DNA from: an uncultured candidatus Porisulfidus sp.
GTDB lineage: Bacteria > Pseudomonadota > Gammaproteobacteria > Poriferisulfidales > Poriferisulfidaceae
NCBI GenBank assembly: GCA_965204575.1
Contig: OZ241993.1
Span: 1,440,001 to 1,504,000 of the forward strand
Length of the DNA stretch: 64,000 bases
Direction of reading: 5' to 3'
Position numbers and translations under genes: made by a program. Positions within the stretch are counted from its first letter, which is position 1. Each line of letters starts with the position of its first letter. Positions 1 through 64,000 of this stretch are shown piece after piece. The notes below the pieces were generated by a model that made no database searches, had not been told where the DNA came from, and worked only from the letters and a program-made list of their open reading frames with translations.

Positions 1-1
1 C

Positions 2-628
2 GTGGCGATGGTCTTCGATGCACTGGATGGACGGGTCGCCCGCCTGACGGACACGGCCAGCGAATTCGGCCTGCATTACGACAGCCTGAGCGACATGCTC
101 GCATTTGGCGTGGCGCCCGCACTGGTGCTGTACGAATGGAGCTTGCAGTTCATGCAGCCGGTCGGCAGTGAGTGGGCGAAGCTCGGCTGGCTGGGGGCTT
201 TCTTCTACATGGCGGCGGTCGGCTTGCGATTGGCGCGCTTCAACACGCACGCCCACTCCCAGGACCGGGCCTTTTTCCGTGGCCTGCCGAGCCCGGCGGC
301 GGCAGGGACCCTGATGGCGGGCATGTGGGTTGCCGACAGTTACGGCTACGCCGGCACTGAACTCAAGGAGGTGGCGTTGGCGGCGACCCTGCTGATCGCC
401 GTTTTGCTGGTCAGCCGGTTCAGCTACTACAGCTTCAAGGAAACCCGGCCCAAGTTCCGTGTCGGCCTGATCACCTGGCTGGCCATCTTGGGAGCACTGC
501 TGCTGTTTTCGATCCACCCGCCAAACGTATTGCTGCTGCTGTTCGGCGGCTATGCACTGTCCGGGCCAATGCTGTATCTGGTCCGATTGCGCCGCCGCGG
601 AGGACGCCGCAGCGAACCTCAATCCTGA
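2..628 (+). CDS. pssA: CDP-diacylglycerol--serine O-phosphatidyltransferase (5' truncated by window)
   Basis: CDP-alcohol phosphotransferase motif DALDGRVAR...FG...DSLSD, RLARFN, FxGLPSPAAA. Confidence 0.92.
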   Translation: MAMVFDALDGRVARLTDTASEFGLHYDSLSDMLAFGVAPALVLYEWSLQFMQPVGSEWAKLGWLGAFFYMAAVGLRLARFNTHAHSQDRAFFRGLPSPAAAGTLMAGMWVADSYGYAGTELKEVALAATLLIAVLLVSRFSYYSFKETRPKFRVGLITWLAILGALLLFSIHPPNVLLLLFGGYALSGPMLYLVRLRRRGGRRSEPQS

Positions 629-1128
629 GGCTCGGGTTTTCGAGGGGTTCTGGCAAGCGCCCGGGGGGCGACCAGGATGCCGTCCGGGTCGGCGCAGACC
701 CAATGTCCGGGGGTGAAGTCGATTCCGGCAAAATGGACCGGAACATCGCGATCCCCGATTCCCCGCTTCACGCTTTTCAAGGGATTCGTGTCCAGCGCCT
801 TGACACCGATCTGGATGGTGGCGATGACCGCAGAGTCGCGGATACAGCCATTGACAATGACGCCGGCCCACTGGTGTTCATGCGCCATGGCGGCGAGGAT
901 GTCGCCGAGCAATGCGCACTGCATGGAGGCGGAGCCGTCCACGACCAAGACGCGGCCGTTCCCTTCCTCTTCCAGTGCTTCCCGGACTTTCGAGTTGTCG
1001 TTCTGGCAACTGACCGTGGAAATCGGACCTGCGAATGCGGGGAGCCCCCCGTAATCGCGAAATCCCGGTTCGGCGATCCGGACTTCATCCGGGTACTGGT
1101 CGGAAATGTCGGCAGTGGCGAGCGTCAT
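619..1128 (-). CDS. rraA: RraA family protein (ribonuclease E regulator / HMG aldolase-like)
   Basis: MTLATADISD, GRVLVVDG, ALLGD, GCIRDS, ADPDGI motifs; AGGAG RBS before ATG at 1128. Confidence 0.88.
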   Translation of the reverse strand: MTLATADISDQYPDEVRIAEPGFRDYGGLPAFAGPISTVSCQNDNSKVREALEEEGNGRVLVVDGSASMQCALLGDILAAMAHEHQWAGVIVNGCIRDSAVIATIQIGVKALDTNPLKSVKRGIGDRDVPVHFAGIDFTPGHWVCADPDGILVAPRALARTPRKPEPQD

Positions 1129-1253
1129 GAGAAGGCTCCTTGAATCTGAGGGATGGGGATTTATCTTCGCGAGGTTGCCATTGTAGGGCAAGGGTATTTG
1201 GCTTCTGGTTCCGTTTTGGGCATTGGGGCGACATTTCAGCGGCAATTGGGCAA

Positions 1254-1282
1254 TTGATCCCAATATGGGATCATGCTAACAT
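1254..1282 (+). promoter_or_regulatory. higBA promoter with overlapping operator palindrome
   Basis: TTGATC-17 bp-TAACAT with extended -10 TG; inverted repeat TGATCCCA-ATA-TGGGATCA at 1255-1273. Confidence 0.65.
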
Positions 1283-1290
1283 TGCCGGGC

Positions 1291-1593
1291 ATGAGGGTTA
1301 TTGCGCTGGCAACGTTGAGAGGGTTTCTGAATGCTGCACCAGCGTATGCCGACGCACGCGAGCCGGTCATGGCATGGTATCGGGAAGTCAAGGCCGCGGA
1401 TTGGAAGAAACCATCCGAGATCAAACAGGATTTCCGCAGCGCCAGCATCCTCAAAGATGGAAGAGTGGTGTTCAATATTGCGGGAAACAAGTATCGGATC
1501 GTGGTGTGGATCAATTACCCGTACCGGGTCGTGTACATCCGGTTTATTGGAACCCACAAAATGTACGATGCCATTGACGCGCAATCGATTTGA
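1291..1593 (+). CDS. higB: HigB family toxin (type II TA)
   Basis: MRVIA start, VVFNIAGNKYRIV, FIGTHKMYD motifs; precedes an HTH antitoxin. Confidence 0.9.
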   Translation: MRVIALATLRGFLNAAPAYADAREPVMAWYREVKAADWKKPSEIKQDFRSASILKDGRVVFNIAGNKYRIVVWINYPYRVVYIRFIGTHKMYDAIDAQSI

Positions 1594-1601
1594 GGCAAAA
1601 A

Positions 1602-1982
1602 ATGGAAATTGCACCGATCAAAACGAAACGCGATTACCTTCGCACGCTCAAGGAAATTGAGGGTCTAATGACGGCCAAGCGCAATACGCCGGAAGGGGAT
1701 CGCCTAGATGTCCTCGTGACACTCGTCGAAGCCTGGGAAACCAGAAATTATCCCCTCGACCTGCCCGATCCTGTTGCTGCTATCCGGCACCATATGGAGC
1801 AAAACGGGCTGGCGCCGAAAGACCTGGTTCCGTACATCGGTGGGCGCAACCGGGTTTACGAGGTATTGAACCGGAAGCGGGCATTGAGTCTCAAAATGAT
1901 TTGGCGGCTGCACAAAGGGCTTGGGATTCCTGCGGAATCGCTGATTAAGTTTGACCATGACGTGACGCAGGCCGCAGGCTGA
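1602..1982 (+). CDS. higA: HigA family HTH antitoxin
   Basis: IAPIKTKRDY...PDPVAAI...EVLNRKRALSLKMI...GIPAESL, typical of HigA. Confidence 0.9.
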   Translation: MEIAPIKTKRDYLRTLKEIEGLMTAKRNTPEGDRLDVLVTLVEAWETRNYPLDLPDPVAAIRHHMEQNGLAPKDLVPYIGGRNRVYEVLNRKRALSLKMIWRLHKGLGIPAESLIKFDHDVTQAAG

Positions 1983-2046
1983 CAGCGTAGTTTCAGTTGG
2001 GGAAGCTGCCCCGCCAGACTGCTAGGGCTGGAAAAACAGCACCGGT

Positions 2047-2535
2047 TTAGCGCAGCCCGATTGTCGACAACTCTTTCTGTAAATCCGATGAGTCGAGAGT
2101 CTCTAGCGGCAGGTCCAGCAGGGCCTTGACGCGAGATTCCAGATGGTCTCGAACCTCTCGGAAACAGCCAAGGGTTTCCTCTTCGCTTCCAGCGAAGGTG
2201 TAAGGATCTCGAGTCCCCCAATGCGCCCGGATGACGGAACCGGGAAACCAGGGACAGGTTTCGCCTGCTGCGGAGTCGCAAAGGGTCAGGATCGAATTAA
2301 AAGGTTGGCCGGCGAATTCGTCCCAGGACTTGCTGCGTGCATCACTTGCATCGATGCCGAGCTCAGCCAGCACTTTCAGGGCCAGGGGATGGACAACTCC
2401 GGCAGGATGACTGCCGGCGCTGCATGCGCGGACGCGATCGCTGCCATGGTGGGAGAGAAGGGCCTCCGCCATGATGCTGCGGCACATGTTTCCCGTACAA
2501 ACGAACAGGACAGAAAAAGGGGAATTCGTTTTCAA
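2047..2535 (-). CDS. arsC: Arsenate reductase, LMW-PTP family
   Basis: VLFVCTGNMCRS P-loop, LCDSAAGETCP, HWG..DP. Confidence 0.8.
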   Translation of the reverse strand: MKTNSPFSVLFVCTGNMCRSIMAEALLSHHGSDRVRACSAGSHPAGVVHPLALKVLAELGIDASDARSKSWDEFAGQPFNSILTLCDSAAGETCPWFPGSVIRAHWGTRDPYTFAGSEEETLGCFREVRDHLESRVKALLDLPLETLDSSDLQKELSTIGLR

Positions 2536-3902
2536 AACGGAAGATCCAGTTCCGAGTCCACGGCAAGCATTTGGCTCCGAAACTCGCCCTGGATCCGCTT
2601 AATGACGTCCGGGGTCGTGCCTTCGAAGCGGGTCACCACATACGGCGTTGTATTGGAGGCCCGAGCCAGTCCGAACCCGTCATCGAAATCTGCACGGACG
2701 CCATCAATCCGGGTCAAACGGGCTCCAGGGAATTCGGCGCGGGCCGAAAACTTCTCGATAAACCGGTGCTGGTCGCCGTCGATTTCAAACGGGATGTTGA
2801 TTTCCGGCGTGACGCAGGCTTGGGGCAGGGCGGCAAAGACCGTACTGGCAGGTTCTCCCTTTTCGGCCAGAATCTGCAGCAGCCGGGCAGCGGCATAAAT
2901 GCCGTCGTCGAACCCGTACCAGCGCTCTCGGAAGAACAGGTGCCCACTCATCTCGCCCGCAAGGGCGGCTTGGGTTTCGTGCATCTTCGCCTTGATGAAC
3001 GAATGACCGGTTCGAGCCATCACTGGCGCACCGCCGGACTCTTCGATGACCCGCGGCAGCAGGCTGGAGCACTTGACGTCGAACACCACGGTGGCGCCCG
3101 GTTCACGCTTGAGCACGTCGGCGGCATGAACCATCAACTGTCGGTCCGCCCACAGGACCTCTCCTTCGTCGTCGACCACACCGCAGCGGTCGCCGTCGCC
3201 ATCCAGCGCTATGCCTATCTCCAGCCCGTCTTGCAGCACGCGAGCCTTCAGGTCTTGCAGGTTCTTCGCATCGCTTGGATTGGGGTGATGGTTTGGGAAA
3301 TTGCCGTCCACGTCGCAGTACAGTTCTGTCACATCCGCTCCACAGGCGCGCAATACTTGAACGGCGATGGGGCCGGCGACGCCGTTGCCGGCATCCAGTG
3401 CGACGCGCATCGGCCGAGTCAGCTGGACATCTTCGGCGATTCGCTTGACGTAGGCTTCCGACACGTCCTTCTCGATCTGATTCCCTCCGCCTGGGCAGGG
3501 CAGGTCTTGCAGCATGCGCGCGCGCAGAGCCTGGATGTCGTTGCCCGCAAGCGTATGGCCTTGCAGAACCATCTTGAATCCGTTGTATTCGGGGGGATTG
3601 TGGCTTCCAGTCACCATGACGCCGGATCCATGACCGAGTTCGTGGGTCGCGAAATACAGGGCCGGGGTGGGCACTTGCCCGACATCGTGCACGGTGATGC
3701 CGGCATCGGACAAGCCTTTGATCAAGGCTGAGGCCAAGGCATCGCTTGAATGGCGCCCGTCACGGCCGACGGCTATTTCCCGGGCTCCCGGGTATTCGGC
3801 CGATATAGCCCGGCCGAGTTGCCGCGCGAAAGCCTCCGAAAGTTCGCTGCCGGCAATGCCCCGGATGTCGTAGGCTCGGAAAATGTGCTCAGGGATCGTC
3901 AT
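2532..3902 (-). CDS. algC: Phosphomannomutase/phosphoglucomutase
   Basis: [26 protein letters not shown] motifs. Confidence 0.93.
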
Positions 3903-4354
3903 TCTTTGCCAGTATGTCCAAACCCGCCGGCACCCCGTGCGCTTTGCGGGAATTCCTCGACAATTTTAAATTCGACTTGTTGCACGGGTACGACGACTAA
4001 TTGCGCGATACGTTCGCCGACTTCAATGGTAAAAGTGTCGCGCCCGCGATTCCAGCACGAGATCATGATTTCTCCCTGGTAGTCGGAGTCGATCAGTCCG
4101 ACCAAGTTGCCGAGCACGATGCCGTGCTTGTGGCCGAGTCCGGAACGCGGCAGGATCAGCGCGGCGTAGCCGGGGTCTGCGATGTGGACAGCGAATCCGG
4201 CCGGAACCAATTCGGACTGGCCGGGTTCGAGCGTCAGGGGTTCCTGCAGGCAGGCGCGAAGGTCCAGCCCGGCCGAGCCTTCGGTCGCGTGGGTCGGAAG
4301 CTCGATGGAATCGCCGAGCCGTCTATCGAGAATGCGTAGTTCGACGGGCAGCAT
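3899..4354 (-). CDS. dut: dUTP diphosphatase
   Basis: [32 protein letters not shown]. Confidence 0.96.
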
Positions 4355-5567
4355 GGGAGAAGTCGACTACCGAGGAGGCGGGGGACAGTCGCGCTGCAAT
4401 GTGATCGACCAATTGCCGCGCCAAAGTGCTCTTGGAGTCCGGGCCGAATCGCACGGCGGAATCGGCATCCACCACCTCAAGCATCGTTTCTGTTTCTCCG
4501 AACCCGTCATCCGGTCCGATCCGGTTGGCGACCATGAGGTCGGCGTTCTTGGCGCGCAGCTTGGTGCGGGCGTTCTCTTCCAGGTTTTCGGTTTCCGCTG
4601 CAAATCCCACGAGAAACGGCCGGGGCTCCTTTTGCCCGAGAGTGGCCAGGATGTCGGGAGTGGGTTCCAGTTCCAAAGTTCGCGGCTCTTGAGATTTCCG
4701 GGTTTTCCGGCCGGTGATTTCCCGGGGACGCCAGTCCGCGACCGCGGCATTCGCGACCAGCAACTGACAGTCGCCCACATGCGCCATTACTGCGTCCAGC
4801 ATTTCGGCGGCAGTCGTAACCGCCACGCAATCAGCATCCGGTGGCAACGGGATGTCGATCGGGCCATGAATCAGGGTGACCTGGGCGCCGCGCTCCAGCA
4901 AGGCGTCGACGATCGCGCAGCCCATTCGACCAGTGCTGAAGTTGCTGATGAAGCGGGCGGGATCAATCGGCTCCCGGGTCGGCCCCGCCGTGACGACGGC
5001 GTGCACGCCCTTCAGTGCTGAATCCGTACCGAGTTCTTCGATGGCGGCTCGCAAATATTCCGGATCGGGCAGGCGGCCCGGCCCGGTCTCGCCGCACGCC
5101 TGTTCGCCGACGTCCGGGCTGATGACTTGGATTCCACGCTCGGTGAGGGCATGGACATGTTCTTGGGTTGCGGGGTTTTCCCACATCGCCGCGTTCATGG
5201 CTGGCGCGACCAGGATCGGGGCGCGCGTGGCCAGGCACAGGGTCATCAGGAGATCGTCGGCCAAGCCGCCCGCAAGCTTGGCCAGGCAGTGGGCGGAGGC
5301 CGGCGCGATGACCACGGCATCCGCCCATCGGGCCAACTCGATGTGGCTCATCGACATCTCCGCCTCGCGGTCGAACAATGCGGTGCGCACGGGCCTGTGG
5401 CTGATCGCCTCGAATGTCATGGCACCGACGAACTGCTCCGCCGCCGGGCTCATGACGACCTGCACCTCGGCGCCGTCCCGGATCAGCAGGCGCACCAGTT
5501 CGCAGGCCTTGTAGGCGGCGATGCTGCCGGTGATGCCGAGCAGCACTTTCCTGTATCTAAGCGTCAT
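4323..5567 (-). CDS. coaBC: Phosphopantothenoylcysteine decarboxylase/ligase
   Basis: [32 protein letters not shown]. Confidence 0.96.
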
Positions 5568-6712
5568 CCTTTCAGTTTAGCAGGGCAACAGGCGGCGAGC
5601 GCTTCGCTGAACTGCTCGATTTGCTCGCGTGTGTGGCGGGCCGACAAGGTGATGCGCAGCCGGGAAGTGCCTTCAGGCACGGTGGGAGGGCGGATGGCGC
5701 AGACGGCGAAATCCTGTTCCGATAGGGAGCGGCTGGCCGCGAGCGCGGATTCCGGGTCATTCAGGATCAGGGGTTGGATGGCGGTACGCGATGGCTGCAA
5801 TGGCAATTCGTGTTGCTCCGCACATTGAAGGAAGTATTCAATGTTGTCGCGTAAGCGTGCCCGGTGCTCCGGTTCGTTAATCAGCAGTTGCAGGGCTTGA
5901 TCCGCGGCCGCCGCGAGTGGCGGGGCCAGTGCGGTGCTGTAGCCATAACTGCGGGCGTACTGGAGGAGATGCTCGATCAGGTCGGCGGGTCCGGCGACGA
6001 AACCGCCTTGGGCGCCCAGCGCCTTGCCCAAGGTTCCCACTAGCAGTGGAACTTCTACTTGCGAAAGCCTGGTCTCTTCGAGTAACCCGCCTCCGTGGGC
6101 CCCCAGCACGCCAATGCCGTGGGCGTCGTCGCATAGCAGCAAAGCATCATGCGCGCGAGCGGCGGCGGCCAACTCGGTCACCGGCGCGGTATCGCCGTCC
6201 ATGCTGAATACGCCGTCGGTCAAAATCAGCTGGGCCTGGTGTTCCTGCAGCAGCCGGGCCGCGTCGGCGGCGTCGGCATGTCGATAACGCAGGCACCGGG
6301 CGCGTGACAGGCGAGCGGCGTCCAGCAGCGAGGCGTGGTTCAGGCGATCTTCGACAAGAGTGTCGCCGCGCTCGGCCAGCGCCTGCACGGTTCCGAGGTT
6401 GGTGAGATAGCCGGCGCTGAATACCAACGCCCGGTCGCGCCCGGTAAAGGCGGCGAGGCGTTCCTCCAGCAACTGGTGGATCTCGGTGTAGCCGGTGATC
6501 AGCGGCGAGGCGCCCGCGCCCGCACCGTAGCGCTTGGCCGCAGACGCCATTGCCTCGCAAACCCGGGGATCGCGACTCAGCCCAAGGTAATCGTTGTCGC
6601 ACCAGATTGATTGGGGGCGGCCGTCCAGGGAGACGCTATCGGCATCGGCTGCCCCGCGCAGGATTCGCTGCCGCCGCAGAATCGCCGGGCGCGGGCGGCG
6701 CCAGTCCTTCAT
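5564..6712 (-). CDS. bioF: 8-amino-7-oxononanoate synthase
   Basis: NDYLGL, NHASL, DGVFSMDGD, DDAHG, TLGKA, IRPPTVP. Confidence 0.95.
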   Translation of the reverse strand: MKDWRRPRPAILRRQRILRGAADADSVSLDGRPQSIWCDNDYLGLSRDPRVCEAMASAAKRYGAGAGASPLITGYTEIHQLLEERLAAFTGRDRALVFSAGYLTNLGTVQALAERGDTLVEDRLNHASLLDAARLSRARCLRYRHADAADAARLLQEHQAQLILTDGVFSMDGDTAPVTELAAAARAHDALLLCDDAHGIGVLGAHGGGLLEETRLSQVEVPLLVGTLGKALGAQGGFVAGPADLIEHLLQYARSYGYSTALAPPLAAAADQALQLLINEPEHRARLRDNIEYFLQCAEQHELPLQPSRTAIQPLILNDPESALAASRSLSEQDFAVCAIRPPTVPEGTSRLRITLSARHTREQIEQFSEALAACCPAKLKG

Positions 6713-6719
6713 GGGAGGC

Positions 6720-7688
6720 TCAGGGGGCCGAAGAAGGGTTTTGTTGCGCCGTCAGGCCTAGGCGGGAGAACAGCGCCTGGTCGCGGGCGGTGTCGGGATT
6801 GGGCGTCGTCAGGAGAATCTCGCCGTAGAAGATAGAGTTGGCTCCGGCTACAAAGCACAATGCCTGCAACTCGTCGCTCATGTCTTCGCGCCCTGCAGAC
6901 AGGCGGACCATGGAGTGGGGCATGGTGATCCGCGCCGCCGCAATGGTACGCACGAACTCGAGCGGGTCCAGGGCTTCCGCTTCGCCCAAGGGGGTTCCCG
7001 ATACTCGTATCAGGAGATTGATCGGGACCGATTCCGGATGTGGGTCCTGAGTGGCGAGCTGGGTCAAAAGCCCGGCTCGGTCTTTCCGAGACTCACCCAT
7101 CCCGAGGATGCCGCCGCAACATACCCGGATGCCGGAGTCTCGGACATGCTGCAACGTGTCTAGGCGGTCCTGATAGGTTCGGGTGGTGATGATCTCGCCG
7201 TAGAACTCCGGCGAGGTATCCAGGTTGTGGTTGTAGTAGTCGAGGCCGCAGTCCGCGAGACGTTTTGCTTGTTCATGGCTCAGCATTCCCAGCGTCACGC
7301 AGGTCTCAAGTCCCTGTTCGCGCACCACCTCGATCATTTGCACCACACCGTCCAGATCACGGTCGGTTGGCGAACGCCAGGCTGCGCCCATGCAGAACCG
7401 GGTTGCGCCACTGTCTACCGCATGGCGGGCAGCCTCCCGGACCGTATCCAGATCCAGCAGTTTTTCCCGATCCAGCCCGGTCTGGTAATGCGCGCTCTGC
7501 GGGCAATAGGCGCAATCTTCCGGGCAGCCGCCGGTCTTGATTGACAGCAGGGTGCTGATCTGCACCTGGTTGGGATCATGGCAGGCACGATGGATGGTTT
7601 GCGCCTGATGAATCAGGTCGCTGAACGGGCGATTCAGAAGATCGCGGACTTCAGCGAGAGTCCAGTCGTGACGGGCGGCGTGGGACAT
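6720..7688 (-). CDS. bioB: Biotin synthase
   Basis: Radical [30 protein letters not shown]; start chosen at MSHAARHDW. Confidence 0.96.
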
Positions 7689-7720
7689 GTGCAGGGGCGC
7701 CAGTGTCTGATTCCTTCCCA

Positions 7721-8644
7721 TCAGAATGCTGTGGCAGAGGCGTGTCGAATCATTTTGCCGTGTGTGCTGCAATGCGGGTTAGCCTTCCCAATAATTGAAT
7801 AGGCTCTTTTTGCCAGTTCTGCCAAAACGTCCGATTGCGATTCAATGCTGTTTTTAGTCAAGCGTAAGCGGTAGAACGCTCCATCATGTCCGTCTGTGTC
7901 GAAATCAGCTTCACTGATAATATTGTCAACTTCTTCGGTTTGAGGCAGAAGTATAAACAGTTTGAGTCCGGATTTCTGCGGGCGGAGCCGAAAAAAATTC
8001 TGAACCGTTCCATCTTTTTCTAATCCTATATAGTGCTTGTTGTATTTTAATTTCACAGCCTCATCCATGCCGCGGATAATCTCCAGAACCTGATCAGCCA
8101 AATCCACGGTTTCTTTTGTGGCTCGCTTCTCCCAATACGGACGGTCTGTCGGTTCAGCATAGCTATCGTCGTCGGTCACATCTCGTAATAGTTCATCGAC
8201 TACTTTAGTGAAGACCAAGGTTACCTTGTCCCCGACCTTTATGGCCTGCATTTGAATTGCAATAATAGGTATTGCGCTGTTGAAAAGCGAGATAACATTT
8301 AGGAACCGGCTTGTGACATCTTCCGCGACGAGAACCGCGCAATGGTCGTATTGTGGATAACGTTTTTGCTCTATATCCCAATATTCAAGGGTTCGGATGA
8401 TGTGGGATGCGTCTGTTGCCCCAAGCTGAAGTTCGACTACGTAGCGCCGATCTGTGCTTGGATCCTGAAGCAAAAGATCGAGTCGGCCCGCACGAGGCTG
8501 CCGTTTCTCTCTGCGCCTGAGCTCAAGGTCGCCAAGTAACAGGATAGAAGGGTCTTCGGCGATATGGGTTTGCACCCAGTTCTCATCGTACTCAGGGTGA
8601 TTCTTTAACTTTACATGAACTGGTTTAACGTAAGGTTCGCTCAT
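7721..8644 (-). CDS. PD-(D/E)XK nuclease-like protein (NucS-like N-terminus, DUF5655-like C-terminus)
   Basis: E...RLDLLL...VVELQLG...HIIRTLEYW pattern; [10 protein letters not shown]-terminal domain; visibly lower GC than flanks. Confidence 0.55.
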
Positions 8645-8717
8645 CGTTCTAGCAGAGATATATAGAGTCTACATTATAGTGAACAAGAACCATGGCGGTT
8701 GATTGAGTGAACTGGCC

Positions 8718-9605
8718 TCACGAGCCAGTCAGGGCCAGGGCAATGCCTGCCCAGATCGCCGCCCCGACCCAGACGTTATCGTTGAAAGCCCAGAAGCAGG
8801 CCTTCGGATCCCGGTCGCGGACTCGCCAAATCTGATTGGCGACCAGTGCGAGGGCTATCGCCAGCCCGCTGTAGTAGGCGGGAGGCAGGGAGAGCCGAAT
8901 TCCGAGCAGTAACATCGTCAACAGGAACAATCCTTGCAGCAACGCCACCATGAACAGGTCGGCGGAGCCGAACAAGATGGCGGTGGACCGGTTGCCGGCC
9001 GCCAGGTCTTCCTCCCGATCCGCCATGGCGTACAGCGTGTCGTAGGCGACCACCCACAGCACGGTGGCAAGGAACGCAAGCCACCCCCAGGCTTCCGGCC
9101 AGTCTCCGGTGTATGCGCTGATGGCCATCGGCACGGCCCACGCGAAGCTGAATCCGAGATGAAGTTGCGGCAGGTGATGCCACCGCTTGGCGAATGGATA
9201 AGTGGCAGCCAGAAGGACGGCCGGCACGGCCAGCGCCAGGGTCAGCGGGGGTAGCATCAGGGCTAATCCAAGCGCGCCGGCGAGTAGGGCCGCGGTCACC
9301 CCCAGCGCTTCACGAGGCGGGATCTCTCCGCGCGCCAGCGGGCGGTTGCGGGTCCGCTCGACCTGCCGGTCCAATTCCCGGTCCGCGTAGTCGTTGATGG
9401 CGCACCCGGCCGAGCGCATCAGGACCACCCCGGTGATGAAGATCAGCAGCAGCCGGGTCGCCGGGAGGCCGCCTGAGACCAGCCACAGGCTCCACAGGGT
9501 CGGCCACAGCAGCAGCCAGATTCCGACCGGGCGGTCCAGCCGGATCAGCCGGGCGTAGATTCCGAGCCGGTTTTGCAGGGCGGAAAGGGACGGGGAAGCC
9601 GACAT
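8718..9605 (-). CDS. ubiA: 4-hydroxybenzoate octaprenyltransferase
   Basis: RLDRPVG, MRSAGCAINDYADR, YDTLYAMADREED. Confidence 0.95.
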   Translation of the reverse strand: MSASPSLSALQNRLGIYARLIRLDRPVGIWLLLWPTLWSLWLVSGGLPATRLLLIFITGVVLMRSAGCAINDYADRELDRQVERTRNRPLARGEIPPREALGVTAALLAGALGLALMLPPLTLALAVPAVLLAATYPFAKRWHHLPQLHLGFSFAWAVPMAISAYTGDWPEAWGWLAFLATVLWVVAYDTLYAMADREEDLAAGNRSTAILFGSADLFMVALLQGLFLLTMLLLGIRLSLPPAYYSGLAIALALVANQIWRVRDRDPKACFWAFNDNVWVGAAIWAGIALALTGS

Positions 9606-9661
9606 TAATTTGGCACTTTTAAGGTCGATGCATTATGATAGTGTATGGACATTCTCAATAG

Positions 9662-11140
<1,479 letters not shown>

Positions 11141-11143
11141 TCC

Positions 11144-12703
11144 GTGGCCGCGGACATCCATTCCGAACGGATCCTGGTACTGGATTTCGGCTCGCAATAC
11201 GTACAACTGATCGCGCGCCGGGTGCGCGAGGCGGGCTGCTATTGCGAAATCTACGCCTGCGATGCGCCCGAGGAACAGATTCGGGGCTTTGACCCCCGTG
11301 GCGTGATTCTCTCGGGCGGCCCCGAGACCACAACTGAAGACGCCCACCCGCCGGTGCCGGACGCGGTGCTCGACCTCGACGTTCCAGTGCTCGGCATTTG
11401 CTACGGTATGCAGGCGCTGGCTCGCCGCTACGGCGCCGAGGTGCATGCCGGGAAGCGCAGGGAATTCGGCTTGGCGACATTGCGCCGCAATGGAGCGAAC
11501 TCCTTGATGGAAGCGCTTGGCGAAAACTCGGAGGCCGAGGTATGGATGTCGCATGGGGACCACGTGGAGACGGTCCCTGAAGGATTCCGAGTGACGGCAT
11601 CCACCGAGAGCGTGCCCATCGCGGCACTGGAACATGAGTCGCGTCCCTGGTTCGGGCTGCAGTTCCATCCGGAGGTCACTCACACCCCGGGGGGGCAACA
11701 GCTGATCGAAAGTTTCGTGCGGCAATATTGTGGCTGCCATGGGTTGTGGGAGCCCGAGGCCATCATCGAGGACCGCATCGCGACGGTGCGCGCGCAGGTG
11801 GGAAAGGATGGAGTAGTTCTTGCTTTGTCCGGAGGCGTCGATTCGTCGGTCGTGGCGGCGCTGCTGGCCCGGGCCATTGGCGAGCAGTTGACCTGCATCT
11901 TCGTGGACAACGGCCTGCTTCGCGCAGGGGAGGCGGTGCAGGTTCGCGAGACTTTTGCCGAGCATCTGGGCGTTCAGATGATCCAGGTCGATGCCCGGGA
12001 TCGATTTCTCTCCGCCTTGGCCGGGGTGACGGATCCGGAAGACAAGCGGAAGATCATTGGGCGTGAATTCATCCACGTATTCCAGGAGCAGGCGGAGCAG
12101 TTACCGAACGTGCGCTGGCTGGCCCAGGGAACGATCTATCCGGATGTGATCGAATCGGCTGCAGCCGCTACCGGCAAGGCACATCTGATCAAGTCGCACC
12201 ACAACGTCGGCGGCCTGCCGGAAACCCTGCACCTCCAGTTGGTCGAGCCGCTGCGTGAACTGTTCAAGGACGAAGTCCGCCGGGTCGGGCGGACATTGGG
12301 CCTGCCGCAGGAACTGATCGGTCGCCACCCGTTTCCGGGACCGGGGCTGGGAGTCCGCGTGCTGGGCGAAGTCCGTGCCGAATACCTCGAGTTGGCGCGC
12401 GAGGCGGACCGGATCTTCATCGAGGAGCTGCGTGCCTGGGATCTATACGACCAGGTGGCGCAGGCGTTCGTGGTGTTCCTGCCGGTTCGATCGGTGGGCG
12501 TGATGGGTGATGGACGGCGCTACGACTACGTGGTGACCCTGCGTGCGGTAGAGACACAGGATTTCATGACTGCACGATGGGCACGTCTGCCGGACGAGTT
12601 CCTCGACCGCTGCGCGCGGCGCATCATTAACGAGATTGATGGCATTGCCCGGGTGTGCTATGACATCTCCGGCAAGCCGCCCGCAACCGTGGAGTGGGAG
12701 TGA
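11144..12703 (+). CDS. guaA: GMP synthase (glutamine-hydrolysing)
   Basis: [35 protein letters not shown]. Confidence 0.97.
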
Positions 12704-13161
12704 CAGCGGCAGATGCATTCGACGAGGCGATGATGCGTCAGGCCTTGGGTCTGGCGGAGCAGGCGGCGAACGCCGAGGAAGTGCCGGTCGGTGCAGTCGT
12801 GACACTGGAGGGCACGGTGGTGGGCACCGGCCGCAATTGCAGCATCGAACGAAACGATCCCAGCGCGCATGCCGAGGTCGTCGCATTGCGCGAGGCCTGC
12901 CTGAAGGTCGGCAATTACCGCCTGCCGGGCGCCACCCTGTACGTCACGCTCGAGCCTTGCCTGATGTGCGTGGGCGCGACAGTCGCGGCGCGCGTGGCGC
13001 GCGTGGTCTTCGGCGCCGCGGATCCGAAAACGGGTTGTCTCGGCGGCGCGTACGATGTGCGTGAGCTGAATTTCCTGAATCATCGCTTCGCCGTGACTTC
13101 GGGCGTGTGCGCGACGGAAAGCGGAGCTTTGCTCCAGAAATTTTTCCAAGCACGCCGGTGA
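12700..13161 (+). CDS. tadA: tRNA adenosine(34) deaminase
   Basis: [18 protein letters not shown] motifs; GTG start overlapping the guaA stop. Confidence 0.93.
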
Positions 13162-13258
13162 AGATACGCAAACCATCCGGCTCGGCGTGCGGAGCCTATA
13201 CCAAGAATTAGGAGGCTCTTCGAGGTTTCGTGTGGAATCCGTGCTAGAGTAAATCATC

Positions 13259-14665
13259 ATGCACCGAGCCTCCCGCTATCGTCTGTATCCGAACCAGACG
13301 CAGGAGCGGCAGTTCGCGCAGTTGTGCGGGGCCGGGCGGTTCGTCCACAACGAGTTGCTGGCCGACCAGATTCGGGAATACAAGCGTTTCGAGGCCGGCG
13401 AGAGAGACAGGCCGGGGGTTTCGCAGTTTGATTTTGGCCCTCGGTTCACGCGGCTGAGGGCGAAGGAAGGCAACGAGTGGTTGCGGGAACTGTCGTTTCC
13501 CATTGTCCGCAGTTCGGGCGCATTTCCCCTAGCGTCTGCATTCGCGCATTTCTCCCGGCGGATTCGGGAAGGCAAGTGCGGCAAGCAGGCCGGGTTTCCC
13601 CGTTTCAAGGTCAAGGGCGTCAGCCGGGAGTCGTTCACGATCCCATGCGACGTAAAGGTGAAGAAAAAGCGGTTTTGGGTGCCGAAGGTGGGTTGGATCC
13701 GGATGAACCGTAAGGCGCAGTCGCGCACGCGCGGGGCCGACCCCTGGGACGGCGGCGAGGCCAAGGTCGCGGTGGTGTACCGGGAGCTGGACAAGTGGTA
13801 CATATCGGTGTTGTGGGAGGTGGAAGACCCGGACTGGCGCTGGCACGGCGGGGTCTGCGGCATCGATCGCAACTCGGAGAACCTAGCGGGCGCTTGGTGC
13901 GGAGGGCGGAAGCTCATCGAGATTCCGTACGAGCGGATCGGGAAGTACGAGGCGCGGGCCCGGCACTACCAGTGGCGGGCGAGCCACCGGGAGCGGACCG
14001 AACTGAAGGATGCCGACGGGGTGCCAGTGCGAACGAAGTCCGGCCGACCGATCAAGGTGCCCTCGAACCGGCGCCGGCGGCTGCAGTTGCGCGCGGCGAA
14101 GGCGAAGCGCAAGGCGGCGGAGATCCGCAAGGACTTCAGCCATCAGTCCTCGGCGGACCTGGCGCGGAACTTCCAGCACATCGTGCTGGAGGATCTGGAC
14201 GTGCAGGCGATGCGGCGCTCGGCGCGGGGGGCGAAGGAAAAGCCCGGGAAAAACGTCAAGGCGAAGTCCGCGCTGAACCGGAAGATGGCGCAGTCCTCCT
14301 GCATGGGAATGGTGGATCGTTTTCTGAAGTACAAGGCAACGGACCTGATTCGGGTGCCGGCGCGGAACACCAGCCGGGCGTGCGCGGAATGCGGACACGT
14401 GGAGGCGGACAACCGAAAGGAGCAGGCGCACTTCAAGTGCCAGGCCTGCGGACACACGGACCATGCGGACATCAATGCCGCACGAAACATCCTGGACCTG
14501 GGATTGAACAGGCTCCTGACCGGAGGCGCTCCGGTGACGGGACGGGGAGGGGACAACGAAGCGGAGGCATTCTTCTATGAATGCCTAGTGGAGACCGCCG
14601 ATGATCCGTCAACGATGCAGTGGAACTACCGGGGCTCGCCCCCCGACTTCCACACAAAATCGTGA
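13259..14665 (+). CDS. tnpB: RNA-guided endonuclease TnpB family protein
   Basis: N-terminal YRLYPN..Q HTH, GFPRFK, RuvC-I GIDRN, RuvC-II VLEDL, zinc finger CAECG/CQACG, RuvC-III ADINAARNI. Confidence 0.95.
   Translation: MHRASRYRLYPNQTQERQFAQLCGAGRFVHNELLADQIREYKRFEAGERDRPGVSQFDFGPRFTRLRAKEGNEWLRELSFPIVRSSGAFPLASAFAHFSRRIREGKCGKQAGFPRFKVKGVSRESFTIPCDVKVKKKRFWVPKVGWIRMNRKAQSRTRGADPWDGGEAKVAVVYRELDKWYISVLWEVEDPDWRWHGGVCGIDRNSENLAGAWCGGRKLIEIPYERIGKYEARARHYQWRASHRERTELKDADGVPVRTKSGRPIKVPSNRRRRLQLRAAKAKRKAAEIRKDFSHQSSADLARNFQHIVLEDLDVQAMRRSARGAKEKPGKNVKAKSALNRKMAQSSCMGMVDRFLKYKATDLIRVPARNTSRACAECGHVEADNRKEQAHFKCQACGHTDHADINAARNILDLGLNRLLTGGAPVTGRGGDNEAEAFFYECLVETADDPSTMQWNYRGSPPDFHTKS
14516..14632 (+). 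ncRNA. Putative omegaRNA (scaffold 14516-14612 plus guide) overlapping the tnpB 3' end
   Basis: 97-nt block shared with 29571-29667 and 39682-39778; hairpins ACCGGAG/CTCCGGT and AGGCATTC/GAATGCCT; ends in TCAA; true 5' and 3' ends not determinable. Confidence 0.7.
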
Positions 14666-14787
14666 AGCGCCAATTAGGTATAATGCGTCGGCACCCAATT
14701 GGCTATAATGCGCCATCGAGATTTTAGGGATATTCGCGGGGAGCAGATGAGCAAAATATCCGTCTCAAACTTTCGACAAGGCTGGAA

Positions 14788-16647
14788 TTGATGGATACAT
14801 TCCTCTCGCTATTACTGGAACGAGCAAAGAAAAATCCGGACGTCCCGGCTTTTCGGACCAAGCGGATGGGCATCTGGAATCCCACTTCTTGGTCGCAAGC
14901 TCGCGACCAGGTTTCTGTCTTGGCTCAAGCGCTGAGCCAAAGCGGAGTCGGGGCGGGAACGCCAGTCGGAATCTTCGGCCCCAACGCCACCGACTTCTAC
15001 TTGGGTTACCTCGCAGTCCACAGTCTGGGAGGGATCGCGGTGCCAATCGGCTCGAACACGTTTGGCGAGGAACTGAGACAACAGATTGACGGTGCCGATG
15101 TTGAGCACGTTTTTTCGTTTGAGCAGCAGCATGTGGACGCCTTGCTGGAATGCGGGCAGACCTGTGTAAAGAAGATTTTCTACATCAATGGGCGGGGCAT
15201 GGAGAACTACGCCCAGCCCGAGTTGATGGCGCTGTCGGACGCCACGGAAGGGATTGAGGCTTCGACCGCATTTCTGGAACAAATGGAAGAGCAACGGAAT
15301 CCGGAGGAAACCGCGACCATCCTGTTCACCTCCGGCACCGGCCGCTCGGAGCGTCCGGTGGAACTGTCACATGGCGCCCTGATCGCGACGGCCCGCAGCA
15401 TCGCGCGACGTGAGACGATCACCGAGAAGGATGAACTGCTGGCATACCTGCCACTGTCGGTCTCCAGCGATTTCCTGTTCTCCTTTTCGCTGGCCCTGAC
15501 GACCGGCTGTACCCTGAACTGCCCGGAGAGCGACGACACGGTGTTGGAGAACATGCAGGAAATCGGTCCGAGCATCCTGTTCGGCCCGTCCTACGTTTAC
15601 AAGTACATCTACACCCATGCTTCCAACCGGATCGAGAGCGCCCGGTCGTTCGACACCAAGATCTATAAGGCGGCCGTGCGCGCCGTCATGACGGTCGCCT
15701 CGCACCGGGCTGCGGACCAGAAGGGCTCCTTCACTGATTGGCTGCTCTTCATGTTTGCGCGCATCACCACGTTCAGCCCGTTTTGCAATATCTACGGCTT
15801 GAGTCGCTTGCGTCTGGCGCTGACCGGCGGCGACGCGATTGCACCGGACGTGTTCAATTTCTTCCGGGCGATTGGTGTCGACTTGCGTGAGACGTACGGC
15901 CAGGTCGAGGGTTGCGCTTGCGTGACCATGCAATCCTCCGAAGATTGGAATTCGGATTCGGTCGGCTTGCCGCTCGACGGCACGGAAGTGCGTATTGAAA
16001 ATGGCGAAATATGGTTCCGTGGGCCGGGGCAGATGAAGGGGATCTACAAGAATCCGGAGGCAACGGCTGACAGCATCAAGGACGGCTGGGTGCGAACTCA
16101 TGACGCCGGCCACCTGGATGACCAGGGGCGTCTGCACGTGCATGGACAGATCGCCCGTATGGGGACATTGAACGGTGGCGGTGCGTTTGCGCCGGACATG
16201 CTGGAAACCCGTCTGCGTTCGTTCGAATACATCAAGCAGGCCATCGTCATCGGAGACGGGCGGGACTACCCGGTCGCAGTGGTGACGGTTGACGGCACGA
16301 TCACCCGGACCTGGGCGGACCGCCGCAGCCTGCGCTACACGGGTTATGCCGACCTCTCGGCTCACGCCTCGGTGCAGGAGATGGTCCGCGAATATATCCA
16401 GAAAGTCAACGAAGACCTCGCCGAAGATCCAGAAACCTCGAGCATGCAATTCCGCCGCTTCGCCATCCTGAACCGCGAATTCATGGCCTCAGCCGGCGAG
16501 GTGACGCCAACCCGGAAATTGCGTTGCCATGAAGTGGAGGAGAAGCACCGGGGGTTGATCGACGCGCTGTACAGCGACGCGTTGGAGTACACTTATACGG
16601 ACCCGGTGGACGAGGAATCCTACACCGTACCTTTGGGGAACGTTTGA
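14788..16647 (+). CDS. AMP-binding long-chain acyl-CoA ligase-like protein
   Basis: ILFTSGT, ETYGQVE, GEVTPTRKLR; heads a LIV-type ABC operon; several motifs degenerate. Confidence 0.8.
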   Translation: MMDTFLSLLLERAKKNPDVPAFRTKRMGIWNPTSWSQARDQVSVLAQALSQSGVGAGTPVGIFGPNATDFYLGYLAVHSLGGIAVPIGSNTFGEELRQQIDGADVEHVFSFEQQHVDALLECGQTCVKKIFYINGRGMENYAQPELMALSDATEGIEASTAFLEQMEEQRNPEETATILFTSGTGRSERPVELSHGALIATARSIARRETITEKDELLAYLPLSVSSDFLFSFSLALTTGCTLNCPESDDTVLENMQEIGPSILFGPSYVYKYIYTHASNRIESARSFDTKIYKAAVRAVMTVASHRAADQKGSFTDWLLFMFARITTFSPFCNIYGLSRLRLALTGGDAIAPDVFNFFRAIGVDLRETYGQVEGCACVTMQSSEDWNSDSVGLPLDGTEVRIENGEIWFRGPGQMKGIYKNPEATADSIKDGWVRTHDAGHLDDQGRLHVHGQIARMGTLNGGGAFAPDMLETRLRSFEYIKQAIVIGDGRDYPVAVVTVDGTITRTWADRRSLRYTGYADLSAHASVQEMVREYIQKVNEDLAEDPETSSMQFRRFAILNREFMASAGEVTPTRKLRCHEVEEKHRGLIDALYSDALEYTYTDPVDEESYTVPLGNV

Positions 16648-16648
16648 G

Positions 16649-17425
16649 ATGGCCGCTGGAAACCCGATCCTGCAAATTGACAACATCACTCTGGCGTTCG
16701 GCGGCGTGACCGCGCTGAACGGCATCAGTTTCGATGTGGCGGAGGGCGAGATCTGTGCCGTCATCGGACCCAACGGCGCCGGCAAGAGTTCCATGCTGAA
16801 CGTCATCAACGGGGTCTATGTCCCACAGGAAGGCCGAGTCGTCTTCAAGGGGCAGGACTGTACCAAGATGCGCCCGCGGCAGATCGCCCAGTTGGGCATG
16901 GCCCGGACGTTCCAGAACATCGGGCTTTTCCAGGGCATGACCGTGCTGGAGAACATCCTGACCGGCCGCTGCATGAAGATCCGCTCCACCTGGATCGAGC
17001 AGGGTCTGAACATTGGCCGGGCCCGCCGCGAAGAGGTGGAAAATCGCAAGGCGGTCGAGGAAGTCATCGAATTCCTGCACCTGCAGGGCATCCGCAAGAC
17101 ACCGGTCGGCAAGTTGCCGTACGGCCTGCAGAAGCGTGTCGAGCTGGCCCGGGCACTGGTAGCCGAACCGACCATGCTGCTGCAGGACGAGCCGATGACT
17201 GGCATGAACCTGGAAGAGAAGAAGGACATGTCTTGCTTCGCGCTTGAGATCAACCGCGAGTACGGGACCACCATCGTTCTGATCGAGCATGACATGAGCG
17301 TGGTGATGGACATTTCCGACCACGTGGTGGTGCTGGACTATGGCGCGAAAATCGGGGATGGCTCTCCGGACGAAGTCAAGAACAACCAAGATGTAATTGA
17401 TGCCTATCTGGGCGTGACGCACTGA
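16649..17425 (+). CDS. ABC transporter ATP-binding protein (LivG-like)
   Basis: GPNGAGKS, ARTFQN, QKRVELARAL, IEHDM. Confidence 0.92.
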   Translation: MAAGNPILQIDNITLAFGGVTALNGISFDVAEGEICAVIGPNGAGKSSMLNVINGVYVPQEGRVVFKGQDCTKMRPRQIAQLGMARTFQNIGLFQGMTVLENILTGRCMKIRSTWIEQGLNIGRARREEVENRKAVEEVIEFLHLQGIRKTPVGKLPYGLQKRVELARALVAEPTMLLQDEPMTGMNLEEKKDMSCFALEINREYGTTIVLIEHDMSVVMDISDHVVVLDYGAKIGDGSPDEVKNNQDVIDAYLGVTH

Positions 17426-17436
17426 GGGAAACGAGC

Positions 17437-18378
17437 ATGGGTTTCGACTGGGTCTTTTTCACTGAGTTGATCGTCGGCGGATTGATGTCCGGCGTCATGT
17501 ACTCGTTGGTGGCGATCGGCTTCGTATTGATCTACAAGTCCTCCGGGATTTTCAATTTCGCGCAGGGCACCATGCTGCTGTTCGCGGCGCTGACTTTCGT
17601 CAAGCTAACCGAGGGCAGCGTGAATTTCTGGGTGGCACTGTCCGTCTCGACGGGCACCATGGTGGTGTTCGGGATTCTCGTGGAGCGATTCATGATGCGC
17701 CCGCTGGCCAACCAGTCGCTGCTGTCGCTGTTCATGGCAACGGTCGGTCTGGCGATCTTGATCGAAGGCTTGGCCCAATACATGTGGGACTCCGCAATCC
17801 ACGGCCTGCAGTTGGCCGACTTCCTGGACCTGGCGCTGCTGGATCCGGTCAACATGACGATTTTCGTCGTTGATTACATTGAATGGCTGGACATTCTGAT
17901 ATCCAAGTTCGACATCTTTGCCACGATCGTGGCGGGCACCATGATTTTGATCTTGGCCGTCTTCTTCCAGAAGACCCGGACCGGAATGTCGCTGCGCGCT
18001 GTCTCCGACGACCACTTGGCCGCCATGGCGGTGGGCATCCCATTGTCCCGGGTGTGGGCCTTGGTCTGGGCCGTGACCGGCATCATCGCACTGATCGCGG
18101 GCCTGCTGTGGGCTGAACGGGTCAGTGTGTCGTTCACGCTGGTGGAAGCGGTACTCAAGGCGTTGCCGGTGATTCTGATTGGCGGCCTGACTTCGATTCC
18201 CGGCGCTATCGTCGGCGGCCTGATCATCGGGGTTGGTGAAAAACTGGGCGAGATTTATCTGGGCGACTTGATAGGCGTGCAGGGCATTGAAACCTGGTTC
18301 TCTTATTTCATCGCGCTGGTCTTCCTACTGTTTAGGCCATCTGGATTGTTTGGCCTGAAAACCATCGAGCGAGTCTAG
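17437..18378 (+). CDS. Branched-chain amino acid-type ABC permease (LivH-like)
   Basis: YSLVAIGFVLIY..SGIFNFAQG, GGLTSIPGA, LLFRPSGLFG. Confidence 0.9.
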   Translation: MGFDWVFFTELIVGGLMSGVMYSLVAIGFVLIYKSSGIFNFAQGTMLLFAALTFVKLTEGSVNFWVALSVSTGTMVVFGILVERFMMRPLANQSLLSLFMATVGLAILIEGLAQYMWDSAIHGLQLADFLDLALLDPVNMTIFVVDYIEWLDILISKFDIFATIVAGTMILILAVFFQKTRTGMSLRAVSDDHLAAMAVGIPLSRVWALVWAVTGIIALIAGLLWAERVSVSFTLVEAVLKALPVILIGGLTSIPGAIVGGLIIGVGEKLGEIYLGDLIGVQGIETWFSYFIALVFLLFRPSGLFGLKTIERV

Positions 18379-18380
18379 CC

Positions 18381-19472
18381 ATGATTTATCGCGAAACCGG
18401 CACGTTCATTACCAGTTATATCGAGGATCGGAAGCTCTTTCCGATTCCTTTCGACAAATGGGCGATGGCCGTGTTCATGCTGTTCATGGTCTTCGTCGTG
18501 CCCTTTATCGCCAGCGACTATTGGCTGGCAGCCCACTTGATTCCGATCCTGGCCTACGGCACCGCCGCACTCGGCCTGAACCTTCTCACCGGCATGACCG
18601 GGCAGTTGTCGCTCGGCACGGCCGGCTTCATGTGCTTTGGCGCATTCTTCACATTCAACATCATGTTGCGCAGCCCGGAGTGGATGAATCTGCCACTGGC
18701 GATGATCCTGGCAGGTTCGGTGACCGGCGTGATCGGCATCATCTTCGGCCTGCCCAGCATCCGAATCAAAGGCTTCTACCTGCTGGTATCGACATTGGCG
18801 GCGCAGTACTTCGCGCTGTGGTTCTTCCGCTCCTATCCGTACTTCCTGAACTATGCGACTGCCACGGTCACCCTGCCGGACCATCACTTCAACTTGTTCG
18901 GGATCGGGGAGACCTTCAACGTGGACATGGCCAGCTTCGAGGCCAAGTACCTGCTGTCACTTGGCATTGTCACTGCGCTTGCGCTATTTGCCAAAAACCT
19001 GATGCGAAGTGCGACCGGACGGAACTTCATGGCGATCCGCGACATGGACATCGCGGCCAGCGTGATTGGCATCCCGGTGATACGCACCAAGATGCTGGCG
19101 TTCTTTGTCAGTTGTTTCTATTGCGGCGTGGGTGGGGCACTATTCTGCTATGCCTATCTGCAGGTGTTGGGAATCCGCACCTTCGAGATGAACCGCTCGT
19201 TCGAGATCCTGTTCATGGCGATCATCGGCGGGCTCGGCTCGATTGCGGGATCGTTCTACGGCACCGTCCTGGTGTACGAATTTCCGATCCTCTTTTCCTG
19301 GGCGGGCGACTACCTGTTCAAAGGGGCCTTTGATACCGCAGTGGTGGACAATGTCGCCAAGATCACGTATGGCATCCTGATTATCGCGTTGCTGATTCGC
19401 GAGCCGGGTGGACTGGCCGCATTGTGGGCAACGGCGAAGCAGAAATTGCGAACTTGGCCATTTCCGCACTGA
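18381..19472 (+). CDS. Branched-chain amino acid-type ABC permease (LivM-like)
   Basis: GLNLLTGMTGQLSLG, GRNFMAIRD, IIGGLGS. Confidence 0.9.
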   Translation: MIYRETGTFITSYIEDRKLFPIPFDKWAMAVFMLFMVFVVPFIASDYWLAAHLIPILAYGTAALGLNLLTGMTGQLSLGTAGFMCFGAFFTFNIMLRSPEWMNLPLAMILAGSVTGVIGIIFGLPSIRIKGFYLLVSTLAAQYFALWFFRSYPYFLNYATATVTLPDHHFNLFGIGETFNVDMASFEAKYLLSLGIVTALALFAKNLMRSATGRNFMAIRDMDIAASVIGIPVIRTKMLAFFVSCFYCGVGGALFCYAYLQVLGIRTFEMNRSFEILFMAIIGGLGSIAGSFYGTVLVYEFPILFSWAGDYLFKGAFDTAVVDNVAKITYGILIIALLIREPGGLAALWATAKQKLRTWPFPH

Positions 19473-19646
19473 CGTGCGCCGGGGCCGCAAAGACAAAATC
19501 TAACCTATTGATTTTCAAGAACTACTCCCAAATCTCTCTCAGAGCACTTGCTAAAAGGGAAGTTTGGGTGTACAAAGGGGCTTGCTGAAAAGCAGTTAAC
19601 TGCAAGCCATAACTAAAAAGCCTCTTATAGGAGGGCAAAAGAAATT

Positions 19647-20993
19647 ATGAAAACCAAAATTTGGATAACGGGTCTCGCTATGGCCACCGCCATGTCTGCG
19701 ACCGCTCCAGTGATGGCCGAAGGGGACGTCTACATCCCCATGCCGGTCTATCGAGTGGGGCCGTACGCAACGGGTGGCACCGGCTACTTCGGTGGAATCA
19801 TCGATTACTACACATTGATGAACATGACCGAAGGCGGTGTTGGTGGCATGAATATCATCTGGAATGAGTGTGAGACCAACTACAACGACCAAAAGGGCGT
19901 GGAGTGCTATCACCGGCAGAAAGAATTCCAGGGCAAGCAAGCTCTGTTCTTCGATCCTCTGTCCGTGGGTATCTCCACTTCTCTAGTCGCGCAGGGCCGT
20001 AAGGATAAGATTGCCATCATCGCAGTCAACCACGGCCGTACCGAAGGTCAGCGTGGTGACGTCTTCCCGTACTACTTCATGCCAGGTATTAACACCTATG
20101 ACGAGCATTCCATCATCACCGCCTACATCGGCGAGTTGGAAGGCGGCATGGAGAATCTGGCGGGCAAGAAGATCGTCCTACTGTTCCACGGTTCCACTTA
20201 TGGCCGTGAGGCAGTTGAGTTCACGCACATGCTTTGCGAGAAGCACAATTGCTCATCTGAAGCGATCGAAGTTCCCCATCCGGGCAACGAGCAGACTTCA
20301 CAGTGGCTGAAAATCCGCCGCTCGAAGCCTGACTACGTGGTGCTGCGTGGCTGGGGTGTGATGAATCCGGTTGCCATGCAGACTGGTGTCCGCATGGGCT
20401 TCCCGATTTCCAACCTGATCGGCAACATCTGGAGCAACGACGACGGTGACGTCAAGCCGGCTGGCTCTTCCGCCAACGGTTACCAGGCCATTACCACGCA
20501 CCCGACGGGTCGTGTGGCTAAGGTGATTGACGAGATCGTGGCAAAGCTGTATGACCAAGGCAAGGGTGACCTCGAAGATAAATCCCGTATTGGTTCCAAC
20601 TACTGGAACCTCGGCGTGATGGCTGGTGTCATCCACCTAGAGGCGGTTCGCGTTGCACAGGCTCGTTTCGGGGCTGATGTCAACTCCGCTCAGGTGCGCT
20701 GGGGCTTTGAGAACCTGAACCTGGATACTGCACGCCTGACCGAGTTGGGCGCTAACGGTCTGGTTCCGGAAATCATCACCAACTGCATGGACCATGTAGG
20801 CGGCCACCAGGCCAAGTTCATGCGTTGGGTATATGCCGAGACGAAGTGGGAAGTCGCAAGTGACTGGATTGATGGTGACGTTGAGCTTTCTCAAGCCATC
20901 ATCGATGCCAAGGCAGAAAATGCAATCGAGAACGAGGGGATTACCCCGCGTGATTGCAACGATCCTGCACAGCGCGACGACTTCGACGTCTAA
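19647..20993 (+). CDS. ABC transporter substrate-binding protein (LIV type)
   Basis: Signal peptide ending VMA, YRVGPYA..G, ECET.Y....GVECY; strong RBS AGGAGG. Confidence 0.88.
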   Translation: MKTKIWITGLAMATAMSATAPVMAEGDVYIPMPVYRVGPYATGGTGYFGGIIDYYTLMNMTEGGVGGMNIIWNECETNYNDQKGVECYHRQKEFQGKQALFFDPLSVGISTSLVAQGRKDKIAIIAVNHGRTEGQRGDVFPYYFMPGINTYDEHSIITAYIGELEGGMENLAGKKIVLLFHGSTYGREAVEFTHMLCEKHNCSSEAIEVPHPGNEQTSQWLKIRRSKPDYVVLRGWGVMNPVAMQTGVRMGFPISNLIGNIWSNDDGDVKPAGSSANGYQAITTHPTGRVAKVIDEIVAKLYDQGKGDLEDKSRIGSNYWNLGVMAGVIHLEAVRVAQARFGADVNSAQVRWGFENLNLDTARLTELGANGLVPEIITNCMDHVGGHQAKFMRWVYAETKWEVASDWIDGDVELSQAIIDAKAENAIENEGITPRDCNDPAQRDDFDV

Positions 20994-21019
20994 TCGAAGC
21001 GGTATGCATTCAGAGGAAC

Positions 21020-21039
21020 GGCGGGGGGCAACCCCCGCC
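21020..21039 (+). other. GC-rich GNRA-loop hairpin after the substrate-binding gene (no U tract)
   Basis: GGCGGGGG-GCAA-CCCCCGCC. Confidence 0.55.
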
Positions 21040-21144
21040 CGACCTCTTCCCTCTAGAGGGGCGATTTGTAGAAAAGGTTGCCTCTGACGCCAAGCGTGTT
21101 CCGCTTCGCCTCAGACCCAGCCCCACACAACTGGAGCTAGAATC

Positions 21145-21951
21145 ATGACTGATGTCTTGCTTTCCATCAACAATATTGAAGTTACTTACGCCCGCGTGAT
21201 TCTGGCCTTGCGCGGCATCAGCCTGCAGGTAAAGAAGGGCGCCATCGTTTCGTTGCTGGGCGCCAACGGAGCCGGCAAGACGACAACCCTCAAGGCATGC
21301 TCCAACTTGTTGCCGGCTGAACGCGGCGAGATCAGCAAGGGTTCGATTGAGCTTCTCGGTGAAGATACCGCGGGAATGAGTGCATATGATCTGGTGAAAA
21401 GCGGCGTTTCACAGGTGTTGGAGGGGCGGCACTGCTTCTCGCATCTAACGGTGGAAGAGAACCTGATGACCGGCTCATTCATCCACGAAGACCGTGCGCA
21501 GGCGAAAAAGGATCTGGAACTGGTCTACGAATACTTCCCTCGCATCAAAGTGCGCAGGAAAAGTGAAGCCGGTTTCACCTCCGGCGGCGAGCAGCAGATG
21601 GTCGCCATTGGCCGGGCCTTGATGTCGCGACCGAAACTTATTCTGCTTGACGAACCGTCGATGGGTATTGCTCCTCAGTTGGTTGAAGAAGTGTTCGAAA
21701 TCGTACAAAACCTCAACAAGAACGAAGGGGTGAGCTTCCTGGTTGCCGAGCAGAATGCCCGGATCGCGCTCAAGTACGCAACTGAAGCCTATGTGGTTGA
21801 AAACGGGCGCGTCATGCTGCGTGGGCCTTCCGAGGAACTGATGGGGCGGGCCGACGTGCAGGAGTTGTATTTGGGATCTGGTGCCGACGAAGGCGGCGAA
21901 AGTTTCCGCGACGTCAAGCACTACCACCGCCGGCGGCCCTCGTTCGCCTGA
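21145..21951 (+). CDS. ABC transporter ATP-binding protein (LivF-like)
   Basis: GANGAGKTT, SGGEQQM, LLDEPSMG, EQNA. Confidence 0.92.
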   Translation: MTDVLLSINNIEVTYARVILALRGISLQVKKGAIVSLLGANGAGKTTTLKACSNLLPAERGEISKGSIELLGEDTAGMSAYDLVKSGVSQVLEGRHCFSHLTVEENLMTGSFIHEDRAQAKKDLELVYEYFPRIKVRRKSEAGFTSGGEQQMVAIGRALMSRPKLILLDEPSMGIAPQLVEEVFEIVQNLNKNEGVSFLVAEQNARIALKYATEAYVVENGRVMLRGPSEELMGRADVQELYLGSGADEGGESFRDVKHYHRRRPSFA

Positions 21952-22049
21952 TTTGGAGTCTCCTGCGACCCTGCGAGCAGGTATTTGCCGATTCTCATTG
22001 GCGGAAAAATCGAAAATGGGTTATTCTAGAGGCCGTACCGACTGACACC

Positions 22050-22139
22050 ATGATTAAAAGTTCGTACGATTTCCATTACCCCGACACGGTTTCGCACCGT
22101 GTTGCTTTGCTTCGGTCTGCTTTCCTGCTGCCGCGATAG
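22050..22139 (+). promoter_or_regulatory. Putative leucine-sensing leader peptide (29 aa) upstream of leuA
   Basis: MIKSSYDFHYPDTVSHRVALLRSAFLLPR*, four Leu codons clustered near the stop. Confidence 0.5.
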
Positions 22140-22245
22140 CGGCAGAACCACACGACTCTACAACCGATTCGGCGCGTAAAACGCCTAAACCAGTTGACCC
22201 AATGCCCCCGCAATAGTGGGGCCAAAGCCAAGGGAAGATCCAGAA

Positions 22246-23784
22246 ATGGACAAGTTGATCATTTTCGACACCACACTCCGGGACGGTGAGCAGAGCCCCG
22301 GGGCTTCCATGACAAGGGACGAGAAGTTGAATATCGCCCGTGCCTTGGGAAAAATGCGTATTGATGTCATTGAAGCGGGGTTCCCGATTGCCAGCCCGGA
22401 CGAATTCGAATCCGTTAAGCAGATCGGAAAAGCGGTCACCAGCAGTACGGTCTGCGGGCTGGCGCGTGCCTTGGACAAGGACATCGACCGGGCGGGGGAA
22501 GCACTGAGGACGGCCGCACGCCCTCGCATTCATACATTCATCGCGACCTCTCCAATTCATATGGAGCAAAAGCTCCATATGCAACCGGAACAGGTGATCG
22601 AGCATGCCGTGGCGGCGGTAAAACGGGCTCGAAAATATACCGACGATGTGGAATTCTCTCCGGAGGATGCCGGGCGTTCGGAACGGGATTTCCTGTGCCG
22701 AATCGTCGAGGCGGTAATAGCGGCAGGGGCCGGGACTATCAATATTCCAGACACGGTGGGATACAGCCTGCCATTCCAGTTTGGCGAATTGGTGGGAGAA
22801 TTGATCGAACGCATCCCGAATTCGGATCAGGCCGTGTTTTCGGTTCACTGCCACAACGACCTGGGCTTGGCTGTTGCCAACTCTCTGTTGGCTGTGCGTC
22901 ACGGCGCCCGCCAGGTCGAATGCACGATCAACGGTTTGGGAGAGCGGGCAGGGAATGCCTCACTTGAAGAGATCGTCATGGCCGTGCGTACGCGCCAAGA
23001 CGTGTTTGATTGCGATACTGAGATCGACACGACCCAGATCGTGCCGACTTCACGCCTTGTTTCCAGTGTGACGGGTTTTCCAGTACAACCGAATAAAGCA
23101 ATCGTGGGAGCCAATGCATTTGCGCATGAATCCGGTATTCACCAGGACGGCGTGCTCAAATACCGGGAAACCTATGAAATCATGCGTGCTCAGGATGTGG
23201 GTTGGTCCGACAATCGAATCGTCTTGGGGAAACATTCCGGACGGCGCGCCATCATGGATCGTATCCAGAAGCTCGGCATCCTGATCGAGGGTGACGAGAT
23301 GGATTCCTTCTTCGCCCGTTTCAAGGAATTGGCAGACCGCAAGCATGAAATCTATGACGATGATCTGCGGAGATTGGCGCTGGTGGACACCGACTCATCG
23401 GATCAAGGGGTTTATCAACTGGTTGACCTTGAAGTCACTTCGAAAGTCGGAACAACGCCTGTGGCGCGTGTCACCTTGGCACGGGACAGTGAGCAATTCG
23501 AGGGGGAGGCCTCCGGGGGAGGACCTGTCGACGCATCCTTCAGAGCGATTGAGGATATCGTCAATTCAGAGTCCGAGTTGCAGCTGTATTCGGTCAATAA
23601 CATCACGACCGGGACGGATGCCCAGGGCGAGGTGACCGTGCGCCTGAGAAAAAATGGCGTGGTGGTCAATGGACAAGGCGCGCACACGGATATTGTCATT
23701 GCTTCTGCACATGCGTACCTGAATGCACTTGGGAAGCTGATCCGGGAACCTGGCCGAATGCATCCGCAGCTGGATCACATATAA
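22246..23784 (+). CDS. leuA: 2-isopropylmalate synthase
   Basis: [36 protein letters not shown]-terminal regulatory domain. Confidence 0.97.
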
Positions 23785-23814
23785 GGTGAGAGCCTGATCT
23801 CCGACAGCAAAATC

Positions 23815-24615
23815 ATGCCGAGTGACCCACACCTCGAAGAGTTAGGCCTGAGCCGATGGAGCCATCGAGATCAGAATGCAGCAGATGGAGCAGCGAAAGA
23901 ATCGCAGGGAGACGATGAATTGACGGCACTTGAGGCCGCTGAAGAGATAGAAGAGGAGAAGTCCACCACGACCCTGACGCTCGACGCCAATGCACAGCAT
24001 CTTCGCAAATGGCGTGTGGTGCGCAAGGAGGTTTCGGGGTGTGTGCTGTGTGAATTGCACCGGACCCGGAAGAATACGGTCTTCGGCGTGGGGAATGAAA
24101 ACGCAGACCTGATGTTAATTGGTGAGGCTCCCGGAGCAGATGAAGATGCCCAGGGAGAACCATTCGTTGGTCGAGCCGGGAAACTACTGGACAGCATGCT
24201 GGAAGCAATCGGATTGAGCCGGGATCGGGTGTTCATTGCGAATATCCTGAAATGTCGTCCGCCGAACAATGAAAACCCGACACCGGAGCAGGCGGAGACA
24301 TGCCGACCCTACCTGGATCGCCAAATTGAGCTGATTCAGCCAAAAGTCATATTGGCGCTGGGTGCCGTGGCAGCACATAATCTCCTAGAAGTAGAGACGC
24401 CCATCGGTCGGATGCGTGGTACCGTGTTCGAAATGTCAAAATCGGGAATCCCCGTTATTCCCACCTACCACCCGGCCTACCTGCTCCGCCGGCCACAGGG
24501 AAAAGCTCAGTCGCTGGAAGATCTTCTTCTGCTATGCAAGACGCTCGAAGAGTTGGGCGTAAAAACTAATTCTTTCGGATCAGGAACCGCGGCGGACCGA
24601 GAGGCGGCATCTTAA
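23815..24615 (+). CDS. Uracil-DNA glycosylase family 4
   Basis: CxxC Fe-S ligands, [30 protein letters not shown]. Confidence 0.92.
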
Positions 24616-24652
24616 AACCTATCGCCGCCGGTTGACAGCCGGAAAGGATCCG

Positions 24653-27469
24653 CTACACGGAATTCCCGATTTCCACATCTTTGCGGCACACTCCCTGTGC
24701 GTAACAATAAGCACAGGTCGCTTCGTCGCCATGAGCCGGCATTTCATGGCTTGCACGCAAATCCTGGAACATTTCACGTAACCGGCCGTGCACTTTTTGG
24801 CTGAGCGCTTCCAGAGATTCTCCTTCCACGGACGTCAGAGGTTTCCCTTTCTTTGGATCTTGGTTCAACCACCAGTACTCTGCTCGTTCGATGGGTTCTG
24901 CCATCAGCGCGTAGCTGGTCAGTTGAACCTGCTCGCCACTTTGCACTTCATCTTCGGAAACCTTTCTAGAGCCCGTCTTATAGTCGATCACGATGCGATT
25001 CTCGTCCTTGTCCTTATCCATTCGGTCAATGCGGCCGCAAAGCATTAGGCTGTCATCAACCCTATTCTCCATCTTTTCTTCGATTTCAATAATAACCTGA
25101 TGGTTTTCAATAGATTTCTGAAGATTGATGTAGTGACGAACAATGGATCTCCAGCGCTCCAGGAAAACGACGTTCGAAAGGCTGGGGGTCAGTCGCTCCA
25201 TGAAATGTGTGCCGATTTCCTGCAACAGTTCGAACGCAGCGGCCTCATGTCCGCTGATCGAGCCTCGCCAGGGTCCCGGGGTGCCGGGAATACCGGAATG
25301 AAAAGCTTCCAGGCACCGGTGGACATAGCGGCCAAACTCCATGTTGTCCATTTCCTCGCGGATCATGTCGGTTTCCCGTATGCGGAGCATGTCGCGGACA
25401 TAGAAGCTGTACGGACAATCGACCAAGGCTTGATGCCCACTGGCCGAGATATTTTTTGGCAGCAGGTCTGGGCTGGCGGGAGGATGCGGCATGATTTCGG
25501 AAGCAGTTTCGCGAATCTGAAGCCCGAGAGGCCGTACCCAGGCATCTGGATGCAGGCTGAGCATAGGCAAGGACAGGTCTTTGAGTGAGTCCTTGTATGC
25601 CAGGCGCTTGTATGCCAGGCGATGGAACACGTCGATCTGGGTCCACCAGATGCTTGGCAGGAGCGGCTCATCCTGATCAGTTTTCTGGTAAGCCAGGAGA
25701 ACCAGTTCGGCGGACAGAATCAGGGACAGGAATCGCTGTAAATCCAGTTTCTTGAGTTCGGTGCGGGTGGGCAGCCCCAGATCGCCACGAACCGAGTCAT
25801 TGAATACGAGGAAAGAGGAATCCGTGCCCGGATAGTGACGGGAGTCCATGCCGGCGACGATCAGGCGATCAAATTGGGCGAGATGGGCATGGTTGAGGTT
25901 AATCAGGGAAACCAAATCTTGGGAGGACCTGTGCCGGAAGTTCTGTTGTTCCAGCGTCCAGCGCAAAAGGGCATCCCATTGGGATTTCGGTAGCCGGACT
26001 TCGTTCTGCGATAACTGAAAACACATGCGGTCCAGTTCCGATAAAACCTGTTTCCCGACTTCGTCGCTCGCCAGACAAGGCCGGCAGCCCAGAAGGTCTA
26101 GGCTTTCCAGCAGGGCTTCCATATACTCTCCGCCGGTAGATTCGCGCAGCGCCTGTAAGGGGCGGGCGGCTTGCTCGACTTGATCCAGCATGTCCAGCCA
26201 GTCGGGCTCTCCATCCGCGATCCGGCGGTAGTTTTCCAAGTCATTGTGAATATTGCTGCGATGCAGAAGTTGTTCGAAATCCCCGATTTGTTCTGGCTCG
26301 CCGGAGGTTCCCTTCAGGCGCACGAACGGAGACTTGAGAATGTCCAGAAGCGCCAGGTAGTGAAAATCCTCGTTCAGACATTCGAGCCATCGCGCGACCA
26401 TGCTGGCTGCGCTCGTGGTGGAAAGCGCCCAACCGGCGTAGTCCCGGATCTGAATGCCGGCACGCTCCAACAGGGCGCGAACCCGGCGTGCCAGCTTCCG
26501 GTCCTCTGTGACCAAACCAATATTCCGGTGCCCTTCCTTGAGCCAGCGCCGGATCTGGATATCGATTCCACGAGCGTGGGGCTCCGCCTGCTCTGCGACG
26601 AACGTGGAAAGTCTGCCCTTTAGCGGATCTTGCGGGCAATCCAGCAGACAGGCTTGCGCGCGTTCGACCATGGTGGATTTTTCCTGCGCGAAAGCCTTTT
26701 GAAGAACGGTAGCATAGGGAGAGGGCGGGTTGCTGGCAGCAGGCGCTTCCGCATCCAGGGCAATGAGGGACTGCGATCGGGTGAAGATGGAGACGGGAAT
26801 TTCCTGGTCCAATTGCTTGAGCGCCTCGATTTCTGCTGCCGCAAGCCGGTCATGGCCGCAGACATAGATGGCTTCCGTTTCCAGAGGGGGAGCCAGATGT
26901 CGCAAAGCCTCGCGGTAGTATTTCCCCGAACTGAGGAAATTCCCTGAACCTTTGCTCCAGGCGGTCCACAGCAGATGAATGATGCGAGCTTCGTTGCCCA
27001 ATTGCTCAGGAGGTTCGTCGGCAATACGGTAGGAATCCTGAAGTCGTGAAGTCAACTCTTCCTGATCTGATGGCAGTGAAACCTCGTTGAGCCAAAGCTG
27101 ATCGAACAATTCCATCATCTCGCGGGCAAGCGACCAGGAGTTCGCTTGCTCTAGCGACCGCAAGGTCTCGCTTTTTTGCAGGACGGCCACGAGGTCCAGC
27201 AGTTCGGATAGATGGTTCTCCGTGCCATTGAAGCGGCTGTGCTGCCGTGCCCATGCCTGGAAAGTCAGGATAGGAGGCAGCAGTAAGCCATGGTGGTTAG
27301 GTTCGGCGCCGTTGAGCAACGCCGACCGTAAGGCTCGGCCCGATGTGACATTCGGCACCAGGATCGCAAGGCGAGTCAGGTCCGGCAGGGCTGCCGCATG
27401 GTGTTCCAGGATGGCTTGGGCGCAATAGCCCCCAAGCGGCATATGCAAAGGGCAGGCGATTCGCCTCAT
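24653..27469 (-). CDS. AddB-like double-strand break repair protein (PD-(D/E)XK nuclease)
   Basis: DRKLARRVRALL, C-terminal CPY...GRIDR...IDYKTG...CAYC...C nuclease with Fe-S ligands. Confidence 0.8.
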   Translation of the reverse strand: MRRIACPLHMPLGGYCAQAILEHHAAALPDLTRLAILVPNVTSGRALRSALLNGAEPNHHGLLLPPILTFQAWARQHSRFNGTENHLSELLDLVAVLQKSETLRSLEQANSWSLAREMMELFDQLWLNEVSLPSDQEELTSRLQDSYRIADEPPEQLGNEARIIHLLWTAWSKGSGNFLSSGKYYREALRHLAPPLETEAIYVCGHDRLAAAEIEALKQLDQEIPVSIFTRSQSLIALDAEAPAASNPPSPYATVLQKAFAQEKSTMVERAQACLLDCPQDPLKGRLSTFVAEQAEPHARGIDIQIRRWLKEGHRNIGLVTEDRKLARRVRALLERAGIQIRDYAGWALSTTSAASMVARWLECLNEDFHYLALLDILKSPFVRLKGTSGEPEQIGDFEQLLHRSNIHNDLENYRRIADGEPDWLDMLDQVEQAARPLQALRESTGGEYMEALLESLDLLGCRPCLASDEVGKQVLSELDRMCFQLSQNEVRLPKSQWDALLRWTLEQQNFRHRSSQDLVSLINLNHAHLAQFDRLIVAGMDSRHYPGTDSSFLVFNDSVRGDLGLPTRTELKKLDLQRFLSLILSAELVLLAYQKTDQDEPLLPSIWWTQIDVFHRLAYKRLAYKDSLKDLSLPMLSLHPDAWVRPLGLQIRETASEIMPHPPASPDLLPKNISASGHQALVDCPYSFYVRDMLRIRETDMIREEMDNMEFGRYVHRCLEAFHSGIPGTPGPWRGSISGHEAAAFELLQEIGTHFMERLTPSLSNVVFLERWRSIVRHYINLQKSIENHQVIIEIEEKMENRVDDSLMLCGRIDRMDKDKDENRIVIDYKTGSRKVSEDEVQSGEQVQLTSYALMAEPIERAEYWWLNQDPKKGKPLTSVEGESLEALSQKVHGRLREMFQDLRASHEMPAHGDEATCAYCYAQGVCRKDVEIGNSV

Positions 27470-27793
27470 TCAGAGTTCGAGCAACGCTCTTTTTCCGGGC
27501 TTGCCACGCCACTCGTCCGCATCAGGTGGAGGAGGTTTCTGGCGGCTGATTTCCGGCCATTCGCTGGCCAGGTCGGCATTAATCTGGAGGAACTCTTGCT
27601 GATCCTCGGGAATGTCTTTTTCTGGCACGATGGCATCAATCGGGCATTCCGGCACGCATAGGGCGCAGTCGATGCACTCTTCGGGGTCGATTACCAGGAA
27701 ATTCGGGCCTTCGTGGAAACATTCGACCGGGCAGACTTCCACGCAATCGGTGTATTTACATTTAATGCAGTCTTCAAGAACGACGAACGTCAT
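27470..27793 (-). CDS. fdxA: 7Fe ferredoxin
   Basis: [30 protein letters not shown]. Confidence 0.95.
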
Positions 27794-27876
27794 GGGTCGA
27801 CCGAGGCTATACAGGGAGATCAGCGTGGCGCACAGTATATCGAATTACCGAGCGCAACCTTGCAAAGAATCTGGAG

Positions 27877-28234
27877 TGGTGGAGGTGGCGGGAATCGAAC
27901 CCGCGTCCGGCAGTTCCTCCTCTTCGGCCCTACATGCTTAGCACCGTCTTTTGTCTCGCGATCAACACCCGACGGACAGGGCCCGATGATCACCAGCCTG
28001 CATGTTGACTTTAACCTTTCGGCTCCAGACAGACCGAACGGCGATCTTGTGTAGTCGACATCCATATCGGGGTCCACAAGCATCTCCCGAAAGGATGACT
28101 AGCCGGGATTAAGCGGCTAGTGCGTAGTTGTCGTCGTTGGCAACTAATTTTTTCGCAACCGTTTTTTACGAGGTCGTTGCCGCCTCGGCATGCGCCTTGG
28201 ATTTAGTAACCGCCGTCGAAGCCAGGTCACCCCC
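27877..28234 (-). ncRNA. ssrA: tmRNA
   Basis: 5' GGGGGTG pairs with 3' CACCTCC-ACCA (G3-U); T-arm GGTTCGATTCC; tag reading frame ANDDNYALAA* at 28141-28109. Confidence 0.96.
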
Positions 28235-28313
28235 AAGTCATCTGGAACCATTATACGAGATAATAGGGGGGCTTCGAGGTTTTGTGTGGAAAGTCGTGAT
28301 AGAGTACACGATC

Positions 28314-29720
28314 ATGCACCGAGCCTCCCGCTACCGTCTGTATCCGAACCAGGCGCAGGAGCGGCAGTTCACGCGGCTGTGCGGAGCCGGGCGGTTCGTC
28401 TACAACGAACTGCTGGCCAACCAGATCCGGGAATACAAGCGTTTCGAGGCCGGCGAGAGGGAAAGACCGGGGGTTTCGCAGTTTGATTTTGGCCCTCGGT
28501 TCACGCGGCTGAGAACGAAGGAAGGCCACGAGTGGTTGCGGGAACTGTCGTTTCCCATTGCCCGCAGTTCGGGCGCGTTTCCCCTAGCATCTGCGTTCGC
28601 GCATTTCTCCCGGCGGATTCGGGAAGGCAAGTGCGGCAAACAGGCCGGATTCCCCCGTTTTAAGGTCAAGGGCGTCAGCCGGGAGTCATTTACGATCCCG
28701 TACAACGTGAAGGTGAAGAAAAAGCGGCTTTGGGTGCCGAAGGTCGGCTGGATTCGGATGAACCGCAAGGCGCAATCGCGCACGCGGGGGGCGGACCCCT
28801 GGGACGGCGGCGAGGCCAAGGTTGCGGTGGTGTACCGGGAACTGGACAAGTGGTACGTGTCGGTGCTGTGGGAGGTGGAAGATCCGGACTGGCGCTGGCA
28901 CGGTGGGGTCTGCGGGATTGACCGCAACTCGGAGAACATCGCGGGAGCCTGGAGCGGCGGGCGGAGGCTGATCGAGATTCCGTACAAGCGGATCGGGAAG
29001 TACGAGGCGCGGGCGCGGCACTACCAGTGGCGGGCGAGCCGCCGGGAACGAATCGAACTGAAGGACTCTGACGGGGAGCCGGTGCGCACGAAGTCTGGGC
29101 GGGTGGTCAAGATAGCCTCGAACCGGCGCCGACGGTTGCAGTTGCGCGCGGCGAAGGCGAAGCGCAAGGCGGCGGAAATCCGCAGGGACTTCAGCCATCA
29201 GGCCTCGGCGGACCTGGCTCGGAACTTCCAGCACATCGTGCTGGAGGACCTGGACGTGCAGGCGATGCGGCGCTCGGCGCGGGGGACGAGGGAGAAGCCC
29301 GGAAAAAACGTCAAGGCGAAGTCCGCGCTGAACCGGAAGATGGCGCAGTCCTCCTGCATGGGGATGGTGGACCGTTTCCTTCAGTACAAGGCAGCGGACC
29401 TGATCCGGGTGCCGGCGCGGAACACCAGCCGGGCGTGCGCGGAATGCGGGCACGTGGAGGCGGACAACCGGAAGGAGCAGGCGCACTTCAAGTGCCAAGC
29501 CTGCGGACACACGGACAATGCGGACATCAACGCCACACGAAACATCCTGGACCTGGGATTGAACAGGCTCCTGGCCGGAGGCGCTCCGGTGACGGGACGG
29601 GGAGGGGACAACGAAGCGGGGGCATTCTTCTATGAGTGTCTAGTGGACACCGCCGATGATCCGTCAACGATGCAGTGGAACTACCGGGGCTCGCCCCCTG
29701 ATTTCCACACAAATTCGTGA
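28314..29720 (+). CDS. tnpB: RNA-guided endonuclease TnpB family protein (copy 2)
   Basis: Same motifs as copy 1; about 37 aa differences over 468 by manual count; start at MHRASRY. Confidence 0.95.
   Translation: MHRASRYRLYPNQAQERQFTRLCGAGRFVYNELLANQIREYKRFEAGERERPGVSQFDFGPRFTRLRTKEGHEWLRELSFPIARSSGAFPLASAFAHFSRRIREGKCGKQAGFPRFKVKGVSRESFTIPYNVKVKKKRLWVPKVGWIRMNRKAQSRTRGADPWDGGEAKVAVVYRELDKWYVSVLWEVEDPDWRWHGGVCGIDRNSENIAGAWSGGRRLIEIPYKRIGKYEARARHYQWRASRRERIELKDSDGEPVRTKSGRVVKIASNRRRRLQLRAAKAKRKAAEIRRDFSHQASADLARNFQHIVLEDLDVQAMRRSARGTREKPGKNVKAKSALNRKMAQSSCMGMVDRFLQYKAADLIRVPARNTSRACAECGHVEADNRKEQAHFKCQACGHTDNADINATRNILDLGLNRLLAGGAPVTGRGGDNEAGAFFYECLVDTADDPSTMQWNYRGSPPDFHTNS
29571..29687 (+). 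ncRNA. Putative omegaRNA (scaffold 29571-29667 plus guide), copy 2
   Basis: Homologous to 14516-14612; stem changes become G-U pairs; ends TCAA followed by the same guide. Confidence 0.7.
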
Positions 29721-29786
29721 AGCGCCATAATAGGCATGGAGTTCGCCTGCCTATCCGTACGAACCGATCCTCCGGCCGTCATTTTC

Positions 29787-32700
29787 ATGCCTGTATGCTC
29801 TTACCCCGGCGGCAAGGCGCTGACCGATCATTCCCGGCACAGGCTCAATGTCCGCCTCCAGGCACATGGCCACGGGCAGGTTTCCAGTGCACGTTTCCTG
29901 CATTTTGTGGACTGTGAGCGGGCTCTCGACCCAACTGAGGAGGGAATCCTCGCAGGGCTCCTGGACTACGCGCCGGCCGTAGACGAGCCGACCTCAGGTC
30001 CCTCAGTCCTTGTTGTCCCGCGGCTTGGCACGATCTCGCCATGGTCTAGTAAGGCCACTGAAATTGTCCGGAATTGCGGACTGACCGCTGTTCTAAGAGT
30101 GGAGAGAGGGGTGGAATACCGCCTGCAAGGCGTGGATCATGCCTCACCGGAACAAGTTGCCTTGCTGCATGATCGGATGACCGAATCGATCTTGGCTCAC
30201 CGAGAACAGTGCGAGAAGCTTTTTGAGCATCCGGAGCCAGCCCCGCTTGAGCGGATCTCCCTAGGCTCTCAGCCCGCCGAAGCACTGCACGAGGCCAACC
30301 AAGCCTATGGTCTGGCCCTTTCCGAGGCAGATATCGAATATCTGACCCAGGCTTATAACCAGCTTGGGCGGGATCCCACGGATGCCGAATTGATGATGTT
30401 CGCCCAAGTTAATTCTGAACATTGCCGACACAAGATTTTCAATGCACGCTGGACGATTGATGGGAAACCGATGCCGAAGAGCCTGTTCGAAATGATCCAG
30501 CATACGCATGCCGTGTCGCCGGACGGGACTCTGTCGGCCTACCGCGACAATGCCGCAGTACTTGACCTAGGCCGTAGCCGCCGTTCTGCAGTTGATCCGA
30601 AGACTCGCGCATGGGAGGCCATCGACGATGACTACGGAATGGTCATCAAAGTGGAGACGCACAACCACCCGACGGGCATTTCTCCATTCCCAGGTGCTGC
30701 GACGGGCAGCGGGGGAGAGATTCGCGATGAAACCGCCTGCGGCCGGGGAGGGCGCCCGAAGGCGGGCCTATGCGGGTTCACGGTATCGAACCTCAATCTC
30801 GACACATGGCCGCGGCCTTGGGAGGATTTGTCCCGGGAGCATCCGCCCCGCATGGCCCAACCGCTGGACATCATGATCGAAGGCCCAATCGGAGCAGCCT
30901 CCTTCAACAACGAGTTTGGCCGGCCATGCTTGGCTGGGTACTTTCGTACCTTGGAAGGTGAAGCACCTGCACCTGCGGGGCGCAAGGTATTCGGCTACCA
31001 CAAACCAATCATGATCGCGGGAGGCGTTGGCAGCATCCGCAAGGATCATGTGCAGAAACAGCCGATTCCCGAAGGGGCTTTGATCGTGGTTCTGGGAGGT
31101 CCGGCGATGTTGATTGGTTTGGGGGGTGGGGCCGCATCATCGCAGCATACGGGAGCAGGAGACGAAGAACTGGATTACGCTTCGGTACAGCGCAGCAATC
31201 CTGAAATGCAGCGTCGCGCCCAAGAAGTCATTGAGCAGTGCACGGCATGGGGAACAGACAATCCGATTCTGGCTTTGCACGATGTGGGTGCAGGCGGGCT
31301 CTCCAATGCCATTCCGGAACTGATTGACGGAGAACTGGGTGGCGCAGAGTTGGATTTGCGCGAGATCCCATGTGCAGACAGCGGGATGTCGCCACGGGAA
31401 ATTTGGTGCAATGAGTCGCAGGAGCGCTATGTGCTCACGATCCGGGCCGAAGCGATCGAGAACTTTTCCGAACTGTGCCGTAGGGAACGATGCCCATTCT
31501 CGATAGTTGGCCAAGCTGCTGCTGACGGCCAATTGCGCTTGAAAGACCCGCATTTCGGAGAAACTGCAGCAGACGTGCCCTTGACGCTCTTGTTCGGGGA
31601 ATCCTCCAAGATGGATATAGCCGTGCCTTCGGTGGATTGCCCGGATGTGCCGCTGGACCTGAAGGACATTGAGCTCTCGGAGGCGATAGAGCGTGTACTG
31701 ACATTGCCTTGCGTGGGCTCCAAGTCTTTCCTGATTACGATTGGAGATCGCTCGGTAGGAGGCTTGACGGTTCGGGATCAGATGGTCGGGCCCTGGCAGG
31801 TTCCGGTTGCGGATGCGGCAGTGACGGCCTGTGATTTCGAGGGAGTCAAGGGAGAAGCCATGGCAATGGGGGAGAGGCCGACCTTGGCCGTCCATCGCCC
31901 AGCGGCTTCCGCGCGCATGGCGGTGGCAGAAGCCCTCACTAATCTAGCCAGCGTGAAGGTGCTAGACCGAGCCCGGATCCGCCTGTCTGCGAATTGGATG
32001 GCTGCGGGTTCCGAAGCAGAAGCACTTTACGGACTGTATGAAGCGGTCGAGGCGGTTGGCATGGACCTGTGCCCCAAACTCGGCATCGCAATCCCGGTCG
32101 GCAAGGATTCCTTGTCCATGCAGGCAACTTGGGAAGGCAAGCAAGTGACTTCTCCGGTCTCGCTGGTTGTTTCGGCGTTTGCCTCAGTGGAGGACGTACG
32201 CCGACATGCCACGCCGCAATTGCAAGATATGGCCGATTCGTGCTTGTTGCTGGTGTCCTTGAGCTCTAAACGACGTCTCGGAGGCTCGGCATTGGCACAA
32301 GTGTACGGTCAGACCGGCTCGGAGACTCCGGACGTCGACAATCCATCGCTTCTGGCTGCTTTTTTCGATCAGATACAGGCGTTGCTGGACGAAGATGCGA
32401 TTCTGGCCTACCACGATCGCTCAGACGGGGGGCTGCTGGCTTGCCTTTGTGAATGCGCCTTTGCTGGCCGCATGGGATTGGAAATAGATTTTCCAGTCGA
32501 AACGGGCGAAGTGTTGGATTACCTGTTTAACGAGGAGATTGGCGCAGTATTGCAGGTTCGGGGCGCACAAATGCAAGAAATCATGGACCGACTCAGGGAA
32601 GCCGGGCTCACTTGCGGGCCGATCGGAGCCCCGGATACCGAGCCAATGCTTCGATTGCGATGCCAGGGTGAGGAAATCGGGACTTGGGCATTACCCGAAC

Positions 32701-33638
32701 TTGAGCAATTGTGGGGCCGGACCAGTTACGAAATCGCCCGGCGCCGGGATCATGAGGAATGTGCTCGCAACGAGCACGAAAACAGGAAGAAATGGAGCAC
32801 ACCGCCGCTTTTCTCCAAATTGTCCTATGAAATAGGGGAAAACCCCGCTGCCCCCTATATCCAAGCCGGTACAGCGCCCATCATCGCGATTCTCAGAGAA
32901 CAGGGCGTCAACGGGCAATTCGAGATGGCAGCCGCGTTCTCCCGGGCCGGTTTCGTCTGCAGGGACCTGCACATGAACGATCTCCAGCAGAATCCGCACC
33001 TTCTGGATGATGTCTCGGGCTTGGCTGCCTGTGGCGGATTCTCGTACGGCGACGTTCTCGGAGCCGGTGGGGGTTGGGCAAAAAATGTCTTGTATCACAA
33101 AGATCTAAGGGAGATTTTCGAGAAATTTTTCAAGCGGCCGGAAGTTTTCGCGCTGGGTGTCTGCAATGGCTGCCAGTTGCTTTCCCAAATGAAAGATCTG
33201 ATCCCGGGTGCAGGGCATTGGCCGCGTTTCGTGCCGAATCTCAGCGAACAATTCGAAGCCAGACTGTGCGAAGTAGAGGTTCTGGAATCACCCTCTATCC
33301 TGCTTCAAGGCATGGCTGGTAGCCGCCTCCCGATCGTCGTCGCGCATGGGGAAGGGCGCATTGATCCACAATGCAACATGGCGGATTTGGAAGAAACAGC
33401 CTGCCTGCGATACATCAATGCCAACGGAAAGGCTACTGCGGAGGATTACCCGGCCAACCCGAATGGTTCGGAAGAGGGCATAACCGCGTTGACCAGCACG
33501 GACGGGCGTTTCACCATCATGATGCCGCATCCGGAACGTGTTTTTCGTACCCTGCAGCATTCTTGGCACCCCTCGGAGTGGGGAGAAGAGGCTCCCTGGC
33601 TGCGTCTTTTCCAGAATGCACGGGCCTGGGTGGCCTAA
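29787..33638 (+). CDS. purL: Phosphoribosylformylglycinamidine synthase (large type)
   Basis: NSEHCRHKIF, KVETHNHPT, HDVGAGG, GVCNGCQ, MMPHPER. Confidence 0.97.
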   Translation: MPVCSYPGGKALTDHSRHRLNVRLQAHGHGQVSSARFLHFVDCERALDPTEEGILAGLLDYAPAVDEPTSGPSVLVVPRLGTISPWSSKATEIVRNCGLTAVLRVERGVEYRLQGVDHASPEQVALLHDRMTESILAHREQCEKLFEHPEPAPLERISLGSQPAEALHEANQAYGLALSEADIEYLTQAYNQLGRDPTDAELMMFAQVNSEHCRHKIFNARWTIDGKPMPKSLFEMIQHTHAVSPDGTLSAYRDNAAVLDLGRSRRSAVDPKTRAWEAIDDDYGMVIKVETHNHPTGISPFPGAATGSGGEIRDETACGRGGRPKAGLCGFTVSNLNLDTWPRPWEDLSREHPPRMAQPLDIMIEGPIGAASFNNEFGRPCLAGYFRTLEGEAPAPAGRKVFGYHKPIMIAGGVGSIRKDHVQKQPIPEGALIVVLGGPAMLIGLGGGAASSQHTGAGDEELDYASVQRSNPEMQRRAQEVIEQCTAWGTDNPILALHDVGAGGLSNAIPELIDGELGGAELDLREIPCADSGMSPREIWCNESQERYVLTIRAEAIENFSELCRRERCPFSIVGQAAADGQLRLKDPHFGETAADVPLTLLFGESSKMDIAVPSVDCPDVPLDLKDIELSEAIERVLTLPCVGSKSFLITIGDRSVGGLTVRDQMVGPWQVPVADAAVTACDFEGVKGEAMAMGERPTLAVHRPAASARMAVAEALTNLASVKVLDRARIRLSANWMAAGSEAEALYGLYEAVEAVGMDLCPKLGIAIPVGKDSLSMQATWEGKQVTSPVSLVVSAFASVEDVRRHATPQLQDMADSCLLLVSLSSKRRLGGSALAQVYGQTGSETPDVDNPSLLAAFFDQIQALLDEDAILAYHDRSDGGLLACLCECAFAGRMGLEIDFPVETGEVLDYLFNEEIGAVLQVRGAQMQEIMDRLREAGLTCGPIGAPDTEPMLRLRCQGEEIGTWALPELEQLWGRTSYEIARRRDHEECARNEHENRKKWSTPPLFSKLSYEIGENPAAPYIQAGTAPIIAILREQGVNGQFEMAAAFSRAGFVCRDLHMNDLQQNPHLLDDVSGLAACGGFSYGDVLGAGGGWAKNVLYHKDLREIFEKFFKRPEVFALGVCNGCQLLSQMKDLIPGAGHWPRFVPNLSEQFEARLCEVEVLESPSILLQGMAGSRLPIVVAHGEGRIDPQCNMADLEETACLRYINANGKATAEDYPANPNGSEEGITALTSTDGRFTIMMPHPERVFRTLQHSWHPSEWGEEAPWLRLFQNARAWVA

Positions 33639-33690
33639 AAAGGTCTAATTCCTGTATACTTTTTCGCCGAACCTTTCTCAGGCAAGACAA

Positions 33691-34692
33691 GTGGGTCAAA
33701 TCATCCAAATCGAGGCGCCGGCGCGCCTGCATCTCGGTTTTCTGGACCTTAATGGCGGTCTGGGCCGGCGTTTTGGTGGAATCGGCGTTAGCCTGAAGGA
33801 GATCAGCACCCGTCTTCATTGCTCCCGCAGTGCGGAATTCTCCGCCAAGGGACCCGATTCGGAACGCGCGCTCAAATACGCCCAGCGTTTGTTGGGCATG
33901 ATGGGGCAGGAAGGCGCGGTCAGCATTGAAGTTCATCAAGCAATTCCACCGCATGCAGGATTGGGGTCCGGCACGCAGTTGGCTTTGGCCGTTGGCACTG
34001 CTCTTAGCCATTTGTACAAGTTAAATCTGAATCCTTATGAAATTGCAGAGAAACTTGCCCGAGGCGGACGTTCCGGGATCGGCATTGGTGCGTTCGAACA
34101 GGGTGGCTTTCTGGTCGACGGCGGGCGAGGAAGCGATGGTTCGCTTCCTCCGGTAATCGCACGGCACCCATTTCCCGAACATTGGCGGATCTTGCTACTG
34201 ATGGCGCGTAGCAGCCAAGAGGGCCTTTCGGGCGAAGCGGAACGCCGAGCCTTCGGCGATCTGCCTGAATTTCCCGCTGAAGATGCGGCACATTTGTGCC
34301 GTTTGACCTTGATGCACGTCTTGCCGTCCCTGCTTGAATCCAATCTGGAAAAGTTTGCCAAGGGGATTGGCGAGTTGCAGGACAAGATTGGAGACTATTT
34401 CGCGCCAGCTCAAGGCGGACGCTTTTTCCACGTAAAAATCACCCGCCTCCTGAAACAGGCCAAGCAGCTCGGTTTTCAGGGCGTTGGGCAAAGTTCCTGG
34501 GGACCGACCGGATTTGTCCTGACTGACAGCGAAACCCAGGCTCATGCGCTGGCGAAGAAGCTTCAGCCTGTTGACCCGGATCTGGATCTCCGGATCGTCG
34601 AAGCTTCCAACCGCGGGCACCAACTGACTGTCGGCGCTGGAATGGAAGAAGAATCTCGTCGCCAAGAGAAAAAAACCAACACAAGAACTTGA
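33691..34692 (+). CDS. mptG: Beta-ribofuranosylaminobenzene 5'-phosphate synthase
   Basis: PARLHLGF, PHAGLGSGTQL, RGGRSGIG, GQSSWGPT; first gene of the H4MPT cluster. Confidence 0.9.
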   Translation: MGQIIQIEAPARLHLGFLDLNGGLGRRFGGIGVSLKEISTRLHCSRSAEFSAKGPDSERALKYAQRLLGMMGQEGAVSIEVHQAIPPHAGLGSGTQLALAVGTALSHLYKLNLNPYEIAEKLARGGRSGIGIGAFEQGGFLVDGGRGSDGSLPPVIARHPFPEHWRILLLMARSSQEGLSGEAERRAFGDLPEFPAEDAAHLCRLTLMHVLPSLLESNLEKFAKGIGELQDKIGDYFAPAQGGRFFHVKITRLLKQAKQLGFQGVGQSSWGPTGFVLTDSETQAHALAKKLQPVDPDLDLRIVEASNRGHQLTVGAGMEEESRRQEKKTNTRT

Positions 34693-34705
34693 AAAAAGGA
34701 AAATC

Positions 34706-35605
34706 ATGGAAAAGAAATACCTTTTGCACATGCTGACTTCGGCGAAAAACCTGAGTCCGTTTGACGCCAACATGGCATACGATGCAGGCTGGGACGCCTG
34801 CATTCCATACATCCAAGTGGAAAGCGACGAAGTCAAAGGCCTCGTCGAAGACGCGATATTTTCACGAGGGCCGAACGGCGTCAAACGTACCGGCCTGTTC
34901 ATTGGCGGGCGCGACATGCATCAGGCAATGGAAATGCTGGAGACGTGCCAGAAATCCATGGTACCGCCATTCGTGGTCTCGGCATTTGCCGATCCCAGCG
35001 GAGCATTCACGACGGCAGCCGCAATGGTGGCGAAAGTCGAAAAAGCGTTGCGCGACGGGCATGGAGAGGGACTTTCGGGCCAGCGCATCGTGGCGCTTGG
35101 CGGAACCGGTCCAGTCGGGTCGGCAGCAGCGGTCATCGCCGCAAATGCGGGAGCCCGAGTCACCATCCTGGGGCGCCAGAAAGAGAAAAGCGACCGTGCG
35201 GCCGAATTGTGCAATCAGAAATACGGCGCGGATTCGGCCGTCGACGGGGAAGCCAATGATCAGTTGGATCAGCTCCTTGGTGAAACTGATGTCGTGTTCG
35301 CCTCGGCAGCGGCGGGAATCCAGTTGGTATCGAAAGAACAGATGGCCAATGCGCCCAGGTTGAAAGTGGCGGCCGACGTCAATGCGGTCCCGCCATCCGG
35401 CATCCATGGCCTTGGGGTAATGGACGACGGCAGTTCGATCGAGGATTGCCAGAGCGGAGCGGTCGGCATTGGTGCGCTTGCCATCGGGAATGTGAAGTAC
35501 CAGACCCAGCATCGGCTGCTTCAGCTGATGCGCGAGACGGAAGAGCCGGTTTATTTCCATTTCGAACACGCTTTCGAAGTGGCGCGTCAGTGTGCTGCGG
35601 AATAG
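34706..35605 (+). CDS. mtdB: NAD(P)-dependent methylene-H4MPT dehydrogenase
   Basis: SPFDANMAYDAG, DAIFSRGP, DPSGAFTTAAA, DVNAVPP. Confidence 0.88.
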   Translation: MEKKYLLHMLTSAKNLSPFDANMAYDAGWDACIPYIQVESDEVKGLVEDAIFSRGPNGVKRTGLFIGGRDMHQAMEMLETCQKSMVPPFVVSAFADPSGAFTTAAAMVAKVEKALRDGHGEGLSGQRIVALGGTGPVGSAAAVIAANAGARVTILGRQKEKSDRAAELCNQKYGADSAVDGEANDQLDQLLGETDVVFASAAAGIQLVSKEQMANAPRLKVAADVNAVPPSGIHGLGVMDDGSSIEDCQSGAVGIGALAIGNVKYQTQHRLLQLMRETEEPVYFHFEHAFEVARQCAAE

Positions 35606-36761
35606 CGGGAGACTGTTCCTGCTGTCCGCTTCGGTGCGGGCACATGCCCAAGCGGCGATGCGCCGCCAGCGGCCGGTCGTGGCGATTGACAGGTTTCTCG
35701 ATGCGGATCTGAACGCCGATGAGGTAATCCGGGCGAATCTGGAAGATGATCAGTTCTCCTTGGAAATACTGGAAATTGTGTGCCAACGGAGCCAGCCGGA
35801 CGACCTGTTGGCCTACGGCTCGGGTTTTGAATCGCATCCGGAGTTGCTGGATCGTTTGCAATCCTGCGTCCGGGTTCTAGGCAATTTGCCCGACACCGTT
35901 CGCCTGTGCGCCGATCCTGCGCAGTTATCGAACCGTTTGGAAAAACTTGGAATCTCTGGGCCGGAAATCAGAGATCAGAAGCCAAGTGCTTTAGAAGGCT
36001 GGCTCGTCAAACAAAAAGGCCGGGCAGGGGGATGCCATGTGCAACCGGCTTCGCGATTCCAAGATGCTTCGAATTCTTTCTACTGGCAGCGTCAATGCAC
36101 AGGCAAACCGCATTCCGCGCTTTTCCTCGCAGCCGGAGGGGCAGCCCATGTCATTGGAATCAGCCAGCTGTTGCCTTCGGGAAGAACGGATGCGCCCTAC
36201 GCTTGGAGCGGCGCGATTGGCCCGATTCAAGTTTTACCGGAGGTTTTCGAGCAAGTACAATGGACGGTACGAGTCTTGGCGAGCGATCTTGATCTTCTTG
36301 GCCTCTGCGGCATCGATTTCATAGTTGATCCTAAAAAGGAAGTGCAACTTGTGGATTTGAATCCAAGATTGGTGGCGACTTGCGAGCTCTACGCGGATCG
36401 TTTTGCTTCCGATTACATGAGCACGCACATCGAAACCTGTCTCACCGGCGACCCGGACGGACACTTGATTCCTGACTCAGAACGAAGAGAAGGCGTGCGA
36501 GGGATGCAGGTCGTCTATACTCCACGCCCGATTGCCGGCATGGCAAATTGGAAGTGGCCGGACGGGGCAGCTGATCTGCCGAACACCGGAACCAGTATCG
36601 ATGCCGGACAGCCCTTGTGCACGGTACGAGGCCGTTACCGCGATGCGGACGAGGCTCGTGCCGGCCTAGAGGATCTCAGCCATCAGGTTTTGGCATACCT
36701 GCAACCCGATACCCTTCACTCGTTTTCCCCCGGAAGCCCAGCACATGAAGTTACCCATTAG
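35592..36761 (+). CDS. ATP-grasp protein of the H4MPT/methylofuran cluster (OrfY-like)
   Basis: AIDRFLDAD, YGSGFE, GIDF, DLNPR; position between mtdB and mch. Confidence 0.78.
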   Translation: MLRNSGRLFLLSASVRAHAQAAMRRQRPVVAIDRFLDADLNADEVIRANLEDDQFSLEILEIVCQRSQPDDLLAYGSGFESHPELLDRLQSCVRVLGNLPDTVRLCADPAQLSNRLEKLGISGPEIRDQKPSALEGWLVKQKGRAGGCHVQPASRFQDASNSFYWQRQCTGKPHSALFLAAGGAAHVIGISQLLPSGRTDAPYAWSGAIGPIQVLPEVFEQVQWTVRVLASDLDLLGLCGIDFIVDPKKEVQLVDLNPRLVATCELYADRFASDYMSTHIETCLTGDPDGHLIPDSERREGVRGMQVVYTPRPIAGMANWKWPDGAADLPNTGTSIDAGQPLCTVRGRYRDADEARAGLEDLSHQVLAYLQPDTLHSFSPGSPAHEVTH

Positions 36762-37707
36762 TCTCAACCGCCAGGTTGAACCCCTGGTTCGCTCTCTTTC
36801 CGATCAAGCGTGGAGCCTGCGCATCGTGGAATCTCCAACGGAAGAAGGGATATGGGTGGTGGATGCCGGTATCAATGCAATTGGCGGGATCGAGGCGGGG
36901 CGCCAAATCGCAGAAATTTGCATGGCGGGCCTGGGGCAGGCCACGCTGACTTATGGCGGATCGGGGGATTGGCCGCTGACCATACATGTTCACACGCAAC
37001 ACCCAGTCCTTGCCTGTCTGGCAAGCCAATACGCGGGATGGTCGCTGAGCGATGAGGAAAGCGGTTTTTACGCCTTGGGATCTGGCCCGGCCCGCAGCAT
37101 GGCACAGAAGGAGGATCTGTTCGAGAAGATCGGCTACAAGGATTCCTACATCTACACGGCGCTGGTGCTGGAGGTCGACAAGATTCCACCACGTGCAGTG
37201 CGCGAAAAAATCTGCCGGGACTGCGGAGTCGAACCGTTCAACCTGACTTTGATCCTGACGCCGACCACCAGTCTCGCAGGGACAGTGCAGGTGGTCGGCC
37301 GGGTTCTCGAGGTCGGGTTGCACAAGGCGCATGAATTGGGCTTCGACTTAAGTTGCGTGGTAGACGGCATTGGCAGCGCCCCGATCCCGCCACTCGACAA
37401 TTCCGACATGGTGAAGATGATGGGGCGCACGAACGATGCGATCCTGTTCGGCGGACAGATCAAACTGTTCGTCCAGTCCACAGACGAAGAAGCGGAAAGG
37501 CTCGCGACCGAGCTGCCGAGCAGCACGTCCCGCGATTACGGCAAACCATTCGCCAAAGTGTTCAAGGAACACGATCATGATTTCTTCCAGGTTGACCCGA
37601 TGTTATTCAGTCCAGCCCGGGTCTTAGTCAATAACATCCGGACCGGTCGCTCCTTCGCTGCTGGCGCGGTCAACCACGAATTGCTGGAGCAATCCTTTAG
37701 GGAATGA
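36745..37707 (+). CDS. mch: Methenyl-H4MPT cyclohydrolase
   Basis: ACLASQYAGW, LGSGPAR, SLAGTVQVVGR, MGRTNDAILFGG, DPMLFSPA. Confidence 0.94.
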   Translation: MKLPISLNRQVEPLVRSLSDQAWSLRIVESPTEEGIWVVDAGINAIGGIEAGRQIAEICMAGLGQATLTYGGSGDWPLTIHVHTQHPVLACLASQYAGWSLSDEESGFYALGSGPARSMAQKEDLFEKIGYKDSYIYTALVLEVDKIPPRAVREKICRDCGVEPFNLTLILTPTTSLAGTVQVVGRVLEVGLHKAHELGFDLSCVVDGIGSAPIPPLDNSDMVKMMGRTNDAILFGGQIKLFVQSTDEEAERLATELPSSTSRDYGKPFAKVFKEHDHDFFQVDPMLFSPARVLVNNIRTGRSFAAGAVNHELLEQSFRE

Positions 37708-38615
37708 TCGAGCACGGGCGCTACGCCATCGTGACCGATCAACCTGGCTGGCATGGTCACCAGCTCCGCCAGGCTTTGGAGGCGAAGGGCCTGGAAAGTG
37801 ATTTCGTCCGCTTGCAGGAATGCCGCCTGGAAGTACAAAACGGCGCACCGAAAATCGGAATCCCCGGCTTTGAAGACCAACTGCCGTCGGGAGTATTCAT
37901 CCGTGAAGTACCAGGGGGAAGCCTAGAAGAGGTCATCTTCTACCTGGATATCCTGCACGCCTTGGAAGCTTCGGGCGTCAAGGTCTACAACGACGCCGGC
38001 GCGATCGAACGCAGTGTGGACAAGGTCCGTGCAAGTTTCCTGTTTGCACTTCACAACGTTCCAACGCCTCGGACTTTCGCGGTACGGGATGTTCGGCAGA
38101 TGCGCGAGTTCCTGGACAATTGGTTCGAAACTCACCAGCACGTGGTGGCGAAACCCATCTTCGGCTCACAGGGCAAAGGGCTGAAGCGCCTGTCTCGGGA
38201 CGACCCGCATCCTGACTACGATCTGTCCCGTGGAATCTACTATTTGCAGGAATATATCGAGCCGGTCTCATCCCGCAGTTGTGACTGGCGAATTTTGGTG
38301 ATTGATGGTCAAGCCGTCGCGGCCATGCGAAGGGAGGGCGAGGACTGGATCAGCAATATCGCTAACGGAGGGCAGGGACACGCAGCTCCGCTAGAGCCAG
38401 AATTGGCTCAATTGGCAGAACGTGCAGTGACGGCAGTGGGAATGCCGTATGCAGGAGTGGACTTGATGCGCGATCGACAAGGAGTCGCTTGGGTCACCGA
38501 AGTCAACAGCATCCCGGCATGGCGGGGACTGCAGCAGGTCCATCCGGAAAACATTTCAGACCTTTTGATCGAAGGGTTCCTGAAGTGCTGCCACGGAGGA
38601 TCTACGCCTTCCTGA
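37704..38615 (+). CDS. RimK-family ATP-grasp glutamate ligase (Orf5-like)
   Basis: GGSLEEV, IERSVDK, KPIFGSQGKG, WISNIANG, EVNSIPAW. Confidence 0.85.
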   Translation: MIEHGRYAIVTDQPGWHGHQLRQALEAKGLESDFVRLQECRLEVQNGAPKIGIPGFEDQLPSGVFIREVPGGSLEEVIFYLDILHALEASGVKVYNDAGAIERSVDKVRASFLFALHNVPTPRTFAVRDVRQMREFLDNWFETHQHVVAKPIFGSQGKGLKRLSRDDPHPDYDLSRGIYYLQEYIEPVSSRSCDWRILVIDGQAVAAMRREGEDWISNIANGGQGHAAPLEPELAQLAERAVTAVGMPYAGVDLMRDRQGVAWVTEVNSIPAWRGLQQVHPENISDLLIEGFLKCCHGGSTPS

Positions 38616-38627
38616 ACAGGCATTCCG

Positions 38628-39563
38628 ATGGCCAAGCACCTGCGCGCCTATTACGATCCTCCTTGGCGTTTCACCTCGCGGCAATTCCTGTATGCCTGCC
38701 TGTTGGATCTGCAGGCGCTGAAACCGGGCAACGTCGGGCTGCATGGGGAAGGGCACGGGAAAACATGTCAGGACTTCCGACAGAGCGCTCAGGCGTCAGC
38801 CGAACTGATTACTCGACCGGACTGGAGTTTAGGCCGGCAGATACGCGAAGCAGCCCGGGCTAGCTGGGGCGTGGCGGGCTGCAATACCAATCTCGGAGTC
38901 CTGCTGCTGACAGCACCACTGGTTTCCGCTTATTACCGGGAGGGTCCTCCGGGCCTGGAGCAGCGCGTGGAGGCGGTCCTGGCGGAAACCACGGTCAATG
39001 ACGCGCGAGATGTATACCGAGCCATTCAACTGATGCAGCCGGCGGGTTTGGGGCGATCACCGCAAGCCGATATCCGCGAGCGGCCGAAGATCACCCTGCG
39101 GGAGGCCATGGCGCTGGCTGCCGAGCGAGACCAAGTCGCGGCACAGTACCGAGACGGGTTTCCGATCGTCTTTGCCGAAGCCCGGCCGCAGTGGGAATCG
39201 CTTTGCCTCCAGTGGGGTGATGCGCGGTGGGCGACGGCCGGCGTATTCCTGACTCTTCTCGGGCGCTATCCGGACTCTCACATTGCTCGCGTACACGGCG
39301 AAGAGGCTGCAAGGTCAGTTAGTGGTACGGTTAAAAAGTTAGCCGATGAATTTTGCGGGGCTGAAACTCCAGATACTCTTCGGCCCAGGCTCCTGGAACT
39401 GGATGCTTCTTGGAAGAGCACCGGTCTCAGCCCGGGAACCACGGCGGACTTGACCCTAGCGGGGGTTCTGGCCGCTCGGCTCGACGGGTGGAGTGACGAC
39501 AGGGACACGGAGGCCCTGTCACAGGGAGATGATTCCCGAAACCCATCGGGTGAGTCTGCGTGA
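38628..39563 (+). CDS. CitG-like triphosphoribosyl-dephospho-CoA synthase family (Orf7-like)
   Basis: KPGNV, NTNLG, DSHIAR, PGTTADL. Confidence 0.85.
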   Translation: MAKHLRAYYDPPWRFTSRQFLYACLLDLQALKPGNVGLHGEGHGKTCQDFRQSAQASAELITRPDWSLGRQIREAARASWGVAGCNTNLGVLLLTAPLVSAYYREGPPGLEQRVEAVLAETTVNDARDVYRAIQLMQPAGLGRSPQADIRERPKITLREAMALAAERDQVAAQYRDGFPIVFAEARPQWESLCLQWGDARWATAGVFLTLLGRYPDSHIARVHGEEAARSVSGTVKKLADEFCGAETPDTLRPRLLELDASWKSTGLSPGTTADLTLAGVLAARLDGWSDDRDTEALSQGDDSRNPSGESA

Positions 39564-39681
39564 TTTGACGGATTCGTTGTATGCAAACCGGCGTAAGGTT
39601 CCATTAAATCAAAGAGCAAAGCCAACCGGGTTTTGACTATGATATGATTTGGGCGTCCGTGAGTGGGGGACGGTACTCATT

Positions 39682-39798
39682 CTGACCGGAGGCGCTCCGG
39701 TGACAGGACGGGGAGGGGACAACGAAACGGGGCCTTTTCGGGTGAGAAGGCTAGTGGATACCGCCGATGATCCGTCAATTATGCTCTGATACCGGAAA
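39682..39798 (+). ncRNA. Stand-alone omegaRNA-like locus (scaffold 39682-39778, distinct guide from 39779)
   Basis: 97-nt homology to both tnpB 3' ends with no tnpB gene attached; covarying hairpin; upstream TGnTATGAT; downstream GAAA-loop hairpin. Confidence 0.72.
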
Positions 39799-39855
39799 CG
39801 GTATTTATTGTGTACTAAGCGCCCAAACAAAAACAAAAACTGGAGTAAATCAATA

Positions 39856-40380
39856 ATGGCAATCGATAAAGTTCTCGTTGGAGAGGCTTTGGTCAACGAC
39901 AACGACCCTTCTGGGACAATGGCTGAAATCGCTCACATCGATCTTCTCATTGGCCCGCGCGGCTCTGCCGTGGAGACGGCTTTCTGCAACGGTCTGGTCA
40001 ACAACAAGGACGGGTTCACGACACTGCTCGCTGTAGTGGCGCCGAACCTGCCGTGTAAGCCGGACACCATGATGTACAACAAGGTCACGATCAAGGGCGC
40101 CAAACAGGCTGTCCAGATGTTCGGGCCCGCCCAGAAGGCTGTCGCCATGGCTGTTGCGGATTCAGTTGAGGCCGGGGTTCTCCCGAAAGACGAAAGCGGC
40201 AACCTGTATGTCTGTGTTGGCGTGTTCATCCACTGGGAGGCCGACAGCGATGCGGCGATCTACGAAAACAACTACAAGGCCACTAAGCAGGCTATCGCCA
40301 ATGCCGTGGGTGGAGTTCCCACTGTGGACGACATGCTTTCCCAGAAGGACAGCACCGACCATCCGTTCCAAGGCTTCTAG
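39856..40380 (+). CDS. fae: Formaldehyde-activating enzyme
   Basis: [40 protein letters not shown]; GGAG RBS. Confidence 0.95.
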
Positions 40381-40399
40381 TCAGGCATCGTGCTCGAAG

Positions 40400-40430
40400 A
40401 AAAGCGCCGCTTTATGCGGCGCTTTTTTTT
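40400..40430 (+). terminator. Intrinsic terminator after fae
   Basis: AAAAGCGCCGC-TTTAT-GCGGCGC followed by T8. Confidence 0.88.
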
Positions 40431-40502
40431 ATGCCGCAGTTACAATGCTTTCTTTAGGAGAATCTTGAGGGAAAGCCTCGCTGGAACTCAGGAAGCACAG
40501 AG

Positions 40503-40943
40503 ATGGACGCGCGCGTGATTACCGAGCCTTTGGATCCCTGGAAAGAGATCCAGGAATTTTTGTCAGTTCGCGCGGAACTGCGCGGGAAGTGCGGTGCAAT
40601 GGTGGTGTTCGTGGGCACGATGCGGGCACAGAACGAGGGAGAGACTGTACAGTCCATGCACCTTGAACACTACCCGGAGATGACTCAGGCCCATTTGGAA
40701 GAAATCGCACGCCAGGCGCGGGACAAATTCGGGCTTTCAGCCGTCCTTCTGCGCCACCGTGTCGGAGAGCTCCATCCGGGTGACGACATCGTCCTGGTTG
40801 CCGTCTGGGCGGAACACCGGAAGGCCGCGTACGAGGGCAACCGGTTTCTTATGGAGGACCTGAAATCCACCGCACCTTTCTGGAAGGAAGAAACCCTCGC
40901 AGGGGGCGAGCGGCGCTGGGTGGAGGAGAATACTCCGGGCTGA
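40503..40943 (+). CDS. moaE: Molybdopterin synthase catalytic subunit
   Basis: GAMVVFVGTMR, LEHYPEMT, HRVG, KSTAPFWKEE. Confidence 0.93.
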   Translation: MDARVITEPLDPWKEIQEFLSVRAELRGKCGAMVVFVGTMRAQNEGETVQSMHLEHYPEMTQAHLEEIARQARDKFGLSAVLLRHRVGELHPGDDIVLVAVWAEHRKAAYEGNRFLMEDLKSTAPFWKEETLAGGERRWVEENTPG

Positions 40944-40949
40944 GCCCGC

Positions 40950-42212
40950 TTAAGTGATTCCGCTAAACGGAATCACTTCCACGATAGCCCCTTTTTCAAC
41001 CGGGCCTTGCTCCAACGGCAGCACGATAAAGCAGTTTGCCTGACTCATCGAAGTCAGGATGCCGGAACCCTGTGCTCCAGTGCAGGAGACCGTGTGGCTG
41101 CCATCCTCCGTCTGTTGGAGAATACCCCGCTGGTATTCCACACGCCCTTGCCGCTTGCGTAGCGAAGATGTAACCGGAACGCGCAAAGCCAATGGCCGCT
41201 GCTCAGTGGCACCCGCCATGCGGAGCAGGGCAGGTCGCACGAACTGATAGAAAGTCACCATCACTGAGACCGGATTTCCGGGCAACCCGAAGAATTTCGC
41301 TGCCCCAATCCGGCCAAACGCCAAGGGGCGCCCGGGTTTGATCGCGACTTTCCAGAAGTTCACGTCGCCTAGCTCGCCCAGCACTTCCTTCACGTAGTCG
41401 GCCTCCCCGACCGAGACCCCGCCAGATGTGATGACCATATCAGCCTGCTCAGAAGCCTCGTGAAACGCCTGGACAACCGCGGCACGATCGTCACGCACCA
41501 CGCCCAAATCCAAGGCGTCTACATGAAGATGCCGCAGCATGGCCGACAGGGTGTAGCGGTTGCTGTTGTAGATTTGACCGTCCTCCAGGGGTTCGCCGAC
41601 TTCCCGAAGCTCATCTCCGGTCGAGAAGAAAGCGACCCGAATGCGGCGGCGTACGAAAACCTTGGGAATGCCGACCGAGGCAAGCAAGCCCAGCTCCACA
41701 GGTCCGAGCAAATGTCCGGGTTCCAATATCACGCTTCCTGCGGCAATGTCTTCGCCTGCAGCCCGGACGTTCTGCCCGGGTTTCTCTCCGGGCGAGATTT
41801 CGATTTCCGTGTCGCTAACCGCCCGGACCCGCTCCTGGATGACAACGGTGTCTGCCGCATCCGGCATGACCCCCCCGGTCATGATGCGAACACATTCTCC
41901 AGAGCCTACCGAACCGCCGTGGGGATGGCCCGCAAACGACGACCCGATCAAAGTGAAGGTTTTGGATTCTTGGGCGGGCAAGTCCTGCCCCCGCACGGCG
42001 TAGCCGTCCATCGCCGAGTTTGTGTGGCCGGGCACATCGATTTCCGAGCGCACTTCGGCGGCTAGCACACGATCCAGCGCCTCCATGGTCGAAACTGTTT
42101 CCGTTTCCGTTATGGGCTGGACGACAGACTGAACGTGCTCACTGGCTTGATCCGGTGTGATCGACTCTGGATCAAAATCGTCCATGCAGCTGAAAGAGGT
42201 TTTGGCATTCAT
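40950..42212 (-). CDS. moeA: Molybdopterin molybdotransferase
   Basis: NSAMDGYA, RIMTG, STGDEL, SGGVSVG, GLPGNPVS. Confidence 0.95.
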   Translation of the reverse strand: MNAKTSFSCMDDFDPESITPDQASEHVQSVVQPITETETVSTMEALDRVLAAEVRSEIDVPGHTNSAMDGYAVRGQDLPAQESKTFTLIGSSFAGHPHGGSVGSGECVRIMTGGVMPDAADTVVIQERVRAVSDTEIEISPGEKPGQNVRAAGEDIAAGSVILEPGHLLGPVELGLLASVGIPKVFVRRRIRVAFFSTGDELREVGEPLEDGQIYNSNRYTLSAMLRHLHVDALDLGVVRDDRAAVVQAFHEASEQADMVITSGGVSVGEADYVKEVLGELGDVNFWKVAIKPGRPLAFGRIGAAKFFGLPGNPVSVMVTFYQFVRPALLRMAGATEQRPLALRVPVTSSLRKRQGRVEYQRGILQQTEDGSHTVSCTGAQGSGILTSMSQANCFIVLPLEQGPVEKGAIVEVIPFSGIT

Positions 42213-42733
42213 CGACGTGCCCTCCTCAGAAGGACGTTGACGGCTCCGGTGTTGCCGGGAACACTGTGAAAGCCGAGAACCTCCGGGTGCTGGCGCAATG
42301 CGGCGTCGACCAATCCCTTCAGGCGTGAACCTTGACTCTCAGAGTGGTGTCCTTTTCCGTGGATCAGGCACAGGAGACGGCGATTCATCTGTTGCGCATG
42401 GGCGATAGCGGCCGCGATGGTATCGCAAGCTTCCCGCGCATCTTGGCCATGCAGGTCGATTTCCTCGGGAGAAGGAGATAACCGGCCTCTGCGCAAATTC
42501 TGGTAATCCTTGTCCAGCAACCCGGGACGGCGCCAATTCAGGATCTCCCGCCTATCCATGGGTTTCGCCTCGGGAACTTCGATCGGACGTTCTCGCGCCG
42601 CCTGCCGTGTCGCAGGAGGCTGGGGCTCGGGCGTCGAGAATGCGCGGTCAGAGCGGGAGCGACGTCCGAGAGGGGCAACCCCCGTCATGGCCTGCTCAAA
42701 CGCCTCAAGGTCTTCGTTGCGGGCTTTATCCAT
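42209..42733 (-). CDS. Smr/MutS2 domain protein
   Basis: IDLHG, IHGKG, GNTGAVNVLL. Confidence 0.85.
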   Translation of the reverse strand: MDKARNEDLEAFEQAMTGVAPLGRRSRSDRAFSTPEPQPPATRQAARERPIEVPEAKPMDRREILNWRRPGLLDKDYQNLRRGRLSPSPEEIDLHGQDAREACDTIAAAIAHAQQMNRRLLCLIHGKGHHSESQGSRLKGLVDAALRQHPEVLGFHSVPGNTGAVNVLLRRARR

Positions 42734-42902
42734 AGTGAAAGACAAAGGAAAACGGCAATTTCCAAGTATATGCAATTCATTTTCGCATGAGGCCATCCTC
42801 TGCGAAAGGCGAGCGCAAGTCTATTCTTTCCAAGTTTGCGGGCGCGAAGTTAAAATAGGCTGAACAGGCCGGCTTCCGGGTTCCGGCAATTCTGCACAGA
42901 CC

Positions 42903-43658
42903 ATGCGCCTACTGCTGAGCAACGATGACGGGTACCAGGCCCCCGGTCTTGAGTGTCTGGCCGAACACTTGGGCGCATTGGCCGAATTGACGGTGATTGC
43001 GCCTTCTCGCGACCGTAGCGGCGCAAGCAACTCCCTGACGCTTGACCGCGACCTGCATGTGTGCACGGCTCCCAATGGCTTCTATTACGTGGAAGAGGGC
43101 ACCCCGACCGATTGCGTGCACCTGGGTATCACCGGGCTGATGGATCCGGAGCCGGACATGGTTGTGTCCGGCATCAACAATGGCGCCAATTTGGGAGACG
43201 ATGTGCTTTATTCGGGCACGGTTGCGGCTGCCATGGAAGGACGGACATTGGGGTTCCCGGCGATCGCGGTTTCGATAACGTCCCGTACCCCGCAACACTA
43301 TGAGACGGCCGCGCACATTGCCTGTTCCCTGGTTCGCCGCCTGTCGGAGCGGGCACTTCCCCCAGAAATTATTCTCAACATCAACGTTCCAGACCTGCCG
43401 TTGGAAGATTTGCGCGGCTTGCGCATGACTCGGCTGGGCCATCGGCATCGCGCGGAGCCTGCGATTCGGCAAGAGGATGTAGATGATCGTTCCGTCTGGC
43501 GCGTCGGACCACCGGGGCCGGACAAGGATGGGGGAGAAGGCACCGACTTTCATGCGGTGCGCGAAGGTTTCGCTTCCGTCACGCCGATGCAGGTAGACTT
43601 GACTCGACACCGTGATTTCGACAGCCTGTCGAAATGGCTGCAACAGATCGCCTTGTGA
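42903..43658 (+). CDS. surE: 5'/3'-nucleotidase SurE
   Basis: LLSNDDG, GTPTDC, SGINNGANLG, YSGTV. Confidence 0.96.
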   Translation: MRLLLSNDDGYQAPGLECLAEHLGALAELTVIAPSRDRSGASNSLTLDRDLHVCTAPNGFYYVEEGTPTDCVHLGITGLMDPEPDMVVSGINNGANLGDDVLYSGTVAAAMEGRTLGFPAIAVSITSRTPQHYETAAHIACSLVRRLSERALPPEIILNINVPDLPLEDLRGLRMTRLGHRHRAEPAIRQEDVDDRSVWRVGPPGPDKDGGEGTDFHAVREGFASVTPMQVDLTRHRDFDSLSKWLQQIAL

Positions 43659-44320
43659 AAGCGCATAAGAACGAAGGAGCCGGCATGACCGCCGCTCGGC
43701 ACCAAGCAGCCTTGATCGAGCGTTTGCGCGAGAAGGGGATTGGGAACGAAGCTGTACTGCAAGCCATCCAGGAGACTCCTCGGCACCGTTTCGTGAGCGA
43801 CGCGGTCGCCCGTCACGCCTATCGCGATGATGCCTTGCCGATTGGCTACGATCAGACCATTTCCCAACCGTACGTGGTGGCCTTCATGACGCAGGCCCTG
43901 TTGGAGGAGGAGCCTCCCCAGATTGTGCTTGAGATCGGAACCGGATCCGGCTATCAATCCGCAGTTCTGGCGAAGCTGGTGAAACGGGTCTACAGTATCG
44001 AGCGCATTCCCCAGTTGCATCGACAGTCGAGCCAACGCCTTCGCGAACTAGGCATCCACAACGTCTCCACCCGCCTGGGGGATGGAAGCCGAGGGTGGCC
44101 CGAACGTGCGCCTTACGAGGCGATCATGCTCACGGCAGCCAGTCCCGCCCCGCCCGAAGCGCTTCTGGAACAACTGTCCGAAGGGGGCCGATTGCTAATC
44201 CCGGAGGGCGCGCCCCAGGAAGTCCAGACGCTGGTACGCTACGTCAGGACAGCAAGAGGCATCACTCGAGAAGATCTTCTAGACGTGTTGTTTGTACCGC
44301 TGGTCTCTCAGGCAGGCTGA
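43655..44320 (+). CDS. pcm: Protein-L-isoaspartate O-methyltransferase
   Basis: QTISQPY, VLEIGTGSGYQ, FVPL; start uncertain (43655 GTG or 43685 ATG). Confidence 0.93.
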   Translation: MKAHKNEGAGMTAARHQAALIERLREKGIGNEAVLQAIQETPRHRFVSDAVARHAYRDDALPIGYDQTISQPYVVAFMTQALLEEEPPQIVLEIGTGSGYQSAVLAKLVKRVYSIERIPQLHRQSSQRLRELGIHNVSTRLGDGSRGWPERAPYEAIMLTAASPAPPEALLEQLSEGGRLLIPEGAPQEVQTLVRYVRTARGITREDLLDVLFVPLVSQAG

Positions 44321-44321
44321 T

Positions 44322-44903
44322 ATGCGCTTGTTCGCCCCGTTATACGACCAGACTCTGCGCTGGGCCCGTCACGCACAGGCACCCTGGGCCCTGAGCATAC
44401 TGAGCTTTGCGGAATCCGTCATATTTCCCATTCCGACGGACGTGATGCTGGCACCCATGGTACTGGCGCAGCCGCTGAAATGGCTGCATTACGCGGCTCT
44501 TGCGACGATTTTCTCGGTGTTCGGCGGTGTTTTCGGTTACCTGCTGGGAGCTTGGGCGTTCGACTGGGCCTCCGCCTGGCTTCTGGCCAATGATGGAACT
44601 CAGGCATTTGCGGAGGCACAGCAACTGTTCCAGGAGTGGGGGGTCTGGTTTGTTTTCATTGCCGCCTTCACGCCTGTCCCCTACAAGGTATTCACGATCA
44701 GCGCCGGCTTCATGACGCTGGCGCTGATACCATTCGTTATCGCCTCAATAGCGGGCCGGGCAGCACGGTTCTTCCTCGTTGCCGGCCTTGTGCGCTGGGT
44801 GGGGGCTCGGTATGAGCCCTTGTTGCGTCGTCACATAGAATCTGTCGGCTGGCTGATCGTCGCCATTTTGATTATGGTCTTCGTGTACCGAGAATGGTTC
44901 TGA
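44322..44903 (+). CDS. YqaA family (DedA/VTT) membrane protein
   Basis: SFAESVIFPIPTD, FTPVPYKVF, GRAARFF. Confidence 0.88.
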   Translation: MRLFAPLYDQTLRWARHAQAPWALSILSFAESVIFPIPTDVMLAPMVLAQPLKWLHYAALATIFSVFGGVFGYLLGAWAFDWASAWLLANDGTQAFAEAQQLFQEWGVWFVFIAAFTPVPYKVFTISAGFMTLALIPFVIASIAGRAARFFLVAGLVRWVGARYEPLLRRHIESVGWLIVAILIMVFVYREWF

Positions 44904-45667
44904 AGAAGAGTGTCTGGCAGGCCCTGATCCTTGGGGTGCTGTGTACCGGGAGCGTCTCTTGCGGGGTTCTCTCAGACATCCTGCCGTCAGACATCCTACC
45001 GCTTCTCAAGTCCACCGCCTCTTCCGAAAAAAAACAAAAAAAATTAAAGGCCTGCTATCCGGTCAGGAACAAGGAGATTACCTATATCGTGCGCAAAGGC
45101 GACACGTTGAGCGAAATTGCAGAATGCTTCAAGACGCGTTGGTATTACATCGCCAAACGGAACGGGATCAAGGACCCCAACCAGATTAAAGTCGGGCAGA
45201 AACTGATCATTCCACCACGGTCAGGCAAGGCGACGAGCAGCAGCGGGAGAAAGGGCAAAAGCGTTTCCACGTCTTCACGACCGCCGACCCGTGCAAAGAG
45301 CGGCATCAACTGGATTTGGCCGGCTCAGGGCAAGATCATTCGGAAATTCTCTTCCAAGGGGTCAGGGAAGCAGGGAATCTCGATCTCCGGCAAGATGGGA
45401 CAGAAGATCGTATCCGCAGCTCCGGGCAAGGTGGTCTACAGCGGAGAAGGGCTGGTTGGTTACGGGAAACTGATCATCGTGCAGCACAAGAGAGATTTCC
45501 TGACCGCCTATGCGCATAACAACCGCTTGCTGGTCAAGGAGGGGCAATCAGTCAAGAGAGGGCAGACCATTGCACATATGGGGAAGACGGCGGCGAAGAC
45601 GCCGCGGCTTCATTTCGAGATTCGCTATAAAGGGAATGCCGTCGACCCGATGAAATACCTGCCTTAG
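44894..45667 (+). CDS. nlpD: LysM/M23 lipoprotein NlpD-like
   Basis: Lipobox-like Cys, LysM YIVRKGDTL, WIWP, YAHN, LHFEIR. Confidence 0.85.
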   Translation: MVLKKSVWQALILGVLCTGSVSCGVLSDILPSDILPLLKSTASSEKKQKKLKACYPVRNKEITYIVRKGDTLSEIAECFKTRWYYIAKRNGIKDPNQIKVGQKLIIPPRSGKATSSSGRKGKSVSTSSRPPTRAKSGINWIWPAQGKIIRKFSSKGSGKQGISISGKMGQKIVSAAPGKVVYSGEGLVGYGKLIIVQHKRDFLTAYAHNNRLLVKEGQSVKRGQTIAHMGKTAAKTPRLHFEIRYKGNAVDPMKYLP

Positions 45668-46038
45668 GCCGGCAGGATCAGGCAGGCTACGACATTCCGT
45701 CCATCCTGGGCGAGCAGGTTATAGGTCCGGCAGGCCGCGACCGTAGTCATAGCCTCCAGGCCGATCTCCCGGCTCAGCAGTGCCCCGTAGACCTCCGGGT
45801 CCGGCAGTTGGAGGTCTGCGCCCGTGCCGAGAATCACCAATTCAGGCTGGTGATCAATTACCGTTGAGAAATGTTCCGGTTTCAATGGCTCGCCAGCGAC
45901 GACGGGCCATGCCTGCACTGGCTGGCCGGGCAGCAGCATGAAGCTTTCCGTTAAATCCTGCTCATTGACGCGGATTCCCTCCGCGCTGCACGAGTGGATG
46001 ATGAATTCCGCCGCCGCGTGATCTTCCGCAAACTGCAT
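45664..46038 (-). CDS. Mth938-like domain protein
   Basis: LVILGTG, AACRTYNLL..DGR. Confidence 0.88.
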   Translation of the reverse strand: MQFAEDHAAAEFIIHSCSAEGIRVNEQDLTESFMLLPGQPVQAWPVVAGEPLKPEHFSTVIDHQPELVILGTGADLQLPDPEVYGALLSREIGLEAMTTVAACRTYNLLAQDGRNVVACLILPA

Positions 46039-46117
46039 GCCTAATACTATAATGGCTTAATGCAGGGCGTTAGCCGTTGCTCCCGACCATCGAAAACCGA
46101 CTAGCGGCCGTTTTCCC

Positions 46118-47299
46118 GTGACCGAAGAGTTCCAGCGCGTCTCGCGCCTTCCCCCCTATGTATTCAGCATCGTCAGCGACCTGAGGTCCAAGGCGCGTCG
46201 ACGCGGCGAAGACATCATCGATTTTGGGATGGGCAACCCGGATCAGCCCACGCCGCAGCATATCGTGGACAAGCTCTGCGAAACCGTGGCCCGGGGCGAC
46301 ACGCATCGGTATTCCACCTCGCGCGGCATCCCACGCCTGCGCCAGGCAATCGCCGGCTGGTACCGACAAAAATTCGACGTAGAGCTCGATCCGGAGACGG
46401 AAGCCATCGTGACGATCGGATCAAAAGAGGGCTTGGCTCACCTGGCCTTGGCCGTGCTGTCTCCGGGAGACATGGTGGTCGTGCCGAATCCGGCCTATCC
46501 GATCCACCCGTACAGTTGCGTCATCGCCGGGGCCGAACTCAACTACGTGCCCATAGACGATGAAGAAGAATTCCTGAACTCCCTGCAGCAGACCATCGAG
46601 AATTGCTGGCCGCGTCCGAAAATGCTGCTGCTGAATTTTCCCTGCAATCCGACGGGGCATTGCGTGGGATTGGATTTCTACGCCAAGGTGGTGGACATTG
46701 CGCAAGAATACAAACTGTGGGTAGTCCAGGACATCGCTTACGCTGAATTGGCCTTTGACGACTACGTGGTGCCGTCCATCCTGCAGGTAAAGGGAGCCAA
46801 GGACGTGGCGGTAGAGTTTTATACTCTGTCGAAGTCCTACAACATGCCAGGCTGGAGGGTCGGGTTTATGTGCGGGAATGCACGCTTGGTCAGTGCGCTT
46901 TCGCGAATCAAGTCCTACGTGGATTACGGGCTGTTCACCCCGATCCAAGTGGCCGCCATCGCCGCGTTGGAAGGACCGCAGGATTGTATCCGCGAAATCT
47001 GCCAGATGTACCAGGAGCGCCGGGATGTGCTGTGCGACGGGCTGAACGCGATGGGCTGGCCCGTGACGAAGCCGTCCGCGACCATGTTTGTGTGGGCGCC
47101 ACTTCCGGAAGCCTGCGCGGACCTGGGGTCGCTTGAATTCAGCAAGATGCTCTTGAAACGGGCCAAGGTCGCGGTTTCACCGGGGATCGGGTTCGGGCAG
47201 CACGGCAACGGGCATGTCCGCTTCAGCCTGATTGAAAACACGCAAAGGACCCGCCAGGCGCTGCGCAATATCAAGTCGATGATGAGGGACGCGGAATGA
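46118..47299 (+). CDS. alaC: Alanine transaminase (class I/II aminotransferase)
   Basis: RLPPYVF, GMGNPD, IGSKEG, SKSYNMPGWRVG; upstream of hom. Confidence 0.88.
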   Translation: MTEEFQRVSRLPPYVFSIVSDLRSKARRRGEDIIDFGMGNPDQPTPQHIVDKLCETVARGDTHRYSTSRGIPRLRQAIAGWYRQKFDVELDPETEAIVTIGSKEGLAHLALAVLSPGDMVVVPNPAYPIHPYSCVIAGAELNYVPIDDEEEFLNSLQQTIENCWPRPKMLLLNFPCNPTGHCVGLDFYAKVVDIAQEYKLWVVQDIAYAELAFDDYVVPSILQVKGAKDVAVEFYTLSKSYNMPGWRVGFMCGNARLVSALSRIKSYVDYGLFTPIQVAAIAALEGPQDCIREICQMYQERRDVLCDGLNAMGWPVTKPSATMFVWAPLPEACADLGSLEFSKMLLKRAKVAVSPGIGFGQHGNGHVRFSLIENTQRTRQALRNIKSMMRDAE

Positions 47300-48618
47300 A
47301 TGGAAATGAGATGAAGGTCGGATTGCTGGGGCTCGGTTGCGTGGGCTGCGGCGTTATTCGCGCGTTGTCACGCAACCAGGAAGAAATCGAACGCCGGGCT
47401 GGCCGGCGCTTGGATATCGTCGTCGCCTGCGCCAGAGACCTGAACAAGGAACGGGACTGCGACCTCGACGGAATCCAGCTGGCGCAGGATCCGCAGCAGG
47501 TCGTGGATCATCCGGAAGTGGACGTGGTGATCGAACTGATGGGCGGCATCGATCCCGCACGCGAACTGATCCTGCGTGCAATCGACCAAGGTCGGCCGGT
47601 GATTACTGCGAACAAGCACCTGATCGCCCTGCACGGGAGCAAGATATTCGCGCGCGCAGAGCAGAAGGGCGTCAACATTGCATTCGAGGCAGCCGTTGCG
47701 GGCAGCATTCCGATCATCAAGAACATCCGGGAAAGCCTGAGCGGGAACCGGATCGAATGGATTGCCGGGATCATCAACGGCACGGGCAACTACATCCTCA
47801 CGGCAATGGAAGAGGAAGGCCGCCCGTTTTCGGAAATACTTGCCGAAGCACAGCGGCTCGGCTACGCGGAGGCGGACCCGACTTTTGATGTCGACGGCAC
47901 CGATGCTGCGCACAAGCTGACGATTCTGGCCTCAATCGCCTTCGGCATTCCCCTGTCTTACGAGCATGTACATGTTGAAGGGATCTCGGACATCACTTCG
48001 GAAAACATCGCGGATGCCCGTTCCCTGGGTTACCGGATCAAGCATCTGGGCATCGCCAAGAGGGCAGACGAAGGAATCGAACTGCGAGTCCACCCCACCC
48101 TGATCCCGTGTTCACGCCTAGTGGCCAATGTTGCCGGAGTCATGAATGCCGTGGTCGTGAAGTCCGATGCAGCGGGGGCACATCTGTACTATGGCGCCGG
48201 CGCCGGTGGAGACCCGACGGCTTCGGCAGTCATCGCGGATCTTGTGGATGTGGTGCGGACGCTGACCACTGATGCAGAAAACCGAGTGCCACACTTGGCC
48301 TACCAGCCCCATGCATTGAGCGACATTCCCATCCTGCCGATCGGGCAGGTCACGACCGCCTGCTATCTGAGATTGCAGGCAATCGACCGCCCCGGCGTTC
48401 TGGCTTCGGTCACCGACATCCTCGGCAGCCTGGGAATCAGCATCGAGGCGATCCAGCAACGTGAGCCCGACGCCGAAGGTGCGGACGGCAGCGTTCCGGT
48501 AATTCTGCTGACCCACGAAGTTCCGGAAGATCGCATGAACCAGGCACTTTCGCACATTGAGGAATTGGATGACATCGTTGCCCCCGTTCAGAGGATTCGG
48601 ATCGAACTTCTGAAATAA
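47296..48618 (+). CDS. hom: Homoserine dehydrogenase
   Basis: GLGCVG, TANK, FEAAVAG, GYAEADP, C-terminal ACT domain. Confidence 0.95.
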   Translation: MNGNEMKVGLLGLGCVGCGVIRALSRNQEEIERRAGRRLDIVVACARDLNKERDCDLDGIQLAQDPQQVVDHPEVDVVIELMGGIDPARELILRAIDQGRPVITANKHLIALHGSKIFARAEQKGVNIAFEAAVAGSIPIIKNIRESLSGNRIEWIAGIINGTGNYILTAMEEEGRPFSEILAEAQRLGYAEADPTFDVDGTDAAHKLTILASIAFGIPLSYEHVHVEGISDITSENIADARSLGYRIKHLGIAKRADEGIELRVHPTLIPCSRLVANVAGVMNAVVVKSDAAGAHLYYGAGAGGDPTASAVIADLVDVVRTLTTDAENRVPHLAYQPHALSDIPILPIGQVTTACYLRLQAIDRPGVLASVTDILGSLGISIEAIQQREPDAEGADGSVPVILLTHEVPEDRMNQALSHIEELDDIVAPVQRIRIELLK

Positions 48619-48635
48619 GGGGGATCAAATGGAAT

Positions 48636-49766
48636 ATGGAGACACGACGCTACACCGGGTTGATTGACCGTTATCGGGAATTCCTGCCCATTGCGCAGGA
48701 CACGCCAGCGGTTACCCTGTGCGAGGGTGATACCCCGCTCATCGAGTTGAAGCGACTGCCTCGCGAATGGGGGACGGACTGCCGGGTGTTGGCCAAGTTC
48801 GAAGGGCTCAACCCGACCGGCTCATTCAAGGATCGAGGCATGACCGTGGCGGTGACCCGAGCCGCGGAAGCGGGCAGCCGGGCGATCATCTGCGCATCTA
48901 CGGGCAACACTTCGGCATCCGCTGCGGCTTATGCCACTCGGGCCGGCATGGAATGTTTCGTGCTGATTCCAGAAGGAAACGTGGCACTCGGAAAACTTGC
49001 CCAGGCGATTATGCACGGCGCGACCATCCTCCAGATCAAGGGGAATTTCGACGATGGCATGCGACTCGTCCGGAAAGTGGGTGAGGAAATGCCCGTATCC
49101 ATCGTCAATTCAATCAATCCCTACCGGCTCCAGGGACAAAAAACCATCGCCTATGAAGTCGTTGGTGCTTTGGCAGGCGTACCGGATTACCATTGCCTCC
49201 CGGTCGGGAATGCGGGCAATATCAGCGCGCACTGGATCGGATACAGCGAATTGGCCGGCTGCCGCTCCGAAGTGACGGAAGCCTGCGAGTCTTCGTTGGA
49301 CTCACACAATATCGAAGTGCCGAAACAGGTCGACAAACGACCGGTCATGGTGGGTTACCAGGCCTCGGGCAGCGCCCCGTTCCTGCGGGGTAAATGGGTG
49401 GAGAAGCCGGAGACCCGAGCGACGGCCATCCGCATCGGCCACCCGCAGAGCTGGGATTACGCCTGGACCGTGCACCGCGAGTCGGGCGGCTGGTTCGATG
49501 AATGCACGGACGAAGAAATCCTGGAAACGCAAAGGCAGCTGGCCAGCAATGAGGGAATTTTCTGCGAGCCGGCGTCGGCCGTGTCGGTCGCGGGCGTCAT
49601 GCGGGACATCCGCTCGGGCAAGATCGAAAATGGCAGTACCGTGGTCTGCACACTGACGGGGCACGGATTGAAGGACCCCAGCGTGGTCGAGGACGTGAAA
49701 CTGGAAAGCGTCGAACCCACTCTGGCGAACATCAAGGACGCAATCGGGAACAAGCTGGGAACCTGA
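48636..49766 (+). CDS. thrC: Threonine synthase
   Basis: NPTGSFKDRG, ASTGNT, PVGNAGN, TGHGLKD. Confidence 0.95.
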   Translation: METRRYTGLIDRYREFLPIAQDTPAVTLCEGDTPLIELKRLPREWGTDCRVLAKFEGLNPTGSFKDRGMTVAVTRAAEAGSRAIICASTGNTSASAAAYATRAGMECFVLIPEGNVALGKLAQAIMHGATILQIKGNFDDGMRLVRKVGEEMPVSIVNSINPYRLQGQKTIAYEVVGALAGVPDYHCLPVGNAGNISAHWIGYSELAGCRSEVTEACESSLDSHNIEVPKQVDKRPVMVGYQASGSAPFLRGKWVEKPETRATAIRIGHPQSWDYAWTVHRESGGWFDECTDEEILETQRQLASNEGIFCEPASAVSVAGVMRDIRSGKIENGSTVVCTLTGHGLKDPSVVEDVKLESVEPTLANIKDAIGNKLGT

Positions 49767-49806
49767 GTCTCGCCTCGCTCCCGCACAGGAGACGGATCGG
49801 TTCAGA

Positions 49807-50250
49807 TCAAGACGCAGATTTGATGCAGCCCAGCCGGGTGAAGGGAATCAAGCGAGGCGTTGCCGTCTGATAGTCGCTGTAGGAAGGGTAACGCGACGCG
49901 GATATGGTTTCGGTCATTTTGGTCGAGCCGAAGAACACACCGGTAATCCTCCCCGCCGGGCTAATAGCCCCCTTTTCGCGCGTAATTGAATGTCAAGCGG
50001 ATTGTCCAGAGGCACACCAGAAGCGTCATCAAGTTCAGGCGGGATGATTCGAAATCCGCGCTTGAAGCAACCAGCGGGCAAAAAATATGGCCGGAGCCAT
50101 CGGCCAAACCCGATCGACCCACGAATATTCGCGCGTGATGATCGATAGCAGCCAGCACGTAATCGCCAAGACGATGGCGAGATCAAAAACGGCTCCATAC
50201 GGCGTGCCCACCATAGGATGGTTGATGAAGTTGAGGAGCGAAAGATCCAC
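49807..50250 (-). pseudogene. Degraded DUF1295 (steroid 5-alpha-reductase-like) membrane protein gene
   Basis: Fragments in different frames: EYSWVDRVW / LWTIRLTFNYARKGGY*PGGEDYR / FGSTKMTETISASRYPSYSDYQ...RLIPF; frameshift, stop codon and internal deletion. Confidence 0.75.
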
Positions 50251-50274
50251 TGTCGGATCTGCCCCGAAGTTTGA

Positions 50275-51666
50275 TCAGATCCGGCGTGCCAACTCGGCTG
50301 CGGCACCGATGTAGTCACGTGGCGTCATTGCCGACAGTCGTTGCTTGGCTTCGTCCGGCAAATCCAATCCCGAAATGAACTCGGCTAGGTTCTCCCGGGT
50401 GATGTGCTGTCCCCGGGTGAATGCCTTGAGCTGTTCGTAGGGGTCCGGCAGGCCGTAACGTTTCATTACGGTCTGGACGGCTTCCGCCAAAACCTCGGGA
50501 CAGGCTTCCAGATCATCATCCAGCCGCTCCGCATCCACATCCAACTTGCCCAGGCCGCGCTCAAGCGCGGCGTATGCATTGGTGCTGCATGCCAAGGTCG
50601 CACCCATATTCCGCAATACGGTGGAATCGCTCAGGTCGCGCTGCAGGCGTGAAATTGGCAGTTTGTTCGCATAGTAGTCCAGTTCGGCGCAAGCCAACCC
50701 CAAGTTGCCCTCCGCATTCTCGAAGTCGATCGGATTGACCTTGTGCGGCATGGTGGAGGAGCCGACTTCACCGATTTTGGTCTTCTGCTGGAAGTAGCCC
50801 AGAGAAATGTACTGCCAGACGTCCCGCGCGAAATCGGTCAGCAGGTTGTTGATCCGAATCAGGCAGTGGAAGAACTCTGCAAACTGGTCGTAGGGTTCGA
50901 TTTGCGTCGTGTAGGAATTCGAATCCAACCCGAGCGAATCCAGGACTTTTTTGGAAAGCTCGGTCCAGTCGACTTCCGGGTAGGCAGCGAGATGTGCGTT
51001 GTAGTTGCCGACGGCGCCGTTCATCTTGCCCAGAAAACGCATGCTACGAAGAGGTTCCAGTTGGCGTCGGAGCCGGGCAACCGTCACCGCGAGTTCCTTG
51101 CCGACGGTGGTTGGCGAGGCGGGCTGGCCGTGTGTGCGCGACAACATCGGGATCTCCGCATATTCATGAGCCATGCTCTGAATGTTTTGTTCAAGGCGTT
51201 CCAGTGCCGGCAACACGACCTCCGTGCGGGCGCGGTCAAGCATCAGGGCGTAGGCGGGATGGTTGGCATCCCACGAAGTGCAGGCAAAGTGAATGAATCC
51301 TTCCAGCGTGCCCAGATCCGGATCTTCCTTGAGCTTTTCGCGTAAGAAATACTCCAAGGCCTTGACATCGTGATTGGTTTCTTTTTCGATGTCCTTGACC
51401 TGCTGAGCCTGATCAGGAGAGAACCCCGAAACCAGCGACTGCAGGCGCTCTTTGGCCTCATCGGATAAAGGTGGAACTTCTGGAATCCCCGGATGATCCG
51501 ACAAGGCCAAAAGCCATGCGGCCTCCACCTCAAGACGGTGGTGAATCAGGCCGAATTCTGAGAATAACTGGCGCAGCCGCGTGCTTGTGGTCTTGTAGTA
51601 GCGCCCATCAACCGGCGACAGGGCGGTCAAAGGCGAAAGTTCCAAACGCGCGGCTCTCAAGAACAA
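50275..51666 (-). CDS. purB: Adenylosuccinate lyase
   Basis: LTALSPVDGRY, TNHDVKA, SRTHGQ, GSSTMPHKVNP; exact start uncertain. Confidence 0.96.
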   Translation of the reverse strand: MFLRAARLELSPLTALSPVDGRYYKTTSTRLRQLFSEFGLIHHRLEVEAAWLLALSDHPGIPEVPPLSDEAKERLQSLVSGFSPDQAQQVKDIEKETNHDVKALEYFLREKLKEDPDLGTLEGFIHFACTSWDANHPAYALMLDRARTEVVLPALERLEQNIQSMAHEYAEIPMLSRTHGQPASPTTVGKELAVTVARLRRQLEPLRSMRFLGKMNGAVGNYNAHLAAYPEVDWTELSKKVLDSLGLDSNSYTTQIEPYDQFAEFFHCLIRINNLLTDFARDVWQYISLGYFQQKTKIGEVGSSTMPHKVNPIDFENAEGNLGLACAELDYYANKLPISRLQRDLSDSTVLRNMGATLACSTNAYAALERGLGKLDVDAERLDDDLEACPEVLAEAVQTVMKRYGLPDPYEQLKAFTRGQHITRENLAEFISGLDLPDEAKQRLSAMTPRDYIGAAAELARRI

Positions 51667-51738
51667 GATTTCAAAAGTTAATTATACTGGGATTTGCCTT
51701 GTATACTGCCCCTTGCAAGGAACCGCCTTCTTTATCAA

Positions 51739-53118
51739 ATGGCCTCAAATCGCACAGAAAAAGACAGCATGGGGGAAATTCAGGTTCCCGAAGATGCCCT
51801 TTATGGTGCACAAACACAGCGTGCAGTTGAAAACTTCCCGATCAGCGGCCTGACCATGCCGCGCGCCTTCCTATACGGGCTGGGCCTGGTCAAGCGGGCT
51901 TGTGCAGAAGCCAATGCCAGCTTGGGCTTGCTGGAGCAGGAAAAAGCCGATGCCATCGTCGAGGCCGCCCAGCAGGTCGTGGAAGGCCAGCACGACGCAG
52001 AATTCCCGGTTGACGTGTTCCAGACCGGTTCCGGGACCAGCACGAACATGAACGCCAATGAGGTGATTGCCCATCTGGCGGGGAAGGGTGTGCACCCCAA
52101 CGATCACGTCAACATGAGTCAGAGCTCCAACGACGTGATTCCGACCGTCCTGCATGTCAGCGCCACGTTGGCGCTTAATGAGCAGTTGTTGCCTGCCTTA
52201 CGGCACTTGCAGCAAGTGGCAGAAGCCAAGGCGACTGAGTTGGATCAGCAGGTCAAGACTGGTCGTACCCACCTGATGGATGCGATGCCGGTGCGGATGT
52301 CGCAGGAAGTCGGGGCTTGGGCCAGTCAGATTCGTTACGGAATAGAGCGGGTCGAGGCGGCATTGCCCCGGTTGCTGGAACTGGCACAGGGCGGCACGGC
52401 AGTGGGCAGCGGCATCAATGCCCCGGAAGGATTCGAGGATGCTTTCATCAAATCGATTCGAAGCAGTACTTCGCTCGACTTCCGATCCAAGCCGGATAAA
52501 TTCGAGGGACTGGCGGCCCAAGATACGGCCGTAGAACTCAGCGGGCAGTTGCGCACAGTGGCCGTGGGCCTGATGAAAATCGCCAACGACTTGCGCTGGA
52601 TGAATTCCGGGCCCTTGGCGGGTCTTGGAGAGATCGCGTTGCCGGCCCTGCAGCCAGGCAGCAGCATCATGCCGGGCAAGGTCAATCCGGTGATTCCCGA
52701 GGCTACGGCGATGGTGGCCGCCCAAGTGATGGGGAACGATGCGACGATTGCCGTGGCCGGACAGTCTGGCAGCTTCCAGTTGAACGTCATGCTGCCAGTG
52801 ATTGCCTACAACCTATTGCAAAGTATTGAATTACTGTCTAATTCTTCACGTCTTCTGGCCGACCAGGCGATTTCCGGTTTCATCGTCAACGAAACAGTGT
52901 TGCAAGAATCCCTTGAGAAGAATCCGATCCTGGTGACGGCATTGAATACCGTAATCGGCTATGAGAAGGGGGCGGCCATTGCCAAGCAAGCCTACGCGGA
53001 AGGACGCCCAGTCATCGACGTGGCGCGCGAACAAACCGACCTGTCCGAAGAAGAGTTAAAGCGCCTTCTAGACCCCGGAGCATTGACCCGCGGGGGCATT
53101 CAAAAGGCTGATGGCTAG
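51739..53118 (+). CDS. fumC: Fumarate hydratase class II
   Basis: RTEKDSMG, QTGSGTS, GRTHLMDA, GSSIMPGKVNP. Confidence 0.95.
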   Translation: MASNRTEKDSMGEIQVPEDALYGAQTQRAVENFPISGLTMPRAFLYGLGLVKRACAEANASLGLLEQEKADAIVEAAQQVVEGQHDAEFPVDVFQTGSGTSTNMNANEVIAHLAGKGVHPNDHVNMSQSSNDVIPTVLHVSATLALNEQLLPALRHLQQVAEAKATELDQQVKTGRTHLMDAMPVRMSQEVGAWASQIRYGIERVEAALPRLLELAQGGTAVGSGINAPEGFEDAFIKSIRSSTSLDFRSKPDKFEGLAAQDTAVELSGQLRTVAVGLMKIANDLRWMNSGPLAGLGEIALPALQPGSSIMPGKVNPVIPEATAMVAAQVMGNDATIAVAGQSGSFQLNVMLPVIAYNLLQSIELLSNSSRLLADQAISGFIVNETVLQESLEKNPILVTALNTVIGYEKGAAIAKQAYAEGRPVIDVAREQTDLSEEELKRLLDPGALTRGGIQKADG

Positions 53119-53206
53119 TGATAACATTGAGGTAAAGCACGATGCTTCGCAGATGCGTGTCCATGTATGAAATAACGGGGAATTCCTATGTATAATTGCA
53201 GAGCAA

Positions 53207-53965
53207 ATGGCGACAACCTTGAGTTTGCTCGACCTGATGCAGATACAGACAACCCTAGAACACAAAAATACGGCAAATAAGAAGCGCCGTGTTCGGAACG
53301 GCGCTGCAACAAACGATCTTGTTGTCAGTGCCTATTCGGAAGGAAACGACAGGGTGTTTCCACGCATTCTGGATTTATACGTATCCCCAGGATGCACCAT
53401 CGCTGATGTCACCTTTGGGAAAGGGGTCTTCTGGCGAAACGTTCCAGACAGGAAATACGATCTTCTGGCCACCGACATTTTGGACGGGGTTGATTGCCGT
53501 GAACTTCCTTATCAGGATGAATCTATTGATTGCGTTGTGTTGGACCCACCGTATATGCATTCACCCGGCGGGACGGCCTATAAAGCGTCTCACACTCAGT
53601 TTGAAGCCTATTATCGAAACAATAGTGCGGCGAACCGTACCGGGAGCAAGTACCACGACGCGGTTCTTGATCTGTACAAGGATGCCGGTTTGGAAGCTTA
53701 CCGGGTTTTACATGAACGGGGCGTGATGATTGTTAAATGTCAAGATGAGGTATGTGCCAATACCCAGCGTTTTACGCATGTTGAAATCATGCAGGCATAC
53801 GAAGAAATGGGGTTTGTCGCTGAAGACATATTCGTTGTTGTCAGAAGCAACAAACCAGGGGTCAGCCGCACGGTCCGACAGGTTCACGCGAGGAAAAATC
53901 ATTCCTACTTCTTGGTGTTTTGGAAACGCATTGGAGGCAAGGGGAAATGGAACCCACCAACATAG
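53207..53965 (+). CDS. Amino (N6A/N4C) DNA methyltransferase-like protein
   Basis: SAM-binding ADVTFGKG followed by catalytic LDPPY; low GC. Confidence 0.75.
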   Translation: MATTLSLLDLMQIQTTLEHKNTANKKRRVRNGAATNDLVVSAYSEGNDRVFPRILDLYVSPGCTIADVTFGKGVFWRNVPDRKYDLLATDILDGVDCRELPYQDESIDCVVLDPPYMHSPGGTAYKASHTQFEAYYRNNSAANRTGSKYHDAVLDLYKDAGLEAYRVLHERGVMIVKCQDEVCANTQRFTHVEIMQAYEEMGFVAEDIFVVVRSNKPGVSRTVRQVHARKNHSYFLVFWKRIGGKGKWNPPT

Positions 53966-54453
53966 ACCCAATCGCCTTACTGGCTGGCATCATAAAGGAG
54001 CATGCTCCGGAAGATATCTGGGCGGAGTCTCCTCTCTCCGACTATCGCAAGCTTGGCAACACAAATCGAGGTGAAATTGGAGAAGAATTCATCAGGAGAT
54101 ATTTGAAGGCAAAAGGGGTGAGCGTTTCAAATGGCAATAGGACATCTCCTGTAGATTTAACCATTGACGAAAACAAGTTCGAGATTAAGACCGCTTCCCT
54201 CGGAGCGAACGGGACATTCCAGTTCAATCACATACGCTTGGACAGGGACTACGGTTATCTGCTTTGCCTAGGGATATGCCCGAAAGATATTGTCTTCGAT
54301 ATGTGGAGAAATGGAGATGTTGCTGAAGGACAGGCGGGGAAACTCGTTCGGATGGCGGAAGGACAATCGGTGACCTATAAACTCACAAAAAAACTTACGG
54401 ACATGAGTCCTATAGACGTTCTCCCGAATTTCCTAAATCTCCCAAGTAAGTAG
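53947..54453 (+). CDS. Putative restriction endonuclease (PD-(D/E)XK)
   Basis: GEIGEE...VDL...FEIKTAS pattern; overlaps the methyltransferase stop. Confidence 0.6.
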   Translation: MEPTNIDPIALLAGIIKEHAPEDIWAESPLSDYRKLGNTNRGEIGEEFIRRYLKAKGVSVSNGNRTSPVDLTIDENKFEIKTASLGANGTFQFNHIRLDRDYGYLLCLGICPKDIVFDMWRNGDVAEGQAGKLVRMAEGQSVTYKLTKKLTDMSPIDVLPNFLNLPSK

Positions 54454-54665
54454 CGTAGGGGCAAGGACTAAGCTAATCTTGATCTTGCCGCCCGCGTCCT
54501 GCTGGGCACATTTTTGGGGGATTTGATATAGTAAAATGCCACGCGTAAAGCGTTGAAAACGCCTAAAGTCACAATAGAAAACTGCACAAATTCCATCTTC
54601 AAACATGGAGGCCGGGAGATTACAGATCCCGACCTCATTCCATTACCAAACTTAAGGAGTTAGAA

Positions 54666-54788
54666 GTGATTTACTACCAAGACAAAGAACCCGTTCCTCA
54701 CATTCCACCCGGAAAGGAAGAAAGAGACGGTGGCAAGTCAAAGTACGGAAAAGACAGTCATCCAAGCCAGAAGAAAGATTTGCACTAA
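54666..54788 (+). CDS. Possible 40-aa small protein
   Basis: TAAGGAG RBS then GTG, open to TAA at 54786; not in the ORF track; no recognisable family. Confidence 0.3.
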   Translation: MIYYQDKEPVPHIPPGKEERDGGKSKYGKDSHPSQKKDLH

Positions 54789-55208
54789 AACAGCCCATGA
54801 TGCATATTTCAGTAGATCTGCTTTTCGCTGTAGGATCATCCGGTTTGAAGCAATAGCCTCACCGTATGTGTTGCCTATCGCCCTGACAACAGCTGAGGAC
54901 GGATAGTCTTTTAATTTTTTGGCTACCTCTTCCATATCTGGAGAGGTGTGCCATCTGCTCGGATGCACCATAATCATAGTTATTACAGCTATGACGATGA
55001 ACATTAGTCCCTGCCCCATGAAGAGGTAGGGTTCGTTCTTAGTGCAGGCTTCACCGATTTTTAGAATCGTAAGGCCAAAACCAATCATTAGGCCAGAGTA
55101 ACCAGCCATTTTTAGTATTCTGTCGGAAAATTCCCGATGGAGGTTTTCTTGGCCCAACAATTTGTCTCGACCAAGATTTAGATACGCAGATATAGAATCT
55201 GGACTCAT
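54738..55208 (-). CDS. Hypothetical 3-TM membrane protein
   Basis: Three hydrophobic segments; low-GC islet. Confidence 0.6.
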   Translation of the reverse strand: MSPDSISAYLNLGRDKLLGQENLHREFSDRILKMAGYSGLMIGFGLTILKIGEACTKNEPYLFMGQGLMFIVIAVITMIMVHPSRWHTSPDMEEVAKKLKDYPSSAVVRAIGNTYGEAIASNRMILQRKADLLKYASWAVLVQIFLLAWMTVFSVL

Positions 55209-55319
55209 TCTAGGATTCTATCAGAAGGCTTCTATGCAGCAGCTAAAAACCTTCGACACTAAGGTATGTAAGCCTCTTTTTTTTCTAGGTCTTTCTCGCT
55301 TGCAGAAGATTAATTTTTT

Positions 55320-57992
55320 TCAGGCAGCCAGTTGGCGCAGCACGTAGTGCAGGATTCCCCCATGTCGGTAGTATTCCGATTCCTGCGGGGTATCGATACG
55401 CACCGCTACCTCGAATGTCCTAGTCGCACCTCCGTTATCGGCCGAGACCGCCGTCACCTTCAGCCGCCCACCCGGCTTGCTTGCGGCATCAAGGCCAAGT
55501 ATGTCGAAGACCTCTTCACCGGCCAGTCCCAGCGACTCTGCATTTTCTCCCGGCTGGAACTGCAACGGCAGGATTCCCATGCCGATCAGGTTCGATCGGT
55601 GAATTCGCTCGTAACTTTCCGCGATGACGGCGCGCACGCCCTGCAGTCGCGGACCCTTGGCGGCCCAATCGCGGGATGAACCGCAGCCGTATTCCTTGCC
55701 GGCCAGCACAATCAGCGGGATTCCTTCCTCGCGGTATTCCATGGCCGCATCGAAAATCGACATCAATTCGCCATCCGGCAAGTGCCGGGTGACACCCCCC
55801 TCAACGCCATTGGCCAGGCGGTTCCGCAGCCGGATGTTGGCAAAGGTCCCCCGCATCATCACTTCATGGTTGCCTCGGCGCGAGCCGTAGGAATTGAAGT
55901 CAGCCGGTAGCACGCCGCGTGCGATCAGGTAGCGTCCGGCCGGGCTATCTTCAGCGATGGAACCGGCTGGCGAAATATGATCGGTCGTAACCGAATCACC
56001 GAGAAATGCCAGTACTCGTGCACCTTGAATATCGACAGGGTCCGCCACTTCCATGGAAAGATCCTCGAAGTAGGGCGGATGCGATACGTAAGTCGAGTCA
56101 GGCCATTCGTAGAGCCCACTTGAGACGCTCTCAAGACCGGCCCAATGATCGTCGCCTTGGAATACGTTCTGATAGCTTGCCCGGAATTGGCCGGCATCCA
56201 ACGCGCGCCCCATGACTTCGGCAACCTCATGCTGGGTCGGCCAAAGCTCCTTCAGGTAAACCGGCTGGCCTTGCGGTGTCGTGGCAAGCGGCTCCCGGTA
56301 CAGGTCCACGTCCATTCTCCCGGCGATGGCATAGGCCACCACCAAGGGCGGCGAAGCCAAGTAGTTCATTAGGACCTGAGCATGGATCCGTCCTTCAAAG
56401 TTCCGGTTGCCGGACAGCACGGATACGGCGGTCAAGTCATTGTCTTGGACGATTTTCGAGACCTGTTCCGGCAGGGGCCCGGAATTGCCGATACAGGTGG
56501 TACAACCGTAGCCGACCAGGTGAAAGCCCAGTTGCTTCAAGGCTTCCATCAAACCCGCCCGCTCCAGGTAGTCCGTCACCACGCGCGAGCCGGGAGCCAG
56601 GGAAGTCTTGACCCAGGGGCGGGCCTTCAGTCCCAACTCCATGGCCTTCTTCGCGACCAGCCCGGCGGCCACCATGACCGACGGATTGGACGTGTTCGTG
56701 CAAGAAGTAATGGCGGCAATGGCGACCAGCCCGTCGCCCACAGTGCAAGCCTGGCCATCGATCTCGACCTCCAAGTCGAACTGCTGCGACTTGTCGCGTG
56801 CTTGGTTGATCTCTTCCAGCCGAGTCTGGAATTGCGAGGCTGCTTCGCGCAGCGGCACCCGATCCTGAGGCCGTTTGGGTCCGGCCAAGCTCGGTTCGAT
56901 TGAACCCAGATCCAGTTCGAGTGATTCGCTGTACTCGGCCGGCTCATCGCCGGCCTCACGCCACATTCCCTGCTCTCTCGCATAGGCCTCGACCCGGTCG
57001 GCCAGGTGTTCGTCCCGACCGGTCAGGCGCAGGTAATTGACCGTTTCGGCATCGATTGGGAATAGCCCGCAAGTTGCCCCATATTCCGGCGCCATGTTGG
57101 CGATGGTGGCTCGGTCCCCGATGGACAGTTGGTCCAGCCCATCACCATGGAATTCGACAAACTTGCCAACCACGCCGTGTTCTCGCAGCATCTGGACGAT
57201 CGTCAGCACCAGGTCCGTGCCGGTGGCACCTTCCGGCAGGTTGCCGGTCAGCTGGAAACCGACGACACGGGGGATCAGCATGGAAATCGGTTGGCCGAGC
57301 ATGGAGGCTTCCGCTTCGATGCCGCCCACGCCCCAGCCTAGAACACCAATACCGTTGATCATCGTCGTGTGGGAATCGGTACCGACCAAGGTGTCGGGAT
57401 AGGCTTCCAGCATGCCATCGCGTTCCTGCGCGAACACCACGCGTGCCAAATATTCGAGGTTGACTTGATGCACGATGCCGGTGTCTGGCGGCACGACCTT
57501 GAAATTGCTAAAGGCGTTCTGGCCCCATTTGAGGAACTGGTAGCGTTCCCGGTTTCGGTCGAATTCCAGCTTTGCATTGAGGTCGAACGCCTGATCACTG
57601 GCGAATTGGTCGACCTGGACCGAGTGATCAATGACCAGTTCGGCCGGTTGCAGGGGATTGATGCGTTCCGGATTGCCGCCCAGCACGCCCATGGCATCGC
57701 GCATGGCGGCCAAGTCAACTACGGCGGGAACCCCGGTGAAGTCCTGCATCAGCACGCGGGCAGGGCGGAACGCGATCTCTTGGCTGGCTTCGGCGGATGG
57801 ATCCCAGTTCAGCAGAGCCTGAATGTCCTCCGGGGTGACCGTGCGGCCATCCTCGTGGCGCAACAGGTTCTCTAGAAGGATTTTCAGTGAAAATGGAAGG
57901 CGATTGGCACCTTCCAAGTCGGTTAGCCGGTATATCCGATAAGTTTCTTCACCGACCTTGAGGGTAGACTTCGTATTGAAACTGTTTCCCAT
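55320..57992 (-). CDS. acnA: Aconitate hydratase A
   Basis: MQDFTGVP, GTDSHT, AITSCTN, GYGCTTCIGN, TTDHISP, GSSRDWAAK. Confidence 0.97.
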   Translation of the reverse strand: MGNSFNTKSTLKVGEETYRIYRLTDLEGANRLPFSLKILLENLLRHEDGRTVTPEDIQALLNWDPSAEASQEIAFRPARVLMQDFTGVPAVVDLAAMRDAMGVLGGNPERINPLQPAELVIDHSVQVDQFASDQAFDLNAKLEFDRNRERYQFLKWGQNAFSNFKVVPPDTGIVHQVNLEYLARVVFAQERDGMLEAYPDTLVGTDSHTTMINGIGVLGWGVGGIEAEASMLGQPISMLIPRVVGFQLTGNLPEGATGTDLVLTIVQMLREHGVVGKFVEFHGDGLDQLSIGDRATIANMAPEYGATCGLFPIDAETVNYLRLTGRDEHLADRVEAYAREQGMWREAGDEPAEYSESLELDLGSIEPSLAGPKRPQDRVPLREAASQFQTRLEEINQARDKSQQFDLEVEIDGQACTVGDGLVAIAAITSCTNTSNPSVMVAAGLVAKKAMELGLKARPWVKTSLAPGSRVVTDYLERAGLMEALKQLGFHLVGYGCTTCIGNSGPLPEQVSKIVQDNDLTAVSVLSGNRNFEGRIHAQVLMNYLASPPLVVAYAIAGRMDVDLYREPLATTPQGQPVYLKELWPTQHEVAEVMGRALDAGQFRASYQNVFQGDDHWAGLESVSSGLYEWPDSTYVSHPPYFEDLSMEVADPVDIQGARVLAFLGDSVTTDHISPAGSIAEDSPAGRYLIARGVLPADFNSYGSRRGNHEVMMRGTFANIRLRNRLANGVEGGVTRHLPDGELMSIFDAAMEYREEGIPLIVLAGKEYGCGSSRDWAAKGPRLQGVRAVIAESYERIHRSNLIGMGILPLQFQPGENAESLGLAGEEVFDILGLDAASKPGGRLKVTAVSADNGGATRTFEVAVRIDTPQESEYYRHGGILHYVLRQLAA

Positions 57993-58092
57993 AGTTTTGT
58001 AATTACGTAAGTTTTCGTTTAGAAAAAATGAGCTTTAACGCTCCGCCAGGATTGGCGGGCGGCGACACACACCTATTTTCGCACGAAACCGT

Positions 58093-59190
58093 CTACGAGG
58101 CGGTGGAATCCGTGCCCAACGCTTTCAGGATAACGCCTCCGCCCAGGCAGACCTCTCCGAGGTAAAACACCACGGATTGACCTGGGGCCGGGGCCCATTG
58201 GGGAGATGCGAAGTGTACCCGGCAGTCCTTCCCATTCTGTTCCAGTCGACAATCCTGCAAGGGCTGACGATGACGAATCCGCGCCTTGAGCGATTGCTCT
58301 CCGGGCGGTTCGCCGGCAATCCAGTGCGGGGATTCGATTTCCAGCATACGGACGTTCAGGGCTGGATGATCGCGGTCCTGGGTCACGGTCAACCGGCCGT
58401 TTTCGAGATCCTTGTCGACGACATACCAAGGGCCTTCATCGCTCCCGGAAACCCCGCCAATGCCCAGGCCGGTCCGCTGGCCGATCGTCTGGAATGCCAA
58501 TCCTTGATGTTCTCCGAGTTCGCGCCCGGAAGAATCGACAATCGGCCCGGGCTGGGCCGGGATGTAATTCGCCAGAAAATCCTGAAAACGACGCTCCCCG
58601 ATGAAACAGATGCCCGTACTGTCTTTCTTGTCGTGTATCGGGAGCCCGATTCGGCGTGCCTGTTCCCGGGTTTCTTTCTTGGTCATGCCCTGCAAGGGAA
58701 AGTGGGCGGAGGCCAATTGCTCCTGGTCCAGGCGATGAAGGAAATAGGTCTGATCCTTGTCCAGGTCCTCGGACTGGATGAGCTCGGGGGACACTCCATG
58801 AAACCGGACGCCCGCATAGTGGCCCGTGGCGATGCGGTCCACGCCAAGCGTCCGGGCGTAGTCCAGGAAAGCCCGGAACTTGATTTCGCGGTTGCACAGG
58901 ATGTCCGGGTTCGGCGTGCGGCCGGCCGAGTACTCGGCCAAGAAGACCTGGAACACGCGACCCCAGTACTCCGCGGAGAAATTGATGGTGTGCAGCCGGA
59001 GGTCGAGCTTGTCGCAAACCGTCTGGGCATCCGCGAGATCCGCCGCCGCCGCGCAATATTCCTCGGTGTCGTCCTCTTCCCAGTTCTTCATGAACACGGC
59101 CTCGACTTCGATGCCGCGCTCGCACAACTTCCAAGCTGCGACGGCCGAATCGACTCCTCCGGACAATCCGATCAGTATCTGTGCCGGCAT
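58093..59190 (-). CDS. mnmA: tRNA 2-thiouridylase
   Basis: SGGVDS, PNPDILCN, ATGHY, KDQTYF, KDSTGICF. Confidence 0.96.
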   Translation of the reverse strand: MPAQILIGLSGGVDSAVAAWKLCERGIEVEAVFMKNWEEDDTEEYCAAAADLADAQTVCDKLDLRLHTINFSAEYWGRVFQVFLAEYSAGRTPNPDILCNREIKFRAFLDYARTLGVDRIATGHYAGVRFHGVSPELIQSEDLDKDQTYFLHRLDQEQLASAHFPLQGMTKKETREQARRIGLPIHDKKDSTGICFIGERRFQDFLANYIPAQPGPIVDSSGRELGEHQGLAFQTIGQRTGLGIGGVSGSDEGPWYVVDKDLENGRLTVTQDRDHPALNVRMLEIESPHWIAGEPPGEQSLKARIRHRQPLQDCRLEQNGKDCRVHFASPQWAPAPGQSVVFYLGEVCLGGGVILKALGTDSTAS

Positions 59191-59202
59191 GGCGGAGCCC
59201 GG

Positions 59203-59646
59203 TCAGGAAGAGATCAGCGAAAGCGGGTGCCGGATCCCAGCCAGGTAGTCGTCGACGCATTGCAGCACCATCGGGCTGCGTCGCCGACGCTCTGCCAGGG
59301 CCGCAATCTCGCCTCGCGTCATCCATACGGTCCGGATGATCGTGTCATCCAACTCCCGGTCTGGATATTCCCGGATCAATCGGCCACAGAACGCAAACCG
59401 CAGGTACATGTGAGGCGAATTGGGCAGAACGTACTGGTAGATGCCGACCAGGGCCTCCGGGCTGAACGCCCAAGCCGCTTCTTCGAGCATCTCCCGCGCA
59501 CAGCCTTGCATCAGGGTTTCATTGGCATCCAGGTGCCCGGCCGGCTGGTTTACCACTATTTCTCCGTTCACCTGTTCTTCAACCAGCAGGAATCGGCCAT
59601 CCCGCTCGGCAATTGCGGCAACAGTCAGGTGAGGCGTCCAATCCAT
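59203..59646 (-). CDS. NUDIX hydrolase (NudJ-like)
   Basis: TVAA, NQPAGHL...REMLEE Nudix box; upstream of mnmA. Confidence 0.88.
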   Translation of the reverse strand: MDWTPHLTVAAIAERDGRFLLVEEQVNGEIVVNQPAGHLDANETLMQGCAREMLEEAAWAFSPEALVGIYQYVLPNSPHMYLRFAFCGRLIREYPDRELDDTIIRTVWMTRGEIAALAERRRRSPMVLQCVDDYLAGIRHPLSLISS

Positions 59647-59798
59647 GGCAAAAACCAAAGCGGGTTCACGTCGCAGATATAATAAGGTGAATTTCGGTAA
59701 ATGACGAACTTCCGGGCGCATATCCTGATGCCGACGCACTGGACAGGCAAAATGGCTAGCGTGCCGAAAGGATCCTGCGGATCGCAGGGGAGGGTGCC

Positions 59799-62072
59799 GT
59801 GAGCGGTGCATTCAGCGACGAATTCGAACGCGCGCTGTCGGAGATCTGGCAGCTCGCCCGAAACCGCGGGCACGGCTATGTGACCCTGGAGCATGTCGTC
59901 CTCGCGATCCTGAATGAACCGACCTCGCAGGGGCTCTTCCGCGAGCATGAGATCGCCCTGTCGGTCTTCCAGGACGAATTGCTCGAATTCATCGATCGCC
60001 ACACGCCCCGGACCAACAACACCTCGCAGAAGGTCGAGGAGACACGCAGCGTCAGCCGGGTGCAGGCACGCGCCCAGATGATTTTCGAGGCCCCCACCGG
60101 CGTGCATGTGCTGGAGATGCTTTTTGAAGAGCCGCAGTCGCACGCGGTGCAACTGCTTCGGAAACACGGGCTCGACCGCGATCAGGTCTCGCAATTCCGG
60201 GTCCGCATGGATCGCGTCCGGTTTAGCACGCAGGATACGGAAAGCCGGAAACCATCCCGGCGCGGCGGCGACCCGATAGAGGCTTTGGCGCGCAACAAGC
60301 TTGCCATAGAGCATTGTGCAACCGACCTGAACGAGCGTGTGCGAGAGGGGACGATTGACGCGCTGATCGGCAGGCAGGACGAGATGAACCAGATTGTCCG
60401 GACCCTGGGGCGGAGACGGAAGAATAACGTGGTGCTGGTTGGCGAGGCAGGGGTCGGCAAGACCGCGTTGGCCGAGGGGCTCGCCTGGCGGATCGTCCAG
60501 GGCGATGTCCCGAAGAGCCTGGCCTCGTCGACGGTGCTCTCCCTGAACGTGGGCAATCTCGTCGCCGGAACCCGGTTCCGTGGGGATTTCGAAGAACGCA
60601 TGAAGAACTTCCTGAACAACCTGAAGAAACGCCCCGATACGATCCTGTTCATCGACGAGATCCACATGTTGGTCGGGGCTGGCTCGGCTTCCGGCATGGC
60701 CATGGATGCCGCCGACCAACTCAAACCCCTGCTGACGACAGAGGGGTTCCGCTGTATCGGGGCCACCACTCACCGCGAATTCCGGCAGATCTTCGAACAG
60801 GACTCTGCCCTGGCCCGCCGGTTTCGCCGGATCGAGGTGCAGGAACCTTCTATCGCGGAAACCTACCAGATCCTGGCAGGCCTGAAGAAAAATTACGAGG
60901 AGCACCACCAGGTCACCTACAGCGAAGATGTCATCCGGGCGATTGTGGACTTGTCCGCCAAATACCTGCATGACCGGCAACTTCCGGACAAGGCCGTCGA
61001 TCTGATGGACGAGACCGGGTCCGGCTGTCGCTTGGAATTGGAGAACCCGGCACCCTATGCCGTACACGTGCATGATGTCGAACGCACGGTCGCAACGATG
61101 GCGCGAATCCCGGAACGCAGCGTCAACACTTCTTCGGCAAAGGCGTTGCTGGACTTGGACCGGAGACTGAAGGCCCTGGTCTTCGGACAGGACGAGGCCA
61201 TCGATCAGTTGGCTCAGGCAATCAAGATCTCGCGAGCCCGCCTGAAACCGGAGCAACGCCCAATGGGCGCCTTTTTGTTCAGCGGCCCGACCGGGGTCGG
61301 CAAGACGGAAGTCTGCCGCCAGATGGCGGAAGTGATGGGCGTGGAGTTACTGCGATTCGACATGTCGGAGTATATGGAGCGCCAATCGGTGGCACGCCTG
61401 ATCGGGGCTCCGCCAGGCTATGTCGGCTACGACGAAGGGGGGCTGCTGACCGAGTCGGTCATGCGGCACCCGTATGCGGTGCTGCTGCTGGACGAGGTGG
61501 AGAAGGCTCATCCGGACGTGATGAACGTGTTGCTGCAGGTCATGGACTACGGCAAGCTGACCGACAGCAATGGGCGGGCCGTGGATTTCCGAAACCTGCT
61601 GCTCATGATGACCTGCAATGTCGGAGCGGGGCAAGCCAGCCGCGCCGGCATGGGCTTCACCCCGCAGGATCACGGCAGCGATATTCAGCGGGAGATCGAG
61701 CGGGTTTTCGCCCCCGAGTTCCGGAATCGCCTGGATGCCACCGTCCAGTTCGCTCCGCTCGACGAGGAAAATATCCTGGCGGTGGTCGGCAAACTCTTGG
61801 GTGAACTCCAGGAATCCTTGCGCGAGCAGAATATCTGGCTGAAAGCGGACCTCCGGGCTCGCCGCTGGCTGGCCCGCGAAGGATTCGACCCCGTGATGGG
61901 AGCCCGCTGCATGCAGCGGGTCATACGGGATCAGATCCGGGTTCCGCTGGCAGACAAAATTCTGTGCGGATCCCTAAACGAGGGAGGGACGGTTCGCCTG
62001 ACGGCGAACAAGACAGGACTGCGGATGACTGTGGAATCGGCGGACGAAAGCTTGCCGGAAACCGTGCACTAG
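59799..62072 (+). CDS. clpA: ATP-dependent Clp protease ATP-binding subunit
   Basis: Two AAA+ modules (GEAGVGKT, GPTGVGKT), no coiled-coil middle domain, MGF ClpP-binding loop; convergent with infA. Confidence 0.88.
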   Translation: MSGAFSDEFERALSEIWQLARNRGHGYVTLEHVVLAILNEPTSQGLFREHEIALSVFQDELLEFIDRHTPRTNNTSQKVEETRSVSRVQARAQMIFEAPTGVHVLEMLFEEPQSHAVQLLRKHGLDRDQVSQFRVRMDRVRFSTQDTESRKPSRRGGDPIEALARNKLAIEHCATDLNERVREGTIDALIGRQDEMNQIVRTLGRRRKNNVVLVGEAGVGKTALAEGLAWRIVQGDVPKSLASSTVLSLNVGNLVAGTRFRGDFEERMKNFLNNLKKRPDTILFIDEIHMLVGAGSASGMAMDAADQLKPLLTTEGFRCIGATTHREFRQIFEQDSALARRFRRIEVQEPSIAETYQILAGLKKNYEEHHQVTYSEDVIRAIVDLSAKYLHDRQLPDKAVDLMDETGSGCRLELENPAPYAVHVHDVERTVATMARIPERSVNTSSAKALLDLDRRLKALVFGQDEAIDQLAQAIKISRARLKPEQRPMGAFLFSGPTGVGKTEVCRQMAEVMGVELLRFDMSEYMERQSVARLIGAPPGYVGYDEGGLLTESVMRHPYAVLLLDEVEKAHPDVMNVLLQVMDYGKLTDSNGRAVDFRNLLLMMTCNVGAGQASRAGMGFTPQDHGSDIQREIERVFAPEFRNRLDATVQFAPLDEENILAVVGKLLGELQESLREQNIWLKADLRARRWLAREGFDPVMGARCMQRVIRDQIRVPLADKILCGSLNEGGTVRLTANKTGLRMTVESADESLPETVH

Positions 62073-62079
62073 CCGATAT

Positions 62080-62298
62080 TCATCGAGTGCGGTAAACGAT
62101 GCGGCCTTTGCTGAGATCGTACGGGGTCAGCGCGACGGTGACCTTGTCGCCGGTCAGGATCCGGATGTAATGTTTTCGCATCCGACCGGAAATGTGGGCC
62201 GTGACCACGTGCCCATTCGTCAATTCAACCCGGAACATAGTGTTGGGCAGGGTCTCAATGACGACCCCCTCCATCTCGATATGTTCTTCCTTCGGCAT
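62080..62298 (-). CDS. infA: Translation initiation factor IF-1
   Basis: [26 protein letters not shown]. Confidence 0.97.
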
Positions 62299-62372
62299 GC
62301 TTTGTCGCTGGATTGTGGCGGGCTCATTATCAGTCATGTCGTATCGAAGCACAAGTTAGGAGAAAACACGCC

Positions 62373-63317
62373 ATGACGTTTGCCTGTGTATTCCCAGGGC
62401 AGGGCGCCCAGAAGGTTGGAATGATGGCCAGCCTTGCCGAGGCTCATCCCGAAATCGAAGAAACCTTTGCGGAAGCCTCCGAGGCACTGGACGAGGATTT
62501 ATGGGAACTCGTCAGCGAAGGACCGGCTGAACAACTGAATCAGACCCGAAATTCCCAGCCGGTGTTGCTGGCCGCGGAAATTTCAATCTGGAGAGTGTGG
62601 CGGCAGCATGGAGGCCCGTTGCCTGCTTATCTCGCAGGGCATAGCTTTGGAGAATACTCGGCCTTGGTCGCGGCCGGTGCGTTGGAATTCTCCAGCGCGG
62701 CACCACTGGTGCGTCTCCGAGGGGATTTGATGCAGCAGGCGGTGGAGACAGGGGTCGGCAGCATGGCCGCAGTGCTTGGGCTTGAGGATGGCGAGGTGCG
62801 CGACGTTTGCGCGCAGATATCGTCGCCAGACGCGGTCGTCGAGACCGCGAACTTCAACGCGCCCGGGCAGGTGGTGCTGTCCGGGCATCGCTCGGCCGTG
62901 GAGAGGGCGACAGAGGCTTGCCAGGAAGCCGGCGCACGCCGCGCCATGTTATTGGATGTCAGCGTGCCCGCCCACTCCAGCCTGATGCGCCCGGCAGTCG
63001 ATCACTACGCGGAAGCCCTTGAGGCAGTAGAATTCACGCGCCCGGAAATTTCAGTCGTCAACAATGTCGATGTCCATGTGGAAACTGCCCCGGAGCGAAT
63101 CCGGGACGCACTGAAGCGGCAACTTTACTCGCCGGTGCGCTGGACGGAAAGTATACTGTGGATGGCAGAGCACGGCGTGGACATACAGATTGAAATGGGA
63201 CCGGGGAAAATTTTGACAGGGCTGAGCAGACGCATCAGCAAATCGGTACGCGGCTTGTGTTTGGAATCCCCGGACAGCTTGGAGCAAGCGCTCGGGGAGA
63301 TTGGAAATGCAGGGTGA
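62373..63317 (+). CDS. fabD: Malonyl-CoA-ACP transacylase
   Basis: FPGQGAQ, GHSFGEY, VSVPAHS, SPVRW. Confidence 0.96.
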   Translation: MTFACVFPGQGAQKVGMMASLAEAHPEIEETFAEASEALDEDLWELVSEGPAEQLNQTRNSQPVLLAAEISIWRVWRQHGGPLPAYLAGHSFGEYSALVAAGALEFSSAAPLVRLRGDLMQQAVETGVGSMAAVLGLEDGEVRDVCAQISSPDAVVETANFNAPGQVVLSGHRSAVERATEACQEAGARRAMLLDVSVPAHSSLMRPAVDHYAEALEAVEFTRPEISVVNNVDVHVETAPERIRDALKRQLYSPVRWTESILWMAEHGVDIQIEMGPGKILTGLSRRISKSVRGLCLESPDSLEQALGEIGNAG

Positions 63318-64000
63318 GAATGCTTTGGTCACCGGTGCCAGCCGGGGAATCGGCCGGGCCGTCGCGTTGGCACTAGCGAAAAACGGCGCCTACGTCACCG
63401 GCACCGCCACGGCGCAAGAGGGAGCGCAACAAGTCGGCGCTCTTTTGAGCGAGGCCGGATTGCAGGGCAATGGCGAAATCCTCCAGTCGCAGGACCCGGC
63501 CTCGATTGATGCGCTGCTCGCGCGCCTGGCGGAACAGGACCGCATGCCGACAATCCTGGTCAACAACGCCGGCATTGCCCGGGACAACATCCTGGTCCGC
63601 ATGAAGGACGAGGAATGGGATGATGTGCTCGCAACCAATCTCCGGGGAGTGTTTCAACTAACCCGCGGCTGTCTGCGCGGCATGCTCAAGGCTCGGCGCG
63701 GACGCATCATCAACCTATCCTCCGTGGTCGCCTTCATCGGCAACCCGGGACAGGCCAATTATGCCTCCACCAAGGCCGGATTGATCGGATTCACTCGGGC
63801 GCTGGCCCAGGAAGTCGGTGTGCGCGGCATCACGGTCAACTGCATTGCGCCCGGATTCATTGAGACGGACATGACCCGGACGCTCTCGGACGAGCAGCAG
63901 GACGGGCTGCGGCAGCGGATCCCGCTGCAGCGCCTGGGAACGGTTGATGACATCGCAGCTGCGGTGCTCTATCTGGCCGGGGAGGGGGGAGGATATATCA
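63307..64000 (+). CDS. fabG: 3-oxoacyl-ACP reductase (3' truncated by window)
   Basis: Manual translation from ATG 63307: MQGENALVTGASRGIG, NNAGI, YASTK, PGFIETDMT. Confidence 0.92.
   Translation, partial: MQGENALVTGASRGIGRAVALALAKNGAYVTGTATAQEGAQQVGALLSEAGLQGNGEILQSQDPASIDALLARLAEQDRMPTILVNNAGIARDNILVRMKDEEWDDVLATNLRGVFQLTRGCLRGMLKARRGRIINLSSVVAFIGNPGQANYASTKAGLIGFTRALAQEVGVRGITVNCIAPGFIETDMTRTLSDEQQDGLRQRIPLQRLGTVDDIAAAVLYLAGEGGGYI

Follow-up and report, generated by a model that had tools for sequence, protein, structure and literature searches.

The tnpB genes of the window, by which we mean the whole 64,000-nt stretch analysed here (uncultured candidatus Porisulfidus sp., GCA_965204575.1, contig OZ241993.1, positions 1,440,001-1,504,000, forward strand), are probably the cargo of a non-autonomous ISL3-type transposon that carries tnpB together with its omegaRNA, holds a fixed guide slot inside the element and is moved in trans; we give this reading a probability of about 55%. 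The elements transpose as single units, their scaffold ends short of the right end, and the slot behind it is constant across copies. In the mechanism that we propose, a ~1.46-kb DDE-type element with ISL3-type ends would carry tnpB and omegaRNA as cargo, the ISL3 transposase from three identical IS copies would mobilise it in trans, and any RNA made from the scaffold would display the same element-internal sequence at the guide position.

Anatomy and mobility of the tnpB elements

Both tnpB loci are non-autonomous elements of ~1.46 kb, bounded by inverted ends of 24 bp and flanked by target duplications of 8 bp. Their parts are arranged as follows.

13206..13213, no strand: left target-site duplication of element 1, 8 bp AATTAGGA; 7/8 identical to 14672-14679
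13214..13237, + strand: TIR-L of element 1, ISL3-type; 5 mismatches in 24 against the reverse complement of TIR-R
13242..13250, + strand: conserved motif TGnTAGAGT, close to the inner edge of TIR-L and ~9 nt upstream of the ATG; seen by eye in left ends
13259..14665, + strand: open reading frame of tnpB (468 aa), with residues 6-412 covered by the family models
14516..14612, + strand: omegaRNA scaffold of element 1, 97 nt, ending GATCCGTCAA; placed by covariation
14613..14630, + strand: guide slot, internal and constant; first 18 nt past the scaffold, doubling as 5' arm of the tail hairpin
14613..14663, + strand: nested tail hairpin; outer CGAT/ATCG, middle GTGGAA/TTCCAC, apical G+C stem 14631-14642
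14648..14671, + strand: TIR-R of element 1; 22/24 identical to one end of the ISL3 IS
14672..14679, no strand: right target-site duplication of element 1, AATTAGGT
28260-28267 and 29727-29734: target duplication of element 2, perfect 8 bp ATAATAGG
28268..29726, + strand: element 2, 1459 bp, 92% identical to element 1
28268-28291, + strand: TIR-L of element 2
28314-29720, + strand: tnpB of element 2
29571-29667, + strand: scaffold of element 2
29668-29685, + strand: guide slot of element 2
29703-29726, + strand: TIR-R of element 2

The right end of element 1 lies at 14671, since three lines of evidence converge on it: the flanking 8-bp repeat AATTAGG(A/T), the point at which homology stops among six genomic copies, and the empty site, where contigs from two other runs join 13205 to 14672 with seven shared letters and omit 1466 bp. 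The scaffold end, TCAA at 14612, is thus located 59 bp inside the element, exactly as the initial annotation had it. The guide slot accordingly belongs to the element itself and hardly varies. Six full copies are present in the 1.8-Mb genome, all of them with the 59-bp tail. Across 17 copies from this genome and eight genus-mates, the flanking 8-bp repeats match at seven or more of the eight positions in 12 cases, seven of which are perfect. The sequence past the scaffold belongs to the mobile unit in 6/6 own-genome copies and in 16/16 loci listed; hence, the slot is constant and not derived from the flank.

A resident IS of 1350 bp, represented by three identical copies elsewhere in the genome, is the likely source of the transposition machinery. 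Its transposase frame matches DDE_Tnp_ISL3 (7.9e-64) along with Zn_ribbon_ISL3 and HTH_Tnp_ISL3, and 8-bp duplications flank all three copies, as they do the tnpB elements. In the ISfinder classification, the ISL3 family makes 8-bp target duplications. Beside the close agreement of TIR-R, TIR-L of element 1 is identical to one end of this IS at 18/24 positions (letters counted by eye). The common ends suggest that the ISL3 transposase moves the tnpB elements in trans. The initial annotation had treated the elements as IS608/ISDra2-type, an assignment that the 24-bp inverted ends, the 8-bp duplications and the ends in common with an ISL3 IS contradict. The IS200/IS605 and IS607 families (ISDra2, IS608) do resemble the present elements in a TnpB with a D/E/D site and in a scaffold that overlaps the tnpB 3' end and terminates in 3' pairing and a TCAA-like sequence. 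However, as described in passages of PMC10705468 and PMC13565253, they have neither inverted ends nor target duplications, take a guide of ~16 nt from the flank and keep a TAM beside the left end; all four features differ here.

The encoded protein is a TnpB by curated family models, with the NCBIfam model guided_TnpB reaching 181.3 bits (3.3e-53; cut-off 100). Two Pfam models score above their cut-offs (Cas12f1-like_TNB, 57.4 bits; HTH_OrfB_IS605, 45.7 bits), and OrfB_IS605, at 28.6 bits, falls just under its cut-off of 30.5. The motifs GIDRN (201), LEDLD (310) and ADINAARN (403) together with CxxC at 375 and 394 make up the RuvC D/E/D site and the zinc finger; an alignment with a solved TnpB relative matches the E and the final D, and the first D was placed by eye only. 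With these catalytic motifs present, and the gene intact in all six genomic copies, the RuvC site is not of the inactivated TldR kind.

Upstream of tnpB, TGnTAGAGT or the related TGnTAGTAT occurs in most of the left ends displayed and is absent in two lineage-B copies from genome G009. This motif may represent the extended -10 promoter of a leaderless tnpB. A consensus scan of element 1, which requires a -35, gave 0 promoters and 0 terminators.

The scaffold and its boundary

The window contains exactly three copies of GATCCGTCAA, with their last letters at 14612, 29667 and 39778 (expected 0.25; three or more in 1 of 100 shuffles). Directly behind it, the two tnpB elements have the same 31-mer (14613-14643 and 29668-29698, 0 mismatches), which has no further site in the window at up to 3 mismatches and reached two matches in 0 of 100 shuffles. 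A three-way alignment is near-identical from 14516, 29571 and 39682 through TCAA, past which the third copy departs. The three-way homology block and the identical continuation in both tnpB elements, as described in the initial annotation, are hereby confirmed, with the start of the third copy moved from 39684 to 39682.

Covariation also supports this boundary. The scaffold forms 23 pairs, and 96.4% of the cells are paired, compared with 83.7% in shuffles (0 of 500 as high) and 33-44% in slid controls; compensatory changes appear in 11 of the 23 pairs. Its terminal helix closes 2 nt before the scaffold end, undergoes a GC-to-AU switch in a second TnpB family, F2, and is 100% paired over 17 sequences from three TnpB families as well as in tnpB-less copies. 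In three independent tnpB-less copies, homology to the scaffold of the family studied here (family A) stops at TCAA or at the following C. Termination at GTCAA, proposed earlier from the homology block, agrees with this pairing. The elements therefore carry what an omegaRNA calls for, a conserved structured scaffold at the tnpB 3' end, and TnpB presumably loads RNA from this predicted scaffold. Rfam at gathering score contains no family for it; only tmRNA was matched.

The same architecture, with the slot inside the element, recurs in families F2 and F3. The ends of F3 are IS1595-type, and three other genomes contain its partner transposase. The scaffold end, placed by covariation, lies 45-60 bp inside the element end. 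Hence the internal scaffold boundary holds in three TnpB families on two unrelated DDE families, ISL3-type and IS1595-type.

The guide slot

Over 17 copies, diversity amounts to 0.096 in the guide slot, 0.071 in the scaffold and 0.261 at third codon positions. In sequence, the slot repeats the inverted end of the element in direct orientation, though with divergence: several substitutions and a gap of 3-4 nt set it apart from the inverted ends as they are today, which it consequently cannot target. Its conservation could stem from the open reading frame or from pairing with the right inverted end, and we treat the fixed segment as a candidate guide.

The DNA abutting the left end is a variable AT-rich 8-bp target duplication with no common TAM, so that no fixed TAM is available there. 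With a guide slot that does not draw on the flank, and in the absence of a fixed TAM at the left end, restorative homing at the donor site, the mode of IS200/IS605 and IS607, cannot operate. The earlier proposal that an element cannot target its own empty donor site holds for the same two reasons. The accompanying notion of a hard-wired guide survives in part: the slot is internal and nearly invariant across copies, while the IS608/ISDra2 framework and the helper IS as target, discussed below, do not stand.

Elements with a scaffold and no tnpB

The third copy of the homology block resides in a much shorter element.

39589..39823, + strand: 235-bp MITE-like element without tnpB; scaffold 39682-39778, 5-bp duplication CAAAC
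39779-39823, + strand: tail of the 235-bp element; fixed, different from the tnpB-element tail, ending AAGCGCC
39788..39805, + strand: terminator-like hairpin in this tail, beginning 10 nt past the scaffold; 1 site against a shuffle mean of 0.6

Its two flanks are adjacent in nine genus-mates, which identifies the 235-bp element as an insertion. Copies at other loci in three other genomes retain the same tail, and a fourth copy of this kind, in genome G007, is ~83% alike and has a different tail.

A family of IS1595-type MITEs outside the window adds a further case. One 'empty' copy has the order A+P+B, and four 'filled' copies in three genomes have the order A+P+X+P'+B. The cassette in the filled copies, ~125 nt long, consists of a -10-like box and a scaffold ending GTCAA and is enclosed by 21-22-nt direct repeats, the second of which falls precisely on the guide slot. 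Lineage-specific changes are common to P and P', and every P differs from every same-genome guide within the first 12 nt. TnpB cuts ~21 nt from the TAM.

Searches for a target

In the own genome, the slot 17-mer at up to 4 mismatches retrieved only the six elements, one tail fragment and scattered matches with 3-4 mismatches. The fragment, at genome position 1563883, is 39 bp long with 2 mismatches, has no scaffold and is cut on both sides. At up to 1 mismatch, the own genome and 40 relatives contain 30 matching places, 25 of them in elements, and no target; the remaining five are three truncated or degenerate right ends and two coding look-alikes. The exact 17-mer occurs in at least 117 stretches of genome_contigs, and among the matches listed there was no target: two belong to elements of relatives, and the rest are unrelated, mostly one conserved coding motif. 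In viral_contigs, the family-A slot has nine matches, seven of them in one phage gene family, which we did not take as a target. The slots of the 235-bp element and of the MITE family outside the window both gave 0 matches in that collection, and the six matches of the F2 slot, in AT-rich phage contigs and falling into two sequence groups, were judged to be chance.

The initial annotation had suggested that copies of the slot not preceded by the scaffold might reveal a 5' motif as candidate TAM. Among 23 matches in metagenome_contigs to the 18-mer not preceded by A, G+C content varies, none reaches the tail and a common 5' motif is absent. Its suggestion of another mobile element as target likewise found no counterpart in the genome, in its 40 relatives or in the collections of viral, genome and metagenome contigs (for genome_contigs, among the matches listed).

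Alternative explanations for the tail

The tail can also be explained otherwise, by a reading that we regard as possible though rather improbable. Here, the 35 nt after GTCAA would not be a guide at all; they would be kept because they code for the TnpB C-terminus and, together with the right inverted end, give the DDE transposase a hairpin or a second site to bind, or because they serve as a terminator or stabiliser at the 3' end, and tnpB-omegaRNA would be an idle or decaying passenger without a DNA target. The tnpB frame continues across scaffold and tail to a TGA inside TIR-R and is open in 17/17 copies (465-468 aa), family-A tails measure 59, 56 or 53 nt, and within the tail variation is higher at third codon positions (0.233) than at first and second positions (0.089 and 0.120); these features point at coding. 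A structural role is suggested by the nested fold, predicted in 19/19 distinct tails, whose apical stem varies with compensatory changes and whose middle stem has its 3' arm within TIR-R; in element 1 the fold energy is -17.9, compared with -13.2 +/- 2.8 for its shuffles. The searches that we ran, which yielded no target, also fit an idle passenger. Yet the protein sequence of the tail, judged by eye, is not conserved between families, and tnpB has remained intact, catalytic motifs included, in six copies. Strong structural selection on the scaffold is equally at odds with decay. Furthermore, a useless RNA would hardly account for the tnpB-less elements, which are mobile and have kept a scaffold, promoter-like sequence and a fixed tail.

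Alternatively, in a Fanzor-like arrangement, the hairpin might be an extra scaffold domain. The omegaRNA would then reach the end of the inverted repeat, and the guide would be the flank (duplication plus neighbour), changing at each insertion. The geometry is compatible with this, as the hairpin closes flush at +1 to +4 and ~+51 with just 8-9 nt of the inverted end left over, and the Fanzor scaffold does reach the 3' duplication in the account of PMC13565253. The RNA data come from one RNA library (0.04 share of words) and are assembled contigs only, incapable of giving ends, strand or level; one such contig covers 14498-14672, that is scaffold and inverted end, plus 15 nt of a flank, and is compatible with a longer RNA. 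We nevertheless consider this explanation unlikely. GTCAA is where the conserved closing helix stops, both in the tnpB-less copies and in all three families, and it is with 3' pairing of this type that prokaryotic scaffolds end in the relevant passages of PMC13565253. Moreover, every guide would have its seed filled by the terminal 8-9 nt of the inverted end, which empty sites lack, and the left neighbour is the variable duplication that offers no common TAM.

That the fixed guide is aimed at the autonomous IS, for homing or suppression, as the initial annotation had envisaged, is contradicted for this genome and highly improbable: the slot does show kinship with the inverted-end sequence that IS and elements have in common (CGAT...GTGGAA), but its 18-mer, compared without gaps on both strands with the 1350-bp ISL3 IS and 10 bp of flank on each side, has 6 mismatches at best (5 for the first 16), none of its genome matches at up to 4 mismatches lies in an ISL3 copy, and in family F3 the slot copies an inner end sequence that is element-specific and that the IS1595 helper lacks. 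Matches are poorer still in the left ends of the six elements (9-10 mismatches at best) and in a 37-bp end-to-end remnant (8).

Proposed origin of the fixed guide and relation to known systems

Within the preferred reading of a trans-mobilised ISL3-type carrier with an internal slot, our best guess is that the fixed guide was first aimed at the matching end sequence of cassette-free sibling elements. The matching sibling or other target would no longer be in the genome, and the tnpB elements would now spread solely via the ISL3 transposase. A broader version, which we hold to be doubtful, is that hard-wired guides copy a sequence of their own carrier transposon family, that cassettes spread by cutting cassette-free siblings and being copied in, thereby homing into a repeat family instead of an empty donor site, and that the tnpB-less elements are mobile guide-RNA genes acting in trans. 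The best hint at such repeat-family homing is provided by the empty and filled IS1595-type MITEs.

The closest known systems are the DDE-transposase-associated TnpBs of Altae-Tran et al. 2023 (PNAS, PMC10691335), who describe the branches DDE-1 to DDE-6 as well as solo TnpBs that have such ends in common with them. According to the passages concerned, tnpB lies between inverted terminal repeats with its 3' end within 250 bp of the transposon end, and transposase-less copies share their ends with transposase-bearing elements, for which mobilisation in trans is thought likely; in all of this, the present elements are the same. Guides are assumed there to be obtained as usual, whereas here the slot is internal and the scaffold end 45-60 bp inside. 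These passages name IS630, not ISL3 or IS1595, and the portion of a 2026 review (PMC13565253) that lists families gives ISL2, IS630 and IS1031.

TldRs, nuclease-dead repressors resembling TnpB and equipped with a single fixed guide RNA, are a further comparison. As covered in part of PMC10705468, each locus has one hard-wired guide, predicted from the conserved scaffold 3' end, as is the candidate guide here. Those proteins, however, have a decayed RuvC site, no transposon ends and identified promoter targets, and are immobile except on phage carriers. Unlike them, the tnpB elements here have catalytic motifs, belong to an active multi-copy transposon unit and yielded no target. Fanzor in eukaryotic DDE transposons likewise combines a TnpB-family nuclease with inverted ends and target duplications, as outlined in sections of PMC13565253; its scaffold extends through the 3' duplication with the guide beyond, while the scaffold here stops well inside the element. 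A passage of PMC10705468 states that sequence past the transposon right end 'invariably' forms the TnpB guide, and in the preprint 10.1101/2025.08.27.672191 the term 'fixed guide' contrasts a single guide with a CRISPR array. Literature searches combining TnpB with ISL3 gave nothing relevant by title and abstract, those on omegaRNA, MITE and TnpB found none, and those on TnpB, DDE transposase, guide and passenger gave nothing relevant.

The retention of TnpB by transposons is currently explained by restorative homing at the donor site. With the scaffold boundary well inside the element, this canonical benefit cannot apply. The tnpB genes are nonetheless intact and the scaffold is under selection, and what TnpB offers to a DDE transposon becomes a testable question. 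Fixed, short candidate guides lend themselves to the direct design of cleavage, binding and TAM assays. The mobile elements carrying only a guide RNA would, if functional, represent a new kind of small mobile element.

Scaffold End and Conserved Tail

Within the window, the sequence GATCCGTCAA occurs three times, ending at 14612, 29667 and 39778 (expected 0.25; at least three occurrences in 1 of 100 shuffles). The sequences leading to these sites are near-perfectly alignable from 14516, 29571 and 39682 up to TCAA. Beyond TCAA the third copy diverges, and the two tnpB elements continue with the same 31-mer (14613 and 29668), which has no other match at three or fewer mismatches. The initial annotation had described both this block and the identical sequence behind it, and both are borne out. 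The features concerned are as follows.

13214-14671, strand +: element 1, tnpB, omegaRNA scaffold and 24-bp inverted ends
14613-14630: guide slot of element 1, the first 18 nt after the scaffold end GTCAA
28268-29726, strand +: element 2, organized as element 1
39589-39823: 235-bp element without tnpB, containing the scaffold block 39682-39778

The genome, a single contig of 1,816,663 bp with 60% G+C, harbors six full-length copies of the tnpB element (81-100% identical across about 1.45 kb), along with three scaffold-only copies, one left-end fragment and one tail fragment. In all six full copies, 59 bp are kept past TCAA, and the homology ends in ...GAAGCGCC. The scaffold end hence lies 59 bp inside the right end, as initially annotated.

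The tnpB Elements as ISL3-Type Transposons

The element ends are 24-bp inverted repeats. For 17 copies (6 from this genome and 11 from eight genus-mates), the 8-bp flanks agree at seven or more positions in 12 cases, seven of them perfect, at six in two cases and at none or one in three. Element 1 moves as a unit: contigs of two other sequencing runs join 13205 straight to 14672, skipping 1466 bp, with 7 letters common across the joint; this is the empty site of element 1. A resident IS of 1350 bp, of which the genome has three identical copies, shares the inverted ends (22/24 at the right one) and also makes 8-bp duplications; its 433-aa product matches DDE_Tnp_ISL3 (7.9e-64), Zn_ribbon_ISL3 and HTH_Tnp_ISL3. 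Because ends and duplications are common to this ISL3-transposase IS, the tnpB loci are, judged by sequence, non-autonomous ISL3-type elements. Their proposed relation to IS608/ISDra2 could not be upheld, as inverted ends and duplications of this type rule out both an IS200/IS605 and an IS607 identity.

The cargo protein is a TnpB with the motifs GIDRN, LEDLD and ADINAARN and two CxxC pairs. By eye, most copies display TGnTAGAGT inside the left end, a few nucleotides 5' of the ATG, which we read as a putative extended -10 box of a leaderless mRNA. A consensus scan that needs a -35 found no promoter in element 1.

Several further arrangements were seen. A contig of one other run loops back 157 from 14672 to 14516, so that scaffold and tail are repeated in tandem from exactly the point where homology to the tnpB-less copy starts. 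In a 37-bp remnant outside the window (L023, genome 624981-625017), the left inverted end breaks off after ~18 nt and runs directly into the final ~21 nt of the right one. Two origins are conceivable for this remnant of the ISL3-type family: a scar left by excision or deletion, or a minimal palindromic derivative. A 39-bp island (L017, genome 1563883-1563921), also outside the window, carries the tail from the second base of the slot through the apical stem and on into the inverted end, of which it retains the first 6 nt; no scaffold precedes it, unrelated DNA lies on both sides, and its left edge is 1 nt off the scaffold/slot boundary. Element 2, with its left duplication and left inverted end at 28260-28291, sits 33 bp upstream of where the tmRNA gene starts (27877-28234, minus strand; Rfam RF00023, 228 bits). 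The gap retains a TATAAT box by eye, and since the -35 position is now occupied by the left end of the element, the promoter of ssrA may have been modified by the insertion.

Structure and Constraint of the Guide Slot

In family A, the TnpB family of elements 1 and 2, the tail consists of the 18-nt guide slot, a short G+C-rich stem-loop and the inverted end. A nested hairpin is predicted in 19 of 19 distinct tails of family A and a second TnpB lineage, B, in which the slot forms the 5' arm and the inward portion of the right inverted end is its pairing partner (GTGGAA/TTCCAC). Most tails are also predicted to form an outer stem of 3-4 bp, L027 and L043 being the exceptions, and the apical stem varies with compensation. 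Single-sequence fold energies are just 1-3 sd below shuffles; the argument for the predicted hairpin is the recurrence of the fold, not its energy. Since left and right ends are inverted repeats of each other, the slot also represents a diverged direct copy of left-end sequence, which begins about 9 nt in and contains substitutions and a 3-4-nt gap.

Diversity by region across 17 copies
Scaffold: 0.071
Guide slot: 0.096
Apical stem: 0.172
Right inverted end: 0.182
Third codon positions of tnpB: 0.261
Flank: 0.738

The low diversity of the slot relative to third codon positions indicates constraint at the sequence level. Besides guide use, two causes compete to explain it. The slot may be held by coding, as the tnpB frame runs through it uninterrupted in all 17 copies, family-A tails measure 59, 56 or 53 nt, and third positions vary more. 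Alternatively, it may be held by the required pairing with the right end.

The Scaffold 3' End

We aligned the 110 nt upstream of TCAA for 17 sequences from family A, lineage B (59-61% identical to family A), family F2 (41-44%) and three tnpB-less copies. The consensus fold has 23 pairs, with pairing in 96.4% of cells; shuffles give 83.7% (0/500 as high), and sliding the partners by 1-3 columns gives 33-44%. Because the aligned sequences are related, the comparison with shuffles overstates significance; stronger support comes from the slid controls and the cross-family compensations, with both-sided changes at 11 of the 23 pairs. The helix between GACGGG and the last bases ahead of the final AA is paired in 100% of cells, and changes from GC to AU in the four F2 sequences. 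The tnpB-less copies represent two different small elements, whose likeness to the family-A scaffold stops at TCAA or the next C. On these comparisons, GTCAA is taken as the scaffold 3' end, in agreement with the 3' pairing with an upstream part in which prokaryotic scaffolds terminate according to section 6.2 of a 2026 review (PMC13565253).

A Guide-RNA-Only Element

The third scaffold block lies in a 235-bp insertion with a 5-bp duplication, which is absent from the syntenic site in nine genus-mates. Copies with the same fixed tail occupy other loci in three other genomes, and a fourth copy, in G007, is more divergent and carries another tail. The insertion has no tnpB. By eye, upstream sequence resembles a promoter, and a hairpin like that of a terminator follows 10 nt past the scaffold. 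It is a small mobile element with a guide-RNA gene as its sole cargo. It is situated downstream of genes at 37700-39560, presumably of the tetrahydromethanopterin pathway, and about 30 bp upstream of an ORF (39857 onward) that we take to resemble formaldehyde-activating enzyme; the insertion may affect expression of this downstream gene.

Relation to Known Systems

The carrier context is known in kind, since Altae-Tran et al. 2023 (PMC10691335) describe TnpB in DDE transposons, inverted ends and trans-mobilised solo copies. There, and in the TldR preprint (PMC10705468), the guide is taken as coming from beyond the right end, whereas here the scaffold end is internal and the slot fixed and end-derived. 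No description of such a scaffold end, such a slot or guide-RNA-only elements was found in the literature searched, including the available text of these two sources; the end and branch lists of the 2023 paper may bear on the point.

Possible Targets of the Putative Fixed Guide

With a guide that is not flank-derived and a variable duplication to the left of the element, donor-site homing cannot work here, as initially proposed. That every copy makes the same guide holds as to the internal slot and the retained tail; loading of the RNA by TnpB, the sequence recognised and the guide function of the slot are inferred. The original observation is confirmed and its interpretation partly supported.

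No target was found in the genome itself, in 40 relatives or, by exact match, in the public viral and metagenome collections and among the matches listed for the genome collection. The helper IS, suggested earlier as a target, offers at best 6 mismatches in 18. A missing self-target is expected if the nuclease is active. Absence from the collections is weak evidence, given exact-match searches and a genome scan limited to the matches listed.

We favor a reading in which the fixed guide would originally have been aimed at the matching sequence in cassette-free sibling elements. A concrete example may be an IS1595-type MITE family outside the window (termini GGGAAC...ATCCC), in which one copy is empty and four, spread over three genomes, are filled.

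Copies of the IS1595-type MITE, filled and empty
L016:1410-1706
L013:1411-1716
L022:170-330 (minus strand)
G012:C4:15382-15660
G007:C30:11395-11670

Filled copies hold a promoter-plus-scaffold cassette between 21-22-nt direct repeats, the second of which occupies the guide slot. Perfect 8-bp duplications flank the empty copy and two of the filled ones, and none is seen at the two filled copies of this genome. Repeat and guide have lineage-specific changes in common, and differ by at least one base within the first 12 nt. The repeat, which contains TTGACA, might also be an autoregulatory self-match, or the trace of a deletion between repeats.

The Same Design in Other Families

All TnpB families of the genome (16 genes by tblastn) reside in elements with inverted ends. 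The three F2 copies, outside the window (genome 226531-227949, 266612-268030 and about 362184-363560), have the scaffold end GATCTGTCAA followed by about 43 internal bases, including an arm that pairs with an inverted end different from that of family A; 8-bp duplications are visible in two. Family F3, 31-34% identical to family A, has seven copies here and others in four other genera. Its scaffold end GCGTCAA precedes 40-55 internal bases and ends of the type GGGAATTATATAC, with 8-bp duplications by eye in 5 of the 10 other-genera copies shown. What the F3 arm copies is the element-specific inner stretch of the end; the stretch shared with the helper is not copied. F3-type ends accompany IS1595-family transposases in three other genomes, one tested by Pfam (DDE_Tnp_IS1595, 8e-45) and two homologous-looking by eye. 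Two of these three elements, from two other genera (L208:319-1626, minus strand, and L209:1284-2489), carry a passenger, an N6/N4 DNA methylase-HNH nuclease fusion, tested by Pfam for the former and called by likeness for the latter. An end-motif scan and tblastn with the ISL3 transposase found no autonomous partner for F2 or F3 ends in this genome.

That one arrangement recurs with two DDE families unrelated to each other speaks against flanking DNA captured on a single occasion and then frozen. It suggests that the arrangement is either produced by the route through which the cassette enters such elements, or required by them.

Follow-up and report, generated by a model that had tools for sequence, protein, structure and literature searches.

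Two copies of a compact unit, in which tnpB is enclosed by terminal inverted repeats (TIRs) and an 8-bp target site duplication (TSD), are found in a 64,000-nucleotide stretch of the genome of an uncultured candidatus Porisulfidus sp. This stretch, in the following called the window, is part of one 1.82-Mb contig. According to the text of a 2026 review, both TIRs and TSDs are absent from IS200/IS605 and IS607 elements (PMC13565253). The locus raises the question of which enzyme moves such a unit and how TnpB might serve it. Here, we address this question for the second of the two copies (copy 2), using its sister copy in the window (copy 1), the remainder of the genome, and related genomes of the genus for comparison.

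Copy 2 is an independent insertion between ssrA and purL

Copy 2 occupies positions 28268..29726 on the plus strand (1459 bp) and is treated below as a non-autonomous ISL3-type unit. A repeat finder and a TIR scan placed 25-nt inverted repeats at its ends, 80% complementary according to the repeat finder: the left TIR, GGGGCTTCGAGGTTTTGTGTGGAAA, at 28268..28292 (plus strand), and the right TIR, the reverse complement of which reads GGCGCTTCACGAATTTGTGTGGAAA, at 29702..29726 (minus strand). The 8-mer ATAATAGG is found at 28260..28267 and, matching at 8/8 positions, at 29727..29734, in agreement with the 1459-bp unit and the perfect duplication reported in the initial annotation. Such an 8/8 agreement of two flanking 8-mers is expected by chance at ~1.5e-5 for one element, and matching flanking 8-mers recur, with other sequences, at further copies of the family. 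The tmRNA gene ssrA (27877..28234, minus strand) has its 5' end 25 bp from the left TSD, which places copy 2 in the ssrA upstream region. On the other side, purL, encoding FGAR amidotransferase (29736..33638, plus strand), has the same orientation as tnpB and begins with an ATG 2 nt past the right TSD. Metatranscriptome contigs matching this region cover the tmRNA part only (27877-28225). Unlabelled runs, which come without read ends, contain both insertion junctions of copy 2 and no joint that skips the element.

Copy 1 is located at 13214..14671 on the plus strand (1458 bp; tnpB at 13259-14665) and has a tadA-like deaminase gene on one side and an AMP-binding ligase gene on the other. It is flanked by an 8-bp TSD, AATTAGG[A/T], at 13206-13213 and 14672-14679, matching at 7/8 positions. 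The two copies are ~92% identical inside the unit and were recovered as sisters with 100/100 support in a maximum-likelihood tree of 22 elements. The alignment bore out the earlier observation that their similarity is confined between the TIRs and that the flanks are unrelated, and the neighbouring genes named in the initial annotation for both copies (ssrA-purL and tadA-ligase) are indeed those present.

The flanks of each copy were searched against 15 other genomes of the genus, as the initial annotation had suggested, and the junctions were fetched. The copy 2 site is empty in 8 sister genomes. G005, G012, G002, and G003 read ...CATTATACGAG ATAATAGG CATGGAGTTCGC..., with exactly one 8-mer; G007, G009, G008, and G001 carry one diverged 8-mer within the same flanks. 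The copy 1 site is empty in 6 genomes, with one AATTAGGT in four and one AATTGGGT in two of them. These empty sites show that the duplication at copy 1 is 8 bp long, the last base of its left copy having since changed. The insertion of copy 2 between ssrA and purL was an independent event with an 8-bp duplication of the target.

The two copies lie 15 kb apart and are mutually closest relatives, which would suit an origin of the pair by segmental duplication or gene conversion without transposition. We regard such an origin as extremely improbable, as the similarity ends at the TIRs, the TSDs of copy 1 and copy 2 differ, and both sites are empty in sister genomes with a single 8-mer each. The proposal that the whole unit transposed independently at the two sites is thus upheld, and the larger segmental duplication that had been set against it fails on the unrelated flanks.

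Copy 2 carries an intact tnpB gene

The tnpB gene of copy 2 (28314..29720, plus strand) encodes an intact protein of 468 amino acids; its stop codon lies within the right TIR, and its 3' end is 6 bp from the end of the element. The protein contains the Pfam domains Cas12f1-like_TNB (PF07282), HTH_OrfB_IS605 (PF12323), and OrfB_IS605 (PF01385), and scores 183.7 bits on the NCBIfam model guided_TnpB NF040570 (cut-off 100). Residues 3-413 align to solved structures of ISDra2 TnpB (E 1.7e-20). The RuvC residues D203, E311, and D404 are retained relative to ISDra2 TnpB, as are both CxxC pairs, and D203, E311, D404, C375, C378, C394, and C397 are invariant in an alignment of 8 sequences. Judged by its domain set, the model score, the RuvC D-E-D triad, and the CxxC..CxxC motif, the product of copy 2 would qualify as a TnpB.

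The initial annotation had estimated by manual count that about 37 of the 468 residues differ between copy 1 and copy 2, with the reading frame and the catalytic residues kept. Exactly 37 differences were counted, and the frame is open from 28314 to 29720. The dN/dS ratio between the two genes is 0.15 at a dS of 0.246 (Nei-Gojobori), indicating that tnpB is under purifying selection and supporting the earlier view that the gene stayed intact while the copies diverged. Across all 15 pairs of the six copies in the genome, dN/dS ranges from 0.15 to 0.27 by the same method.

Distribution of the family in this genome and its relatives

In the 1.82 Mb, six full copies of the tnpB element were found, 80-100% identical to copy 2 and all with open tnpB frames of 466-468 amino acids. 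This number is modest rather than high, contrary to the high copy number hinted at in the initial annotation. In total, the genome contains 16 ORFs of the TnpB family. The TSDs of the six copies match at 8/8 positions in copy 2 and c3 and at 7/8 in copy 1, c5, and c6; c4 has none. A further 18 copies were retrieved from seven genomes of the genus. In the 16 copies for which both TIRs could be located, the TSDs match at 8/8 (8 copies), 7/8 (4 copies), or 6/8 positions (2 copies), and 2 copies have no TSD.

Scans of genome and metagenome collections recovered the family only from records of this genus, which bear the titles Candidatus Porisulfidus, Chromatiales, or Gammaproteobacteria MAGs, and from a single contig assigned to Nitrospira, the flank of which is equal to that of another locus. 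Neither the copies from relatives nor the collection scans revealed a unit in which tnpB and a transposase gene occur together.

These data bear on the possibility that copy 2 is an ordinary solo-tnpB element of the IS200/IS605 family (IS1341 group), moved as single-stranded DNA by a Y1 TnpA transposase, and that its inverted ends and repeats are incidental. The protein does match TnpB models of the IS200/IS605 type. However, 25-nt TIRs and 8-bp TSDs are present at 5/6 copies in the genome itself and at 14/16 copies from relatives, in agreement with the empty sites, and the genome is without a Y1 transposase (PF01797, 0 matches). The protein also stays below the cut-off of NF038281 (147.8 versus 425). 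With TIRs and a TSD present and the Y1 enzyme absent, copy 2 falls outside the IS200/IS605 family, and we consider this assignment very improbable. It likewise falls outside IS607, given the TIRs, the TSD, and a score of 103.8 on NF038280 (cut-off 350).

The ends of the tnpB element match those of a resident ISL3 insertion sequence

A TIR scan of the genome recovered the six tnpB elements and three further TIR pairs, each of which bounds a 1348-bp element with an ISL3 transposase gene. The transposase domain PF01610 was found at three places in the genome with 218 bits. The three elements are identical to each other and are flanked by perfect 8-bp TSDs (AAATGTTC, CCTAAAGT, and AATCTATT). In their 433-amino-acid transposase, a Zn-ribbon, an HTH, and a DDE_Tnp_ISL3 domain were identified, and the protein reaches 283.5 bits on NF033550, the equivalog model for ISL3 (cut-off 180). 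The left end (IRL) of the resident ISL3 element, GGCGCATCACGGTTTTGTGTGGAAT, is identical by eye at 22/25 positions to the right TIR of copy 1 and at 21/25 to that of copy 2. The ORFs of both kinds of element read into the TIR, the transposase ending in ..PPFHT.. and TnpB in ..PPDFHT...

We judged the hallmarks of ISL3, TIRs and an 8-bp TSD, from the resident ISL3 copies themselves. Copy 2 has both. Its sole ORF is tnpB; it carries no ISL3 transposase gene, which is encoded elsewhere in the genome. The tnpB unit, being an ISL3 shell without a transposase, is therefore a non-autonomous element. The initial annotation overlooked that the TIRs and the 8-bp TSD are those of the resident ISL3-family insertion sequence. 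Since the TIRs and the TSD length are shared with this element, the unit most likely moves as a whole by means of a borrowed DDE transposase and not by IS200/IS605 chemistry. In such a mechanism, the ISL3 DDE transposase would bind the shared TIRs and mobilise the tnpB unit in trans, a step that we consider likely. Overall, we favour as quite probable the explanation that copy 2 is a non-autonomous ISL3 element of the mobile-insertion-cassette type, in which the transposase gene has been replaced by tnpB and an omegaRNA scaffold.

The co-occurrence of the two kinds of element across the genus is imperfect. ISL3 DNA was found in 10/16 genomes of the genus, often at contig ends. The complete genome G001 has 2 tnpB copies and is without an intact ISL3 transposase. 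In the complete genome G009, four near-identical tnpB elements of 1596 bp are present, three of them with 7-8 of 8 TSD bases, and ISL3 is represented only by a truncated ORF of 324 amino acids. This pattern is compatible with passengers that outlive their partner; it counts against a simple one-to-one dependence on an ISL3 partner.

A conserved RNA structure is predicted up to the tip of the right TIR

The predicted omegaRNA scaffold of copy 2 (29567..29726, plus strand) overlaps the last ~50 codons of tnpB and ends at the tip of the right TIR. An RNAalifold analysis of 23 sequences, comprising 18 full elements and 5 miniatures (see below), yielded a consensus of 31 base pairs, 11 of which show compensatory changes. 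In the alignment, 96.6% of cells are paired, compared to 37-48% when the partners are slid, and none of 500 shuffles reached the observed covariation score (0/500). The model thus shows a conserved, presumably structured RNA that occupies the final ~160 nt of the element, as far as the right TIR tip. Synonymous divergence is reduced in the same part of the gene: dS is 0.03-0.22 in the last ~53 codons of tnpB and 0.27-0.74 upstream.

A stretch of 103 nt from the 3' part of tnpB recurs without tnpB at 39682-39784 in the window and at two further genomic positions. The copy in the window belongs to a tnpB-less miniature of ~245 bp (39580..39823, plus strand; left boundary approximate), which ends in TAAGCGCC and lies 32 bp upstream of a fae gene. 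Its scaffold part, 39682-39784, is 85% identical to that of copy 2 over the 103 nt. Homologues of the miniature in G012, G005, G002, and G007 are found in unrelated contexts and have kept the scaffold; they terminate in (T/G)AAGCGCC, as does the right TIR of complete elements.

The apex of the first hairpin carries GGCGCT, which could pair with the AGCGCC of the 3' tip. In miniature L125, both sides are changed (GGCACT with AGTGCC), and two elements show G.U changes only within this pairing between tip and apex. The pattern is no more than suggestive of a candidate pseudoknot between the 3' tip and this apex, as it comprises a single compensatory event at CpG positions and GGCGCT is also the sequence of the TIR tip. 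Prokaryotic omegaRNAs are described in the text of the 2026 review as forming a pseudoknot with their own 3' end (PMC13565253).

The predicted structure, the ends of the miniatures, the pairing of the tip, and this precedent together point to a scaffold that ends at the TIR tip and a guide that lies in the flank. For copy 2, the putative guide would be 29727..29746 (plus strand), made up of the TSD and the first 12 nt of the flank, a placement derived from the scaffold end at the TIR tip and from the motif in the left flank described below. It covers the start codon of purL at 29736, and the 20 nt after the right TIR recur unchanged at the empty sites of G005, G012, G002, and G003. A scaffold ending at 29673 and followed by a constant internal guide was also considered, and was dropped since the miniatures turned out to possess a homologous hairpin and to end in AAGCGCC as well.

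A one-sided motif lies beside the left TSD

The three bases directly 5' of the left TSD of copy 2 are GAG (28257..28259, plus strand), with the G at -1 as the candidate position of a TAM; sister genomes have this GAG at their empty sites, too. Over 30 independent insertion sites of the tnpB family, G is found at -1 in 29 and T at -2 in 19. In a first set of 21 elements, from which L068 is excluded owing to its ambiguous left junction, G is found at -1 in 20/21 and C at -3 in 12/21. The 30 sites consist of these 21 elements, 3 genomic sites, 3 miniatures read by eye, and 3 metagenomic left ends; among them, L144 (twice) and L148 are represented by the left end only, and G005a has a TSD matching at 5/8 positions. 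On the far side of the right TSD, the motif has no mirror image (C at +1 in 5/21 elements). The copies in the window are preceded by GAG (copy 2) and AAG (copy 1), not by CTG.

As a control, we used 24 flanks of autonomous ISL3 elements from the genome itself and from relatives. G at -1 was found in 7/17 flanks on the corresponding (IRR) side and in 0/7 on the other, so that the transposase may account for part of the bias. The difference between the tnpB family and these flanks gave a Fisher p of 1.1e-7 for all of them (29/30 versus 7/24) and of 3.4e-5 for the corresponding side (versus 7/17). TG was found at 19/30 family sites compared to 2/17 controls.

Two other readings of the motif were rejected. 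It does not act as a tnpB promoter, as a -10-like TAGAGT lies ~42 nt from the flank, which is too far. Nor does it reflect a 9-bp TSD or a G owned by the element, since the G is present in empty sites and missing at the right junction.

In an empty allele, the order is CTG, TSD, right flank. The motif occupies the position expected of a TnpB TAM, provided that the guide starts at the right TSD. We infer from this a working model in which the mode of action of TnpB in IS605 elements has been adapted to a TSD-making transposon. With the 3' end of the omegaRNA at the TIR tip, the guide would correspond to the right TSD and its flank, and (C)TG immediately upstream of the left TSD would be the TAM. 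This would allow the nuclease to cleave alleles that lack the insertion, and insertions without the TAM would disappear. This IS605-like mode of action, with a guide formed by the right TSD and flank and (C)TG as the TAM, is in our view a credible account for which the case is nearly balanced.

Alternatively, the same ISL3 shell might be moved in trans with tnpB and its RNA as passive or otherwise-employed cargo, and G/CTG might stem from an asymmetry in the choice of targets by the transposase. The G at -1 is the leaving nucleotide upon attack of the target strand by the right end. In keeping with such a preference, the autonomous ISL3 flanks show a weak trend in the same direction (7/17 versus 0/7), and the two copies in the window have just the G of the motif. 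Against it stand the much stronger bias of the tnpB family for G and for TG relative to the flanks of the corresponding side, and the motif itself, which comprises three bases, is one-sided, and lies on the side expected for a TAM. Furthermore, purifying selection on tnpB in 15/15 pairs and the kept RNA structure are unexpected of dead cargo. We therefore consider the cargo explanation unlikely.

A more far-reaching version of the working model, which we put forward tentatively and with more doubt than conviction, is that the ISL3 lineage has fully integrated TnpB. The TIR tip would serve as the pseudoknot-forming end of the scaffold and the TSD as the seed of the guide, the CTG TAM would select the insertions that persist, and the guide-only miniatures would act as parasites that use the transposase and the nuclease in trans. 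If true, the outcome would be an RNA-guided drive in a TSD-making transposon.

Relation to known TnpB-bearing and non-autonomous elements

TnpB proteins associated with DDE transposases have been described before. The text of Altae-Tran et al. 2023 (PNAS; PMC10691335) describes six TnpB branches associated with DDE transposases; inverted terminal repeats are present in all of them, and the 3' end of tnpB lies <250 bp from the transposon end. It also describes solo TnpBs with the same ends as elements that do carry a transposase, and mobilisation in trans is assumed for them (PMC10691335). As TnpB in DDE-type TIR transposons, solo copies included, was thus described in 2023, the kind of element found here is already known. 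Copy 2 resembles the elements in that text in having tnpB between TIRs and its 3' end near the transposon end, here at 6 bp; it differs in that partner and passenger are separate elements in one genome (PMC10691335). As a partner family, IS630 is named in the text of that study (PMC10691335), and ISL2, IS630, and IS1031 are named in that of the 2026 review (PMC13565253). ISL3 is named in the text of neither, and may yet be among the six branches in a figure or the supplement (PMC10691335, PMC13565253).

Like the solo-tnpB elements of the IS1341 group, copy 2 is compact, has tnpB as its sole ORF, and has a scaffold that overlaps the 3' end of the gene and ends at the right end of the element. 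Those elements differ in having subterminal hairpins, a dependence on Y1 TnpA, and no TIRs or TSD, according to the text of PMC13565253, whereas copy 2 has ISL3-type TIRs and 8-bp TSDs in a genome without a Y1 enzyme. Fanzors in DDE transposons are likewise RNA-guided nucleases aboard TSD-making transposons. The review text describes their 5' TSD as being read as part of the TAM and their 3' TSD as lying in the scaffold (PMC13565253). In the family of copy 2, in contrast, the TSD is a variable 8-mer with the motif outside it, and would form the first 8 nt of the guide.

A full-text literature search returned no paper that mentions a pairing of TnpB with ISL3 in its title or abstract, and a search for TnpB together with TIRs, TSDs, and DDE transposases returned none that describes a pairing with ISL3. 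Mobile insertion cassettes, transporter IS, and MITEs are non-autonomous derivatives of insertion sequences in the usage of ISfinder. With these, copy 2 shares the TIRs and TSD of an IS family around content other than a transposase gene, and probably movement in trans. Unlike in those cassettes, the passenger here is a transposon-derived nuclease with its own guide RNA, and there is a second tier of tnpB-less miniatures that carry the scaffold alone. New in the present case are the ISL3 partner in the same genome, the guide-only miniatures, and the one-sided motif beside a variable TSD.

Implications

For annotation, these results mean that a solo tnpB should not be assigned to IS200/IS605 by default. 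The motif in the flank provides a testable prediction, namely a (C)TG TAM and a guide that begins at the TSD. The genus represents a clean natural system in which passenger, partner, and guide-only miniatures are found in small, partly complete genomes, and it offers dozens of independent insertions with matching empty sites. In the text of the 2026 review, the association of TnpB with DDE transposases is described as rare in prokaryotes and as the subject of conjecture only (PMC13565253). Overall, the elements described here bear on the way in which TnpB serves transposons that excise by a double-strand break and make TSDs.

Gene starts next to copy 2 and a window miniature

Copy 2 (window 28268-29726), a tnpB unit bounded by ISL3-type terminal inverted repeats (TIRs) and the 8-bp target site duplications (TSDs) at 28260-28267 and 29727-29734, is inserted between purL and the divergently oriented tmRNA gene ssrA, in a spacer that measures about 35 bp (28235-28267 and 29727-29738). 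The element has replaced the original sequence upstream of the ssrA TATAAT box, and the purL ATG remains 2 nt beyond the right TSD. Transcripts of purL must therefore either originate within copy 2 or read through from across it. Both copy 2 and copy 1 (window 13214-14671) are oriented like their respective downstream genes. The same family includes a miniature that lacks tnpB (window 39580-39823). It has a predicted guide-RNA scaffold whose end is TAAGCGCC, and it lies 32 bp upstream of and in the same orientation as fae, the gene for formaldehyde-activating enzyme (start at 39856). Homologous miniatures are present in four other genomes of the genus (G012, G005, G002 and G007) in unrelated contexts; two of these have TSDs matching at 7-8 of 8 bases and preceded by CTG, the candidate TAM.

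Related units and a second solo-tnpB family

The scaffold core is shared by units of a second kind, about 290 bp long, of which two are located outside the window (L131, G000:C1:1028600-1029150; L132, G000:C1:775750-776300). These additionally carry a hairpin resembling a terminator and a promoter-like TTGACA box, and the sequence surrounding this box recurs within the same unit in the ~18 nt located 3' of the scaffold. In four of five such units, from four genomes, both repeats within a unit have the same variant (TA or AT). The repeat may reflect self-targeting, autoregulation or gene conversion.

Across the whole genome, 16 ORFs belong to the TnpB family; a Y1 transposase was not found in it. 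A second solo-tnpB family has six copies outside the window (G000:C1:65661-66767, 261567-262673, 443527-444639, 834339-835451, 1618327-1619438 and 435847-436958), which end in different inverted repeats of ~24 nt (GGGAATTATGTATGAAAGTTGACA) and show no obvious TSD.

Rearranged copies and a possible recent burst

The left and right 8-mers differ at c4 (G000:C1:1158419-1159877), one of the six full copies, and at loci L057, L136 and L139. Two metagenomic loci join the left 8-mer of one site to the right 8-mer of another, as would be expected from recombination between copies. Remnants of the family outside the window comprise two TIRs joined head to head in a 40-bp unit (G000:C1:624981-625020), a left end with tnpB reduced to its first 8 codons (1295690-1295780) and a right-end fragment (1563883-1563921). 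An internally deleted element of 782 bp (L114) was located on a contig that had been binned as Nitrospira; because its left flank and 8-mer are identical to those of locus L113, both loci probably represent one piece of DNA placed in different bins.

Genome G009 contains four near-identical 1596-bp copies (L065-L068; branch lengths 0.004-0.018), and in three the TSDs match at 7-8 of 8 bases. This complete genome has an ISL3 transposase ORF only in truncated form. Together, these findings suggest a recent burst; the autonomous ISL3 partner proposed to move such units in trans would either have decayed afterwards or never have been resident in G009.

Follow-up and report, generated by a model that had tools for sequence, protein, structure and literature searches.

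We consider the 235-nt segment at 39589–39823 (forward strand) to be, with a probability of about 0.7, a PATE-like MITE devoid of tnpB, derived from a family of TnpB elements that have ISL3-type repeats and are mobilised in trans by a DDE transposase of the ISL3 family. The segment lies in a window of 64,000 nucleotides (the whole stretch of DNA that was analysed), in which the first-pass annotation had described a stand-alone, tnpB-less omegaRNA-like unit with an extended -10 element of its own. This central part of the description stands: the -10 element is comparatively conserved, and the unit would need a TnpB encoded elsewhere. There is indeed no tnpB coding sequence upstream, save a short tail that overlaps the scaffold (residues 412–454 only, by tblastn). 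The only reading frame of the 235-nt element is this relic TnpB tail, and two of the four sister copies have it interrupted by stop codons; no protein-coding gene is present between the two ends. Three modules appear to have been kept, namely the extended -10 promoter (39640–39648), the whole omegaRNA scaffold (about 39655–39823) and the right inverted repeat.

The mini-element is preceded by the left flank where a TAM would lie (39576–39583, forward strand), which reads GTTGTATG here and GTTGTTTG in most of the sister species with an empty site. Then comes the left copy of a 5-bp direct repeat, CAAAC (39584–39588), found as a single copy in the empty site according to the empty-site alignment. 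Within the element, all on the forward strand, the outer left-end segment (39589–39633) is followed by the extended -10 element TGATATGAT (39640–39648), the 5' stem region of the predicted RNA (39655–39679), the scaffold core ending in TCAA (39680–39778) and the scaffold tail with the right end (39779–39823). A hairpin, ATACCG-GAAA-CGGTAT (39789–39804), lies within this tail. The right inverted repeat terminates in AAGCGCC (39817–39823), and this motif or a near variant of it ends every lineage. Beyond the boundary, the segment 39824–39843 (forward strand) opens with the right CAAAC and extends to the ribosome-binding site of fae; it is the putative guide if the scaffold reaches the end of the element. 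The neighbouring genes are both on the forward strand: upstream, a CitG-like gene of the triphosphoribosyl-dephospho-CoA synthase family (38628–39563; Pfam PF01874, E = 7e-62) and, 33 nt downstream of the right end, fae, coding for the formaldehyde-activating enzyme (39856–40380; Pfam PF08714, E = 1e-62), a gene present in 16 of 16 genus genomes.

Mobility of the unit and the ISL3-type ends of the tnpB elements

At the fae locus the mini-element is a 240-nt insertion, and the corresponding empty site is seen in G012, G005, G008, G013, G004, G014 and G006, that is, in all seven sister species whose fae locus is readable in orientation. The proposed retention by the host between orf7 and fae is not supported by this distribution. 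RNA contigs of relatives also join 39583 to 39824, with five ambiguous letters (three runs from three studies). Besides this species, the related run X21 alone has the element at the fae locus; the insertion took place in the lineage of this species, and about 10 nt of the left inverted repeat have since disappeared. In the alignment, the row of the copy in the window (G000) starts with a 10-column gap, which corresponds to these outermost nucleotides, present in the three sister copies. The right repeat has been kept and the direct repeat CAAAC is only 5 bp long, the 8-bp duplication having probably been shortened by 3 nt. With such a truncated left repeat, this copy is probably no longer able to move and stuck in place.

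The same unit, with 86–90% identity, is found at other loci in G002, G005 and G012. The copies in G002 and G012 are flanked by 8-bp duplications (with zero and one mismatch, respectively), and that of G005 has no clean duplication. This occurrence at other loci in three sister species, with 8-bp duplications in two of them, points to a recently inserted mobile mini-element. The reported absence of a full TIR or TSD has thus to be revised, since the parent elements and the sister mini-copies carry terminal inverted repeats and 8-bp target duplications. The extended -10 element, the tail hairpin and an 8-bp inverted repeat, TTTGGGCG/CGCCCAAA (39648–39655 and 39820–39827), are all found where they had been placed. 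The latter repeat was thought to bracket the unit; half of it belongs to the flank, it is not kept in the sister copies, and we estimate the chance expectation at about 0.3 such repeats per 190 nt.

Two full tnpB elements, both on the forward strand, are present in the window. Element A1 (13214–14671), whose TnpB is encoded at 13259–14665, has inverted repeats at both ends and the target duplication AATTAGG(A/T), and is a possible donor of TnpB in trans. Element A2 (28268–29726) has the target duplication ATAATAGG and lies 34 nt from the tmRNA gene (27877–28234, minus strand). The genome holds six tnpB copies, five of them without internal stops. The TnpB protein (468 residues) contains three Pfam TnpB domains, aligns with solved TnpB-like chains and looks intact; that of A1 keeps acidic residues in the aligned stretches, where the putative catalytic motifs lie. 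The 3' end of tnpB is only 6 nt away from the transposon end.

These elements are delimited by inverted repeats of about 24 bp and by 8-bp target duplications. Their repeats match those of three identical 1349-bp PF01610 IS copies, such as the one at G000 236195–237543, at 22 and 21 of 24 positions (counted by hand), and 8-bp duplications are common to the tnpB elements and to the ISL3-family IS. In ISfinder-type descriptions, the ISL3 family is characterised by inverted repeats beginning with GG and by 8-bp AT-rich target duplications. The Y1 TnpA domain (PF01797) is absent from the genome, which is 98.75% complete, the control genomes being positive. An IS200/IS605 reading, with TCAA as the right-end cleavage site and a subterminal palindrome, was considered and is ruled out, given that the elements carry inverted repeats and duplications and that no Y1 TnpA was detected. 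The tnpB genes need a corrected annotation in this respect, as they do not belong to IS200/IS605 elements.

The link between the mini-element and the ISL3 family is of a shorter kind. Its repeat shares only the first 7–8 nt (GGCGCTT...) with the ISL3 IS of the genome, the left repeat of the copy in the window being missing. A PF01610 domain was detected in five of the 16 genus genomes; the draft assemblies G002 and G005 gave none. The tail of the mini-element differs from that of the full elements (family A), and a full tnpB element with a mini-type tail was found neither in the 16 genus genomes nor in the metagenome loci. All four mini-bearing genomes also hold a full family-A tnpB.

Promoter, scaffold and fae

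The homology of the scaffold with the tnpB 3' ends, noticed in the first-pass annotation, is clear. The segment 39682–39784 matches the 3' ends of both tnpB genes of the window (14516–14618, 85.6%; 29571–29673, 84.6%), and the scaffold block (39680–39784, 99–103 nt) has about 85% identity with the 3' ends of all six tnpB genes of this 1.8-Mb genome. Scored with the covariance model R1, the core at 39680–39778 reaches 109.5 bits versus 115–118 bits for the six tnpB-linked copies. It contains the hairpin S1 (39686–39700) and a covarying stem-loop (about 39731–39755) that is enclosed by a long-range stem. The consensus structure includes 32 pairs, with compensatory changes in eight of them, and 97% of the cells are paired versus 32–49% in slid controls, a comparison that favours the structure since it was drawn from the same alignment. 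The covariation score was reached by none of 500 shuffles. The single-sequence fold was no better than those of shuffles (z = -1.05), and the alignment has been relied on instead. At gathering score, Rfam recognises only the tmRNA in the window and no family matches the scaffold, the best permissive hits being of 10–17 bits versus cut-offs of 40–47.

Another structural feature is the complementarity between the S1 loop (GGCGCT) and the terminal AGCGCC. Double changes are observed in G005 (GGCACT/AGTGCC) and in the metagenome locus L108 (GGTACT/AGTGCC), which represent one or two events in support of an S1-loop/3'-end pseudoknot. A hairpin occupies the tail position in all lineages, its sequence differing between them.

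The extended -10 element has the form TGnTATGAT in four of four sister copies, and its variable base differs in G012. Similar elements, TGCTATAGT and TGCTAGAGT, are found in mini2 of G007 and in the full tnpB elements, at their left end. Since no two-hexamer promoter was detected by a consensus -35/-10 scan, the promoter is called from the extended -10 and its conservation. The transcript is predicted to start about 7 nt past the -10, near 39655. The RNA made from this promoter would comprise the scaffold, ending at the element boundary, and would continue into the flank. Since the mini-element encodes no nuclease of its own, this RNA would have to be loaded by the TnpB of the six full copies of the genome. 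The mini-element could then share in TnpB action, the cleaving or marking of the TAM-flanked empty site leading to its insertion being kept or copied. One 155-nt RNA contig from one metatranscriptome (depth 4.1, with possible DNA carry-over) covers a mini-type copy of a relative and runs through the element end into the flank. In the three RNA runs, the contigs leave 39596–39706 uncovered; these runs hold empty-site relatives and are thus uninformative on expression here. The habitat labels of the runs, sponge and marine, refer to relatives that make up small shares of them.

In its present position, the promoter of the mini-element would point at fae. For the host, the insertion puts a promoter and a long structured leader before a central gene of formaldehyde metabolism. 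An outward promoter with no effective terminator might drive or boost fae, the scaffold serving as a long structured 5' leader. This donation of a promoter is compatible with the main explanation, and we regard it as rather doubtful. The element lies on the same strand as fae and aims its promoter at this nearby gene. The tail hairpin (seven pairs, three of them G-C) and the T-rich bases that follow are hardly convincing as a terminator; a terminator scan gave one site versus 0.9 expected in shuffles, and the T-rich run is absent from the sister copies. The spacer between the CitG-like gene and fae is only about 55 nt in sister species, and in relatives both genes are found together on single RNA contigs, which is not proof of one transcript. 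However, the insertion is not common to the relatives, hence there is no sign of long-term selection, and the promoter is equally well explained as the element's own.

The mini-element could also be a functionless fossil, the decaying remnant of a deleted element, whose RNA is neither made nor used and whose conservation reflects only a recent common origin. The truncated left repeat, the duplication cut to 5 bp and the restriction of the fae-locus copy to this species and X21 are consistent with such a fate, and other relics, a solo left end and a tail fragment, are present in the genome. Conservation among the four diverged copies is nevertheless uneven: the mean identity falls to 0.56 in the outer left end and reaches 0.87 in the promoter, 0.95 in the 5' stem (common to mini2 of G007), 0.91 in the core and 0.86 in the tail. 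The maximum thus falls on promoter and scaffold rather than on the transposition ends, a pattern not expected of a randomly decaying end. The extended -10 motif is retained through the change of its variable base, the core scores nearly as high as the tnpB-linked copies, and tnpB-less, promoter-plus-scaffold forms recur and seem to have arisen more than once. A fossil is therefore unlikely. As judged from the aligned copies, the concentration of conservation on promoter and scaffold may reflect selection on the RNA module of the preferred tnpB-less MITE.

Position of the guide

The sequence following TCAA had been read as new, and as the guide. The alignment of the full copies continues over 59 nt past TCAA, up to a common end, ...GAAGCGCC, after which they diverge; the mini-element ends as they do, with its AAGCGCC. 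The four sister copies, located at different loci, all conserve the 15-mer proposed as guide (TTATGCTCTGATACC, 39779–39793), and it is therefore not a locus-specific guide; it also overlaps the conserved hairpin. The second target foreseen for it could not be found either, since it matches only itself in the genome at up to two mismatches. From the position of the element boundary, the guide is more likely to be the flank, from 39824 onward, than the sequence after TCAA. This flank, running toward fae, would be used as in full TnpB elements. In the genome, its first 20-mer (39824–39843) has only its self-match at 0–3 mismatches, plus two low-complexity sites at four mismatches; a 16-mer of the flank has three A-rich sites at two mismatches, none of them preceded by TG.

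A further indication comes from the base preceding the left duplication. This position (-1) is a G in 17 of 17 tnpB or mini elements whose duplication could be identified (in 15 of 15 under stricter filtering), versus one of four at the equivalent end of the ISL3 IS copies, a control made of four IS insertions, three being copies of one IS. At the first position past the right duplication there is no conservation. In essence, the TAM-like signal amounts to a single invariant base, with a partial TG in addition. Together with this -1 G, the tail hairpin and the S1-loop complementarity argue for a flank-derived guide. Two observations are opposed to it: cross-family conservation falls sharply just past TCAA, and the p-type units of the genus have, at this very place, an 18–21-nt copy of their own upstream sequence, so that they look as if a guide-like sequence followed TCAA.

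The same two observations would fit a trans-acting omegaRNA retained by the host, with a scaffold ending at TCAA and a fixed guide (TTATGCTCTGATACC...) re-aiming the TnpBs for defence or regulation; the unit's own promoter and the conservation of the 15-mer in the copies of four species, as expected of a selected fixed guide, can also be put to its credit. Such an RNA is very improbable in view of the empty site in sister species, of the different loci and target duplications that make the unit mobile rather than host-fixed, of a hairpin, overlapped by the 15-mer, that every lineage retains with a different sequence, of the homology of the full elements through the tail up to the inverted repeat, of the single genome match of the 15-mer and of the TAM-like asymmetry, whose place next to the target duplication agrees with a guide taken from the flank. 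A domesticated guide RNA of the TldR type was also considered, and rejected on the grounds that the locus is not conserved, that no genome target is found and that TnpB A1 retains its acidic residues.

Known systems and other tnpB-less forms

The tnpB-less MITE proposed here can be compared with several known systems. In Geobacillus stearothermophilus, PATE elements are described as often encoding omegaRNAs that would need TnpB in trans (Meers et al., preprint PMC10055086). As far as described there, omegaRNA-encoding PATEs are likewise gene-less miniatures that keep the ends and the omegaRNA, with TnpB and transposase coming from elsewhere. In contrast to PATEs, which have IS200/IS605 subterminal palindromes and no duplication, the mini-element has putative ISL3-type ends, with 8-bp duplications in the parents and in two sister copies, no Y1 TnpA is present in the genome, and the promoter stands directly before the scaffold. 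The scaffold resembles the TnpB omegaRNA of OMEGA systems (IS200/IS605, IS607) by its overlap with the tnpB 3' end and the right end of the element, by its covarying structure and by a guide presumed to come from the flank. It differs in that it stands here without tnpB, that its right end doubles as the inverted repeat of a DDE transposase, and that the guide would start with the 8-bp target duplication.

Closer in terms of mobilisation are the DDE-linked TnpB branches (Altae-Tran et al. 2023, PMC10691335), presented in the main text as TnpBs in symmetrical inverted repeats, some of them solo, which have their 3' end near that of the transposon and are trans-mobilised by a transposase with near-identical ends. 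This main text names IS630 only, with no occurrence of "ISL3" (the supplements may list DDE families), and tnpB-less, omegaRNA-only derivatives are not described in it. The mini-element is also similar to ISL3-derived MITEs, being short and non-coding, with GG-starting repeats, 8-bp duplications in two sister copies and insertion polymorphism between close relatives; it departs from them by its cargo, a promoter and a structured guide-RNA scaffold, and by a conservation that is highest on this cargo and not on the ends. With the TldR-type guide RNAs, as outlined by Wiegand et al. (PMC10705468), it has in common the idea of a TnpB-family guide RNA with a host function. Unlike these, it is tied to no fixed host locus and has no conserved target in the host, the TnpBs look like intact nucleases and the unit is mobile. 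If the MITE reading holds, this would be a compact case, in which a promoter, a scaffold and one transposon end are held in 235 nt and the RNA half of TnpB is spread and conserved without its protein partner, and it would involve a DDE family, ISL3, that is not named in the searchable TnpB literature.

Other tnpB-less forms exist, a search for which had been suggested in the first-pass annotation. Among the 43 scaffolds found in the genus, 10 are tnpB-less and 27 tnpB-linked, 6 at contig ends being left unclassed. In mini2 of G007 and in L108 of a metagenome, both of them tnpB-less, a promoter likewise lies immediately before the scaffold. On the basis of these sequences, tnpB-less derivatives appear to have arisen repeatedly. 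A tentative extension is that the mini-elements of the genus are parasites of a parasite, loading the TnpB of the full elements with their own flank guides within a DDE (ISL3) system and thereby promoting their retention. In this scheme the p-type form, which is taken to have its own terminator and no flank-derived guide, may be a TnpB decoy or a self-directed regulator. The TAM would not be supplied by the target site of the transposase, which would account for the G (often TG) that precedes the duplication in all insertions seen. Some 10 of the 43 genus scaffolds, about one in four, would then be hitchhikers, of at least three independently derived forms. The MITE reading, if it holds, raises two testable questions: whether omegaRNAs can compete for TnpB in trans, and how a TnpB system finds a TAM where target choice is not imposed by the transposase.

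An exact 20-mer of the mini tail retrieved only the three sister MAGs already found among species-representative genomes, and had no match in JGI metagenomes. With a gapped two-motif pattern, 55 metagenome loci were obtained, over half of them being chance matches devoid of hairpin S1. The relics present elsewhere in the genome (G000) are located near 1295708 for the solo left end and near 1563883 for the tail fragment.

The insertion upstream of fae

The genome under study (G000) is a single contig of 1.82 Mb with 60% G+C. The tnpB-less omegaRNA-bearing unit (the orphan, 39589-39823, 235 nt) stands between a CitG-like gene (38628-39563, plus strand) and fae (39856-40380, plus strand); Pfam also identifies an ATP-grasp gene upstream of this locus and molybdopterin genes downstream, and the ORF listing shows further ORFs upstream. 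The first-pass annotation had described a homologue of the tnpB 3' block with an extended -10 (39640-39648), a hairpin (39789-39804) and an 8-bp inverted repeat (39648-39655 and 39820-39827), all of which are present at these positions. The homology is borne out by BLAST (query 39600-39860), with 84-86% identity between 39682-39784 and the 3' ends of the two tnpB genes of the window (ORFs 13259-14665 and 28128-29720, three Pfam TnpB domains). The same core matches four more full copies elsewhere in the genome (80-85%), as well as two shorter tnpB-less sequences.

The fae locus was fetched from all 16 genomes of the genus, and the alignment took in the seven in fae orientation (G012, G005, G008, G013, G004, G014 and G006). 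About 55 nt separate the stop codon of the CitG-like gene from the fae start in every one of them, and G000 has 240 bases more; in the four closest, ...TGCAAAC runs straight into AAAAAC.... The same empty arrangement is seen in metatranscriptome contigs from three runs of three studies, where 39583 is joined to 39824 with 240 nt skipped and five ambiguous letters, the source organisms being relatives diverged from G000 by a few percent. The insertion is present in run X21, labelled as the same organism, with no difference as far as the contig break at 39768.

The unit itself recurs in G002, G005 and G012 with 86-90% identity over 190-230 nt, in unrelated flanks and on contigs other than those bearing fae. 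All four copies terminate in ...TAAG(C/T)GCC and diverge immediately beyond. Duplications of 8 bp flank the G002 copy (no mismatch) and the G012 copy (one mismatch), adjoining inverted repeats of the type GG(C/T)GCTTATA..., and no clean target duplication was found at the G005 copy. At its left end the G000 copy falls 9-10 nt short of the others, the outer left repeat being absent, and only the 5-bp repeat CAAAC flanks it. The simplest account would be a small left-junction deletion that took 3 nt of the duplication together with the repeat terminus, and the loss of this terminus would leave the G000 copy immobile. Read from these alignments, the orphan is a mobile mini-element that inserted here recently. 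The idea of a host-retained reprogramming guide is thus not supported, since the seven sister fae loci are empty and the unit is mobile. Among species-representative genomes, an exact 20-mer of the mini-element tail occurs in three sister MAGs only, labelled Gammaproteobacteria or uncultured Chromatiales; JGI metagenomes gave no match to it.

Parent tnpB elements and their ISL3-type ends

An alignment of the right ends of all copies shows that the six full elements remain alignable for 59 nt past TCAA and diverge only after ...GTGAAGCGCC. The orphan ends in the same terminus (AAGCGCC, 39817-39823), so that TCAA, initially taken as the boundary, is not the element end. The full elements lie at 13214-14671 and 28268-29726 of the window and, in contig coordinates, at G000:C1 105878-107336, 163657-165115, 1158419-1159874 and about 410079-411536 (converted from the reverse strand). 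Their left end is the inverted complement of the right end over about 24 nt, and the tnpB stop codon falls inside the terminal motif of the right inverted repeat. AT-rich 8-bp direct repeats flank most full copies: a duplication with at most one mismatch followed by the left repeat was found at 17 of 30 real right ends, one additional row without inverted repeat being excluded as spurious, and at 15 of 31 under a stricter filter.

These features do not fit the IS200/IS605 origin first proposed. A profile search found no Y1 transposase (PF01797) in the G000 genome, with positive results in control genomes. An ISL3-family DDE transposase (PF01610, 218 bits) is encoded by a 1349-bp IS present in three identical copies, which likewise have 8-bp duplications; comparing their inverted repeats with those of the tnpB elements gives, on our own count, 21-22 matching positions out of 24. 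Matching repeats and duplications, together with the absence of Y1, argue that each tnpB element is an ISL3-type transposon in a non-autonomous, cargo-bearing version, despite the Pfam IS605-type OrfB/TnpB domains of their genes. Five of the six full tnpB copies are free of internal stops. TnpB A1, the product of the 13214-14671 element, aligns over its nuclease region to solved TnpB-like chains, and its translation has acidic residues in the expected stretches, putatively the catalytic motifs.

The orphan works like the omegaRNA-encoding PATEs (IS200/IS605 miniature elements) noted by Meers et al. (PMC10055086), but has neither their IS200/IS605 ends, nor their lack of a duplication, nor a Y1 TnpA. 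It would instead fit an ISL3-type MITE with an RNA as cargo; a search of a collection of open-access papers found no description of an omegaRNA-only MITE in a DDE frame. The main text of a TnpB survey (PMC10691335), which reports TnpBs associated with DDE transposases and bounded by inverted terminal repeats, as well as solo TnpBs ending in this way, names IS630 as the only DDE family, ISL3 being absent from it. No ISL3-TnpB link is evident in the titles and abstract openings of the fourteen open-access papers naming both.

Several other traces of tnpB are present. The 1.8-Mb genome has about 16 tnpB-like genes in at least four divergence classes. Decayed relics of the present family include a solo left end that retains tnpB for its first 24 nt (G000:C1:1295700-1295760) and a solo right-end tail fragment (G000:C1:1563883-1563921). 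A tnpB element inserted at 28260-28268 of the window lies 34 nt off the 5' end of a tmRNA gene (27877-28234, minus strand; Rfam, 228 bits).

Promoter, scaffold and other tnpB-less units

Mean pairwise identity among the four mini-elements is 0.56 at the outer left end (39589-39633), 0.87 in the promoter region (39634-39654), 0.95 in the 5' stem (39655-39679), 0.91 in the core (39680-39778) and 0.86 in the tail (39779-39823). The relic TnpB-tail frame is broken by stops in G002 and G012, so this conservation is not that of a protein-coding frame. The extended -10 TGnTATGAT is kept in all four, with a different free base in G012. An independently derived tnpB-less unit, mini2 (G007:C17:40871-40995), carries TGCTATAGT shortly upstream of the same 5' stem, and this box matches TGCTAGAGT, which full elements have in their left end just upstream of the tnpB start codon. 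The mini-element promoter would thus be the element's own tnpB promoter, moved beside the scaffold by gene deletion. In full elements (window 13241-13261) the extended -10 lies only 9 nt before the start codon, hence the tnpB mRNA may have little or no leader. A third tnpB-less form, on a metagenome contig (L108, around 6330-6500), has a -10-like box directly before the scaffold hairpin S1; it abuts a truncated, oppositely oriented tnpB left end.

The RNAalifold consensus of 18 scaffolds (5 tnpB-less and 13 tnpB-linked, from two subfamilies) has 32 pairs, eight of which retain pairing through changes on both sides, mostly in a stem-loop at about 39731-39755 whose sequence varies between lineages. 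The share of paired cells is 97%; shuffling the columns lowers it to 93% and sliding the partners to 32-49%, and the covariation score was reached by none of 500 shuffles, in a test on related sequences with a structure derived from the tested alignment itself. The covariance model R1 (99 positions) gives nine strong matches in G000: six tnpB-linked scaffolds, the orphan and two so-called p-type units. Two weak matches (E about 0.03-0.04; 226574-226678 and 266655-266759) at the 3' ends of more distant tnpB genes suggest a related scaffold in a 41%-identical tnpB class. Across the genus, R1 finds 43 scaffolds in 9 of 16 genomes, classed by tblastn of their flanks as 27 linked to a full or partial tnpB, ten tnpB-less (four mini-elements, one mini2, five p-type) and six unclassed at contig ends. 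A short metagenome contig (L116) has two B-subfamily cores (504-571 and 1012-1079) 508 nt apart, which may represent a tnpB-less copy adjoining a full one.

The p-type units form a second mobile family of about 280 nt (G000:C1:775893-776170 and 1028755-1029030; G012:C4, L052 1604-1888; G007:C30, L051; G009:C1:1388913, L053), with the same omegaRNA core, a changed S1 hairpin and short inverted repeats of their own (AAGGGAACTAC... / ...GTAAATCCCTT). One copy occupies a site in G012 that is empty in G000 (50871-50876). They carry a promoter-like TTGACA stretch, a tail hairpin and an internal terminator-like G+C hairpin that leads into a T-run. A stretch of 18-21 nt including TTGACA occurs twice, once ahead of the scaffold and once directly behind TCAA. 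These units better match the idea of an omegaRNA gene that stands alone and brings its own expression signals. A sister at G000:C1:466571-466717 (minus strand) has this stretch only once and no promoter-scaffold module, as if it were an 'empty' form or had arisen by deletion from one repeat to the other.

Guide position, candidate TAM and transcription

Where the guide begins can be read in two ways. The preferred one, at odds of roughly 3:1, is that the scaffold would extend to the end of the inverted repeat, with the duplication and flank as guide. The guide originally proposed (39779-39793) directly follows TCAA, where conservation across families indeed breaks, and the p-type units fit this placement through the stretch repeated just past TCAA; against it, every lineage has a hairpin 10-17 nt past TCAA, differing in sequence, which would be odd inside a guide.

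A guide in the flank is also favoured by the bases beside the duplications and by a complementarity between the S1 loop and the element end. Immediately ahead of the left duplication, all 17 of the 17 tnpB and mini-elements compared in G000 and loci L002-L049 have a G, with T at -2 in ten and C commonest at -3; no such conservation is seen immediately behind the right duplication. The equivalent base of four orientable ISL3-only insertions is A, A, G and C, a G in one of four (p about 0.003, own hypergeometric count with a small control). Being asymmetric and particular to the nuclease-bearing family, this G is what a TAM would leave, and it is a candidate TAM for a DDE-transposon-borne TnpB. 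The loop of hairpin S1 (39686-39700) reads GGCGCT at 39691-39696 and has its complement in the terminal AGCGCC, a pair found in 31 of 36 elements; two have a G-U variant, two a terminal mismatch and one a double change (GGCACT/AGTGCC, G005 mini-element), and L108 has GGTACT/AGTGCC. This covariation amounts to no more than one or two events.

With either guide, the orphan RNA would need a TnpB encoded elsewhere. It would not target itself, because the flank of the filled site is preceded by ...GCGCC instead of G/TG; only the empty allele, carried by sister species, would match. No second genomic target was found in G000 for either candidate.

No RNA run of the G000 genome was found. For a relative's mini-type copy, one 155-nt RNA-library contig (depth 4.1) passes through the element end and continues for 40 nt in a different flank; it is consistent with read-through and is not proof of anything. 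Judged by a terminator scan and the four-copy comparison, the 39789-39804 hairpin is no credible terminator, and transcripts from the mini-element promoter therefore probably continue into fae.
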